From Hamiltosporidium tvaerminnensis FI-OER-3-3 (Eukaryota > Fungi > Microsporidia), in the NCBI GenBank assembly GCA_022605425.2, contig CM061256.1, positions 1-64,000 on the forward strand: a stretch of DNA of 64,000 nucleotides, given 5' to 3'. Of the stretch, positions 1-64,000 are shown one piece after another (position 1 is the stretch's first letter; each line of letters starts with the position of its first letter). The notes below the pieces were generated by a model that saw nothing but the letters and a program-made list of their open reading frames with translations, was not told the DNA's origin and did not search any database. Made by a program: the position numbers and the translations under genes.

Positions 1-1037
1 CCTAACCCTAACCCTAACCCTAACCCTAACCCTAACCCTAACCCTAACCCTAACCCTAACCCTAACCCTAACCCTAACCCTAACCCTAACCCTAACCCTA
101 ACCCTAACCCTAACCCTAACCCTAACCCTAACCCTAACCCTAACCCTAACCCTAACCCTAACCCTAACCCTAACCCTAACCCTAACCCTAACCCTAACCC
201 TAACCCTAACCCTAACCCTAACCCTAACCCTAACCCTAACCCTAACCCTAACCCTAACCCTAACCCTAACCCTAACCCTAACCCTAACCCTAACCCTAAC
301 CCTAACCCTAACCCTAACCCTAACCCTAACCCTAACCCTAACCCTAACCCTAACCCTAACCCTAACCCTAACCCTAACCCTAACCCTAACCCTAACCCTA
401 ACCCTAACCCTAACCCTAACCCTAACCCTAACCCTAACCCTAACCCTAACCCTAACCCTAACCCTAACCCTAACCCTAACCCTAACCCTAACCCTAACCC
501 TAACCCTAACCCTAACCCTAACCCTAACCCTAACCCTAACCCTAACCCTAACCCTAACCCTAACCCTAACCCTAACCCTAACCCTAACCCTAACCCTAAC
601 CCTAACCCTAACCCTAACCCTAACCCTAACCCTAACCCTAACCCTAACCCTAACCCTAACCCTAACCCTAACCCTAACCCTAACCCTAACCCTAACCCTA
701 ACCCTAACCCTAACCCTAACCCTAACCCTAACCCTAACCCTAACCCTAACCCTAACCCTAACCCTAACCCTAACCCTAACCCTAACCCTAACCCTAACCC
801 TAACCCTAACCCTAACCCTAACCCTAACCCTAACCCTAACCCTAACCCTAACCCTAACCCTAACCCTAACCCTAACCCTAACCCTAACCCTAACCCTAAC
901 CCTAACCCTAACCCTAACCCTAACCCTAACCCTAACCCTAACCCTAACCCTAACCCTAACCCTAACCCTAACCCTAACCCTAACCCTAACCCTAACCCTA
1001 ACCCTAACCCTAACCCTAACCCTAACCCTAACCCTAA
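1..1037. repeat. Telomeric repeat (CCCTAA)n / (TTAGGG)n, ~172 perfect units
   Basis: Uninterrupted CCCTAA array from base 1 to 1037 with the C-rich strand 5', as expected at a left chromosome end. Confidence 0.99.
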
Positions 1038-2487
1038 TTTTGTTATTATTGCTGTATTCAATTTATCTAAGAAAAGTTGATCGAAAAAGGTTTCAACAAT
1101 TACTAATATTTCAATCAAATTCGAAGTCTTCAACGATATATGTTGCAATGAGAGATTGGCAATTACTACATCCTCATGTACTGTATGATGACAGGGGTAT
1201 GTGAATCTAAAAATGTTTGAAAATTATTCTCAATTGATTTTACTCTCTCAGTATTTTTACATTTATTAAATTCAATGTACAAAATATCCGTTAAAAACAG
1301 AAATTCAACAATTATTCTTAAGACAATTTCACTGTCTGTCAATTCTTCTTTAAAACATAAAACTTTTAAACAAATTACAGCTGAAATATATTTATGATAT
1401 TCTACTTTGCTTATATTCATTAAAAGATTATAAATTGAAATAATTTGATTTGTCTTCGTATTCTCCAGAAACAATTCAATGAACTCTTTTGGATAATTCT
1501 GATTTTATGTAATTGCCTTACTATCAAAGTCGTTTATTTTAAAATCTAATATATCCTGGAATTTATCTTCATCGATTAAAATTTTTTAGATTATTGGATC
1601 TGAAATATATTTGATCATTTCTTTGTACAAATCATGATCGAGTGCATAATAGAAAGTTTCTGTGAAAAAAGCTTCTCTACACGAGAATAAAAGCATTGAA
1701 AATTCAATCAATACCGTATCAGGAACAGAAAAGGTAAGTTCGTACATTTTAAGTTTTTCATTTGGATTATAATATTTAACTGATAAAAAAAAGGAAAATA
1801 GACTTTCAAAAGAGGCATCGTAAAAATATTTTTGTGGTCCTACTACTACTGCTTCAGGAGAAAAATCGAAATTTAACCTAATATTTTAAAATTTATTAGA
1901 ATTCAATTTACAAGAATCTTAGTTACAAAAATGGTTTGCCGTGAATACTCGCAGACACATTTTTTTCCATGAAATACGCTTTAATATCTTGACTATTGTC
2001 TATAACCGAACAATTTCGTACCTGATACTTGATAGAAGTTTCCAAAAAATTGTTAAAAATATTTTATAATCCCTGATTTTCTCTATATATCTTGCTAAAC
2101 CTTCAAAAAAAAATAATGTTAACCAAAAATTCATGACTACACTCCATATTATTTTCCAGATTAGCTGCGCAGCTTATTGTAGAAATCAAAGTACTGAAAT
2201 GTAATAGCAATTCGTGTAAATATTCGTCAGTGTAGGTTTTAATATGATCAAAATAGAAGTCAACAATTGAAGCAATTTTTTTTGGTTGGGATTCTGACAA
2301 ACCATCATACATACTAAGTATATGGTTTTAAATTGTAGGATTATCTACTTGATAAATTTTATGCTGAATATATGTATTTTCAATTATCTGGGATCATCCA
2401 TTACAAGTCCTTTAGGTTTTCTATTTTCAGGTAAAACGCAAAAGCATGAGAGAATCAAAATCACCATGGGATGAACTTTTTATCCAT
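1038..2487 (-). pseudogene. Decayed, telomere-truncated gene of unknown family
   Basis: Co-oriented minus-strand ORF fragments 2103-2312 and 1166-1474. ATG at 2487 is followed, after a frameshift, by a hydrophobic MVILILSCFCVLP segment. A further stop-free frame (..[44 protein letters not shown]) runs into the telomere. Confidence 0.55.
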
Positions 2488-3339
2488 TTAAATAGATGTA
2501 TAATTTGCTTTAAATGTATTTTCTTAATTAAACTGTTTGACTTTGACATTGAAATAATATTTCTTTGACAGCTAAAGAATACTATTTTGTGGTATTTGAT
2601 TAATTAAAAAAATTCTTTATTTTCATTTTAGAGAAATGATATCAAATAGGCAATTTTTTTTTATATTTTAATCACTTGATTTATTTTGACAGATACATAC
2701 AATAAAGCAGTAAAAAGAAAGAAAATATTTATAAGAAACTTCTAGGTTTTCAATGATTGTGATTTGACATTAAATTTACGTTTAACCTTTAAAAAATGAA
2801 AATACGAAGTTATGAAAAACCATTACGATATTATTTGAACTAGAAATGGCAGCTCTTCTTATTTAAAAAATATTCAGTCATAGACAAATTAGAAATATAA
2901 AATTGCCTTAAGATTCTTTTACTTTATAAATTTGCTTACTTTCAAATATTAAAAATATATAGCGCCGAACTTTCAATTATATGTTATATTTTTTGAGAGA
3001 TAGAATCACAGTATAATAGTATATTCCATACGAATAGTACTCTTTGCTGCAAACCTTCTTCTTAGATGTTTTACATATTCTTAGAACAATGAATATTATA
3101 GATTTATCAGTATTTTCAAATAAATTGCAAACGATAAGATGAGTAAGACTGTACTGTTATTCTAAATGTTTTATCTTTAGTACAAGATTATTTAAAAATT
3201 ATCTAAAAGATAGATCTTTTTCTTAACCTAAAATCTATTTTGAGTTAGGAAATCTAATCATATTAGAACAGAAAACTTTTGATTTTAGCATAATTAAATA
3301 AAAATACTGTGACAATAAAATTAAAATACTTATAAAAAA

Positions 3340-4745
3340 ATATATTTGTATCTATACACGCCATCTTACTTTTCGTAGTTAGATTATGCAGATTGCACTG
3401 TTAGTAAAGCAAAATACATTTACGTCCAGGAAGTAAAAAACGTCTTTATCATGTCCGTAAAGAACTTAGAAAGGTTTGCGTTGTTTTAAGTTTCAAAGCA
3501 AACATATTCTGTTGCAACCCTTGATTGTTTGAAAAAATCTAAAGATGCAACGACCAAAATACCGGCATCCTATATGTTGAAGAACAATAGCAAAACTCAC
3601 CATGCAATGCAAAAAAAATTTTTAAAAATAAAATTCAATTTAGAACACGAAGTCACTAAGAAGAATTAAGCAGAAGCTCAACTTGCAAAACATATAACAA
3701 AATTTAAAAAATAATCTTTCATTCAAAGCAATATAGTGAAAAAAAAATAAGCTTGTGGGTGTCGGCACTCTTCAAATTGGCTATAGAAAAGAAATATTGG
3801 CAGCGTGATAGAGCAATATTCTGCTATATTCAGGATAGAAATGTATTCTAGAAGGCAGATGATCTAAGCCAACATTGTAATATATGTGGTAAATTGTATA
3901 TCATATATCAACTCGATGTGAAGAAAGGCTAGGACAAGGCTGCATCAGACGGCATAATGAAGTGGTTGGATGCCTACACCTTTTCTCTTTTAAATAGATA
4001 TAGATTTAAGTATTCGAAACGAATTTAAAAGGACTCGGAGCAAGGAATTTCTGAAAACACGCTAGCAGTTATAAAAGTTGATACCAGGATACAAACTTGA
4101 GTCGAGATTCGGAATAATAGAACCGACATATATATTTTAGATAAGAAGAAGAATATGATAACAGTCAATGAAGTGGAAATCACTTACCAAGATTCGGTTC
4201 ATATAGTTAAAACTGAAAAACTTAGGAGGTATGACCTGTTAGTTAATGAGAGTTGGCTTCTTTATAAATGTGGTATGGAATTGATTTTTTACGTGCTGAC
4301 TTGGGACAGTATTGTGACAAAATACCATAAATCACATCTTAAAAGACTACAAATACCCATGTGTGCAGAGGCATACATTCAGTCTATAAAACTTAAGAAG
4401 ACAGTCGAAACGATTTCTTTTGATCGACGAAGAGGACTTAAGTCAAGACTAAATGCCGAATAGAGCTGGGAGAGAGCGTCAATGGGTGTTATTATGAGAG
4501 CAGAGATGCATGAGGAACCAACACCCTCTTTAAAAGAAGAGAAGAGAGAGGAAGATGGTGCAAAAAATTTTAAACCAAAAAATAAAGACCCCTTTATTTC
4601 ACAAGGAGGAACCACTTTAGAGGAACCACCAATAACATAAATGAAGAGTCGGATTTTGAAAAAGAAACAACTGTGGTAAAAGAGGTACAAGAAAATGCAT
4701 AAAAATGGTAATTTCTTATTAACCAAGAATTTTATGAATTAAACG
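3340..4745 (+). mobile_element. Decayed 5'-truncated RLE-type (R4/Dong-like) non-LTR retrotransposon
   Basis: Colinear with 58760-60374 (AAAATACATTTACGTCCAGGA; ORF 4155-4463 TEKLRRYDLL..TWD.IVTKYHK..KKTVETISFDRRRGL). Ends in AACCAAGAATTTTATGAATT. Many stops and frameshifts. Confidence 0.92.
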
Positions 4746-4844
4746 TATATTTAAAATATTGTTGATAAAAACTCAGGAAATAGAATAATTTTTTTTGATG
4801 CGAAAATACGACAAAATATTTTAAATAAAAATAATATATTTATA

Positions 4845-5700
4845 CAGAATCTGTAGATCATCTAGCAACTCGATGTAAAAATGTTAGGCCCTGACTATCC
4901 TTACGGCATAATGGAGTAGTTAGATGCCAGAGGTTTCTTTTCTTAAATACATATAAATTTAAGTCATCAAAACGAATTAATGTTCACTCAGTTCAAGAAA
5001 TTCGTTAAGAAATACCACGCAGAGATAGGAGTGGGCAGCAGAATAAACACCGATTTTGAAATTTGCAAAATAACCACAATATAGTTATTTTAGATAGATC
5101 AGAGGTAAGATAACGCTTTTAAAGTAATAACACATTTTCATGATTTTTTTATAAATTAAAGAAACAGAAAAACTTTGAACGCATGATTTTTTAGCCAATG
5201 TTTTGGTCTTATTTACAAGTGATGTGCTGCTATGGTTCTTTATTATAATCAAAAGGAATTTTTGTAACATAAAAACAGAAAACATACCTTAAAATATTGC
5301 AGATACCGATAAACATACCAATATATACTTATTCGATAGTACTAAAGAAGACAGTAGAAACAATTTCTTTTGTTTGATGAAGAGGACTCGAGTCAGGAAC
5401 AAATGCCCAAGAGAGTTGGGAAAGAGCCACAAAGAGTGATATTAAGAAATCTGAGATGGATGAGAAAATCAATATCATTTTACAAATAAGCGATTAACGA
5501 TGAAGATGGTGTTAAACATTTTAACAAAAAAAAGAATAGACACCGTATTTCAGATATAAGAATTAACTAGAAAAACCGAAAATAAACATAAATGAAAAGT
5601 CAAATTTTAGAAGAACAAAATATAGTGGTAAAGAAAGAAGTAAAAGAAAATATATAAAAGTCTTAAAAATATTTTATAATAGAATATTATTGAATAAAAT
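4845..5700 (+). mobile_element. Second, tandem decayed 3' fragment of the same LINE
   Basis: GTAGATCATCTAGCAACTCGATGT (VDHLATRC), CACTCAGTTCAAGAAATT and GAAGAGGACTCGAGTCAGG all match the intact copy. Confidence 0.88.
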
Positions 5701-6767
5701 TAATATGATCCTAATCTTAATTTATTTTCATCAATGTATTAAATTATTTCTTATAAAATATCAAGTTTATCTTTAATTAATCCAAAAAAAAAATAATTTG
5801 ATCAAAATTTCTTTATTTGAACATAAATGTTTCTTACTTTTTCGATTTATCATCTTTTATACATTAATTCATTTAAAAAATAAATTTATCAAATATTATA
5901 TCAAGAATTAATTTCATAATTAAAAAGAATATGTTTAAATCGTGATTGATATATGAGCTGTATTAAATAAATCTATATATATTAACAGTCTTCATTAAAA
6001 TCCTTAAAGAGGTATAATTAATATAATCTGCCTTCATCTATCTAAAAATATTTATCTATATCGTTATATTTTTTTTTACTTCGTTATTTTTTACTTCTTT
6101 TTTTAGATTCAAATAAAAGTTTTTTAAAATATTTGATTTAAAAATATAAGAATTTTCTGTAAATTTCAATTTTATTTAATTCATAATGATGAATTTATAC
6201 TTATTTCAAATTTCTTATAAAGTCTTTATAGATATCATATAAATTACCCATAGAATTTGTTTAAATTACCTTAACCTACTTATATTCCTCCGATTAATTA
6301 CCTATAAATCCTTGAATATTCTCTTATAAATCTCTGATAATAAATTCTTATAAATTACATTAAATCTTCTAGCAGATTCATTATAAGGTATTTGCTAAGT
6401 ATTAATTCTTATCTATAAAATCAAAAACAATATAATAAATCTATTCACTCACCAAAAAAAACATTTGCGAATTACAAAATAGAAAATAAATAAATTTTAC
6501 TGAATTATTATAAAAATAAATATTTTCCAACTCTGTACATGAGAAAAAATAAAAAATTTATAAAATTTTTTATTTCAATTCTACTTCTTCAAAACTTACT
6601 AATTTATAATCAAAAAACGTGTTTATACAAAAGATGCAAGATTCTAAATATATTTAAGAAAAATATTATTTAAATATTGAAATATCACAAATAATTTGAT
6701 ATTTTTTATTATCCTTTATACTTAAAAGATATATCTTCTTGCAATATCACAATTTCCAAATACCAAG

Positions 6768-6982
6768 TATTCTCAATAATACATAATTAAATAATATTCT
6801 ACCTATTTCTCATTTATCAACCATTCGATCTCCATAGTACCCACCATTATTCTCAATAATACATAATTAAATAATATTCTACCTATTTCTCATTTATCAA
6901 CCATTCGATCTCCATAGTACCCACCATTATTCTCAATAATACATAATTAAATAATATTCTACTTATTTCTCATTTATCAACC
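6768..6982. repeat. 80-bp tandem repeat, ~2.7 copies
   Basis: TATTCTCAATAAT recurs at 6768, 6848 and 6928. Confidence 0.9.
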
Positions 6983-7419
6983 ACTTTATCTCAAGGACAC
7001 AACACACATATATCCTCATCAATTTCAAGACACTAAACCAGTATTACAAACCTTCTAAATGAAAAAACAACCATAATTACAACACCATAATAAATATAGC
7101 AATCCTTTCTTCTTAATATTGTTTATATCCACAATTATTTAATTAAAATCCAATTTAATTTTACCATTTGCAGTATCTAATTTAATATTCCTCTATATTG
7201 TAATATTATATCTTACAACCATATTCAATATATAGTTTATTTAAATATTAATTGTAAAATACATTATATATTATCCACATTTTTAATATTCATTTATTCT
7301 ATATTTTTATTTACCAAATCATCATATTTATCATTAAAATACTTATTTTTATTCTTTTTATATCCTTTTACACTTCTTTTTATATTTTTTTTATATTCCT
7401 TACATTCTTTCTTTTATAT

Positions 7420-7765
7420 TCCTTACATTCTTTATTTTATACTCCTTTTATATTCTTATTTTTACTACTCGTGTATTCTCTATATTTACTCACTTTTTAC
7501 TCTTTACATTCTTTCTTTTATACTCCTTTTATATTCTTATTTTTACTACTCGTGTATTCTCTATATTTACTCACTTTTTACTCTTTACATTCTTTATTTT
7601 ATACTCCTTTTATATTCTTATTTTTACTACTCGTGTATTCTCTATATTTACTCACTTTTTACTCTTTACATTCTTTATTTTATACTCCTTTTATACTCTT
7701 TTTTTATTCTTTTTTTACTCATCGTGTATTCTCTATATTTACTCACTTTTTATATTCTTTTATCT
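7420..7765. repeat. 81-bp pyrimidine-rich tandem repeat, ~3.5-4 copies
   Basis: CTCGTGTATTCTC recurs at 7468, 7549 and 7630. It generates the spurious ORF 7471-7770. Confidence 0.9.
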
Positions 7766-8119
7766 TATAGATAATTTATTTAATATATCTTAACTCTATA
7801 AAACCGTTATTAATTAAAAATAAAAATACTTTCAAATATAATATTTGTAATATATACTATTCATATGAATTTAAGAAAAAATAATTTTTAATTTTATTTT
7901 TTATTTAATTATTTTTTTTATTTAATTATTTTTTTTATTTAATTATTTTTTTTTATAACTGAAAAGATTTTTTAATTTATCAAATAAGAATAAAAAATAA
8001 AAAATTAAAAAAATTTTATTCTCATATTGATAACACTATAATATTAATAATACTCAATACCAATATATTAATCTATTAGTAATAACTTACAATACACTAT
8101 TACAAATCTGATGCTATAT

Positions 8120-8390
8120 TAATCCAATCCAATCCAATAATATATTAATCTAATCTAATATAATAATATTAATCTAATAGTATGCTAACACACTCAATAT
8201 AATAATCCATTCATCTATATATCCAATCCAATATAATAATATTAATCTAATGGTATGCTAACACACTCAAATAATAATCCAATCAAATAATATATTCATC
8301 CTATCCAATATAATGATATTAATCTAATGGTATGCTAACACACTCAATATAATAATCCAATCATCTATTAATCCAATCTAATACTCTAAA
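8120..8390. repeat. Imperfect C-rich tandem repeat
   Basis: ATTAATCTAAT(A/G)GTATGCTAACACACTCAA occurs three times, interspersed with AATCC units. Confidence 0.8.
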
Positions 8391-8396
8391 ATTTAC

Positions 8397-8657
8397 TTAA
8401 TCTATTTTTTCTACACGCGGCAAATAGTTTTTATCATCTATTGGCAATTCAAAAACAATATCCTCATATTCTTCTATCTTGATATTTCTATTCTTAATAA
8501 TATTATAATATAATGTTTCTTTATTATTTAAAAAATTTTTGGTTTTATATTTACGTAATAAAATAATTGTTATTGTAAGCACTATTACTGTTAGAAACAT
8601 AAATATGTAAATAATTAATTCTACTGTTATTTTTCTTTTTAGTATTGAAATATTCAT
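8397..8657 (-). CDS. Small single-pass membrane protein, unknown function (86 aa)
   Basis: One strongly hydrophobic segment (LIIYIFMFLTVIVLTITIILL) followed by basic RKYK. CC-type motif (CTACCTTT-ATG) before the start. Flanked by repeat arrays like the neighbouring real genes. Confidence 0.7.
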   Translation of the reverse strand: MNISILKRKITVELIIYIFMFLTVIVLTITIILLRKYKTKNFLNNKETLYYNIIKNRNIKIEEYEDIVFELPIDDKNYLPRVEKID

Positions 8658-8689
8658 AAAGGTAGAGAGAAGGGGTATTATAAATATAG

Positions 8690-9770
8690 TGGGTGGTGGG
8701 TGTTGAGGGTATGTTAGAGGGGAGTAGATAGGAGGGTATGTTAGAGGGTGATAATTATATGTTTGAGATAACAGGGTGTTACTAATACCGGTAGTAGATA
8801 AGAGGGTGTTACTTATACCGGTAGTAGATAAGAGGGTGTTACTAATACCGGTAGTAGATAAGAGGGTGTTACTAATAAGTATAATATTTAAAAGGGTGTT
8901 AATTATAGTATTCTTACTAACACCCTTATAATTAGTATACTTATTACTAACACCCTTATAAATACTATAGTTATTACTAACACCCTTTTAAATACTATAG
9001 TTATTACTAACACCCTTATAATTAGTATACTTATTACTAACACCCTTATAAATACTATAGTTATTACTAACACCCTTTTAAATACTATAGTTATTACTAA
9101 CACCCTTTTAAATACTATAGTTATTACTAAAACCCCTTTAATTACTATAGTTATTACTAACACCCTTTTAAATACTATAGTTATTACTAAAACCCCTTTA
9201 ATTACTATAGTTATTACTAACACCCTTTTAAATACTATAGTTATTACTAAAACCCCTTTAATTACTATACTTATTACTAACACCCTTTTAAATACTATAC
9301 TGATTACTAACACTCTTTTAATTACTATACTTATTACTAAAACCCTTTTAAATACTATACTTATTACTAACACCCTTTTAAATACTATACTGATTACTAA
9401 CACTCTTTTAATTACTATACTTATTACTAAAACCCTTTTAAATACTATACTTATTACTAACACCCTTTAAATATTATACTGATTACTAACACTCTTTTAA
9501 TTACTATACTTATTACTAAAACCCTTTTAAATACTATACTTATTACTAACACCCTTTAAATATTATACTTATTGCTAAAACCCTTTTATCTCCTACTCAT
9601 ATAATTAACAACCTCTTATCTACTACTCATATAATTAACATCCTCTACCTACCTCTCTTCTATCATTAACACCCTCTACCTCCATACTGTCATTAACACC
9701 CCACCCTCCCTACTATCATTAACACCCTTCTATCTATTTACCAATCCATATAACTATCACCCCTCTCTCT
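8690..9770. repeat. Bidirectional ~30-bp TAACACCC/GGGTGTTA array
   Basis: GGGTGTTA units at 8690-8901, then >20 units of TAACACCCTTTTA-AATACTATA(G/C)TTATTAC from 8918. Inversion centre at 8892-8927. Confidence 0.95.
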
Positions 9771-9796
9771 TCTTTTTTCTCCTCTTTTTTTCTTTA

Positions 9797-9807
9797 CCCT
9801 TAAAATG
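9797..9807 (+). promoter_or_regulatory. Microsporidian CCC start-proximal motif
   Basis: CCCTTAAA-ATG. Equivalent CCC motifs precede SUI1 (CCCTCTTTAT-ATG), the WOPR gene (CCCTCT-ATG), PHO88 (CCCTCGAA-ATG) and PRE5 (CCCTTAA-ATG). Confidence 0.75.
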
Positions 9808-10239
9808 TCAGAAAGTATTTACCAAGTAACACCAGAATCTTTTATTTCAAACCTTTCTTTACATTTAAAATCAAACCAAATAATAACACAACCACCCAAC
9901 ATATCAATACTTAAGACATCACATGCTAAACAACTACCACCAACAAACACTGATTGGATATTTGTACGTGCCTCTTCTATTATAAGAAGTATGCTTATTA
10001 ATATTTCTTGTTCTAAATACACTTCTATATCTTTACTTGCTAATAAGTATGGATGTTCTAAAAATAGAGGGTGTAGACCTTCTAGAAAGGTACGTGCTAG
10101 TCTTCATCCTATACAGTGGATACTTAAAGATTTGGAAAAGAAAGGATGGGTTGTTAAGTGTGAGAAGGGTAGGACTTTAAGTGAAGAGTGTGTTAAAGAG
10201 ATGGGACAACTTATTGAGAAGATAAAGAATAATGAGTAA
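9805..10239 (+). CDS. RPS19: 40S ribosomal protein S19 (eS19)
   Basis: KTSHAKQLPP..DWIFVRASSIIR, YGCSKNRGCRPS, ILKDLEKKGWV..GRTLS; 144 aa, no intron. Confidence 0.96.
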   Translation: MSESIYQVTPESFISNLSLHLKSNQIITQPPNISILKTSHAKQLPPTNTDWIFVRASSIIRSMLINISCSKYTSISLLANKYGCSKNRGCRPSRKVRASLHPIQWILKDLEKKGWVVKCEKGRTLSEECVKEMGQLIEKIKNNE

Positions 10240-10259
10240 AGTATTAGAGGTATGGATAG

Positions 10260-11260
10260 TATAGGGGTTATAGGGGGTTAGTATAAGGATTATAGGGAGT
10301 TAGATGGTTATAATGTTAGAGGGTTAGGATAAGACTAATTAATAAAGGGGTTTTAATTATAAGACTAATTAATAAAGGGGTTTTAATTATACTACTAATC
10401 AATAAAGGGGTTTTAATAATTGAACTAATTAATAAAAGGGTTTTAATTATTGAACCAATGAATAAAGGGTCTTAATTATACTACTAAGGAATAAAAGGTT
10501 TTAATTATAATACTAATGAATAAAAGGTTTTAATTATAATACTAATGAATAAAGGGGCTTTAATTATTAGACTAATGAATAAAGGGGTTTCAATATTTGG
10601 ACTAATCAATAAAAGGGTTTTAATTATTGAACCAATGAATAAAGGGGCTTTAATTATTAGACTAATGAATAAAGGGGTTTTAATTATTACAGATATTTTA
10701 AAAATTACTTTTATTAAACATTTTTATTCTTAGGTGTTAATTATAAGAGGTGACATTAAAGGGTGTTGTTTATATGAGGAGTTATTAAACGGGTGTTAAT
10801 TTCAAGTATAGTAATAACACCCTTCAAATATTGGTATGCTTAATAACACCCGCTTAATTATAAATACTCTTATAAACACACTCTAATTGACTACTTATAT
10901 CAATAACACCCTTTAATTCACTAATCTTATTACTAACACCCTCTTATTCACACTCATACACATTAACACCCTCTAATTCACACTCATACACATTAACACC
11001 CTGTTATTCACACTCATACACATTAACACCCTGTTATTCACACTCATACACATTAACACCCTGTTATTCACACTCATACACATTAACACCCTGTTATTCA
11101 CACTCATACACATTAACACCCTGTTATTCACACTCATACACATTAACACCCTGTTATTCACACTCATACACATTAACACCCTGTTATCCACTACCTATAC
11201 CAATAACACCCTGTTATTCACACTCATACACATTAACACCCTCTCCTTTATAACACCCGT
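10260..11260. repeat. Bidirectional ~30-bp array between convergent RPS19 and SUI1
   Basis: TAAAGGGGTTTTA units at 10340-10690, inversion at 10791-10822, then ~10 copies of TAACACCCTGTTATTCACACTCATACACAT at 10935-11245. Confidence 0.95.
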
Positions 11261-11264
11261 TCTT

Positions 11265-11534
11265 CTATATCTTCCCATGTGTAACAACACTATACTCACT
11301 AAAATAATTCTTTAGAATATTTTCAATAGAATAAGAAAAATTACCATTAAGTTCTATCGTACCTCCATCTTCTTGTCTAATAGCACCTACACATGACATT
11401 TCTTTCTTAAGTACTCTTAATGTATTCTGTTGTTGTTCTGTTGGAATACCTTTTATTAAAGTTTGTTTTTTATGTTTTTGTTGTCTTGAAGGAACTATCC
11501 AGACTGAAATTACTTTCTCTTCGGCATTTTGCAT
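11265..11534 (-). CDS. SUI1: Translation initiation factor eIF1 / SUI1 family
   Basis: KKQTLIKGIP..LRVLKKEMSCVGAI..GTIELNGN..VVTHG matches the SUI1 pattern. Start moved to ATG 11534 because the track start is TTG and a CCC motif precedes 11534. Confidence 0.88.
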   Translation of the reverse strand: MQNAEEKVISVWIVPSRQQKHKKQTLIKGIPTEQQQNTLRVLKKEMSCVGAIRQEDGGTIELNGNFSYSIENILKNYFSEYSVVTHGKI

Positions 11535-11579
11535 ATAAAGAGGGTTGTTTGTAAACAAATATAAAGGGTAATGTGGGTT

Positions 11580-12400
11580 ATAAGAGTATGGTAGAGGGTG
11601 TTAGTCATATGAGTATGGTAGAGGGGTGTTAGTAATATGAGTATGGTAGAGGGGTGTTAGTCAAATGAGTATGGTAGAGGGGTGTTAGTCAAATGAGTAT
11701 GGTAGAGGGGTGTTAGTAATATGAGTATGGTAGAGGGGTGTTAGTAACAAGGGTAGTAAATAAGAGGGTGTTAATCATAAATGTAGTAAATAAGAGGGTG
11801 TTATATATATGGTATGTCAATTAAAAGGGTGCTAATTACATAGGTTGAAATAAAACTCTGTTAGTAATATAGAGGTAGAATAAAACCCTGTTGGTATCAG
11901 GAGTAGTAAATAAAGGGTGTTAGTATGTGGAGTGTTAGTAAAGGGGTGTTAGTAACACCACTTATAATTAACACCCTGTCGGTAAAAATACATATGATTA
12001 AATCTCTATTAGTAACAAATCTGTAATTAAAACCCTCTTAAATCAAATCTCATTAATTAAGACCCTTTAAATAAAATAAATGTAAATATAACCCGTTAAA
12101 CCAAAACTCTTTAATTAAAACCTCTTAAAACAAAATAATAAACCCCTCTATCACTAACACCCTTCGTATCCCCCTATCTCTATTCCCCAAAATTACTTAT
12201 CACTAACACCCTTCCTATACCCCCTATCTCTACTTATCAATATCTCTATCACTAACACCCTTCCTATACCCCCTATCTCTACTCCTCAAAATTACTTATC
12301 ACTAACACCCTCTGACCTACTATCACTAACACCCTTCCTATCCCCCTTTCCTACTCCCCAAAATTAATTATCACTAACACCCTTCCTATCCCCCTATCTC
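11580..12400. repeat. Bidirectional 28-30-bp array between SUI1 and the WOPR gene
   Basis: GAGTATGGTAGAGGGGTGTTAGT units at 11583-11747, a variable-spacer lattice at 11750-12150, and TATCACTAACACCCTTCCTAT units to 12400. Confidence 0.93.
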
Positions 12401-13410
12401 TAATCTCCAAAATTACTTATTAATACCTCCACTGCAATCTTCTCCAATTCCTTTCTATTCAAACAAGCACAAGTATTTTCCTGTGTAGGTTTACCAAACG
12501 AATAAACATCTTCCATAAAATTACAATTCTCTTCTCTAATCTTACAAACATACGAATCATTTAATAAATTATTATTTTTATTTATCAATTCCCCCAAATT
12601 TATATAAAAAGGTATTTTACTCAACGAATATTTAGCAAACACAGGTTGAAAATAAGAAATTATGTGATAAATTTCATTACCAAACGGAACAGAAATCGTT
12701 TTTTTATAAAAAGTAAAAATATCATTATTTTTATAAAAAGATCTATTTAGAGACACCAAAGTGACAGCAAGTGATTCATCAGTATTTGTATTTGGATTAT
12801 TTTTTGTATTTGGATTATTATTATTTGTATTGGTATTTGATTTATTATCTTCATTCTTACCTCTATTCTTAGATTCATCTTTATTATATTTACTATTCTC
12901 ATTCTTATTCTCATCTTTATTATATTTACTATTCTCATTCTTATCTTCATTCTTATTCTCATCTTTACTATATTTATTATTCTCTTTCTCATATTTCTCA
13001 TCTTTACCATTCTTATTATTCTCATATTTCTCATTCTCATCTCTATTATTCTCATCTCTATTATTCTCATATTTCTCATCTCTATTATTCTCATTCTCAC
13101 TTATATCAGATATACTGCTATAAATACTACTGTTATACTTTTTAAGTCCTGTTTTACTGAGATGTTGTGGTACTTCTTTATACATTAAAAACTTACCAAC
13201 AATCATACTTGGTGACCATATTTTACCATCTGTCCATCTTTTAATACCACTTTTACTTTCTACAAAGCAATATATACATCCACTTCGTATTTCTTTTCTT
13301 TCAGAAATAGAAAGTCTTGATTTAGTTATTGGTAATAATCCTAAACGTATACCATGTACTATAAGAAGTGCTTCTTCGTAATCTGTGATGTAACCACGTA
13401 TTATTTTCAT
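12400..13410 (-). CDS. WOPR-domain (Gti1/Pac2, Wor1/Ryp1-like) transcription factor
   Basis: WOPRa: GYI....EALLIV..RLGLLP..RLS..ER..IRSGCIYCF.E..SGIKRWTDGKIWSPS..G.FLMYKE. WOPRb: FYKKTISV....IYHIISYF. The two are separated by an N/E/K/D low-complexity linker. Confidence 0.95.
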   Translation of the reverse strand: MKIIRGYITDYEEALLIVHGIRLGLLPITKSRLSISERKEIRSGCIYCFVESKSGIKRWTDGKIWSPSMIVGKFLMYKEVPQHLSKTGLKKYNSSIYSSISDISENENNRDEKYENNRDENNRDENEKYENNKNGKDEKYEKENNKYSKDENKNEDKNENSKYNKDENKNENSKYNKDESKNRGKNEDNKSNTNTNNNNPNTKNNPNTNTDESLAVTLVSLNRSFYKNNDIFTFYKKTISVPFGNEIYHIISYFQPVFAKYSLSKIPFYINLGELINKNNNLLNDSYVCKIREENCNFMEDVYSFGKPTQENTCACLNRKELEKIAVEVLISNFGD

Positions 13411-13906
13411 AGAGGGATTTTTTGTTTTAGAGTTTTTTTTTTAAATTTTTTTTTTATTTTTTTTTAAGTTAAAAATTAAATAGAGTTATTTTTTAAGTAT
13501 AACGGTAAAAGAAGAGGTAAATTGAAAAAAAAATATTGTTATTGAGTAAGGAGGGGTAATATTAATTTTAGAATATAATATAATTTTATGAAGTATAGTA
13601 ATATAATTTTTTGATATATAGTAATTTTAGAATATAATATAATTTTATGAAGTATAGTAATATTGATTTTAGAATGTAAAATGTAATAATAATGTAAAGT
13701 AATGGAGTAATATAATTTTATGATGTAAAGTAAGAAGTAATATAATTTTATGATGTAATAGAATAAAAAGTAATAGTACTATATAATACTATACTAGAAT
13801 ACTATACTATATAATACTTTGCTAGAATAAAGTATTTGATTTTAATATATTTTAGATTTTATATTTATTTTTTTAAAAATATCTTTTTTTTGATTAGAAG
13901 ATGTCT

Positions 13907-14130
13907 GATTTTTTTAGATTTTATTAAAAGAATAATAGAAATGTATTTTAAAAAGAGATTTTAATAAAATAATAGATTAATAGAAGAATTAATAGATTTT
14001 TTTAGATTTTATTAAAAGAATAATAGAAATGTATTTTAAAAAGAGATTTTAATAAAATAATAGATTAATAGAAGAATTAATAGATTTTTTTAGATTTTAT
14101 TAAAAGAATAATAGAAATGTATTTTAAAGC
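13907..14130. repeat. 88-bp AT-rich tandem repeat, ~2.4 copies
   Basis: TAGATTTTATTAAAAG recurs at 13915, 14003 and 14091. Confidence 0.85.
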
Positions 14131-14492
14131 GAGATTTTAATAGAATAATAGAAATGTATTTTAAATAGAATTAATAAAAATGTATTAAAAATAGAATTAA
14201 AAATAGAATTAATATAAATCAATAATATAAATCGAGATTTTAATAGAATAATAGAAATGTATTTTAAATAGAATTAAAAATAGAATTAATATAAATCAAT
14301 TTTAAAAAGAATTATTTTAAAAGAATTAATAGAAAAATAAAAGAATTTTTAAAAGAATTAATAGAATAATAAAAAGATATTAAAAATAGAATTAATAGAA
14401 AGATAAAAGAATTATTTTAATAGAATAAAAGATATTTTTAAGTTTCTTTATAGTTTCTTTAAGAATATTAAATTATTATATTTACTTAATAA

Positions 14493-14632
14493 AGAGATAT
14501 TATGGAGATATTATAGAGATATTATAGAGATATTATAGAGATATTATATAGAGATATTATAGAGATATTATAGAGATATTAAAGAGATATTATAGAGATA
14601 TTATAGAGATATTATAGAGATATTATAGAGAG
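14493..14632. repeat. 11-bp minisatellite (AGAGATATTAT) x ~12
   Basis: Read directly from the sequence. Confidence 0.92.
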
Positions 14633-15034
14633 TTATAATTATTTAAAAAGTTATAATTATTTAAAAAGTTAGTAAGAGATAAGAAAGTTAGTAATAAGTT
14701 TTACTTAGATATAAGTATAGATATAAGTATAGGTAGATTATATAATTTATATTTAAGAAGTGTATTTATAAGATTTTATGGTTTAATAGTAGATTTAAAT
14801 AAAATATAAAATATTTATAAAGAAAAGATTTTTAGTAGAAATTTTAATATAATTATAGGTTTAATGTAAAGAAGTATTTAAATTCTAATTAAAATATTAT
14901 TTATTAAGAAATTCTTATTTTTTTTAATAAATGTGTAAAGTATTTGTGTTTATGATTTTAGTGGTAATTAAAAAGAAAAAAATATTTGGAAATAATTTCT
15001 TTTTTATAAATATTCCTAGTCTTTATTTAAAAGT

Positions 15035-15755
15035 ATTACATCTATTTTAAAACAGTGGCAAGTGTTATATTTGTTTTCATGACATTAACGCAGTTCTAGG
15101 TTTAACATAAATGACTATTCTTAACATTTCATCGGTAACCCCTGTGATACCTACGTACCAAAGCCTTTCATCTACCAGGTGTGTAGAACCTAATTACTAG
15201 GCGAGGCAGTTGCCCGGAGTTCGTTAGTGCCGGTTGCATGGAGTGTGATTGAAGGTCGAAGCCCCCCCTGGGCTCCCCCAAGACTATGCAGCCTTCCCAC
15301 TTACTCTACACTTTCTGAACCCAATAAACTTCTAGCTAAGATATATTTCAGAGATTTACATGGGGTCCACCTAGACAGTGCAATGTCATACCAACAGGTA
15401 TAACCTGCTACTTAGCTCTCCCGGCTTTTAATGGGTTTTATTTTTATATATCCCAGGCGCTAAGTCTTCTAACCCGAGTGAGCAAGGCTAGGTTTCCATG
15501 CTTTTACATGGCAATTACCTACATGTTCAGCTGCGGTCTGCAATCTGGTTACATAAAAAACTACAAATAAATTCGTAGAAAAAGTTTCTCTATTTCGTAG
15601 ACCTCTCCTCTTCATAACAACTCTCATGGAACAACCGAAGATATAGTGTGGTTGTATTCCCACCAAAAATCCAAACAATGATCTCACACCAGTTTCACAC
15701 ACTCATTGCCAAGCAGAAAGTTTTTTATGTGGTTATCCTCCCTCCACCATTCAAA
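15035..15755 (-). other. ~720-bp GC-enriched, hairpin-rich dispersed non-coding element (best-preserved copy; strand is nominal)
   Basis: Sharp GC island with many local stems and no credible ORF. Diverged colinear copies occur elsewhere in the window. Confidence 0.75.
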
Positions 15756-16039
15756 TGTATTTTATAAAATATTATTTTTTAATGAAAAATTATTTTACAA
15801 TTATATTTTAACTTTTTAAATTATACTTTGATTAAATATATAATATAATACAGTTCAGAAGAAGTGATTTACTTTAAAAACTATATATTTAGCCTTTGTT
15901 TGGGTGAAAAAGACGTGTAAATTTTATTTTTAAATTTGAGGTGAAATAGAGGGCACCGTGTATTTTACTGCCCGGTGTGAATTATTATATAAGTGGAAAA
16001 CAAAAAATAGTAACATTTTTTACAAGATTATTTTAAATT

Positions 16040-16550
16040 TTACTTGATTGTAAACTAGAATTATAATTGCAGGCCATTTCTATGTAATTGCAGGAAAATA
16101 CAACCTTGCTTTTTAAACCGTGAGACTTTGTGTTTCAGAAATAATCTATTAAAGCATTTCTAAATCCAGAAAATATAGGACAGGTTATTCATGTCGGTAT
16201 GACATTTCCACGAAGTTAAGTGTAAATCAACGAGATATATCTTAAGTGGAAGTCCATTTAATTAAAAATCAGGGTGTTACCTCTATATAAGTTAATATTG
16301 AATTTGCAATAATTACTTTAAGTTTATGTATAATATTTAAATGCAGTTAAAAATATTGATTCCCGGGCTTTTGCTTTGTTTATTAGAAGTGCCTTGCCTC
16401 ATAAACCGTTATAATAAAAAGCTTTTTGATGTGAAGATCTTAGAATAACATATGAGTAAAAAGAGAACTATACCTTTTGATAAACCATCTAGAACAACTT
16501 TAAAGTCATGGAAGCAATATTGAATGTGGCACTTCTATCCAAAGATGCCA
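16040..16550 (+). repeat. Diverged inverted copy of the 720-bp element
   Basis: CAGGTTATTCATGTCGGTATGACATT vs CAGGTTATACCTGTTGGTATGACATT; CTAGAACAACTTTAAAGTCATGG vs CTAGAACTGCGTTAATGTCATGA. Confidence 0.8.
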
Positions 16551-16772
16551 TATTTGTTAAAATAAAAAATAGAAATACTATTTCAAAGTATAGAATATAC
16601 CAGTTTAAAATTTAAAATTAACAAATTAAAAAATAAAAAAGATTTTTGAAGGTTAAACGGAGAAAGACAGCAAATTTTTAATTTTGAAGAAATTAATTAA
16701 ATTTTTCAAATATATAATGAAGTTATATACATTCAGACTAGAAGAACTATTTAATAAAAAAGGAACAGAGAT

Positions 16773-18038
16773 TCATAAGGAGGCCATAATTTCTTTCATA
16801 TATTTACCGATTGTTTCTTCGTATTCATAACTAGCAAGAAGATCCCGAAAAACAAATCTCTCTTTAGTTATTTTCACTATCTTTGTTATTATCAAATCTT
16901 TATCAGATAATATTTCGAACTCTACTGCATCGTTAGAGGTAAAAGAACAAATCAAACCATATTTTCTCGTGTTTTCATTTGATTCCTTGAGAAAGAATTG
17001 AACTGAATATGGCAATCTTTGCCAGCTTAAATGTATTTTAATTTCTCTCCTATAACCCGGGGATCCAATCAATCCATCCGTAGAAAATTTACATTTACTT
17101 GAATATTCTTGTATAGATAGTAATTCAGTATTCAAAATGTTTTTTTCATTAAATAATTCTTGAATTTTTTCAGTAACGAATGTTTTTAAATTGCATTGTC
17201 TTTCATATTCACCTTCAACAAAACCATTCTCAAATCTCCAGGCAGCTTTTATTTTATAATTTGCTTTTAATGTCGAAAACAAGTTAAAACTTTTCTTTAA
17301 ATTTGCATCCAGATCATTTATAGGTTGAAATCCAGGCAATTTCCCGGATAATTTAATCTTAGTAGATAACACGGGTTTAAAGCGACCTAACAATAAACTA
17401 GCATGACCCATCAGGCTTTTATTCGGTAAATCGACAATATTTTTAAAACAAAATTCAGAATCAAATATCATAAACCTATAATTGGCATAGCTGTATTTAT
17501 AATAAAAGCCAGTCGTTCTAATTGAATCAGGATAATATTTTCTGAATACTAGGCTTAAATTAAATAAAAAACCCAGTAGAATTCTTATTGCCTTGTTTTT
17601 TAAAAATATGTGTTTTTCTTTGATCGTGCCGGTCTTATTCTCTTTATTTTTATATTTTATTCCGAACATAAAATCATTATTTTCAAGCTTATTAAGAGTA
17701 AAGAAATATATATTATCTGGAATAGATCTTGCTCGTTGTTTACAACAAATATATTCTAGAAATATATTGAAATTTCTTGAAGCGGATGAATTTATATAAT
17801 TACATACAAGGTGATTCATTTCAGGAGAAAGTATAGGTTTCTCTAGCTTTATATCATAAAAATCGGAATTAGAAAACCTTCTCATAGTTTTTTCTTTCCA
17901 TTCATAAATTTCTTTTAATGATTCTGTGAGCTTTTCATTTAAATCATCAACAGTGTATAAATTTCCCTTCAGCAAAAACATAAATAACAAATTAAAAACA
18001 GGAAAGTATGTTCGCAATTTCTTAATGAATAATAGCAT
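16773..18038 (-). CDS. Subtelomeric multigene family member 1 (intact, putatively secreted, ~421 aa)
   Basis: Family motifs FSNSDFYDI.L, YRFMIFDSEFCF, TKIKLSGKLP, YKIKAAWRF. Start set at MLLFIKK (18038) by alignment with paralogue starts and the shared promoter. Confidence 0.88.
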   Translation of the reverse strand: MLLFIKKLRTYFPVFNLLFMFLLKGNLYTVDDLNEKLTESLKEIYEWKEKTMRRFSNSDFYDIKLEKPILSPEMNHLVCNYINSSASRNFNIFLEYICCKQRARSIPDNIYFFTLNKLENNDFMFGIKYKNKENKTGTIKEKHIFLKNKAIRILLGFLFNLSLVFRKYYPDSIRTTGFYYKYSYANYRFMIFDSEFCFKNIVDLPNKSLMGHASLLLGRFKPVLSTKIKLSGKLPGFQPINDLDANLKKSFNLFSTLKANYKIKAAWRFENGFVEGEYERQCNLKTFVTEKIQELFNEKNILNTELLSIQEYSSKCKFSTDGLIGSPGYRREIKIHLSWQRLPYSVQFFLKESNENTRKYGLICSFTSNDAVEFEILSDKDLIITKIVKITKERFVFRDLLASYEYEETIGKYMKEIMASL

Positions 18039-18254
18039 AATGATGGAAACCGAATTTTTTAAATACTTATAAAACATAATTTAATCAGATAAAATCAAAG
18101 AATTAAATAGACAAATTAAATAAATTAATTAAAAAAGTTGTAATTTTTGGTAAATAGTTCATTTATGTTCGATTATTGGAAATTTTTATCTGTGTAAATA
18201 GATTAAATTACATTACTTTAAAAATTTCTGGAACAATACAAAAATAATTTGTTA

Positions 18255-18915
18255 GAACAAGATAACCACAATAAAAACCATCTGATTCCTAAGGAGTATG
18301 TAAAAAAATATGTAAATGGTTGTTTATATTTGCAGCAGATGAAATTCTACTAAATTTTCGGTTTTTGTTGTAGAAATTCGTGTAAGATAGAATAACCTAA
18401 AAAAGCAGTAACAATTTTCCACAACATTTATTCTCGTCTTTTCACCAATCAGATTATGAACTAGGATTGAAATTATAAGTAATTGAGATGAAAAATGTTG
18501 AAGACTTGGCCTGTCTCATTCGGATGCAAAACAATAAACCGCAGAGATAAAATCAACCTTGGAAAATTCGGAATGGCCAAATATGGCAGTATAATTACCT
18601 TTAGGAATTTATTCGCCTAAGTAGACTCTGTGTACACAATTTCGTAGCTTGGCTCGTATCCTACTTAGCTTAAAAAGATTTCAAAGTGAAAATACGGCGT
18701 CTTTAAAGGCCGTGGGTGTAGTTTAATCTGTAAAAATGTACCTGCTAACGAATACCAAAGAAATATAAACTATATCTGCCTTTTGTATGGCTTTAGCAAT
18801 TTTAGACCAAAGCTTTGTTGAGTAGATATCGCAGGGTTATAGTTGATGTAAAGACCAACCGGTTAGATTTGCTACAAGTAGAACACCGTAAATTGCTTCA
18901 AAAAGATGTAATATA
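18255..18915 (+). repeat. Diverged near full-length copy of the 720-bp element
   Basis: Begins GATAACCACA, contains AAAGCTTTGTTGAGTAGATATCGCAGGGTTA and ends AGATGTAATA, as in the reference copy. Confidence 0.65.
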
Positions 18916-21900
18916 TGCCTATTTTGTAATAAATTTAAACAAAATTATTAATCAATCAAATATATAGTTCAAACATTTATTTCATTTTCTATAATTAAAT
19001 TCGATTTAGAAAATATATTGTATTTTGTCACATTAAATATGTAAGACTTTTTTACTTTTAAAACTTGTACATTGAAAAGAATTGTTAGTAATCTAAGAAG
19101 ATAAATTAAGCATAGCCACATTAGTATTTGCTGGGTAATGAAATCGTAGGAAAATTATTGTTGGGATTTTAAGTGTGATAAATTTCGTAAAGGATCTATA
19201 GGCTAACCTCCCATATTACAGAATTATAACTGATTTAAAAAAAATAGGGAAAATATTAGTTTAGTTCCAAAATCAACGACTAAAAGTACAAACCCGAATA
19301 CGACTTATTTAACATAAAATCAGGGTTTTCATTGGGAATTTGAATGACCGGTAAATTTTGAAATAATTGGACTTCTTATAAGCGGCTTTCGTTGAAAGAG
19401 AAACAGAGCCAGTTTAGGGTAGAAAAATGACAACTACAAGTAATTTGGCTTTCCATTTTTTCTCCTTCGGCACGAGAAATAAATGAGCAACAGAACGCGT
19501 AAGTGAATAATTTAAAAATTAGTTATATAGAAGTCGAATATGAATGTTTTTTTCGAAAACAGAGTAATGAAAATCAGACGGTATTCTAAGATTTTATAAA
19601 GAATCCTGGGTGAATTATCATATTTGTTCTTATATATCTTTCATTATCACAGTTAAAACTTGAATATAAATCTAATACCATGCAAATAAATGAACGAAAA
19701 GAAAATCTTTGTTGTTTTGTAGGCAAAATCTTGCAAGATAAATTATAATCTTTAATCATAAATTTAATAGAGGAGATTTTTATTTAAATTATATTCATCG
19801 TCACATTGCTCTGTCTTATATTATCCCCTATGTTTTCTTATTTGATCTTTTCCAAAATTTCCTCCTCTTCTAGGTCTATGTTTTTTGGAAATTTTAGGTA
19901 TAAGTTCGAAAAAAAATGGTAAATTCTCCTGGTTGTTTTTTGGCGCTATATTCCAACTTTTAACTATATAAGTCGTTTATATATTTGTTTTTCGTGTACC
20001 ATTTCCCTTTATATAAGATATACGTCATCTTTATTAGCTCTCTTCGACTTTAATCTTCAAATCCGAATCACATTTTGATTTTTATACTGTTTTAACATTC
20101 TTTTTTCCTCCATCGACTAGATTTATGCTAAAAAGACATTGTTAGCTGAAACTTTTAGTCTTATTTAAATAAAATTTTGGTTTAGTTGCATTTGCTGCGT
20201 CTCCTAAGAAATTATTTTATACCAATTAGATAGATAAAATGAATAAATAGCAAATGATATCGACTCTCATAGATATCTTACTTTCAAAATTTATAAAGAA
20301 TTTTTATTAAATAATTACAATTTTTCTTAAAATAATTGTACTCAATTTGATTTTCAAAGCTAATATATTTAGCCTTTAGTTGAAAGATATAAATTGTTTT
20401 TGAGTTTGGTTTCGTTTTTTTTTCTACCTACAACCAGTAGAGATCTAACCAATGGAGTAATTTATAATTGGTTTGAAAACATTTGTTTATAGTTATTTTG
20501 TAAAAAAAATTCTGAAGATGAATTTTGATTAAGATGCTTCAAATAGGTATCATGCGCTTTTTTCCTAATCTAAATTTCTAGAATTAATAAAAATAATAAT
20601 CTCAGCGGTTTAAACTTTTTATTCCACTGTAGCATGCTTTGAAATATCAATGAAGCAAAAAATTACTTCATTACGAGAGGTATTTTTTTTCTCCACCTTG
20701 CAGAATTACTGATATTCACTAACTAATTTTTTTGATGATTATATGAAATAGGATTTACTTTCAACTATTGATTTCGGTTATATATTTACATTTAGAAGAA
20801 TTCTAAATATATAAGTCATGTTTCCTTTCTATTTTCTACTTTAAGATCTTTTTTTTATAATTTAAGAATAATTCTATACAGCTTTGCCAAACAACAGAAA
20901 ATATCTCTAAGAAATGCCTTTATTTAGCAAATCTCATTCACTCTTAAATTATTTCTTTTGTAATGAACTAAACTGAAGAAAGTTAGTTTATATCTAAAAT
21001 TCAATTCGCTTGCACGTAAAAAAAGATATTAAATATTTCGTTTCATATAGCCTAAATGGTAAATGAAATATTTTAAAGATTCTTTGTTTAAAATTATATT
21101 CTCTAATCAGACTGAAAAATTCAATTTGTCTTTTCTAGCTTCGATTTTTAAAAAAAAGATTGTATTTCAAACTTTCCTAAGTACAATCATATATCTTTAA
21201 ATTAATTTCTAATCTTTCTAGTTTACAATAGAATTCTTAAAATATTAAATTTCCAAACTAAGCTTTTATTCAAGAGTTGAAAAGCCTCAAAGTTTTATAC
21301 AGTAGAAGTCTTAATCATGGTTATCGGTCTTCTAATTTCATGTTTTCAATTCAATTTTCGAAATTTCGATTAAAAATATTTCATCTTGTCAATTATTACC
21401 AAATAAGACATCAATAATATTTAACCGATGAGTAAAATATATGTATTTTTATAGTATTTCTATTTTTATATCTATATATTAAGAACATCATATCACATAT
21501 TTACAGGTAAAAGGAATAATAATTAATTATAAATTAAAAAATCAAAGTTTAAGGTTTGGTTATCATTTAATATATTTCTTATTAACTTACAATAGGTTAT
21601 AACTTATTTATTATTTAATTGTATTTAATATTTTGAAATTTAAATTTCGTTTGTAGGATTTTATATTTGGTAAACAACAGATAAACTATTGAAAACACAA
21701 AAGAAAATTTTTTTCTTTAAAATTTAATTATTTTTTAAAGATAAATAATATATTAATGACTTCTCTTCAAGAAAAAAAATATATTTAATTCAAATTTAAG
21801 CTTTATTTCATAAAAATTCTTAAAATATATTTTAATATCTAAATTCTTCTGTAGTCTGACTCTAAATTTAATAACAGAAAAATATATTTCTTTCGAATCG

Positions 21901-24799
21901 AGTATGTATTTATTTTAAAATTACATGAAAAAGTTAAAAAAAATGTATTCAGTCTTAAAGAGAATTGAGTACCTATTAACAGCGTATAAGTAATTGCATT
22001 CTTTAAATTATACGATTAAATAAACAGGACGCTTTTATTAATCTTTCTTTGAGTTTTTAAATCCAATCATAACACAAAGTTAAATTTTTTTCTTTAGTAA
22101 TTTACACTTTAAAATTTATTCTGAATATTTTTTAAAAATTTAAGTCGAAAATAAAGACTTTATAAGTAAAAAAACGAAAGAGACAAAAAAAATCGGGATT
22201 TACGCAAGAAAATATGTTTAAATTTTATTATTTATGTCATTTTTTCATTGTTTTAGTATAAAAATTATATCTAACTTCCCTGAATATTTTCTAAGATTTC
22301 TCATTTCTTTTCCTACATAAAAAGAAATAAAATATAAGCAGCGTTTATGGTAGAAGAGCTATAAAAACATTGAACCGTGTAGTGATCTAATAATACTTTT
22401 ATAAAAGAAAAATATATTGTACAATCAGTTGAGGATTTTTAAAATATAAATTAAAAAGTCAAAATATAGTCTATTGTGATATTCAAATCTAAGGTCGTTT
22501 TCATATATGAATCTTTTGCTTATTGGATGTAAAAAAAGAGCCAAGCGGAACATTTTATTAAAGAGAACCAAATTATAAACACCCGGTTGTCTTTAAATTA
22601 AAATATTAAAAAGAAATTAGATTTTATTATTATTTTGGTTTTTAAAAACGCGTGAGATTAATACCGGATAGATTTGATATTGAATTTAGCCAAATGGTTT
22701 TAGTATCATTTTAATCGAGTCTTTTATATCGATTAATGTGTCAATAGCGTTTATTGCTACAAAAGTTAAGGTGTAAGAAGGATTCAGAAATATTTATTTT
22801 CAAAAAATACTCTTCTTTTACATCAATTTTATGGTTTTAAAAGCAGATTTTTGTCTATGATATTTAAAGAAATAGAAATTTTTAAAATTTTGAAAAATAA
22901 AACATTATTTAGGCGTAACTTAAAATTCTGTTTTTTTGGGTCTCAGAGGTAGTTTAATAAATTCGTTTAATTTTAGAAAAAATGTATTTAGCATTTCCTT
23001 GTTCACAAAACTAATTATGTTCTCATTTCCAATACCTTATTTTATTCCTAAATCAGTTCATATAGAGAATGGAAAAGTTTTGGCAAATACTGTACATAAG
23101 TTAAATGATACAATAATTTTTTATATTTATAGTCAAAAGCATAGAACTCATTCTTTGAAGATGATTTAAGTATAATCAGATCAAACTAATATACCAAGTT
23201 AAATACAAGAGGATCATAATTAAAATAAGAGCAGATCTACAAAGAAACCACAATTTTTAGGAAATACATTTTCATATTTTAGCTCTAAAAAACATATAGT
23301 ACCTAAGACAAGCTTTTTTAAGATAAAACTATTGTATATCAAACAAATATTATCTGTGTCTTTCATGGTTTCAGAAAAAAAGATTTTGCTTTACATTAGA
23401 AGCTTTTATGTTCCAAGAAATTTATATTGTTCTTTTAATTGTCATTGCGCCTCATAAATCCTTTTTATACTGCATCATTTGAATTTAGTTTCATATTCAA
23501 GTGTATCGTAGAAAACTTTGCAGGTCCTTGTAAATAGATTTCGTTTTAAATGTTTTATTTGCTTCAAATAAAATTATAAGCCAAATGGTTCGGAAATAAT
23601 AAATAAACATGTTATTATGATATCAGGAGGTGTTATCGGCATCTTGTTTTCGTAAACAGAACCAGTTGGTGTAATTTTAAATAGATATTATTGAGACACC
23701 AAGTCGTATAAATATATAGCGAAACTTTTAATTTGATATTTACATTGATTGAATTTATAATTCGAGTAAAAAAAAATGAAGTTTATCCACAACTAAAGTA
23801 AACATTTTTATACTTTCATATATTATTTTGTAATTTTTGAAATTTAAGAAGATCATAAATTAAAGATTATATTCGTAAGTCAATAAATGATAGTAATTTA
23901 AGCAGAGGAAATATCAATGAGAATTAGAAACTAGAAATTAAAATTTTTTAAACAAAGCGAACAGCTTTATTTAATCTGAAATGTCTATTTTTCAACAACA
24001 TTAGACAGATTTCAGCTTTAATTTATATCCAAGAGATATGTGGATAAATTTTAGAGGCGAATACTTTTTATCCGTGTAGCTATAACTGTGGAAACATAAG
24101 AAACAAAAAGTTATGCTTCTTTTTATACACGAATGGCAAATTGGTTCAAAAATTTTTCTTTGCAAATATATTGACTAGATTCCTGTTTATAATGCAAATT
24201 ACATTCATTATGTATTAAAGATTAAAGATTAGTAATAAGTATTTATATATATACTGCTTTTTATAAGATTGTTTACCAAGCCACATGATAAATTCATTAA
24301 GAAAGATTAAACATCTATTCATGGTTATAATTTAAACATATTACATTCAATTTAGTTACAACAAGTCTCTTATATATTGTAATTCTTTTCATGTACTGTT
24401 GAAGGATTTTTATTTAATTACTTTATTAGGTACATTTTTAGCTGTGTTTTTAGAAAAATTTTATAGCCTATAATTGTTTGTTGCGTCATAAACTTTGCTT
24501 CTGGTTTCCTTTGTCATTTTTTAAAAACCGCTGTGCTTTAGCAATTTGATTCGTTTCAATATAATTTATTTTAAAAAAAGGTTATTTTACAAACAAGATT
24601 ATATAATTTCATTTTGTAATGACAACAAACTTGTTTATAATAAGAATATTTATTAAAATAGAAATATAATATGAAAATTGTTTTGGTTAGAATAAAACTG
24701 TCTAATAGAAAAACTAAATCTTACAGATATAACTTAGAAAAACAAAAATACTACATACTTTGCTGATATTAAGCAAATTAAACAAAAATTTGAGGCTTG

Positions 24800-26149
24800 A
24801 ATAGATACAAAAAGTATAAACAAAAATGATTTAATCTACTATGTATTTAAGAATATGAAATTCGTATTTTTTTACCGGTACATAAAATTCATATAAAAGT
24901 GCTAGGGCAGATGAATCATAATTGCCTAAAGAAAATTTTTAAATGCGCAGGAAACACTTCTTTGGCAACTTTATCTATTATATTTGTAATGTTTAAACTT
25001 TTATTGAAAATAATAAAAAATCTTCTTTATAATATAGAAGTGATAAATTAATAACCTATATTCTTGGTTTAAAATTATATTTTTGGAAAAAAAACATATT
25101 TTATTTGTCTTATTTCGCCATCTTATATGTATTTTAATTTCTATAATAAAACCAGGCAAATAAACTTATTTTTTCACAGCGAATTCAATAAGTATCAAAT
25201 GACATTTTATAGATACTAATACAATGTTCAAAATGTCATTCTTGTAAAACAATAATTGAATATAATAAGTAGTAAATTTTTTTTAAAGAAAAGCTCGTAC
25301 GATTAGAAATTGATTTCTTCGTTACCTTTACTTTTTGAAGTGTTATTTTCGAATCTCCAAGCCGAAATTATTCGATATTTTTCATTCAATGGCCGAAAAA
25401 TATCAAAACATTTCTTGAATATAGAATCTACATTGTTGGATAAGAAATCTAACTAGTTTGAAAGATAATGTCAGCTTCTTAGTAAAACCCCGCTTCATTA
25501 GACCGTGAATACAACTAGCTCGATCCCCAAAAATTTATACGGTAAACTAGGGATAGGTTCCAAGACAAATTCAGAATCGAATATCATAAATTAATAATTG
25601 GCATGTGTGTGCCTATGAAAACTGATAAATTCTTAAAAAAACCCGAAGAATAACTTTATAAAAATAAAAGTTATATTGAATAGACTTTTGAAGAGCCAAC
25701 TAAATTTTTTTCGTTAAAATTATTCATTTAATTTTAAATAATTCGATTGTAGTGTATTTATTTTTTTATTCGATTCCAAATACAAAATAATTATCTGCAA
25801 GCTTTTTGAGACTAAAGAAACATAAATTTTCAGGATTATATATTTAAATGTTTTTTGCATTCAAATTCAAAAAAAAATATTTAAATCGTTGAAACAGAGG
25901 CTTTATATATTTACAAACAAGCTAGTTAAATTCAGAGGAAAACCAGGTTTCTTGAATTTCTATATTATAGAAATCTGTAGTTGTAAACATCTAAGAATTT
26001 ATTCTTTCTTTTGATAATGATCTTTAAATATATTTGTTAGCTTCTCAACGAAATCTCTAACTGAATAAAAATTACCTTTTCTATATAAACAAAACCAACG
26101 AATTAAATATATAAAAGCAAGCTCGACACTTCTTAATATATAAGAACAT
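24800..26149 (-). pseudogene. Family member 2 (pseudogene)
   Basis: MFLYIKKCRACFYIFNSLVLFI*KR*FYSVRDFVEKLT, FTTTDFYNIEI, FMIFDSEF, ISAWRFE, with many stops and frameshifts. 3' end approximate. Confidence 0.85.
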
Positions 26150-29100
26150 AAAAATGAAAACAGAAACAATTAAATACCGTTAAAATATAATTTAATAGAT
26201 CAAAATATATAAATTAAATCTGCATTTATGGTAAATTGTTAACTTTTGATAGAATCGACTTCATTCTAATTTCTTAAAACAATTCTTCACAAAAATATAA
26301 ATTAATATTTTATGTAATAATTTGGATATCATTTTTTTTGTTAAATTCGACTTTATAGCAAAAAATATCCCTACTACTCTATTCAAATTCAATTTCATAT
26401 ATTTAAATCTTAGAATTTGGTTGATATGCAATTATAGATAGATTTAAAATATAGAAACATGAGAGTTTTTAAAAGTTTCATAATAACTCCGAAAAAATGG
26501 GTTTATTATAGTAGAAGATTCTTGTAATTTAATTATTTTGTTGAATGAATTTAAGAAATATAATCACTAAGTTAACACCTTAGTAATTTTAAAATAAGTT
26601 TAAAATTAGGCGCATATTATTAATTCATAATGTAAATACCGTAAGAATATAGATTTAAAAAAGAAGGATTAAAAACACTAGAAATAGAAACTTTTAAGTA
26701 ATCATCCTCTTTCTCTGTATTTTGTGTTTCAAATCACCTATTTTATTTTGGCCATATCCCTTAAAATTCTTTTGGTATTTAGAAGTAATTAAAAGTTTAT
26801 GTCTTCTCATTTCTAAAGATCTAATTATTTAGCGAAAGCAGTTGATCGCTCAAACTTAATTTGATCCGCAGACATTGTAGTTTTTTCGTTTTTTGAATTC
26901 TTGAAATATATTCTTGGATTCTCTCTCAAACCTTAAATAAAGTGTTTCAATCCTAACCTTATACTGTTTTTAAAAAAATATATAATTTGAAGGTTTAAAA
27001 AGATTTAAACCTCATTTATTACAGATACTTCAGGTTACTTAAGATATATTATGTTATATCTTTATAATACCTTATCTTAGCAAATAGGAGATTATATTAC
27101 AAAACATGTATAAATATGAGTTAAATTGGCTAAAAAGTATTATTTATTTGGTTTTTGTTGCTAAAAAAAAATCGGTTATTTATAGTGATTTGGACACCGA
27201 TAGTTTTAACTGTAAATGGTTTATTTGTAATTTCTTTTCGGTTTAATGTTAGACTCACTTCATTTAGGAACATAATATATTTTCATCTATTATCTAGTGT
27301 TTTCTTATGAATTTTTTAATAAAAAATACGTTTGTAATGTATAGTAAATAATTTAAAATCACCTTACTGTAGAGAATATGATATTTGCTATGATGTGGGT
27401 TTTTGCATACATTATCGCCTTATATGTAACAATTCTAGATTTTTATCGATACAAAAAAAATTTTAGGATATATTTTAAATTAAAGATATTAAATTCTGCT
27501 TTGTGTATTAAGAAATCTCTTTTCATGTTATTATAGTACAAAGACCAATATTATATAAATTTTTATACCTTAAAACATCAATTTATTACTTTCTCGAATG
27601 TTTTATATGCATTCATTACGGTGTTTTTTAGTATCTCTTTAGAACTTATATTCAACGTAATATTCGCTTATATCAGTTACAGTTAAACTTAATCCCTATT
27701 TTAGATTTAAGAATAACTTTTTTAATTATTTTTTGTGATTTTTTTGATCGTTTTAAACTTATATAGGAATTTGTTTACTTCTTGACGTTTAAATCTCTTT
27801 TGAATTGTGATTTGTAACTTAAAGACTTTTTTTTTCGACAAACGAGTACTTTATTAATATTTATAGCTTCATAATCAAATTCTTCAACTCCTTAAAACCT
27901 GCTACATTATTTCCAACATTATTAGAAGTGATATTTGGTATCGATTTCCATTGCCTTTTTTAAAGAAAAAATTTCAAATTAATCTGTGTTAGAATAGTTT
28001 TCCAAAAGGAGAAGTAGTTTGTAAAGTCTATCAAATATAATGTTTATGAGTTTCTTTGTGTTCTTTATTATTTATATGTATATATAATACTTAATTTTTT
28101 AAAAAGTATCTAATTTTCTTTTTATCTCATTTATTTGTAAAAATCCATGTCTTTCATTATGAAATGCAATATATTACGTCCGAAGAACTTAAAACGAGCA
28201 GAAAAAAAGTTTTGGTGATTTCATGACATATTTGTGAACAGAAAAATTTTATATATTTTATATTAGGCTTATCAGAAGAATAACTTACATTAATAAGAAG
28301 CAATCTATATTCTCAAAGAATCTATCTTTAATTTTTATTTTAATATCTTTAATCTAATAAATTTTGATCTATCTTAATAAATTCAAGTTTTTAAGTTTTT
28401 ATCGTACGAAGAACAGAATCAATTGATGATCAGCTTTTTGACTGTAGTATATGTTCTTTTTGAATCAGAATTATCTTTTTATTTACAAAACGTAAAATGC
28501 AAAAAATTTAAAAGATTTACATACACTAATGATACAGCTGATTTAACCCAGTATTTCGGCCTATCAATTCATATAAAATGAATTTTTTACACCCAATCAT
28601 TCATTTATATAATCCTGCACTAAATATTAAACATAATTTGAAAGGTTTTCAGATATTTTAGAGAATTACAATCGTAATCTTTATTAATCAATATTGTTCT
28701 CATTTTAAACATTTTCTTTAAATTTAACAAAAATTTTGCTATAAAAGGCGAATCTAATAATATGAATTTATAGAACCACTAGATTCATCATTTTTTCCAG
28801 ATGGAATACAAACATCGGCTTTTAGAATTAATTCAAATACTTTAGCCTTAAAATAAATTTAAGAAAAAAATATCAAAAGATTACTACACTTAAACTTTTA
28901 TTGGTTTTTTCGGAGAATAAATCTTATATTGAATTTATTATTTTTATAAATATGCTTTAAATGAACATTGAGATTTAAGTACAGAAATATTAGACATTTT
29001 GTTTATATAATCCTGTCTTATACTTTTATTTTATTTTTTTACTTTCAATTTTATAAGATTTAAAAATTATTTAAGCCAAGCTTGTATTAGGGGGATTCTA

Positions 29101-30419
29101 CAACTATTTGACTTTTTGATGTAACTAAACTCATGAAGTTTTACAATTTTTATGTGGTTTAACGATTATAGTATCTTTTGATCAAATGCATCTAAGAGAG
29201 ATCGTGGGATTATAATATAAATATTATACTTCTATTTTTATATCAAAGCGATATGGATTTCTAAAAGAGTACTTTATGGCAATTCATGAATCACTCACTC
29301 TATTTAATTAACTAAAAGAAAAAAAAAACGGTTTAGATATTTAAGAATAAAAAAATCTGATTTTTTTTAAAACTTTCAAAATCGCAGGTATTTTTTTTTA
29401 TTATAGAATTACTTTATTTAAAAATATTTCTGAATTCGTTAAAAATTTCTCTTACAATTTTTTTTATGTGTTCATAACATTGTAAGTAAATAATAAAGTC
29501 TTGATTGTGTTATTATCTACAATCTGTACTGTTTCTGCTTATTTTATTATATAAACGCAGATTTTTGCCCGATCCAGACTCACTATATTCGAATTTTTTA
29601 TATTACCGATGCTATTTTTTAGTCTGTCAAATATTTTTTATTGTGCTTGTTCTAATAGAGATCTAAGCTTAAGTGTCTAAATAATTTGCTATACCTTTTA
29701 AGTTAACCGTGTTATACATAGTTAAATTGGATGTAAAACAGATTAGTTCCATGAGTTTAGATATTTGCAATAATAAACAAAGACCTATGGCTGATGTAGT
29801 CTGTACAAGTAAAAACTTTTTTAAACTTTTCAACAATTTTTTTCTAAGCTTAGAAATAATAATATGGTTTAGATTTCAGTGATTTTAATCTAAATGGGAT
29901 TATAATTCTCTCTTTAGGTAGTCTTTTAGCTTTTTGTTAAAAGTTAGTACATGTTTTAACAAATTCATAATTTGAATTTTCGCCCACTTAAAAAAATTCT
30001 GCTTAAATTTCTACTTCTGGTTCAGCTTACTCAATTAAAAAAAGGTAAAATTTGAAACATAGAAATAAAAGTCATAAAACAAAGAAAATTTAAAGTAAAT
30101 TTTCTATTATATATTTTAATATCCATGTTTTCATTTTAAGCTTTAGATGCGAATCAAGAAAGAATGTTTGAAAAATTATCTCAAGCAAAATTATTTTAAA
30201 ATACATTTACAATCGATTAAAAGACATGACTGCTAAATTAACGAAACTCGATCAATATTTTGTGTGTAAAAGCAGAAAAATAGAAAGCACTTTAGAATGT
30301 CTTTAGACTAACCGAGAGAATAGGTAAAAGCATCTTAAATTTTATAGAAAAAACGAAGACAGTACTTGAGATTTAATCCAAACCTAAGAAATAAAAACAA
30401 TGAAAAATTACTTTAATTG

Positions 30420-31778
30420 TTATCCAATTATTTACTTTAAAACCTTTATCAATAAATAATTGATAGTTTTTTTAATATCATTCTTGTAGTGAACTCTTTT
30501 ACTAAAGCTACACACATTTTTTTAAAATCATCGATGGAAGCCGTTTCAAAGGAAAATTCATAGTTATCTTTTTCAAATTTGTTCACTTTATCAACTATGT
30601 TTGTTATATTCAAATTATGATCTGATGATATTTCAAAGGATTCGTTGCTTAAATATAGAGAAAAATCTAGAGCGAATTTCTTTTAAAATTATGTATTTTC
30701 TTTGAGAAAAAATGTAATATTAAACTGATTTGGTATTAGACTAAAATCTGTTGTTATTTTTTTTCTAAACTCAAGTGATTCTATTATAGCATATGTACTA
30801 GTTTTATGCCATATGTAATGCTCATTAGCAATCAGTTCGGAGCTCAAAGAAGAAGTGCAACTAGTAGCACATTCTAGTATAAAATCGGTTTTAAAAGTCA
30901 TTATGGAGTAAAAATAAATTATTTTGTTGGGTTCATCAGAATGGCTTATTTCGGAACAAATATTTTTAAATCTCCAAAAAGATTTTATATGATAGTCGTG
31001 TTCTAATTGCGAAAAAATCATTACCTTTTCTTTCAGTATTGTATTCTGATCCTCAATACAGGAAATTTTTGGTAATTTACCGGATAATTTTAACTTTGTA
31101 TTTGCAGTTGATATGAGTCGAGGCCAATTTCTAGAATGATTAAATACCAATATTTTATCAGGCAGATCGATGACGTTTTCGAAAGAAATTTCGGGATCAA
31201 AAATCATAAATCTATAATTTGAAAAGGAGAATCGTAGGTCACCATATGTTCGTATGGCCCGATCAATATAAAATTTTCGAAATATTAATGTCATATTAAA
31301 AATATTTTTAAAGAGGTATTTCAAAAATTTGCTCGTAAAAAAAATCCTTTTTTGTTGGTAACAATATGTATTTTGACTTTTATTGATATATCCAACTTCA
31401 AAACAATAGTTATTTTCTTCAATTTTTCGTAAATCTAACAGATTACATATATTTGGATTTTTTTTCGATCTCTTTTTTTTACATTCAAAATCAAAAAATA
31501 TCTTAAAATTTCTAGAAACAGACAAATGTATGAACTTACAAATAGCTTCATTGATTCCTAAAAGTAGGTGAGGCCCTTTAAGGTTTAGTTCATAGAAATC
31601 GGAATTTTCAAATTGTTTTAATATTGCTTTAGATTTTTCATAAAAAAAATCTAGTTCCACATGTCAGTCTTTAGTCAAAATCAGATACTGCAAATCGTTC
31701 ATTTGTTGCTGTAAATATTGTTGACATGCAAAATATCCAAATTAAAATTTGTGACTTCTTGATCCAGTGAACATTCAT
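30420..31778 (-). pseudogene. Family member 3 (pseudogene; closest to member 5)
   Basis: ATG 31778 gives MNVHWIKKSQILIWIFCMSTIF..DFD*, then a frameshift into ORF 30689-31660. Homology continues past the stops (KKFALDFSL..FEISSDHNLNITNIVDKVNKFEK). Confidence 0.88.
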
Positions 31779-34700
31779 ATGAGTAGAAACAGAAATTTTT
31801 ATGTACTTTTTAAATATAATTTTATCTGATTAATATATTTCTTTAAATAAATGCGTAAATTAAAATAAGAATAAATCTTCTTTCTATGAATTTATACTGA
31901 TTAAGTAGTTTAAATTTGTTTTTATCCAACATTTTTTTGCGATAAAAATGCTTTAAACACCAAACATGTTGTTCAATCTTGACATTTAGATAACCGACTT
32001 ATTTTACAAAAGTATATTTATAAAGTAAATGAGTACATTAAGAAATATATTTTAAAAACAAAATATAATAATGAATTCCTAAAAAAACACAGATAACTTT
32101 AATAAAGTTAAAATACGATGCTAAATAATAAGAAAATTTGGTGATAAATTGTTATCAATTCATCTAACATAAAAATAAAAACTTAGCTAAACTATAAAAA
32201 AAAAGTACAAGCCTTCATTTTACTTTCACTTAAAAATCGGTGTTTACTCTAGCTTGAATCTCTGCTAATAACTTCTTCATATATAACAAGCTTTTGTATT
32301 TGAGCTAATCAGGATGGAAACAAACATATTTATTACATATAATACTTCAATTAAAAAAAAACCGATCATCTGAATCAAACAAAATATATAGTTCACAGTA
32401 CAGAATATATTAGCAAGAATTTCATAGAGGGCTAGTCTAAGCTTCACGATTACTTTTAAAAAGTTTCGTTGTGTTTTGGATTTCCATAGTTTGCTATGTA
32501 GACCACAATTAACTAGACAAGAAAAAACAAGGTTAAAATAAATAAGATATTAGTATCTCCACTAGTATTTTGAGCTATGATTAAAAAATTGAATATACAG
32601 GTCGAGACTAGGAGAGAAACATATCAATTTAAAAAACAAAATATTTGAAAAAAAATTTTAAAAGTGGTCGAACAGATAAAAGGCCTTATATCGAATCAAT
32701 ATTTTTATAACAATGGCAAGGAAATATAATTTATGGATGGATATGCTGAATCTAATTTCTGATTCGAAACAAAAATTAGAATTTAATGTGGTCCGTAATT
32801 ATGACTTATAATGAGATGAAACATTAAGAGCTATTTTGCTCCGTTATAAAGCAAGGCATACCTACTAAACTTGAAAAGTATCGAATTTTTCATCATACTT
32901 TTGAACAGAAATAGCTGATATTTAAAGACCGGAACCTTGAGTTTCAAGAAAATCGCAGTGTGTATACTTAAAAAATCATGTAGAGAATAGTTATATTAGC
33001 ATCTAGACAAATATAATAATTTTTTCGACCAGCAGAAACAAACATATGATGTACAAGATTAGAAAAGCATTTGCAATAATTTTTATATTTTTGTGCTTCT
33101 TGTATATATATTTTACATAGTTATGCGAGAAATCTATGCAAAAGCTGATTGATTTTGAAGTAAATTTCAAATTTACAACAGATCAAAAATGGTGGCAACC
33201 TCGAATGGTAATACATGATATGATTTGAGCTAGATAACAGTAATTAGTTTATTTTATCCAATTGATTTATAAATATAATGTATTGGCAGTTGAAAGAAAT
33301 ATTCGAAATTAAAGATAATTCTAGTATCTTTGCGCTTATAATTATTACTTTTACTTGTATTTTTATAATAGAAAACAATAATTCAATAAGTGGTTAAAAA
33401 TATGTTCATCTTTAATTTATGTTAGTTATTTGATGCTAAAAAATATATACATTGCCTCTTATCACAAACATATTTTTGAATTTAAAATTTTATAACCAAA
33501 AAGGTAAAGAATCAAGAAAAAATACTGCAATATGAAAACACAGAGAATAAGCAAATAAAAAACAATCTTGAGTAGTAATTATCTTACAAAAAGCAAAAAA
33601 GTAGAACCGATAGACTGTTACTACCAGCAATAGTATAAAAAAACACAAAGAAACAAAGAATAAATCAAATATGCTTGTTTCATCTATAATATTTGGTTGT
33701 AAATGCTGAAGAGCAAAATTTTGTTGTTTAAAGTTCAAAACTTCAGAAAAATAATATAAAAAAGAAGAAATTTTGCAGTAAAGTTTTAAAACATATCAAA
33801 TCGAAAATTTTAATGGAAATGCTCACAAAATATTGTTTTTCATTTTAGATTTTATGTTATAATTAAACATTTGTTATGAATCGTAAATAAAAATGCCAAA
33901 AAGTGCGATAGATAGGCTCATACTATAATACATCTTTGTTGATTGGGGGCTGTGCTTCTGATTTTTCTGGATGAATTCTACATCAAAAACATATTGAATC
34001 AAATTTTTACTCGAAAAAAGAGAATATGAGATTAAAAATTATATATCAGAAATAAAGAGTACGTATAATTAAAGACGTGGTACTTTTCATGACAGATTTA
34101 AACTTTTAAATATAAAAGGCTAAATAAAACAAAGATAGCCAAAACAGAATGTATTTGAAATAGTAAGATAGAATAGGTATTCGAAAGTTGAAAAGAATTT
34201 CAAAGCGAAATATATTATGAACGATGACTTTCATAAAACTGCATAGACTTAATTTCTTTTTTTGGTTATTAAATAAAAGTAATTTGACAATACCTACAGA
34301 TTTTAGGTTAGAATGCAGTTTTTTGCGTTAATATAGGAAGAACTACATATTAGACGTGTATTTATGTAAAACTTGTAAATGTATCGATTCGATCTTTCGG
34401 ACAATTAAAAGTTTTAAGTCATGAATAAAACATGATTTTTCTAAATTTATTTTTTAATCAGAAATAATAAAAATTTACCGCGCTTAAGGTAAATTTTTTA
34501 AATAAAATTAAAATAATCATATGATTCAACATAAAGAAATTATCTAGATAGAATATAGCTAATAGCAGATATACATTGAGGCTTTTCGTGAAACTTTATA
34601 GAAAATAGATAAAAAAACAAATTATAGAAGAGTAAACAAAGTTATATAATGCTATAAAAAAATTATCTATGAAAATGATGAAATTTGCGGAAAGCTTGCA

Positions 34701-36599
34701 TATTATAAAACCTTTAAACCAAAATAGGCAATTTTCTATGGAGATGATACTAAGAATTATTTTGTTTTTTCGTTGAAAACCTCAATATGTTTAAAATTGA
34801 AAAGTCGAAGATTATTGGGTAATTATATATAAAAAAAACCAGCAATACATGATCATAAAAAATCATTCGTTTTGTGCTATACTCATATTCTCTTTTGAAA
34901 ATATTACTTTACCTCAAAAACCAATACGAGCATGTAAGATAAAATAAGAATGATTAATAAGATGAATAAATAAAAGTTCAAAAATCAGGTTCCTTCATTA
35001 AAATTTGAATAATAGGCGTTTTATGAACTATATATAACAAGTCCTATATGATTATCAATAGAAATATAAAGTTATTACAAAGATTTACTTTAAATAATGA
35101 GATGAAAAATATACGAAATAAAAATTTAACTAAGATTTTAAGATTTTTTTTATTTGTAGTGTTCAAAGAATTTAGTATATAACAAAATAAAAAAATACTG
35201 TGACAAAATAACACAATATGTTCTTTTATCGTATCTCTAACTTATAGAATATAAAAAATAAATAAAAGATGGTTTTATGTTATGATGGTATAAGCTTTTC
35301 TCCTATTCAAGTAAAAAAAAACTAAAACACCAGCATTTATCTAAAACAAGTAGCAGATTTCTTGATTTCTTTTATTCAGAAAACTAAATATTCAAACCTA
35401 ATATTTATATTTACTAAATTAAGATATAAACAAAAACACTGAGCCTAAAATAATAATGACAATGAAAAATCTTAAAAAGGCGAAAAGTTTAAATTTTGAA
35501 ATGGGAATAAAAGATTCAAATATAAATACTACCTCTTAAATCAGGTGTAAGAATTAAAAAGATAACTGAAAAGACTAAATAAAAACAAATATTTATAAAG
35601 TCTTTGATTTAAAGCAACATGTCTAAAGTTCTACATATGTCTGGCCATTGTTATTACTCAATAGAACCTTTTTAGAATTAATATCATATGATATAATTAC
35701 AAATTCAAAAGAAAATATATTAGTATGTAGCCAGAAACCAATAAAACAGTTGCTAAGATATATATATCTCATAAATGAAGAACAGATAAACGATAAAACA
35801 AATAGAAATCCACAAAATTCATATCGAAATAAACATCTCTATTTATTTAAGAAATAAAAATATATTTATTTTCTAAATATACTATTTTTCATTGCGGCAA
35901 CTTAGTAATCTGAAATTGAATTTATTTTTTTTGAGAGCAAAAAATGGTATTTGGTTATGAATATATTGCAAAACCCGGGTTATATGCCTTTAATCGCTGA
36001 TATAACCCTACCAAGGGTTCGAATTAGAAAGCACAACAATTAATGCTTTCAGTGTGGTTTCAATAAATTGGCATATGAAAGCATTTTTGGAGATATTTTC
36101 TAATATCACAGAATTAATTAAATAAAAATTTTAACGCATTATGATAAGAATTTTATTTCCTCTATAAGGCCTTGAACAAATAAAATATGTTTTTGTCGGT
36201 GTCTAGAAATATTAAGAGTTGATACAAGCTCTATTTATTAAAGCAAAAAACATGCATATTTGTCGCATGCTTATAGATATTTTAGTTAATATTATTTGGA
36301 TTTTCTATGAAATATTTGTGAAAGTTATTTGAAACGATATCTAATACCTTAACTTTTATTGCATATAGAACTAACTCAGCAAAATATTGCCTAAATGCGA
36401 AAATAGAAGTAGAATTTGGGAATCTTCATATAATAAGCCGAAAAAATGTCTAAAGTACACATATTTTTAAAAAGTACGTCATTTTCTATAAATAAGGTGC
36501 CTATATGAAAATCGGTACTTCTTTGAATGCCAAAAGAATGTAAATATAAATTTGATTGTTCTTGATTTATATTTTAAAATTATGATGTAAATACCATAT

Positions 36600-38180
36600 A
36601 TTTGTGCTATTTATAAATATTCAGTAGGTTTTAAAATTTAATTTTGTTTTAGATGATTACTTACAGCTTTTGGGTAAACCAGCATTCTTTTTTCGCTCTT
36701 AATTTATGATAGGTAGTATTAAAAGCCATTTAATTATTATTTTAACCGAGATTTTCCTACCGAATGATTAATAGATATTTAAATTGGGTTAATTTTTTTT
36801 AGAATGCCATTATATAAAATTTGCGTTTCTTTGGTATTTAAATATTTTGCCGTGAAATTTATGATATTTTTATCGTAACTCAATTAAATAAGTGCAGTGG
36901 CACTTAAGAATATATAAATCTACGTCAGGATGTGAAGAAAGGCTTAACCCTCACCATAAAAGCACAAAAGCTGCTTGTATAGTGGTGAATATAAAAGTAA
37001 ATATTCTCTTCTACAACTCTTCGATTTTCTCGCATAGGTAAAGAAATATTGACTTTAAGAGCAGCATTTAATGACTATAAACAATATTAAAATTATCTAT
37101 TTATCAATAAAAAGCTTCTCAGATGTAAAATATACGTTTGCAAAGGAAGTCACTAAGAAGAATTTAGATGGAATTCAACTGTGACTATTATATGACAAAA
37201 TAGAAAACAAAAAGGTTAATAAAAGCTATATAAGAGAGAAAAATAAGTCGTAAGTTTAGGGATTCTTCACGACTGTTTATAAATAGGAATACTAGGTCAC
37301 TAAATATAAAGTTCTTGTTATATAAGATAAGAATGCATTCCATAGGTGCAGACGGTATGTTTTAAGCAGCAGTTATTCTGGTATAATGTGATTCATTTAA
37401 GCTCGATGTGAGAAAAAGATCACAAGTGACTTTAAATTACAGCATGATGCGAATTTATCATTTCAAAACCGCTTCTTCTAATTATATATAAGTTTACGTA
37501 CACAAACATATTATAAGTTAAAATGTACCTGGAATTCTTGATGACTACTATCCAGTGATTGAGCTTCGCTTAAAATTACAAGTGGTATCAAAATTGAAAA
37601 CAAACCTTGACATATTTATTTATGATAGGCGTAAAAAGAAGATTCATAATGATATCGGGATTGCTTTACAAATTTTACGGAAAAAATTTAGCTTTTAAAC
37701 CAATAAGTTATGATTTAATTATAAGTGTAGAGTTTAGAAAATTCTTTTTGTGATAACTCGGAACAATATTTGGCTAAAATTTACCCAAGACCTCGACAAA
37801 AGATTTCGAATTCCTATGAATGAAGAGGCATAGAATTTGGTCAATTGTACTCAGGAATGCATTGAAACTTTCCTTGGATCGAAGAAGAGAACTTATGTCA
37901 AGGCAAAATATCGAAGTGAGCTAAAAAGCGATAATGGATGGTATTAAAACCCCAGAGCTGTTTTAAAGTCATATCAGATTTTAAACAACCACATAAGAAG
38001 AAGCTTGTTCAAAAAAATATAAAAAATAGTGAACACTTTTTCTTTTAGATTGCGTAACCACATTATAACAGCTGAAAATTAACATAGTGAAGATTCTGGT
38101 ATTTAGTAAGAAAGAAAGAAGTGGATAAAATCATGAAAAAAAAGTAGAAATAGAGAATTTTTCGGAACCCAGATTGTCTA
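36600..38180 (+). mobile_element. Highly decayed R4/Dong-like LINE
   Basis: AAATCTACGTCAGGATGTGAAGAAAG, GAAGTCACTAAGAAGAAT, CTCGATGTGAGAAAA, CCTATGAATGAAGAGGCATA and GATCGAAGAAGAG are colinear with 58760-60374. Confidence 0.8.
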
Positions 38181-38791
38181 TACAATACATACACATTTCC
38201 TATTTCATTCAATAAAAGTATATCATTCGGCTTTTTTCTTGGTCATATTAGAAAAACTTTAATATTTTATATGCAATAAACATGTACTATTTTATCATAT
38301 TTTTTTATTTATTAAATTTTCGTGTGTCAATTATTTCAGTTTATAATCTTTTAACTTTAATTGAAAACATGTTGATTTAAATTTCTAAATATCAAATAAA
38401 CTTTTAGAAATATGTAATTTAATTCCAATCATTCGGTGCTTACGCTTCTCCGTAAGTAATATCATAAAAGTATTTAAGAAAATTCAAATATATTGATTTA
38501 GTGTTTTTTAAGTGATCAATACCTATTTTTGATGTCAAAAAATCGATTTCTATGATAATGAAACTATTATTGAACATATTCTATCTTGAAGTGGATTAAA
38601 TAGAACATATCTGATTAATTATCACGTAAAATCCAGGCAAAATGTCTTTATATTCAGCAGTTATAAGAACAACGAAAAGAAAGATGAAAAGAAAAACGAT
38701 AATTGCAATATATTCTGACCTTTTATTTAATATTGACCAAAATTATTCTTAATCGAAAGAAATTGTATAATTCGAGTTTTTTTTTCAAGAA

Positions 38792-40078
38792 TTAAAGATT
38801 CAAATTATTCTCACCGCATATTAGTTCTTCGAAAATCCGCATGATTATAATATCATGGTCTGTAGGTTCATAATAATTTTGACGAGAAGATCTCGTTTTG
38901 AAATTTTTCACGATGTCAATTATGTTCAACTTATTGTCAGATACAACTTCGCATTCTAATTCATAATTTTCGAAAATATTAAAAACTAAAGTATATTTTC
39001 TTGTAAATTCATCACATTCATTGAGAACAAATTGAACAGAATATGAAAATTTTTGCCAATTAAAATGTACTTGAAATTCTCTTTCAAAAACCGGCAGTGC
39101 ACTTGAATCGCTCGAATCACCTGAAGTAAATTTAAAACTACTTATATATTCTTTGATAGACAAGAATTCGGAATTCAATATGTTATAATTATTAAACAAT
39201 AATTGAATTTTTCTTGTATAGAATGTCGTTAAATTAAATTTTTTTTCATGTTCACTTTCTAAAGAATTATTCGCAAATCTCCAAGCTGCTTTAATTCTAT
39301 ATTTTCCTTTCAATGTGGAAAACATATTAAAACTTTTCTTAAAAATTAAATCCACATCATTCATAGGATGGGATACAGGCAATTTACCAGATACTTTAAG
39401 TTTAGTAGAAAACACATTTTTCTCGTGTCTTATGAAATATGCAGGACTTATCAGGCGTTTATTAGGTAAAGCAATAATATTCTCAAAACAAAATTCAGAG
39501 TCAAATATCATAAATCTATAACTATCAAAGCTATATTTATAAGATAAACCAGTACTTCCAATTAAATCAGGATATAATTTTCTAAAAATCAAGCTTACAC
39601 TAAATAAACAATTTAGAAGATATTTTAAAGATTTGTTTCCCCAAACTTTAGGTATTTTCTTGCCTGGTAAAGACACATCCTCATTATTTTTATATTTAAT
39701 TCCGAACAAAAAACTATTGTTTTTAAGTTTGCTAAGAGTAAAAAAATATGTATTATTTGGAACGTATGTTGCTCTATACTTATTACAAACATATTCTAGA
39801 AATATATTGAATTTTTTTGTTACAGATGAAGTTATATAATCGCAAATAAGTTGATTCATTTCAGAAGAAAGAGTAGGGGTTTCTAGCTCAATATCGTAGA
39901 AGTCGGAATCAGAAAAACTTCTTAGTGTTTTTTCTTTGCATCTATAAATTTTTTCGGTCATTTGCATAAGCTTTTCATTTAAATCATTAACAGTGTATGA
40001 AATTCCATTCAGCAAAAACATAACTAATAAATTAAAAATATAAATGTATGTTCGCGATTTCTCAATGAATAATACCAT
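38792..40078 (-). CDS. Family member 4 (intact, 428 aa)
   Basis: Same motifs and length as member 1; N-terminal basic plus hydrophobic segment. Confidence 0.9.
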   Translation of the reverse strand: MVLFIEKSRTYIYIFNLLVMFLLNGISYTVNDLNEKLMQMTEKIYRCKEKTLRSFSDSDFYDIELETPTLSSEMNQLICDYITSSVTKKFNIFLEYVCNKYRATYVPNNTYFFTLSKLKNNSFLFGIKYKNNEDVSLPGKKIPKVWGNKSLKYLLNCLFSVSLIFRKLYPDLIGSTGLSYKYSFDSYRFMIFDSEFCFENIIALPNKRLISPAYFIRHEKNVFSTKLKVSGKLPVSHPMNDVDLIFKKSFNMFSTLKGKYRIKAAWRFANNSLESEHEKKFNLTTFYTRKIQLLFNNYNILNSEFLSIKEYISSFKFTSGDSSDSSALPVFEREFQVHFNWQKFSYSVQFVLNECDEFTRKYTLVFNIFENYELECEVVSDNKLNIIDIVKNFKTRSSRQNYYEPTDHDIIIMRIFEELICGENNLNL

Positions 40079-43000
40079 AATGCTGGAAACCGAATTTTTT
40101 AAATACTTATAAAATATAATTTAATCGGATAAAATCAAGAACTAATGGAATTAAATTAAAATTTTTGAGAATTTTTGATAAAAGTTCTATTTAGTTCGAT
40201 TTTTCTAAATTCTATTGAATTGTATCGATTAAATTAAATAGATAAAATAGTAATTCCAGTTTAATATATATAATCAAAATACAATTTTTTCAATTAAATT
40301 GGATCTACGACGAATAAATATTTGTAATGCGTCTATTATAATTCTCTGTCATATATTTGAAAATTTTAGATTACGTAATTATGTAAGAAATATTAATTTA
40401 AGATTTAGGTCAAATATAACTTTTTATATAATGAAATGATAATGAGACATAGGACGATATAAAACAGAAGGTGATTTGAGAAATTTACATTTTTATTTGA
40501 ATATTTATTCGGAGAAATTACTAAATTAAAATATTTCATTCGATAATTTTCAAAAACAATTTGATAATTAAGCCTATATCACTGATATGTGTGTAACTAA
40601 TATTAAAATTGCAATTTTAAAAGAGATATATTTCAAATTTAAAAAAAATGTTCTTTTTTTGTATTTTTGTATTTCAGATATTTTTTTCTATTAAAATGTT
40701 CTTTATATAAATTTATACTTTTATTATTTGCTACAAAATAATTATTTTCAGTGATTTAGTTAAAAATATATAATTTCGATTATTAAGGAGTATATTCGTC
40801 TTTATTTGTTATATTGGCATATGTGAGTTGTGGAAAGTATTTTTGTTATTAACTTTTTGTATTAAATACTTGATATTATTCCTAACTCTGGCCTACTTTT
40901 TGAACCAAATCTTCTATCTAATTCAAAAAGAGTTTAAATTAATTTTTTAAATCTATAGACTTGATATAAAATACGTTTTTTACGTATATGCAGGCTATTT
41001 AGGATACATTTCATGGTATTTCTTGTAGAACGCAGATCTTGACCGAAAGAAAATCGTTCTAATATAGAATTAATGGCTATTGGTTAGCGATCCTGCTACC
41101 AACAGTGGGAAGGTTACAGATTTCTCAGACCGGTAAGTAAATCGAGTATATTTGAGTAACTATAATGCCAAAAATTTTAAAATATAGATTTCTATTCGAA
41201 AAAATATTTCCTTCAATTATTCGTAGATTTTTCTTTCTGTTCTATGTTAGGTTCTCTATTTAATAGATACATTTCTTTGTTTTTTGTAAAAAATTACGCG
41301 ATATGTTGTTTAAAATTTAAAGTTACATGTATTAGTACAAGCAAAAATCAAAACAGCCTCATATAAAAGGCAAAAAAAATCATTATCAGGCTCATTTTTC
41401 TGCTATCTAGACAGGTACTTAATTAACTTCAGATTAGTTTAGAAATAGATACCATTTGCTTTTAACAAACAATCAAAAAAAATATACTAAGAATACTTTT
41501 TTTTATGATCGAATTTCTACATTTTTAAGCTAAAGACAATTACATAGATTAATTAGCGTAATATTTTTGCTGATTAATTTATTTTAAGCTGTATTTTCTT
41601 CAAACCTTTGTTTCATTTTTAGCTATTTTTATGACACAACGTCTACTTAAAAACGTCATATTATAACAGAATGTATAGTATTGTAAGTTTTAATCTTCAA
41701 ATTACTTTTTTAATTAAATATTTTATATCTATTTGAATAAATCTATCACTTTATACCGATAGTGTTATTTTTTTATTCTTTATTATCTTCTTAAAACTGG
41801 GATCTGATAGATTAAAGGTTTTTTATGCCAAAACAAGAGTTACTTTGTTCATTAATCGTTTCGCAACAAACACCATCTAAATCCATAAAGTAATTACAAA
41901 AAGTCGACTACCTATACCAGTAGTTAATCTTGGTATTGCATTTGTATTAATCGTACCAAAGAAAAAAAATTTAAAAATAAATTTGTTGAACAATTTAAAT
42001 TGTGATTGTAAAATTGTTTTTTTGCCTCTATCAAATATACTATATGCCAAATTTTACTTGACCTTATCTTTTATTTATCAACATTTTATAACCTAAGATT
42101 TCATAAACGTATAAGTTTTTTTCACATTAGTATCATTTAAATTTTCCTCTTTGGATTTTCATCTAGGCAGACTCAATCTATTAGGTACAAAGAAACAAAA
42201 AAAAAGCAAAAAAAGAGACGAGATAGGCAACCTGAGAAAACTTTGTTCAAGTCAATTTGTATATTTTATATTTTGCCTGAGTAAAAATATACTGGCATTT
42301 GAAATCAATTCTATAGCATTTTACTGATTTATTTTCCTATGTATATTCACGAAAGCTTTTTTCATTGTTAAAAACTTTATTATTCTGATTTTTTAGAGTT
42401 TACATTTATAGTCTGAAAATTTAAAAGTTTTGATCTATCCTATACAAATAAAAGAATCTATAAAATCGTGCGCACTTTTATTTTAATATATGTATATGTT
42501 TTCTTTAAATCATTTCGGTTTTTATCTTTACATAACCTATATTAAATGATGATCAAACTTTGTAACCTTTTGAAGTATATAGCAGATTTCTTATTAGATT
42601 ATATCTTATCTTATCGTGCAAGTAAAATTTTAATCTTTTGTTTGATCACCTATATAACCATATATACAATAATATTATTAAAAATCTTTTCTGTGTTCAT
42701 AAAGATATATTTAGAAAAATAAAAAAGTTCGAAGCAGCAGATTGCGTGTTAAAATCCTAATAGTTTCTTCTTGTTTGTTTATGTACTTGTAAATTTTAGA
42801 AAAACAGGACTCACTAATATTTAAATGTTATTTATAGTACTTTCCCGCTTCTTTCAGTACATTTAAGCAAATTTTGATCCCGTTTGCTCTACAAATGAAA
42901 AGGTTAAATTTTGATGGATGCTATATAGAGATTATGTTTGGCTGTCGTATAATATACAATTACGTGCTAGGACGAATTCAGGATATGATTTTCTGTTTTT

Positions 43001-43947
43001 AAGAGCCAAAAAAAAATTACGGAAGATGTGTGCTAAGAAGAGAAAAAGTTTTAAAGCCCGTCAGTACGTTCAAAAATTTTTGGTTTATCAAAAATAATAT
43101 TTTTTGGGTGTAAAATAAAATTATTATATAGAAAGCTCTAATTATCGTCATTTTCGGGACTATAGCCCTGCATGAGCCTTGTACGCTCTCAGTAATACCG
43201 TTCACCGGTCATTTTAGAGAGGGTTTATTTACTTTTTCGGGTTTCATAACAAAATGGTTACAAAAGATAGGTTGTTGGCTCTATGCAAACCTCAAACTGT
43301 AGGATTAGTCGCCTCTTACAAAATGCAGAGAATAATCCAAGCCAATTCTTCAACTGGACGGTTAGAAGATATAGCTCTCTACATTTTAATGTCTACTTTT
43401 GATTTAATTTATTACTTTCGTTCAGTTTTTGCTCTTTTTAATTTAATATTAATGATTTGAAAGAAATGGGAAATTGGAATTTTTAGTCTTCTTTAGAATA
43501 TTTTGATATAATTTATAACTTTAGATTCAGTTTAATTAAATATTCATAAAAAATTAAAATACAAAACAGTTATATACATTATGAATAAATAGAAAATAAA
43601 ATATTTTTGTTTAAACTAAGTTTTAACCACCGGGATTCTCGGTTAGGTTTTGTTTAAAAAACACATAGGTTTAAGAACATAATTTGGCGAAAAAACAATT
43701 TAAATGAGCAACTAAGACCAGATAAATGTATAACAAGGTTAAATAACCAAAATATACTTAATATTGAATGTATTAAAGCCGATAAAATAATGTTTGAGCA
43801 GGCTTACACTTCCCATAATATATAATAAAATAAAAACTTCGAAAAATGTAGGTAAATAAACATAGCTATTGCTAAATTCAAATGTACAGAATAAAGCGTA
43901 AATCAAAATTGGTAAAACTCACAAAGAACCGAATTTATTCAAAAACT

Positions 43948-45279
43948 TTACCAGTAGATAATTGCTAATTTATCCATTAGCATTCGCCGGTATAACTCTT
44001 TACATAAATTCTTTACAAAATATTCATATTGATACACAGAAGAATTCTCAAGCGGGAAATTATAGAAAAATTTTTCAAATTTTGCTACCTTATCAACCAT
44101 GTTTGTTACGTTTAAATTATAATCTGATAATATTTCAAAGAATTCATCGCTTGAAAAGAGAGAAAAATTTAACGAGAATTTTTTTTCAAATTGTGTATGT
44201 TCTTTAAGAAACAATGTGAAGACGTAGGGTTTTTTGTGTAGGCTAAAATCAATTCTTATTTCTTTTCTAAAATTTAAAGATTCTATTGGAGCATCGTAAG
44301 TGGCCTTATATTCAATAAAATATTCGTTTTTTATCAAGTTCGAACTTAATGAATCATTATTACAGTTGTCACTAAATTCCTTTATACAATCAGTTCTGAA
44401 GGTTATAATAGAATAAAAACTATGTAGCAAATTGGATGTATTATAATCAATGTCTTCTTTATATATATTTCTACACCTCCAACAGGCTTTTATACTGTAC
44501 TCTTGGTTTAATTGCTGGAAAATTTTGCACTTTTCTTTCAGTATTAAATTTAAATCCTGAGCATCAGAAATGACTGGTAATTTCCCGGATAGTTTTAGCT
44601 TGGTTGCTACCGTCGATTTAAAAGCAATTACATTCTTAGAGGAATAAAAAGCCAATCTTTTATTTGGTAATCCAATGACGTGTTCGAATGAAATCTCGGG
44701 ATCAAAAATTATAAACCTATAGTTTGAATGACTATATCTGCAAGAACTCACTAATCCTCCCATCAGATTGATATAAAATTTTCGAAATATTAATGTTGTA
44801 TTAAAAATATTTTTCAAAAGATGCTTTAAAAATTTGTTTCCAAAAACGATATGTCTTTGTCGGTAACAAAGTTCCTTGTTATTCCTATCAATAGATTTGA
44901 TTTCGAAAAAAAAATTTCCTTTTCCTATTTTTCGTAATTCTAACAGATGTAAAATATCTGGATTTTTTTTCGATCTTACGATTTTACAATCTGAATCAAA
45001 AAAAATATTAAAATTTGTAGAAGTGGATGAATTAACAAAATTACAAATAGCTTCATTTATTTCAGGAGCTAAATGACGCTCTTGAAGTTTAACATCATAG
45101 AAATCGGAATCTGCGAATTTTTTCAATATTTCTTTGGTTTTTACATAAAAAAAATTTGCAACATGAGTAAGCTGTTCATCAAAATCACATACTGTATATT
45201 TATCATCATTTGTTGTCAACATTGTAGACATATAAAATATCAACATTAAAATTTGTAGCTTTCCGATCCATAGATCCAT
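43948..45279 (-). CDS. Family member 5 (intact, 443 aa)
   Basis: FADSDFYDVKL, YRFIIFDPEISF, TKLKLSGKLP, YSIKACWR; hydrophobic N-terminus. Confidence 0.9.
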   Translation of the reverse strand: MDLWIGKLQILMLIFYMSTMLTTNDDKYTVCDFDEQLTHVANFFYVKTKEILKKFADSDFYDVKLQERHLAPEINEAICNFVNSSTSTNFNIFFDSDCKIVRSKKNPDILHLLELRKIGKGNFFFEIKSIDRNNKELCYRQRHIVFGNKFLKHLLKNIFNTTLIFRKFYINLMGGLVSSCRYSHSNYRFIIFDPEISFEHVIGLPNKRLAFYSSKNVIAFKSTVATKLKLSGKLPVISDAQDLNLILKEKCKIFQQLNQEYSIKACWRCRNIYKEDIDYNTSNLLHSFYSIITFRTDCIKEFSDNCNNDSLSSNLIKNEYFIEYKATYDAPIESLNFRKEIRIDFSLHKKPYVFTLFLKEHTQFEKKFSLNFSLFSSDEFFEILSDYNLNVTNMVDKVAKFEKFFYNFPLENSSVYQYEYFVKNLCKELYRRMLMDKLAIIYW

Positions 45280-47549
45280 AACTTAGTAAACAGAAATTTT
45301 TAAATACTTTTATAAATTCATTTTATCTGATAAATATATTAATTAAAACCGATTAATAGGTGTAAAAAAGGATTATATTGTTATACTGTATTGAAAACAA
45401 TCGAACGGTAAATGTGATCTTTCCGATTAAATTAAAACTCAAGTTTTTGGCAAATATTCTTTTTCGTTTTCATATCACAAATTCGATCTCTGTTCTCGTA
45501 TTTTACGATATGAATGAACTTAATTATCAAATATATGTATGTTGAAAGTATTTGGTTTAAAATAAATGCAAAAAACAAAATAAAAAAAACAGCGGGTAAT
45601 AATATATTGTACAGAAAAGATAAATATAACGCAAATTCACACTTACAGATCAATACCATTCAACGGCCTTCCCAAATCAGAAAACACATTCGAAACAAAG
45701 CCAAAAATTTAAAAATAACAAAAGTTGTGCTAAACCGTGTTTTCGTCCAACATATTCTTTAACTTTTAAGATTAAATAGCACTGATAAGACGTTCAATCC
45801 AATAAAAAAACCTTTTAATCGATTTTTTCTCGAAGTAAGCCTTCTAAGTCTGTCAATGTGATACAAATGCGTGTAAGCTGAGTCGAAGAATGAACATTGA
45901 GTTTATTTTTCACACAGACGAAATTTCGAAGAATTCCTTAAGATATGGCTATGATAATAGACACGTGCAAATAAAAAAAATTTTCGGCCAAAAATTTTAT
46001 TTTTTAGAAAGTAAAATGCAATGAAATAACAAAGGAAAACAATAGACAGGGAGTAACTACCGAACTGGGATTACAAATTTCGCTTCAAGTCATGTTTTTT
46101 AAATTATCTCCTCAAGTACATAACTCTGGGTAAATGATTTGATTTAAAAGGCGAAAATAAAGATATAAAACTTGCGTTCAAACTAAAAATCTTTGTGTGA
46201 AAAGCATATATACCTAAGTTTATCGCAATTGATTGAATTGAAGAGATATGTAGAATCGCATTTACTTGTACAGAAAAAGACATACAGCTAATCATAAAAG
46301 CTTGTAAACTATATAATGAAAAGCAGGATACAATAGAAACCAAAGTATGGCAACAATACATTGATAGAATTTTTTTGGGTTCATACTTTCTAAATAAATC
46401 TTTAGAAAAGTAATAAATGAAAAATCACCCGCTTAAAAAGGCTTAGCGTGTCATTAAATAATTTTAGGTGAATAAGATCAAACACAACGAAATGTAGCTT
46501 ATAAATAATAAATGTGTCATTATATATCTAAAGCAAAAGCTACAATTTCTAGAATAAAAGAGATATTTGGAAATGTGTACGGTATTCTGGGCAATTATGA
46601 CTAAATTTTATCATATATATTCCGAGAATTCAAATCAAGTCAGGTGAATAATCGTGATAAAACTTCTTATTTTTTGGTAAACCATTGGCTTGGGCGTTAA
46701 AATCGTAGTAGATTATCTGATATGATTCTTACAAAAGCACCACTCGGACTGTTCATTTTACATAGTATTCAATAAATACAACATTCATTTTTTTTAAAAT
46801 ATATGGGGAAAGTATTTATAATGCATTTATTATCTAACTTATTTAGTTTCGTAAACATTCTCTTGATATTGTACAACGTATGTATAAAAAATATATAGCA
46901 AGGTATTTTGTTAAAATTAGAAATTACTAATTTGATTACACGGAGCACTTCATAACCGAGCTTCGTTACAATTCTGACAAACAAAAGTTCAAGCTTTTTT
47001 ATGAAAACGACAAAAAGTTATATAAAACTGGCATTATCACATTTCAATAGAGAATGGCTATCTTTCGATTAATCTCGAGTAGCTAGAGGTGTGTAAAAGA
47101 CAAAAAGCTGTTCGATTTAATGATTGGTCTAATCCATTATAAAAATACCATAAGAAAACATAGATATAATAAGATTTTACGTTTATCTTTTTATGATTAT
47201 TTGTAAAATGCACTGATGACCGAAATATTTCATAAGTCAAAAATATCAAAGCACGAAATTATATAAGTAAAGTCTGAAATAATGACCAGCAAGAAATTTA
47301 AAGAACTTAATCTACAAATAATTCATTATTAACTTCTGATTTGTGTTATGTTTCTAAAATTTGTAAATAAACTATATAAAAGTATTCTAGGTAGTCATGC
47401 ATACCAATATATTTCTTGTATGATTGTATCTCTGATTATTGTGATTCTAAGTTACAAAACATAGAAAGAATTTAAGCTTATGAGAGTAGAAGTACAATAT
47501 TTCCATGAAATATAGGTTAGAGATGTTCAAAAAAATACGCAAAAAGCAA

Positions 47550-48760
47550 TTGGTATTATAAAGAAACCGGTGCATCTATAGAAGAATCGATGCTAAGAAA
47601 TTTGAAGGAATATTAGGAGATTGCAAAGGAAAACAAATGCCATTTACATTTGAATGAGTTCGAGAGAAGCTTTTATTGTTTGCGAAAGGTGTTCTATATT
47701 GAAAAGATTATAAAAATATATTTCATACAATGATAAGCCGTAATATCCTCTATTAGTTATCATATAGAAGTAATTAGATCTTGACAGATCAATTCATATG
47801 TAAGACTATGCAGTTGGTTTTGTGAATATACAAAAAAATACATCCCGGGAGGGCAAAAAAGTGTATGTTTCAGCCTTGATTTAAATTCGAATTAGTTTAT
47901 TATGGATCTGATTTATATATTAATTATATGGTTTGTGATCCTTGAATGCTCTGGAAAGAAGAAATAAAGTATCTATCAGAATCGCATAATTTTCAACAAA
48001 AAAGATATTAAACACATCTTTTTTAGTTAAAATCTATCTAAATATATTAAAACTTATAATGAGATATAAGGATAAAAATTAGAAGAAAGTTAAAAGAAAA
48101 TTTTATAACAAAATGAAAGTCATAAAATTACAAGAGAAGTTATATAATGACAGAAGAAATATGTACCGAAAAAGTTTGATTCTTTGAGAGTTTTAATAAA
48201 TATAAAAGTAGATCAACCAGGCGGTATTCTTGTATCGAATTCAAATTAAATTGAATTTTTGGCTTCAGCAAGGAGACGTCAAGATGCTTAACTCTAGAAA
48301 ATCGGCTGCACATATGTCAAGATGTGTGAAAATATTTACTCATATTAAAACAGCACACCACAGTGATATGACCAGGTATTTATGACTTCTTCTCTGGGTA
48401 AATATGGATTGTGTCTTAAAATCAGATTAGAAGTTACTGAGATATAGTAAAATTGGAAAGAAGCATACAAAAACGAAATAACACTACAGTTAGATGCGAA
48501 TTTGAAAATCCAAAATTATGGATCTAAATCATTTATAAAATAGTAATGCCTTGGCGACGACGACTCACCTCGAAATGTTCAATTGGTTTCAACGCAACAA
48601 GCGCCAATATAAGTGCTTCAATTGAGAAAAAAGTTTTTCTATTTGTTCATAAATCTTACACACCCAGTAATAGTGAGTAGAACTCAGTAAAAAAACAATT
48701 AAAATATCCTATTGGTTCAAAAAAAACACTTGAAATTAATTCAGTAATTTTCTTGTAAAT
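47550..48760 (+). mobile_element. Very decayed LINE remnant (may extend 5' to ~46 kb)
   Basis: TATCATATAGAAGTA, AAAATACATCCCGGGA, AAGTTATATAATG and CAAGATGTGTGAAAAT appear in the expected order. Confidence 0.55.
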
Positions 48761-51032
48761 TGTATTATTCATTGAGAAAATATAATAAATTTAGTTTTAA
48801 ATTTTTCTAAGGTTCTAATTTTAAAGAAATTGCATCACTGCCTTGAGTTCTTTAAAGTAGTTTATAGTTACTTAAAAAATTGTATGATAAAATTGATGCT
48901 TTTCTACCATTCTTCATTATAAGGAATTCATATGCTATTTAATTATCGTACAAAACAATTTTGCTTAAATGGCTTGGTGAAACCTTATACTTGAATATCT
49001 TGAAAGATTTTTTATAAAAATGGATAGATTTATTCCTAGATAAATTACCAATAATCATAAGTTAAATAACACGGTTTTTAAAGACAAATAAAACTCCACA
49101 TAAGAATAAATTTCTTCGAGAAAAAGAAACAAAATGAATATAAATATGTGGAAGGTGAACAGAATAATGTTAAAGCCGGGCCGAAGCTCTGAAAAATTGC
49201 AAATGCATACGAAAGAAGAAGATAAATAGGTAGTTCAAAGAAACTTAAGTTTTATTTGTAATTTCGCAAAGCGGGTTAATAATTTGCAAATGAAAGACTA
49301 AAAAAATTTCTGAGAAACAGACCAGGTGAGACTAAGAAGTTTTTATTGAAAAATCCAAGAAACTATAGTTCCGATAATAAAGTTTATGATTATTTTCAGC
49401 ATTTTTTTATATTGAATGTAAAAGAAAGTACTTTTCTGTGAGCCAAGCCGACTAGTTCCTCTCATATAGAACCGGATATACAAAATAAATATAAAAAACA
49501 TATTTACTTTATTCAAAAAGATAAAAAAAGCAAGATATTTATTTGTGAAAAGAAATGAAACAGTGTATAATACCGGAAAAGATGAAATGAGAGCATTTAT
49601 TTGTGTTTTTGAAATAGCCAAGAGTAGGGAATCAATTAATTATCACTATATATAGGTATCCAAGTAATATTTAGGAAACAAGAAACGCTTAAATTTACTA
49701 CCTAAAAGTGTGAAAAGCAAAATCAAAGCAGTACCCAAAATATACAAAGAAATCTATTGTAACCGACAAGTTCATAAATGAGGTAAAAATACGGAGAAAA
49801 CAAGAAAGAAAAATTAGTTTTATAAGTAATGCAATTAAAATAAAGTTATATAATCATATTGAGTTGTTAAGGAACTATAAAAAACAGTAAATTTTGAGAT
49901 AAAATCAATTTTCAAGTTTAAATAATATTACGTGGAAGTTAGAAAATATAAAAATTCACTAAATCGACTTCTATTCCGTAATATTAATACCAATTCTAAT
50001 AAAGGAATAAAACGTAACTTGAAAATTTAAATTTAACAGTTAAATGATGTAAATATTGCTTTTTCTTGAGTTTTTTAATTTGTAATTTCAAAAAATTTCC
50101 AAATCATTTTCAAGAATATATTAATTTTTGCAATCAGCAAATAACAGTCAGATAATTTTATTGTTATAATTAATAATAAACATATGAATTGTTGAAACAC
50201 AAGTACCGAAGTAGCTTAGCTATGAAAATGTATATTTCTCTCTTTATCGTGAAACTATTTCGATTTATATAGTATTCGATTCACAACAATGTCAAAGCAG
50301 AATTGGCTTATATTCTTCTTTGCTTGTCGTCAAGGCAGTCAAAATGAACTAGTCTTCCTGGTTAGGGTTTTAACTAGTACAAACAACTCTTTAAAGCATC
50401 TTTTTGCGAATGCGAAAAATTTAACGAACCATCTTTAAAAAGACCGGTGTGCGTTATATCTGATTACGATCAAGGTTCTTACAGGGCTATCTGCAGATGA
50501 AGATGATTATGTAAAATTCTACATTTTTGGCTGAATGTTCTTTTTAATAGATAAACTTCGTAATTAATGATCATTTTTTGCTTAATTAAGAAATATTAAT
50601 CGTAATATTTTCTAATAAGTTCTTTTCCAGGTTGTAATTATCTATTTTTAGGTCTTAAGCATTTTTCATCTTGATTTATCTATTTTACATTGAATGTTTA
50701 TAAATAAAATTTCGTAAAGATATGCTTCTGCTGTTATTACTAAAGATATTTATCATGCTTAGGCGCAACATATTAATTTATGTAAAAACTTTGTTAAAGC
50801 ATATTTCTGAAATCTTGGTTTTACATATTAAAATGTGACCTTATAAATTTGCAACACTTTCTTTTTTAGCAAAGCAAAGTAAAAATGTACAAAAAATCAA
50901 ACATAAACACACCAAAATATCATCTGTAAAAAATTGGTCTCTTCAATGCTCAAAATTTTCTTTATTATCTAATCATATAATTTCCACAATTTTGGTTTTT
51001 TTTGCTAAAAAATAAATTTTAACTAAGATTAT

Positions 51033-51152
51033 CTAACTTTTAATATAATACTACCTTTTAATACTATAATACTAACTTTTAATGCTATAATACTAACTTT
51101 TGATATAATACTAACTTTTGATACTATAATACTAACTTTAAATACTATAATA
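51033..51152. repeat. ~20-21-bp minisatellite x ~5-6
   Basis: CTAACTTTT(A/G)ATACTATAATA repeats. Confidence 0.85.
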
Positions 51153-54100
51153 TTTTTCTTTAATTTCTTATTTACTACATATTTCATTCATTATACTTTT
51201 TAGTTTAGAAGATGAACAAATAAAAATTTTACATTTCATTATCTAAGAAAAGTCCGTAATATAAGTAATTATTCTATGAATTCGTTCCATATTTCTTAGT
51301 ATTATTTTTTGCTTGAATCATTCTAAAAAATACTTTTATAGTTCTATATTGTTTTAAGCTAAATAACATAGGAGAATTAGTAATTTGTCTCCTTATATTT
51401 TTGAATGTTTTATTTTTTACTTTTCTTTTTCTAAAGTTATTTTAAATGCTGATTTCCTACTATTTACTAGTTTACTTCAGATCTTAAAATTATTTTTTGA
51501 AAAATATTCATCATTCTCATGATTAATAACGGAAATATATATTTGAAAGCATATATTCGTCATGAGTATAATATTGGATTAAACTTTACATTATTTAATA
51601 AAAAATAAATGACTTTAATTTTTACTAAAAAAAGTAAATAAAAAACCATTGGTCAAACTAGTTAAGAATATATTTTATGAAATATACTTAAAAATTTGAC
51701 ATTATAGTTAAAATTTAAAACCAAATGAATACTCTCGGAAAGAATAAACTATACCTCCGATAAAACAAAATTACGAAAACACTTTCTATCTTTATTCACG
51801 ATAGGCTTAAATGTTTTATTGTGTTAGAAACAGAATAGCAACTAGCACCAAACTACTTGAAAGTAGATATCTAAAATTTAAAAAAAGAAAAAATATTCAT
51901 TAATTTAGATAGAATGAAAAACAAAAGTCATTTTTGAATTTTTCATAAAAATTTGTATATGAAGGAAAATTGTAAAATATTGTGAACTTTTCTTCGTAGA
52001 AGTTTGCAGCTTCTTAGGTAATTAGATAGAAAGAAAACGGAAAAAGGTTTGGGTAATTTTTAGGTAAAAACATAGAATCCTAAATATGCTCGTATAAGTT
52101 GGAATATGTGGTGTACTTGTGATACGATTCCAATATACACCGAAAGAAGTCGGGGATACTGCACAAGGTTATACTTATGGTGATGTTATTGGCATGCCTA
52201 GATGAAGGAAATGCAAGTTTTTAGAATAATGTTGGTAAAATGGAATTCTCTATATGAAAATGTCTAAAATGATATGCTGTTTGTCTTGAATCTAAAATAG
52301 GGAAATAACCTACGATCACACTATATTTAATAAAAATTAAAGAACTTTAGGCAACTTCTTCGTTCAACAAATATCACGGATCATAAACGCCCACGTCTAA
52401 TGAAACCTTGTATTTCTTTTATACCATTTGGATATTTCTGTAAATTTCAGAACTCCGTTTTTCTATGTATATTACACCTAAAACTCATATATTTAAAAGA
52501 AGAAAGCAATATTTTCACTCATAAAAGTCAATATAAAAGATATTTCTATCGTTTTTAGGTTTCATTTTCCTGAAAAAATTGATTAAAATTTGAAAAAATA
52601 AAAGTTAGAATTTCTATGTTACATTTAAACAATATAAAACATTATGTTAGAATTCAAGATTAAATGAGATGTGCTTATAACTTATAAAAACTTTTCTTGT
52701 GTTATGTTCGTTTTTTTTCATTTAAATTTGTTGTTCATCAAAATAATTGTTTTGCACTACAGAATCGTCGTAAAAGAAGTTAGAACATGCTTTTTTTGTT
52801 TTTATATACATCTCAAAGTTTCTTTTGAATTAGAAATTTTTTCTAAAAAACGAATTTTGAAAAAGACTATTTGAATTTTTGCCTTATAATTTTTTCTCGA
52901 TTATTTAAAAATGCTCAGAAACAAATACAGCAATTTTACTTTGTTTTTGACACTATTAAATATTATAATGTTTTTATGATTACTATTTGTGCAATTCTTC
53001 ACACACTCTGTAAATATTTAAGCTTCACTGTTCATACCTGCATTTTTTTTTACTAAAAATTATACAAGAAAAACTTCAATAGAAGACACTAATATACAAG
53101 GTTTATTTTCAATTATTATGATACTAGAAAGTGAATTGTTTAAACCCGTTTATCTAAAAGAAAGCGTTGAAGGTTTGTTTTGTTTACCCTAGTACTGCTC
53201 TATTATATATGTCACGGGAAATTTAAATAATTCGACATTATTATGATGCCTAAAGCGAATGCTCAATTTGATAATTTCTTTATTCTATTTAAAAAGAAAA
53301 TCAGACATATTAAAAATTAGTGAAATCGCAGCAAAAAATATTAAAAAACAGGCTGAAAACTACATAAACCTCGAATCGAATATACATCATCATAATAAAA
53401 GTGGCATCATGAGTGTTTGAGTCTATAATGTCAAAAGAAGCCGCACTGATGCAAGAAACATTCTGAAATTTATTCTGAAAATAACAGAGAATAATCTTTT
53501 TAATTTAAGCACCAAGCACGAAACCTTGAATCGAGTTTACATGAGGAACCAAGCTACAATATGTAATGCTAACTTTTTTGTGTTTAAAAAATTCATAATG
53601 GGGCAATTTCATTAAGAGAATGTAAACTTATCTCATTTAAACCAAATCACAGGGTTATAATCGATGTGGCTGCAAACTTGAATGCACATTTGCCAAATTT
53701 AACTTTTATAAAGGAAAAAAGCATTATTGATCATAATGCCATGAAAAATAAATCTGCTCTAATCAATAAATCGCTTGAATTTGACATATTTTAAAGGTTT
53801 ACATATTTTTCGGTTAACGTACCTTTTTTTCTATATTTTTTTCATCTTAGGTAATACTTTCTCTTATTTTTGATGTTATAAAATATTTATTAAAATCTTT
53901 CGAATTACCTAATTATTTGAATTCCTCGTAACATACACGAGAAGAAACTATAGTAAAATGTTCAATCCATCTTCTTCCACCCGTTTTGTGTAATTTTATT
54001 CAAGTTTTCTTTTTATAGGTCAATTTACACTTTCGCTTGATCCTGCTATTGGGAGTACTACTAAGACTTCAATGTATAACTTATTACTTAGAAAGTCTAT

Positions 54101-55249
54101 AAGATTTCAAACAGTAAATTTTTAAAATATTTGCTGTGTTATGACTATATTTCAATTAAAAAACAAAGCTGCAAAAAATAAACTTCAATGAATTTTTTAG
54201 TAATTGTGAAGTCTTATATATCTTACTGTTATGAAAAGTTTTTGTAAAGGATTAATTATATTATTAATCAAGTAATATTAACCAAGTCAATTCATGTATC
54301 AATAATATTCATACAATCCTGTTTACAATATGGTTTTAAATATTTCTTGGAAGCTCTTTTTCATTTTTTCTAAGAATTAAAATTTTGATTTCGGACTTAC
54401 TATACACTTACACCTTTTTACATTTAAAATAGAAAGATTTGAGAAACGTAAATGTAAAAAATGAATTTAAACTATAAATAAACTTATACATTTGTTGAGC
54501 AGTTTAGTGCATGTCTTTGTTAGTTTCAAATACCTTTTTCGGTTTTAAGCATTTACAGAAGAAGAGAATAACGATAGAAAGAAGTGGAAAGTAAAAAAAA
54601 ATATTGAGAGAATATTATTTCTTTACTGAAAATCTTAATTCTTTCAATACAAAATAAAAGAGGAGATAGATATAAAATAGCAGTCAGTAATACAAGATCG
54701 AGATTTATATAAAATTATGAGAAGAGGATAGGGCAAGGATATAGGAATAAAAGGATCTATCAAAAATAAAGAGTTTTGTTCACATGTAATAGTATAAAGC
54801 AAATAACCGGAGTTCTTTTGGGCATGAGTGTATATTGACCTGTGGCATTAAATAGGTTTTAATAAAATTTAAAGATTAAGTTTTAAAATCTAAATATCTA
54901 AGGAACACTGTTAAATGATTGCGTAGTCTTTTTTAATTACTACCCTATAATTGATGTTGATGTTATGAAACAAAATTTAAAATTCCCACTTTTTTTAAAG
55001 ATCGATTTATCAAAGAAAACATTACATTTTTGTTTAAAAATCATAGTTCGACTCTGAAAAAATGGTTTGACAAAATTTTTAAATGTTTTATCATCCAAAA
55101 AAAGTAAAGAATGTAAAGAACCAATGATCGTTTCATATCAAATATTTAAAATTAAATGAACAAAGACTTCTTAAAAGAAGCAAAAATTAGAATATAAGGA
55201 AACATTTAAAATTAAATTAGAAAAATTTTTGATAATATATCAAAAAAGT

Positions 55250-56536
55250 ATGAGATTTTTTTATACTTGGATCAAAGAAAGGTATAACCAACGCGCATAG
55301 ATATCAAAAATCTTCCGATTGTATGTTCATAAGCAGTAAGTGCGATAACTCTTTCGGTATTGGATGCTTTTCAGTCATTTCCACTATCTTGGTTATGCTC
55401 AAATTCTTATCAGATATTATTTCAAACTCAACTAGATCATTATCAGAAAGAGAAAAGATCAAACTATAGTTTCTTGTTTCGTTATCACACTTTCTTAAGA
55501 ATAATTTACATGAATATGGCAATGTTCTCCCTAATTGAATTTTAATTTCTCTCTTGAAACCCGGCAATCTAATTGAACCTTTCGAAGAAAATTTACAAGT
55601 ACTTGAATATTCTTGGATATATAATACTTCAGTATTCAAAGTGCCTTTTTCATTAAATAATTCGTGAATTTTATCAATGACGAGTACTTTTAAATTGCAT
55701 TTTTTTTCATCTTTATTCAAAACAGCCACTCGAAAATTTCCAGGCAGCTTTTATTTTACATTTTTCTTTCAATGTCGAAAAAAAATTAAAACTTTGCTTT
55801 AATATCGGAATAAAATCTTTGATAGGGTGAATACCAGGGTATTAACTGAATAATTTAAGTTTTGTTGATAACACCGGTTTACCATAACCAATTAAAGGGT
55901 TATAATAACCCATTAGCCTTTTTTGGGTAAATCAATAATATTTCTAAAGCAAAACTCAGAGTCAAATATCATAAATATATCATTAGCAAACCTGTAATTA
56001 TATGAATACTTAACTCTTCTTTCGAATCGAGATATAATTTTCTAAATAAAAACTTAAATTAAATAGGTAGTTCAAAAGATGTTTTAAAGTTGGGTTTCTC
56101 CAAAATATAAGTATTTTTTGCCAGGAAAGTGAAATAGTCTTTATTTTTGTATTTTATTCTGAACAAAAAAATCGTTATTTTCTAGCTTTTTAAGTGAAAA
56201 GAAATTCATTTTATTTGGAACGGATCTTGATCGGTGCCGCTTACAAACATGTTCTATGAATATATTAAAATTTTTCGATGCGAATGCAGTTATATACTCG
56301 TAAATAAGCTGATTCATTTCGGAAGATAATGTGGGATTTTCTAGCTTTATATCATAAAGTCGGAATCAGAAAATCTTTTCAAAGTTTTTTCTTTCTGTCG
56401 ATAGATATCTTCGAATTTTTCTGACAATTTTTCATTCAAATCATTAACAGTTAAAAATTTTTGTTTCAACACAAATATACCTAGAAAATTAAAAAAAAGA
56501 AAACTTAGTTCACATTTTCATAATATATAGTAACAT
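55250..56536 (-). pseudogene. Family member 6 (pseudogene; closest to members 1 and 4)
   Basis: ATG 56536 with an early TGA; FMIFDSEFCF and IKAAW remnants. ORF 55304-55729 aligns to the member 1 C-terminus (IQEYSSTCKFS, VEFEIISDKNL). Confidence 0.9.
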
Positions 56537-56699
56537 AAAGGCTTAAACCAGATTTATTAAATACTTTTAAATCAAATTCAGATAAAATCATAAAATTAAA
56601 TAAATTAATTAATTAAAAATGTCAGTAAATTTACTTTTTATGGTTCTGGTGCGTTCGACCGTTCCAACTTATTTTTAATTTTAATATTTTGATCCAAAA

Positions 56700-57400
56700 A
56701 ATGTATGGACAGTGAATTTTTGCAAGTAAATCTATTTACATGGCAAAAGCTTGCTCAAATTGGTATTCAAATCACGGTTTGGATATTTTATGAAACGAAA
56801 ACCACATTAAATTCTCAAGTTTTGTGGAACATCATATAACAATAAGATAGTCATAAAAATCTTGAATACTTTCTCATAAGTAGTTTAACTCAACGTAATG
56901 ATATTATTCTACATCTTAGCATTAACTACTAGCAATCTAAAATCATGGAGACATACCTTTACTTGCCTGGGTTTGACCTCTTGATGTGTGAAAGATATAA
57001 AAGAAACATAAATTATATAAGAGCAGTGATGATAAGCAACCGGTTATATTTTTTGCCATCGTATTTTAGGATCTAGATGATTTCAATCTAGATCACCGAG
57101 ATATATCTTTATCGGAAGTCTATTGGGTTTAGTAAGTATTAAATAATTAAGGTTCATGTAGATATTAGAGTGTAAAAAGCGGTTACTATTTGTGATCACA
57201 TCGTTACAAACTGACATAAACAAACTTAAAAACGTACCTCGCCTATTAAATGGGTCTGTACATCTATAGATGAAAAATACCGAGATATATATGGCATAAA
57301 AGAGGTACTGATTGCAATAGTGCATCCAATAAGAACTTAAACTGAAATAAAACTGAATTAATATCATAAAACAACATTTTCTTTGGTCACTTTGGCAAAA
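56700..57400 (+). repeat. Diverged near full-length copy of the 720-bp element
   Basis: GAGATATATCTTTATCGGAAGTCTATTGGGTT vs GAAATATATCTTAGCTAGAAGTTTATTGGGTT; CCTCGCCTATTAAATGGGTCTGTACATCTATAGATGAAA vs CCTCGCCTAGTAATTAGGTTCTACACACCTGGTAGATGAAA. Confidence 0.82.
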
Positions 57401-57607
57401 AAGCATCTTTTTCAAATTAATAATAATCAACTTAAAAATAGAATATTTGTAAAAAAAGTAGTTTCTTTCTTATTTACTAATCATCAAATTTCTTTAATTT
57501 TTCTATTTTTACTTATATTTCTCACATTTAATATTTCTGGAAAAATATTTTATTTATTTAAATTTTGGCGTAAGACCTCTTATTTAGTAATATTAACTAT
57601 CTCATAA

Positions 57608-57972
57608 ATAACACCCTTATAATTACAATCACTGTTACTAAGCTCGCTTTAACCCAACACCTCTTTTAACTAACACCCCTTTAATATACTTTGACTACCC
57701 TATATATTAACACCCCCTCCCACCCCTCTACCACTCTAACCAACACCCCTTTAATATACTTTAATTACCTTTATTATTAACAACCCCTCTTTACGCCAAC
57801 ACCCCTTTAATTACTACCCTTATTATCACTACCCCTTTAATATACTTTAATTACCCCTTATATTAACACCCCTCTTTACGCCAACACCCCCTTAATTACT
57901 ACCCTTATTATCACTACCTTTATTATTAACACCCCCTCCCACCCCTCTACCACTCTAACCCAACACCCCTCA
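57608..57972. repeat. C-rich (T/C)AACACCC array upstream of PHO88
   Basis: About 11 AACACCC cores with internal duplications. Confidence 0.88.
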
Positions 57973-58014
57973 ATATTTTTAAATTATAAAATTTTAAAAA
58001 TTTTAACCCTCGAA

Positions 58015-58572
58015 ATGCCAGTTTCTCTTACGACTGTTGACCAACTCAGCAACATTTTCCTCTCTATTGTAACAATGCAAGGACTAAAAAGAATGGACAT
58101 GTCAAACACAAACATCCTATGGTCTCTCCGTATAATCTACGTATCGTCACAACTCTTATATTTATTACTTCTTTACATAATAAAAAACAGAATAATTTCT
58201 ACCAACGACACACGTAAATTAAAAGTAAAACCAGAAATTTCTTTTTTTCAACGTAACGATACTCTAGAAGAAGATGAAATGGTAGAAATTTCTTTTAAAG
58301 ATTATGATTATAAAGAATATAGCAAAATACTCAAAGGTATGCTTATACAGTTTCTTATTGTTATTTTTATACATTTTAAACTTTCTATTTCTCAACCCTT
58401 AGTTATTCAGTCACTTGTACCCTTCAAAAGTCTTTTTTTAAATCCACTTTTTATTTTTTATATTCGTAATAACCCAATATTAAGACCATTTGAAGATAAT
58501 ATGTTATTTCAAAAGACAAGTAAAAATGAAGAAAAGGAAAATGTTGAAAAGAAAAGAAAGAAAGAAGAATAA
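58015..58572 (+). CDS. PHO88: Pho88/Snd3 ER membrane protein
   Basis: LRIIYVSSQL, RII.TND..KLK, SFKDYD..E, FIHFK....QPLVIQS...KSLFLNPL, LRPF. Confidence 0.92.
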   Translation: MPVSLTTVDQLSNIFLSIVTMQGLKRMDMSNTNILWSLRIIYVSSQLLYLLLLYIIKNRIISTNDTRKLKVKPEISFFQRNDTLEEDEMVEISFKDYDYKEYSKILKGMLIQFLIVIFIHFKLSISQPLVIQSLVPFKSLFLNPLFIFYIRNNPILRPFEDNMLFQKTSKNEEKENVEKKRKKEE

Positions 58573-58759
58573 AATTATTATTTTTCATTTTATTATTTTA
58601 TTGTTTGTTTTTTTATTTGTTCTTTTGGTTCTTATTATTTGTTCTTTGGTTTTCTTGTTCTCTTGTTTGTATTATTTTTCTCTTTATTTTTTTCTTTATT
58701 TTTTTAATTATTTATTTTATTTTTTATTTTATTTACTTTTATTTACTATTTCTAATCTT

Positions 58760-60374
58760 ACTGCTACTCTTCTTGAAGGAATAGGTGTTTATAAATACCT
58801 TGGAATTATAGAAGATAGCAGAGGAATTCCAACAAGTAAGTCGTTTGAGGAAGTACAGACCAAACTTATAGCACGAGTAGAAAGACTTTGTCGCACGAGA
58901 TTAAATGCAAGAAATTTATTTCAAGCCATTAATCAACATGCAATTTCTTTACTAAACTATCATATAGGTGTACTCCAACTTGAACCGGCTGACTTCTCTA
59001 AGTTAGATGATGCGGTGCGTGCAGTGTTAGTAAAGAACAAAATACATCTACGCCCAGGATGCAAAGAACGTCTATACCTTCCACGTAAAGAACTTGGAAG
59101 AGGTTTACATAGTGTCGAGTTCAAAAGCGAACATATGCTTTTGCAACTCTTGGATTGTCTGGAAAAACATAAAGATACATCGACCAGAAGAGCAGCAATC
59201 CTAAAGGTTGAGAATAATAATAAAACCCACCTTTCACTAATTAAAAACTTTTTAAAAATAAAATACGGGTTGGAAGAGGAAGTCACAAAAAAGAAATTGG
59301 AAGAAGCTCAACTAGCTAACCTATATAACGAAATCAAAAACCGAAAACTACATTCAAAGTTATATAGCGCTAGAAATAACGAGCTGGTAAGTGTAAATGA
59401 CTCCTCAAGATGGTTAAAGAAAGGAAGTGTAAGACCACGTGATGAAGCAGTGTTCTGTTATATCCAGGATAGAAATGTTTTCTGGGGTGCAGAAGGTATG
59501 TGTCAACACTGTAACCAGTCTAGGAAAACTGTTGATCACTTAGCAACGAGATGTGAAAAAATGCTTGGTCATGACTATACTAGACGACATAATGAAGTGG
59601 TACGATGTATACATTTACTCTTGCTGAATAAATATAAGTTTAAGTCTTCGAAACGAATTAGAAGCCACTCAGTTCAAGAAATTCTTGATAACGAATATGC
59701 AGAGATAAGAGTGGACACCAGAATAAAAACTGATGTCAAGATCCGGTGTAACAGACCAGATATATTTATTTTAGACAAGAGACAGAATAGGATAACCCTC
59801 ATTGAAGTAGGAATCACATCCCAAGACTCTCTTCAAATAGTTGAAACAGAGAAGCTTAGGAAGTATGACCTATTAGCAAATGAGTTAGGTCTTATTTATA
59901 AATGCAATGTAGAGATAATTCCTTATGTGATGACCTGGGATGGTATTGTGACAAAATACCATAAGACGTATGTTAAGAGACTGCAAATACCCATGAATGT
60001 AGAGGCATATATACAATCCATAGTACTCAAGAAGACAGTCGAAACAATTTCTTTTGATCGACGAAGAGGACTTGAGTCTGGTCCAAATGCCGAGGAGAGC
60101 TGGGAGAGAGCATCATTAAGTGTTATCTTAGGAGCTGAGATGCATAAACAACCAATACCCCCTTTAAAGCAAGTAGACAACGAGGAAGATGATGTTAAAA
60201 CGGAAAATACAAAAAATATTTTACCCCTTATTTTGGATGGCATAACCACAGCAAAGGAACCAACAACTAATACAAATGAAGAGTTGGAGTTGGAGGAAGA
60301 GATAGAAGTGGTTGAAATGGTGGAAAGAATTATTTAAAAAGAAAAATTTGTTAACCCAGAATTTTATTAAATAA
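58760..60374 (+). mobile_element. Recent 5'-truncated RLE-type (R4/Dong-like) non-LTR retrotransposon with 12-bp TSD
   Basis: Stop-free frame to 60337 containing the RT C-terminal part (YKYLGI; ERLYLPRKELGRGL), a CCHC knuckle (CQHC..VDHLATRC), YTRRHN and the RLE motif RPDIFILD..LIEV..EKLRKY. TSD ATTTCTAATCTT at 58748-58759 and 60375-60386. Confidence 0.95.
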
Positions 60375-60607
60375 ATTTCTAATCTTTAAGTTTTTTAAAT
60401 ATTTTTCTGGTTTTTTTATTTACTTTTTGTTTATTAATTCTTCTTTCTTATTCTCTCTTATTTTAATTTGCTCTTTTTAGTATTTTATTTTTATTTATTT
60501 TTTTTAATTTCTTTTTTTTTGTTTAATAACTCTACTCCTCTAATATTTCTTAATTTTAATTTACACATGTTTTAAATACATCTCTAAAATTTCATTAATT
60601 TTTTAAA

Positions 60608-61225
60608 TATTTACTCATCTTTAAACTCCCTCTCTCTTTTTTTTACTATTTCTTAATTTCAATATTTTATTTTAGTTTTTACTATTTACTCATCTTTAAA
60701 CTCCCTCTCTCTTTTTTTTACTATTTCTTAATTTCAATATTTTATTTTAGTTTTTACTATTTACTCATCTTTAAACTCCCTCTCTCTTTTTTTTACTATT
60801 TTTTAATTTCAATATTTTATTTTATTTTTTAATGTTTTTTACTATTTACTCATCTTTAAACTCCCTCTCTCTTTTTTTTACTATTTCTTAATTTCAATAT
60901 TTTATTTTAGTTTTTACTATTTACTCATCTTTAAACTCCCTCTCTCTTTTTTTTACTATTTTTTAATTTCAATATTTTATTTTATTTTTTAATGTTTTTT
61001 ACTATTTACTCATCTTTAAACTCCCTCTCTCTTTTTTTTACTATTTCTTAATTTCAATATTTTATTTTATTTTTTAATGTTTTTTACTATTTACTCATCT
61101 TTAAACTCCCTCTCTCTTTTTTTTACTATTTCTTAATTTCAATATTTTATTTTATTTTTTAATGTTTTTTACTATTTACTCAGCTTTTACATATTTTTTA
61201 CTATTTACTCCCTCCCTCTCTCTTT
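60608..61225. repeat. ~75/85-bp pyrimidine-rich tandem repeat x ~7-8
   Basis: TATTTACTCATCTTTAAACTCCCTCTCTC recurs with two unit lengths. Confidence 0.92.
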
Positions 61226-61235
61226 ATAGTCTTAT

Positions 61236-61673
61236 TTATTCACTTATTATTCCTTTTTCTATTGCTTTTCTTATAACTTTTATAGTTTTTGTATAAATTA
61301 ATTTATCTTTATTTTCTAAGATTTCTTTTATACTTAAAAAAATTCTTTTTCTTTTATTTTTTTCTTCCCAATTGGTTTGTATATGGTTCACATTTAAAAG
61401 GTACCACTGACATGTACTGTCCTTATAAAATGGTTCTATATTACTTATAACACCTGTTATACCTGCTTCTTCAAGAGTCTCTCTTAAGGCTGTTTGTATA
61501 GGTGTTTCGATACCTTCTATTCCACCTTTGGGTAATACAAATTCTTTTCGTTTTGTACTAGAAATTAGTATTATTTTATTGTCAGGTAGAAGTGGTAATG
61601 TACCGGAACGAAGACGTATTTTTTTCATTTTTTTTGTGGTAAGAAACAGTAAGATGTAGATAAGGAGTGGCAT
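61236..61673 (-). CDS. Nudix hydrolase, Ddp1/Aps1/DIPP-like
   Basis: RLRSGTLPL..IILISS.KR..FVLPKGG, Nudix box TALRETLEEAGITG, and WEE...RKR. The true start may be ATG 61628 (MKKIR). Confidence 0.88.
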   Translation of the reverse strand: MPLLIYILLFLTTKKMKKIRLRSGTLPLLPDNKIILISSTKRKEFVLPKGGIEGIETPIQTALRETLEEAGITGVISNIEPFYKDSTCQWYLLNVNHIQTNWEEKNKRKRIFLSIKEILENKDKLIYTKTIKVIRKAIEKGIISE

Positions 61674-61887
61674 TGTGGTGTTTTTTGTTTTTTTTTATTG
61701 GTTTTTTATATTATGATTGGTCTTGTTTTGATTTTATTGGTTTTGATTTTCTTTTTTAGTTATTAATTGGTTAATCGGTTTCTTGATTTAATAAATGTTT
61801 TGATTTACATTTAATTTGTGTTTACATTTAATTTATGTTTTAAATTTAAAAATTAAATTATTAATTAATCTTTTCTTTTCTTTTATA

Positions 61888-62918
61888 TTTATTTAATAAA
61901 ATTCTGGGTTAAAATATTTTTACCTTTTTTTTTATGTTTTCTTCTACCTCTTTAACCACTTTTGTCTCTTCTTCCAAATCCGACTTTTTATTTATGTTAT
62001 TGGTTGGTTCCTCCTTGTGAAATAAGGGGTGCTTTATTTTTTGGTTTAAAATTTTTTGCATCATCTTCCGCTCTCTTCTCTTCTTTTAAAGGGGGTGTTG
62101 GTTCCTGATGCATCTCAGCTCCTAAAATAAAACCCAATGATGCACTCTCCTAGGTCTCTTCGGCATTTAGTCCTGACTCAAGTCCTCTTCGTCGATCAAA
62201 GGAAATTGTTTCGACTGTCTTCTTTAGTACTATAGACTGAATGTATGCCTCTACATTCATGGTAATTTCTAGTCTTTTAAGGTGTGATTTATGTTATTTA
62301 GTCACAATATCGTCCCAAGTCATCACATTAGGAATTATCTCAACACTACACTTATAAATAAGACCCAACTCATTGGCTAGCAGGTCATACTTCCTAAGTT
62401 TTTCAGTTTCAACTATTTGAAGTGAATCTTGCAAAGTGATTCTTGCTTCAATGAGTGTTATCTTATTCTTCTTCTTATCTAAAATAAATATGTCGGGTAT
62501 GTTATTCCGAATTTTAACATCAGTTTTAATTCTGGTGTCCACTCTTATCTCTGCATACTCATTATCAAGAATTTCTTGAACTGAGTGACTCCTAATTCGT
62601 TTTGAAGACTTAAACTTATATCTATTTAAGAGAAGTAAGTGTAGGCATCTAGCCACTTCATTATGCCGTCTGGTGTAGTCATGGCCTAGCATTTTTTCAC
62701 ATCGAGTTGCTAGATGATCTATAGTCTTACAAGATTTATTGCAATGTTAGTACATACCATCTGCACCCCAGAATACATTTCTATCCTGGATATAGCAGAA
62801 CACAGCTTCATTTCATAGCCTAATATTTCCTCCCTTTAGCCATCTTGAAGAGTCACTAACACTCAAAAGCTCATTTTTTCTTGCATTATATAACTTTGAA
62901 TGGAGTTTTCGTTTTAGC
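61888..62918 (-). mobile_element. 5'-truncated R4/Dong-like LINE, lightly decayed
   Basis: ORF 62294-62692 is near-identical to the 58760 copy and has the same 3' end AACCCAGAATTTTATTAAATAAA. Candidate TSD CTTTTATA at 61880-61887 and 62919-62926. Confidence 0.93.
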
Positions 62919-63128
62919 CTTTTATAAATACAATGATTTATTTTTAAAATATAAGATTGGTAAAGTAATTATACGAGTGAAATATACCAATATAAAGCAA
63001 AATTCTATTTTCTATTCTTAGTTTTATTAATATTACTTACGAATTTTAAGAAAAATATTTTTATGAATTGTAAAGAAATAATTATTTTTGATTCCTAAAA
63101 AAAAGTAAAAGATTTAAATCCCATTTTT

Positions 63129-63818
63129 TTATTCCAAATATTTTTCAGCCTCAACAGAGAAAGTTTTTCCATCTTTAAGACAAAAAATATCTACGTTTTC
63201 TTGATTCAATGCCCCACTTTCAGGATGTGCATTTTTAAGAGCTGCTATCCCGACACGTATAAGTCCTTCCAAATCAAGTTCATTGAGACTATTCACCTCA
63301 CTTTCTAGGATGGTACGCGCAGATTGTGACCTATTTCCTATGCTCATAGCATGTGCTTCTCTTATACGTCCAGTTGGTTCAAACTCAATAAGTCTAATAC
63401 CTTCTGATTGTGTCATAAGTAAACCACTCACCCCATACAATCTTGTACCAGAATACATCGTTCTAAATGAAGCTTCTACACACAAATCATCAAAAACAGA
63501 CAAATGACTTATATTTCTATCTCTTATAACTTCTTCAGAAACACTTTTTTTGATTAAATAATCTACAATTTCTAATCCATCATTTGTAATTCCAGAAAAG
63601 GTAAAAAGTGAAGAATCATTTATTTTATAAACTTTTTTGTTGTAATATGAAATATCATTTAACTGTCCTTTATAACCTATCATTACACCACATTCATTGT
63701 TTTTTAGTGCGATTGAAACATTACCGAGCTCAACTGTCTTTTTTATGTAATCGAGCGGCTTTACTTTTCCTTCTGGTGTAAATACAGAAACATAGTTATA
63801 ATCTGTTATTGAAGACAT
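63129..63818 (-). CDS. PRE5: 20S proteasome subunit alpha6 (PSMA1 type)
   Basis: SVFTPEGK...DY, SYYNKKVYKI, FSGITNDG, RLYGV, AMSIGNRSQSARTILE. Confidence 0.9.
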   Translation of the reverse strand: MSSITDYNYVSVFTPEGKVKPLDYIKKTVELGNVSIALKNNECGVMIGYKGQLNDISYYNKKVYKINDSSLFTFSGITNDGLEIVDYLIKKSVSEEVIRDRNISHLSVFDDLCVEASFRTMYSGTRLYGVSGLLMTQSEGIRLIEFEPTGRIREAHAMSIGNRSQSARTILESEVNSLNELDLEGLIRVGIAALKNAHPESGALNQENVDIFCLKDGKTFSVEAEKYLE

Positions 63819-64000
63819 TTAAGGGTCACTTAATTTGTTTTATCACAAAAAGAATTTTTAATGTTTTGATTTGAAAAAAAATGTAACTTTTTTAGGAAAA
63901 AGAAGTAGAAATTATTTTATAGAAAAAAATAATTTTAAATAAAAGGGTCTGCAACAATCCAAAGGAATGAATGTTACAAATATCAAAAGAAAAATACCAA

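Follow-up and report, generated by a model that had tools for sequence, protein, structure and literature searches.

Strand-locked minisatellites with a CCC-box-like core around conserved genes of Hamiltosporidium tvaerminnensis

Introduction

Why does a short C-rich motif recur about every 30 bp through the intergenic DNA near the end of a microsporidian chromosome? The question is raised by the window analyzed here, the first 64 kb of Hamiltosporidium tvaerminnensis chromosome CM061256.1, which opens on a (TTAGGG)n telomere. TTAGGG is the telomere unit of H. tvaerminnensis (PMC10542269), and the contig's own telomere sets what "telomere-like" means for this species. The original prediction for this locus described a phased lattice of pseudo-palindromic, telomere-like cores read by a dimeric protein. 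The observation behind it is partly confirmed, and the structure is real and oddly ordered. Its interpretation is partly supported, in that the core behaves as if constrained. The closest known element to the core is the microsporidian CCC box, which the prediction had overlooked.

Array layout and gene context

The heptamer AACACCC occurs 70 times in the 64 kb against 2.54 expected, a count that 0 of 100 shuffles reached, and 56 of the 70 occurrences fall in 8690-12400. Distances between same-strand neighbors in the window show sharp maxima, 36 cases at 30 bp and 5 cases at 28 bp. The predicted recurrence of the core about every 30 bp thus holds, and the TRF calls concur independently, with a period of 30 at 8766-8877, 8914-9588, 10332-10689, and 10875-11244, of 28 at 11580-11747, and of 29 at 12020-12135. 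The arrays are no assembly artifact, because a short-read assembly of the same strain is identical to window positions 9031-14040 save for one base. The individual arms and the genes between them are listed in Table 1.

Table 1. Coordinates of the arrays, genes, and start-proximal boxes in the window
Feature	Position	Strand	Details
Telomere (CCTAAC)n = (TTAGGG)n	1..1037	+	172.8 copies (TRF)
Minimal arrangement by ORF 4155-4463	4484..4526		GGGTGTT 21 bp past stop, AACACCC 36 bp further
86-aa ORF	8397..8657	-	Hydrophobic N-terminus
Arm 1L, 5' flank of 86-aa ORF	8690..8910	-	TAACACCC cores (minus) at 8698, 8774, 8804, 8834, 8864, 8894; includes 3.7 homogenized 30-bp units, 8766-8877 (TRF)
Arm 1R, 5' flank of eS19	8914..9792	+	~29 units, plus-strand core; 60- and 90-bp higher-order repeats with variants TAAAACCC and TAACACTC; diverged units 9576-9760
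eS19 start-proximal CCC box	9793..9804	+	TTTACCCTTAAA, abuts ATG, T-rich run before
Ribosomal protein eS19 gene	9805..10239	+	PF01090, 2.7e-34
Arm 2L, 3' flank of eS19	10245..10805	-	G-type on plus strand; 22-bp repeats at 10257-10303; twelve 30-bp units, 10332-10689, minus-strand variant core TAAAACCC(C); three diverged units, 10732-10797
Arm 2R, 3' flank of SUI1	10815..11262	+	Diverged units 10815-10934, then ~10 homogenized with TGTTA arm
SUI1/eIF1 gene	11265..11558	-	PF01253; ATG at 11534, CCC box just upstream of ATG
Arm 3L, 5' flank of SUI1	11560..11955	-	Minus-strand cores; six 28-bp units at 11580-11747, then diverged 30-bp units to 11950
Arm 3R, 3' flank of Gti1/Pac2	11969..12399	+	Diverged 29-30-bp units with degenerate cores, 11969-12140; then 48-50-bp units from 12149; TRF repeats traced to 12420, 21 bp inside the 3' end of the Gti1/Pac2 ORF
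Gti1/Pac2-family gene	12400..13410	-	PF09729, 2.1e-37
Same-core array, 5' flank of Pho88	57600..57970	+	Sense orientation; 9 exact AACACCC; irregular spacing; 85-86-bp higher-order unit; single arm
Pho88 AAATTT-like signal and CCC box before ATG	57989..58014	+	AAATTTTAACCCTCGAA

The flanking genes had been taken as housekeeping, which fits the translation genes eS19 and SUI1 but is not obviously so for Gti1/Pac2 and the 86-aa ORF. The current assembly annotation carries no SUI1 call, and Hamiltosporidium annotation is sparse. Alternative genetic codes were considered as an account of the scarcity of long ORFs and set aside; the sequence agrees with the standard code, and genes are genuinely sparse. 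A search of the window for RNA genes gave neither an Rfam family nor a tRNA.

Arrays with the same core are absent at 15-57 kb and 64-83 kb; the chromosome was followed to 83 kb with no arrays past 58 kb, although 64-83 kb holds few genes and is therefore a poor sample. A search for further arrays through their spurious ORF product gave no matches, and a paralogue search with a 428-aa family returned three proteins only, all from this region, reaching no other chromosome. Many other strand-asymmetric minisatellites, which lack the core, lie close by at 6768-8383, 13417-14732, and 60411-61187.

An asymmetric core and its conservation

The part of the unit that is conserved is an asymmetric core of 8-9 bp, TAACACCC(T), and not the 13-bp pseudo-palindrome first described. 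A TGTTA arm is present in 9 of 70 units, and perfect pseudo-palindromic arms are found in 15 of 70, in 2 of 26 distinct 13-mers, and essentially in one amplified array. The motif is also strictly locked to one strand relative to the genes (see below), which argues for an asymmetric site over a dimeric one. The resemblance to telomeric DNA is weak as well. In the 3.7-kb region there are 18 telomeric hexamer matches, at least 8 telomeric bases are found at one site only, and the full hexamer occurs in a minority of the ~69 units, mostly in variants bearing AACCCT. Comparable sites are those of general regulatory factors at yeast ribosomal-protein promoters, with the 13-mer consensus ACACCCRYACAYM for Rap1, TTACCCG for Reb1, and TTAGGG for Tbf1, and the plant telo-box. 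Like the core, these sites are short, C-rich, and oriented, and they precede genes of the translation machinery; some are related to telomere repeats, and some also serve to block polymerases as roadblock terminators or to mark boundaries. In contrast, their full consensuses are absent from the core, and they number one or two per promoter and do not form 30-bp arrays. The Rap1-type 13-mer has no exact match in the window, and its nine one-mismatch matches all lie in the amplified spacer of array 2R.

The period itself gives no more comfort to a lattice of three helical turns kept by selection. A spacing of 28-30 bp is common but not uniform, with 48-50 bp in arm 3R, 26-35 bp in promoter-proximal units, and 17-67 bp upstream of Pho88. 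Tandem duplication of one ancestral unit gives the 28-30-bp period, and selection on helical phase is unsupported. The original model of a helically phased, palindromic lattice bound by a dimeric Myb/telobox (Tbf1-/Rap1-like) protein that would serve as nucleosome organizer, insulator, or origin is consistent with the conserved core, the common 30-bp period, a weak TAAnA...TnTTA symmetry in the consensus, and the AACCCT (one telomere unit) of some variant units. We nevertheless judge it very improbable in view of the strand lock, the near confinement of perfect arms to one amplified array, the lack of the full telomere hexamer in most units and of the Rap1-type 13-mer in the core, and a period that varies (26-35, 49, irregular) where arrays are old or of another subfamily.

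Constraint on the core is better supported. Within arrays, the mismatch to the array consensus is about 4 times lower in the core (7/304, 2.3%) than in spacers (78/824, 9.5%), and between species the core columns upstream of Pho88 are identical at 55 of 56 positions versus 199 of 236 for the other array columns (p=0.003), in statistics that treat related units as independent and for arrays that were partly recognized through the core, so that decayed relatives (e.g., 7342-7759, 60601-61161) are under-counted. The predicted slower divergence of the core between species therefore stands at Pho88 but not at the eS19 locus, where 3 of 19 substitutions fall in cores versus ~5 expected and the sparing is not significant.

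One minisatellite family

The arrays had been regarded as separate, with unrelated spacers, and simple slippage had been dismissed as a cause. Neither view survives comparison of the units. The consensus units of eleven TRF arrays share 90% identity in the 8-bp core and still share 53% outside it (33% expected by chance), and arms show 71-82% complementarity over stretches of 73-139 nt, both inside a region and from one region to another, which together indicate a single diverged 30-bp minisatellite family and not independent lattices. At the array centers 10730-10935 and 11750-12150, cores or one-mismatch cores do succeed one another at 29-31 bp, with spacers that are non-identical. Homogenized blocks, as in arms 1L and 2R, and 60/90-bp higher-order repeats speak for ongoing unequal exchange. 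The units run head to tail (TRF), and copy number changes in whole units relative to H. magnivora, with differences of +148 bp, -180 bp, and -29 bp; within one H. tvaerminnensis strain, the two assemblies agree. Broken cores have been copied along with intact ones: TAACACTC was co-amplified three times in 90-bp higher-order repeats and TAAAACCC many times. Broken cores that co-amplify and copy numbers that differ between sister species mean that unequal exchange is clearly at work. Ordinary minisatellites likewise have 28-30-bp head-to-tail units, are homogenized locally, form higher-order repeats of 60/90 bp, and vary in copy number among closely related species; those discussed here differ in that their orientation relative to genes is strict, that every intergenic region has a dyad switch, and that the core varies less than the rest. 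A CRISPR-like array was also considered and rejected, with a eukaryotic chromosome, a conserved part of only 8-9 bp (versus repeats of at least 23 bp), and homologous spacers.

These properties could be all there is to explain. The arrays may be minisatellites with no role at all. A 30-bp unit rich in pyrimidines would have spread and expanded under weak selection, and its core, read by nothing, would be only the most recognizable part, held by recent common descent, homogenization, or GC-biased conversion. The membership of all arrays in one family with copy-number change and higher-order repeats, the propagation of broken cores, the lack of significant core sparing at eS19, and the core-less minisatellites close by all favor this reading, as does the non-adaptive expansion reported to have shaped the genus (PMC6944219). 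A metagenome scan for three phased cores points the same way, with more than 120 matches, every one an unrelated tandem repeat (linkers rich in TP within coding sequence, a 27-bp satellite of one sample group, telomere-like satellites). One of the matching contigs (L015) has a similar G-arm/C-arm dyad but is bacterial. Phased cores alone therefore prove nothing, and a naive chance estimate for them is wrong. Against a neutral origin stand the fourfold lower variability of the core within arrays and its better preservation between species at Pho88. At a genome GC content of 25%, a C-run should be the first part to erode, but no other part of the unit has been kept so well. Together with the strand lock in every arm and a single-copy match at a distant relative's SUI1 promoter (both discussed below), these points make the purely neutral reading unlikely, though it deserves to be taken seriously.

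Orientation relative to genes

A feature absent from the original prediction is that the motif flips strand midway in each intergenic region, with sharp switches at 8901-8917, 10798-10814, and 11951-11968. On the sense strand of each gene, the motif appears as TAACACCC on the 5' side and as GGGTGTTA on the 3' side. Two inverted arms that meet mid-region thus give every gene a C-strand motif on its 5' side and a G-strand motif on its 3' side. Sense-strand C/G counts over 300 bp are 83/23, 94/2, 101/8, and 46/1 in the 5' flanks versus 11/56, 12/63, 9/104, and 2/115 in the 3' flanks, and the rule holds in 8 of 8 arms. GGGTGTTA stands 6-21 bp past the stop codons of SUI1, Gti1, and the ORF at 4155-4463.

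This geometry would suit a polar boundary or terminator, in which the site would halt polymerases that exit a gene in either direction, either through a bound factor or in the nascent RNA as GGGUGUUA. Both 3' read-through and upstream antisense transcription would be stopped, and each intergenic region would act as a two-sided trap insulating its neighbors, with opposed batteries of putative CCC-box-factor sites that would bracket each gene and would have evolved in a lineage with poor transcription termination. Opposed polar replication-fork barriers follow the same logic as such a "transcription trap". A polymerase leaving any gene from either side meets the G-orientation first, copies lie just past three stop codons, and the convergent 3'-3' region is filled with arrays; transcription overrun is documented in microsporidia (PMC2803860), and in a distant relative sense-strand G-runs follow the eS19 stop. 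The geometry is, however, symmetric under reverse complement, so a promoter reading fits it equally. The conserved copies in that relative lie upstream of genes and not downstream, and no termination factor is known for the motif. We consider the terminator reading improbable.

Inverted arms also invite comparison with foldback elements, whose inverted arms are built of subrepeats, and each intergenic block might be an inserted mobile element or a source of hairpin RNA. The likeness extends to ~30-bp tandem subrepeats in inverted arms that meet within 16 nt, and to hairpin capacity; the strand of 8769-9046 folds as a long hairpin (-54.3 kcal/mol, z = -7.4). However, hallmarks of mobility are missing, with neither a target-site duplication nor a transposase seen, and no dispersed identical copy in 83 kb. 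On either side the arms run up to coding sequence, they are unequal in length (5 versus 29 units in region 1) and belong to different subfamilies, and the Pho88 array has one arm only. Foldback insertion is the least probable of the readings considered here.

The CCC box and a single-copy precedent

The CCC-like start motif of microsporidia is a cytosine triplet with a purine 5' and a pyrimidine 3', present in single copy at most about 15 bp from the start codon, with a T-rich or AAATTT-like signal directly upstream of the triplet (Cornman et al. 2009, PMC2685015; Peyretaillade et al. 2009, PMC2803860; Heinz et al. 2012, PMC3486916). Genes in the window carry this canonical box, with R-CCC-Y 3-12 bp before the ATG of eS19, SUI1, Gti1, Pho88, and a proteasome subunit, and the proximal 14-mer of Pho88 recurs base for base before eS19 in another microsporidian (L010). 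ACCCT is part of the array core and, in all four 5' arms, has the sense orientation of the CCC box; among 48 non-redundant units an A precedes CCC in 96% and a T follows it in 73%. The arrayed core differs from the published motif in that it is an extended 8-9-mer present in up to ~29 copies, and in that it lies 40-900 bp upstream of the ATG and also, inverted, in 3' flanks. The proximal boxes of eS19 and Pho88 have their T-rich or AAATTT-like signal; within units, TTTTAAAT stands after the triplet and not before it. The units almost never contain a strict TATA box, and on this ground the idea that each is a complete core promoter combining TATA and CCC was rejected. To our knowledge, microsporidia have no regulatory signal in common other than the CCC box, and we know of no factor that reads it.

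A precedent for a lone upstream copy comes from one 3.2-kb contig (L009) of a distant microsporidian, whose eS19 is 42% identical and which has the same convergent eS19-SUI1 pair and no arrays. This contig carries the 16-mer ATAACACCCTTTAATT, equal to window positions 10902-10917, in sense orientation 145-160 bp upstream of SUI1; a shared 16-mer arose in 2 of 500 shuffles. A similar site lies 85-105 bp upstream of a second gene. Constraint on the core and this 16-mer upstream of the relative's SUI1 make a sequence-specific reader plausible, as had been predicted, though a dimeric or palindromic mode is not supported. At three more distant eS19 loci (L010, L131, L132) the canonical CCC box stands by itself, and neither an extended core nor an array accompanies it. 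A metagenome scan for the palindrome-flanked element of L009 found nothing in a collection that itself lacks the L009 contig.

A proposed origin

We put at about even the chance that the arrays go back to an ancestral CCC-type site upstream of a gene, which unequal exchange multiplied in a genome that had expanded. The core TAACACCC(T) would be a long form of the CCC box, an asymmetric putative factor site that stood as a single upstream copy before there were arrays. A ~30-bp module with this core would then have been multiplied by unequal exchange or slippage in the Hamiltosporidium genome, which has expanded under weak selection, and the resulting minisatellites would have come to fill the DNA between the members of a conserved gene cluster. 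The core may have been kept by selection on the site, or may simply have decayed more slowly, while spacers drifted and homogenized locally, and the 28-30-bp period would be carried over from the ancestral unit. We infer a protein reader for the site and a role for the 5' arms as promoter or boundary elements with many sites each; the mirrored 3' arms would for the most part be a side effect of arrays that grew as palindromes. Against this origin stand the arrays in the convergent 3'-3' eS19/SUI1 region, where no promoter is needed, the co-amplified broken cores, the nonsignificant sparing at the eS19 locus, the near lack of TATA boxes in the units, the stretches at 15-57 kb and 64-83 kb that hold no arrays, and the lack of an extended core near eS19 in more distant microsporidia.

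A parallel to an origin from an upstream CCC-type site is found in the intergenic spacers of rDNA, whose promoter-derived arrays (spacer promoters, enhancer repeats) serve Pol I in one orientation and have a function shown experimentally. In both cases a short module that copies part of the gene's own promoter would be tandemly amplified through the intergenic spacer, but the arrays described here flank protein-coding genes and have mirrored arms.

Outlook

The strand-lock rule could help to predict gene boundaries and strand in Hamiltosporidium. If the core is an extended CCC box, the arrays are natural site multimers and would make ideal bait for a DNA-affinity pull-down; if the boundary reading is true, they would offer dozens of natural tandem sites for purifying the CCC-box binding protein. 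Should the arrays instead be neutral, they would provide a clean example of a constrained core within a freely evolving minisatellite. The single-copy form in a compact relative may complete a before-and-after pair for what becomes of regulatory DNA when a reduced genome expands again.

Structure and Origin of the Arrays

The DNA examined here comes from Hamiltosporidium tvaerminnensis FI-OER-3-3, a microsporidian parasite of Daphnia magna with a TTAGGG telomere (PMC10542269); exact protein matches put the window at CM061256.1 1-64000 in GCA_022605425.2. A telomere of this type, 172.8 CCTAAC copies long (TRF), opens the window. Outside the telomere, G+C content in the window is 23-31%, and the recognizable genes encode eS19, SUI1/eIF1, a Gti1/Pac2-family protein, Pho88, and a proteasome alpha subunit, with microsporidian ribosomes and the microsporidian proteasome as the nearest solved structures. 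SUI1/eIF1 is uncalled at this locus in the current assembly and was called in older ones. The Gti1/Pac2 ORF contains tandem repeats of period 12-78 bp that encode a low-complexity insertion of the protein. A ~700-bp island, bordered on one side by the G-type repeats upstream of Gti1 and on the other by AT-rich DNA, has G+C far above its surroundings and no long ORF; no Rfam family and no tRNA were found in it.

Features of the window and of the contigs compared with it
Feature	Position	Remark
Miniature array	4484-4526	one motif per orientation
Core-less minisatellites	6768-8383; 13417-14732; 60411-61187	strongly strand-asymmetric, nearly no G or nearly no C on one strand
Hairpin fold	8769-9046	z = -7.4
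Strand flips	8901-8917; 10798-10814; 11951-11968	one per intergenic region
Match to L002	9031-14040	identical apart from 13417 (A vs T)
Match to L003	9380-12330	eS19-Gti1 region, only ~1-2% divergence
eS19 gene	9805-10239	plus strand
16-mer shared with L009	10902-10917	ATAACACCCTTTAATT
SUI1/eIF1 gene	11265-11558	minus strand
Gti1/Pac2 tandem repeats	12782-13100	within ORF
(AGAGATATTAT)x12.5	14493-14631	core-less minisatellite
G+C island	15050-15760
~430-aa paralogues	16773-18077; 38792-40078; 43948-45279	all minus strand
Match to L008 560-1400	57200-58030	H. magnivora, noncoding DNA upstream of Pho88, ~16% divergence
Third AACACCC of L009	L009 1243-1260	plus strand, in ACACCCATACACC
G-type then C-type repeats	L015 1195-1470	bacterial contig

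The heptamer AACACCC occurs 70 times in the window against 2.54 expected, with 56 of the 70 copies within 8690-12400. Neighbors on the same strand lie 30 bp apart in 36 cases and 28 bp apart in 5, and TRF reports seven arrays of period 28-30 across three intergenic regions plus one 49-bp array. These counts, the spacing peak, TRF, and L002, an older short-read assembly of the same strain, all agree with the original prediction of a core recurring at ~30 bp in three intergenic regions. Assembly error does not account for the arrays, since L002 equals 9031-14040 of the window in all but one base; the sole differing base falls within the Gti1/Pac2 CCC box. The predicted persistence of core and period in diverged array centers was also borne out, as older, nonhomogenized stretches still carry the core or a one-mismatch core every 29-31 bp.

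Other parts of that description have to be revised. When eleven TRF consensus units were oriented to the C-strand, rotated into register, and compared, identity was 90% in the 8-bp core and 53% elsewhere, where 33% is expected from composition, and arms taken from separate regions show 71-82% complementarity over 73-139 nt. The arrays had been taken as separate, with unrelated spacers; by these comparisons they are a single family of diverged 30-bp minisatellites. What is conserved in the unit is TAACACCC, mostly followed by T, rather than a palindromic 13-mer, since the TGTTA arm is essentially confined to one amplified array. The proposed telomere likeness is weak, most units having no complete telomere hexamer. 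A constant period of ~30 bp describes most arrays (28-30 bp) but not the stretch near the eS19 start (26-35 bp), the one beside Gti1 (48-50 bp), or the irregular array upstream of Pho88; the 30-bp period is that of the ancestral unit. Nor are the arrays general intergenic filler: in the 83 kb of chromosome covered, they fill three neighboring regions at 8.7-12.4 kb and one site upstream of Pho88 at 57.6-58.0 kb, with a miniature nearer the telomere, and are absent from the gene-poor 15-57 kb and from 64-83 kb. A full-text literature search returned no description of them, nor do the two publications on the H. tvaerminnensis assembly contain one.

Three phased copies of the 8-mer were found in >120 metagenome contigs, all unrelated tandem repeats, and phased cores per se are therefore a trivial by-product of tandem duplication; information lies only in unit-to-unit differences and in orientation. 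Among these contigs, a 27-bp satellite consisting of TAACACCC and a conserved 19-20-bp spacer with a GAGGCATAAGTCGGT end recurs in L011, L024, L028, L034, L038, and ~30 further loci from one group of metagenome samples, and is unrelated to the Hamiltosporidium arrays. In the bacterial contig L015, a run of G-type TAGGGAGTAA-like repeats leads straight into C-type ones with TAACACCC; the repeat dyad resembles the Hamiltosporidium arms in form only and is unrelated. The contig also has a hairpin terminator and an ORF of the four-helix-bundle type. In Hamiltosporidium itself, tandem amplification with continuing unequal exchange is evident from homogenized blocks, from higher-order repeats, and from indels of whole units that distinguish the species.

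Possible Constraint on the Core

Core and spacer divergence were compared within arrays and between species, with the proviso that related units are not independent and core-less arrays are harder to recognize. In four homogenized arrays, mismatches to the array consensus affect 7/304 core cells and 78/824 spacer cells. Upstream of Pho88, core columns are identical between H. tvaerminnensis and H. magnivora in 55/56 cases vs 199/236 for other array columns (p=0.003). The eS19 protein sequence recurs unchanged on short contigs from L002 and from two isolates of H. magnivora (L003 and L004). At this locus, far less diverged than the Pho88 upstream region, 3 of the 19 between-species substitutions in nonhomogenized DNA fall in cores vs ~5 expected, which is not significant; all three abolish the C-triplet. 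The expected slower divergence of the core thus holds within arrays and at Pho88 but not significantly at eS19. Between-species divergence is very uneven overall, and upstream of Pho88 the two species sharply regain identity over the final 150 bp ahead of the ATG. Broken-core units have been amplified together with intact ones, and a purely neutral satellite is an explanation that we consider unlikely while taking it seriously. Taken together, these alignments depict a core that is slower-evolving but not untouchable, and its retention in a 25%-GC genome is at least notable.

Strand Lock and the CCC Box

The original prediction overlooked that the strand flips in the middle of each of the three intergenic regions, so that the plus strand reads GGGTGTTA in the left half and TAACACCC in the right half. 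Therefore all 5′ flanks are C-type on the sense strand of the gene (C/G counts over 300 bp of 83/23, 94/2, 101/8, and 46/1), and the corresponding 3′ flanks are all G-type (11/56, 12/63, 9/104, and 2/115), a rule valid for genes of both strands. The long hairpin fold in the first region is expected because the arms are inverted. Strand-asymmetric minisatellites free of TAACACCC keep the same rule; they include an 85-bp unit repeated seven times, and some of their units, such as AAACTCCCTCT, resemble decayed core relatives.

Being symmetric under reverse complement, the orientation rule cannot alone tell whether the 5′ or the 3′ relation matters. A polar terminator or boundary system is attractive because GGGTGTTA lies within 6-21 bp after the stop codons of three genes and microsporidia are prone to transcriptional overrun (PMC2803860), and we judge it improbable. 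On the 5′ side, microsporidia have in common a CCC motif that lies on the sense strand, no more than ~15 bp from the start codon, and is composed of a purine, a cytosine triplet, and a pyrimidine, often after a T-run or an AAATTT-like signal (PMC2685015, PMC2803860, PMC3486916). Conserved genes of the window carry exactly such a box before the ATG, for example TTTACCCTTAAA at eS19 and AAATTTTAACCCTCGAA at Pho88, and the eS19 promoter of L010, a more distant microsporidian, has a 14-mer identical to that of Pho88. In each of the four 5′ arms the array core includes ACCCT, with the same sense orientation as the box; a putative tandemly repeated, extended CCC box is therefore the best description of the lattice. 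Strict TATA boxes are nearly absent, which rules out the units as complete core promoters. Three paralogous ORFs of ~430 aa, at 53% and 36% identity, have hydrophobic N-termini, no Pfam domain, and database relatives from Hamiltosporidium only; they share a conserved sequence upstream of the ATG that has no CCC box.

Comparison with distant microsporidia suggests that the extended site may be older than the arrays and formerly single-copy, on the strength of one contig, L009. The nearest eS19 relative in an exhaustive profile search is only 42% identical. It is encoded on L009, a 3.2-kb metagenome contig of 41% G+C, where eS19 and SUI1 are still a convergent pair; 410 bp separate the two genes, and the contig has no arrays. 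Its 16-mer identical to the window lies 145-160 bp upstream of the SUI1 start in sense orientation; a 16-mer in common with the arrays turned up in only 2/500 Markov shuffles of L009. A second similar site, with core AACAACCC, precedes the other gene on the contig by 85-105 bp, and both share a palindromic CCATAA/TTATGG frame. The third AACACCC, in sense orientation at 343 bp from eS19 on its upstream side, is part of a sequence that exactly matches the yeast Rap1-type consensus, ACACCCRYACAYM; it overlaps a called 80-aa ORF that is probably spurious. L010, L131, and L132, more distant still, have a short proximal CCC box only.

The arrays are a genuine structure with more order than first described, yet of a more ordinary kind than proposed, namely strand-locked minisatellites apparently made of an extended form of a known promoter motif. 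The mirrored 3′ arms may have arisen by palindromic growth of the arrays. The extended CCC box would be read by an asymmetric factor, and the 5′ arms may serve as multi-site promoter or boundary elements.
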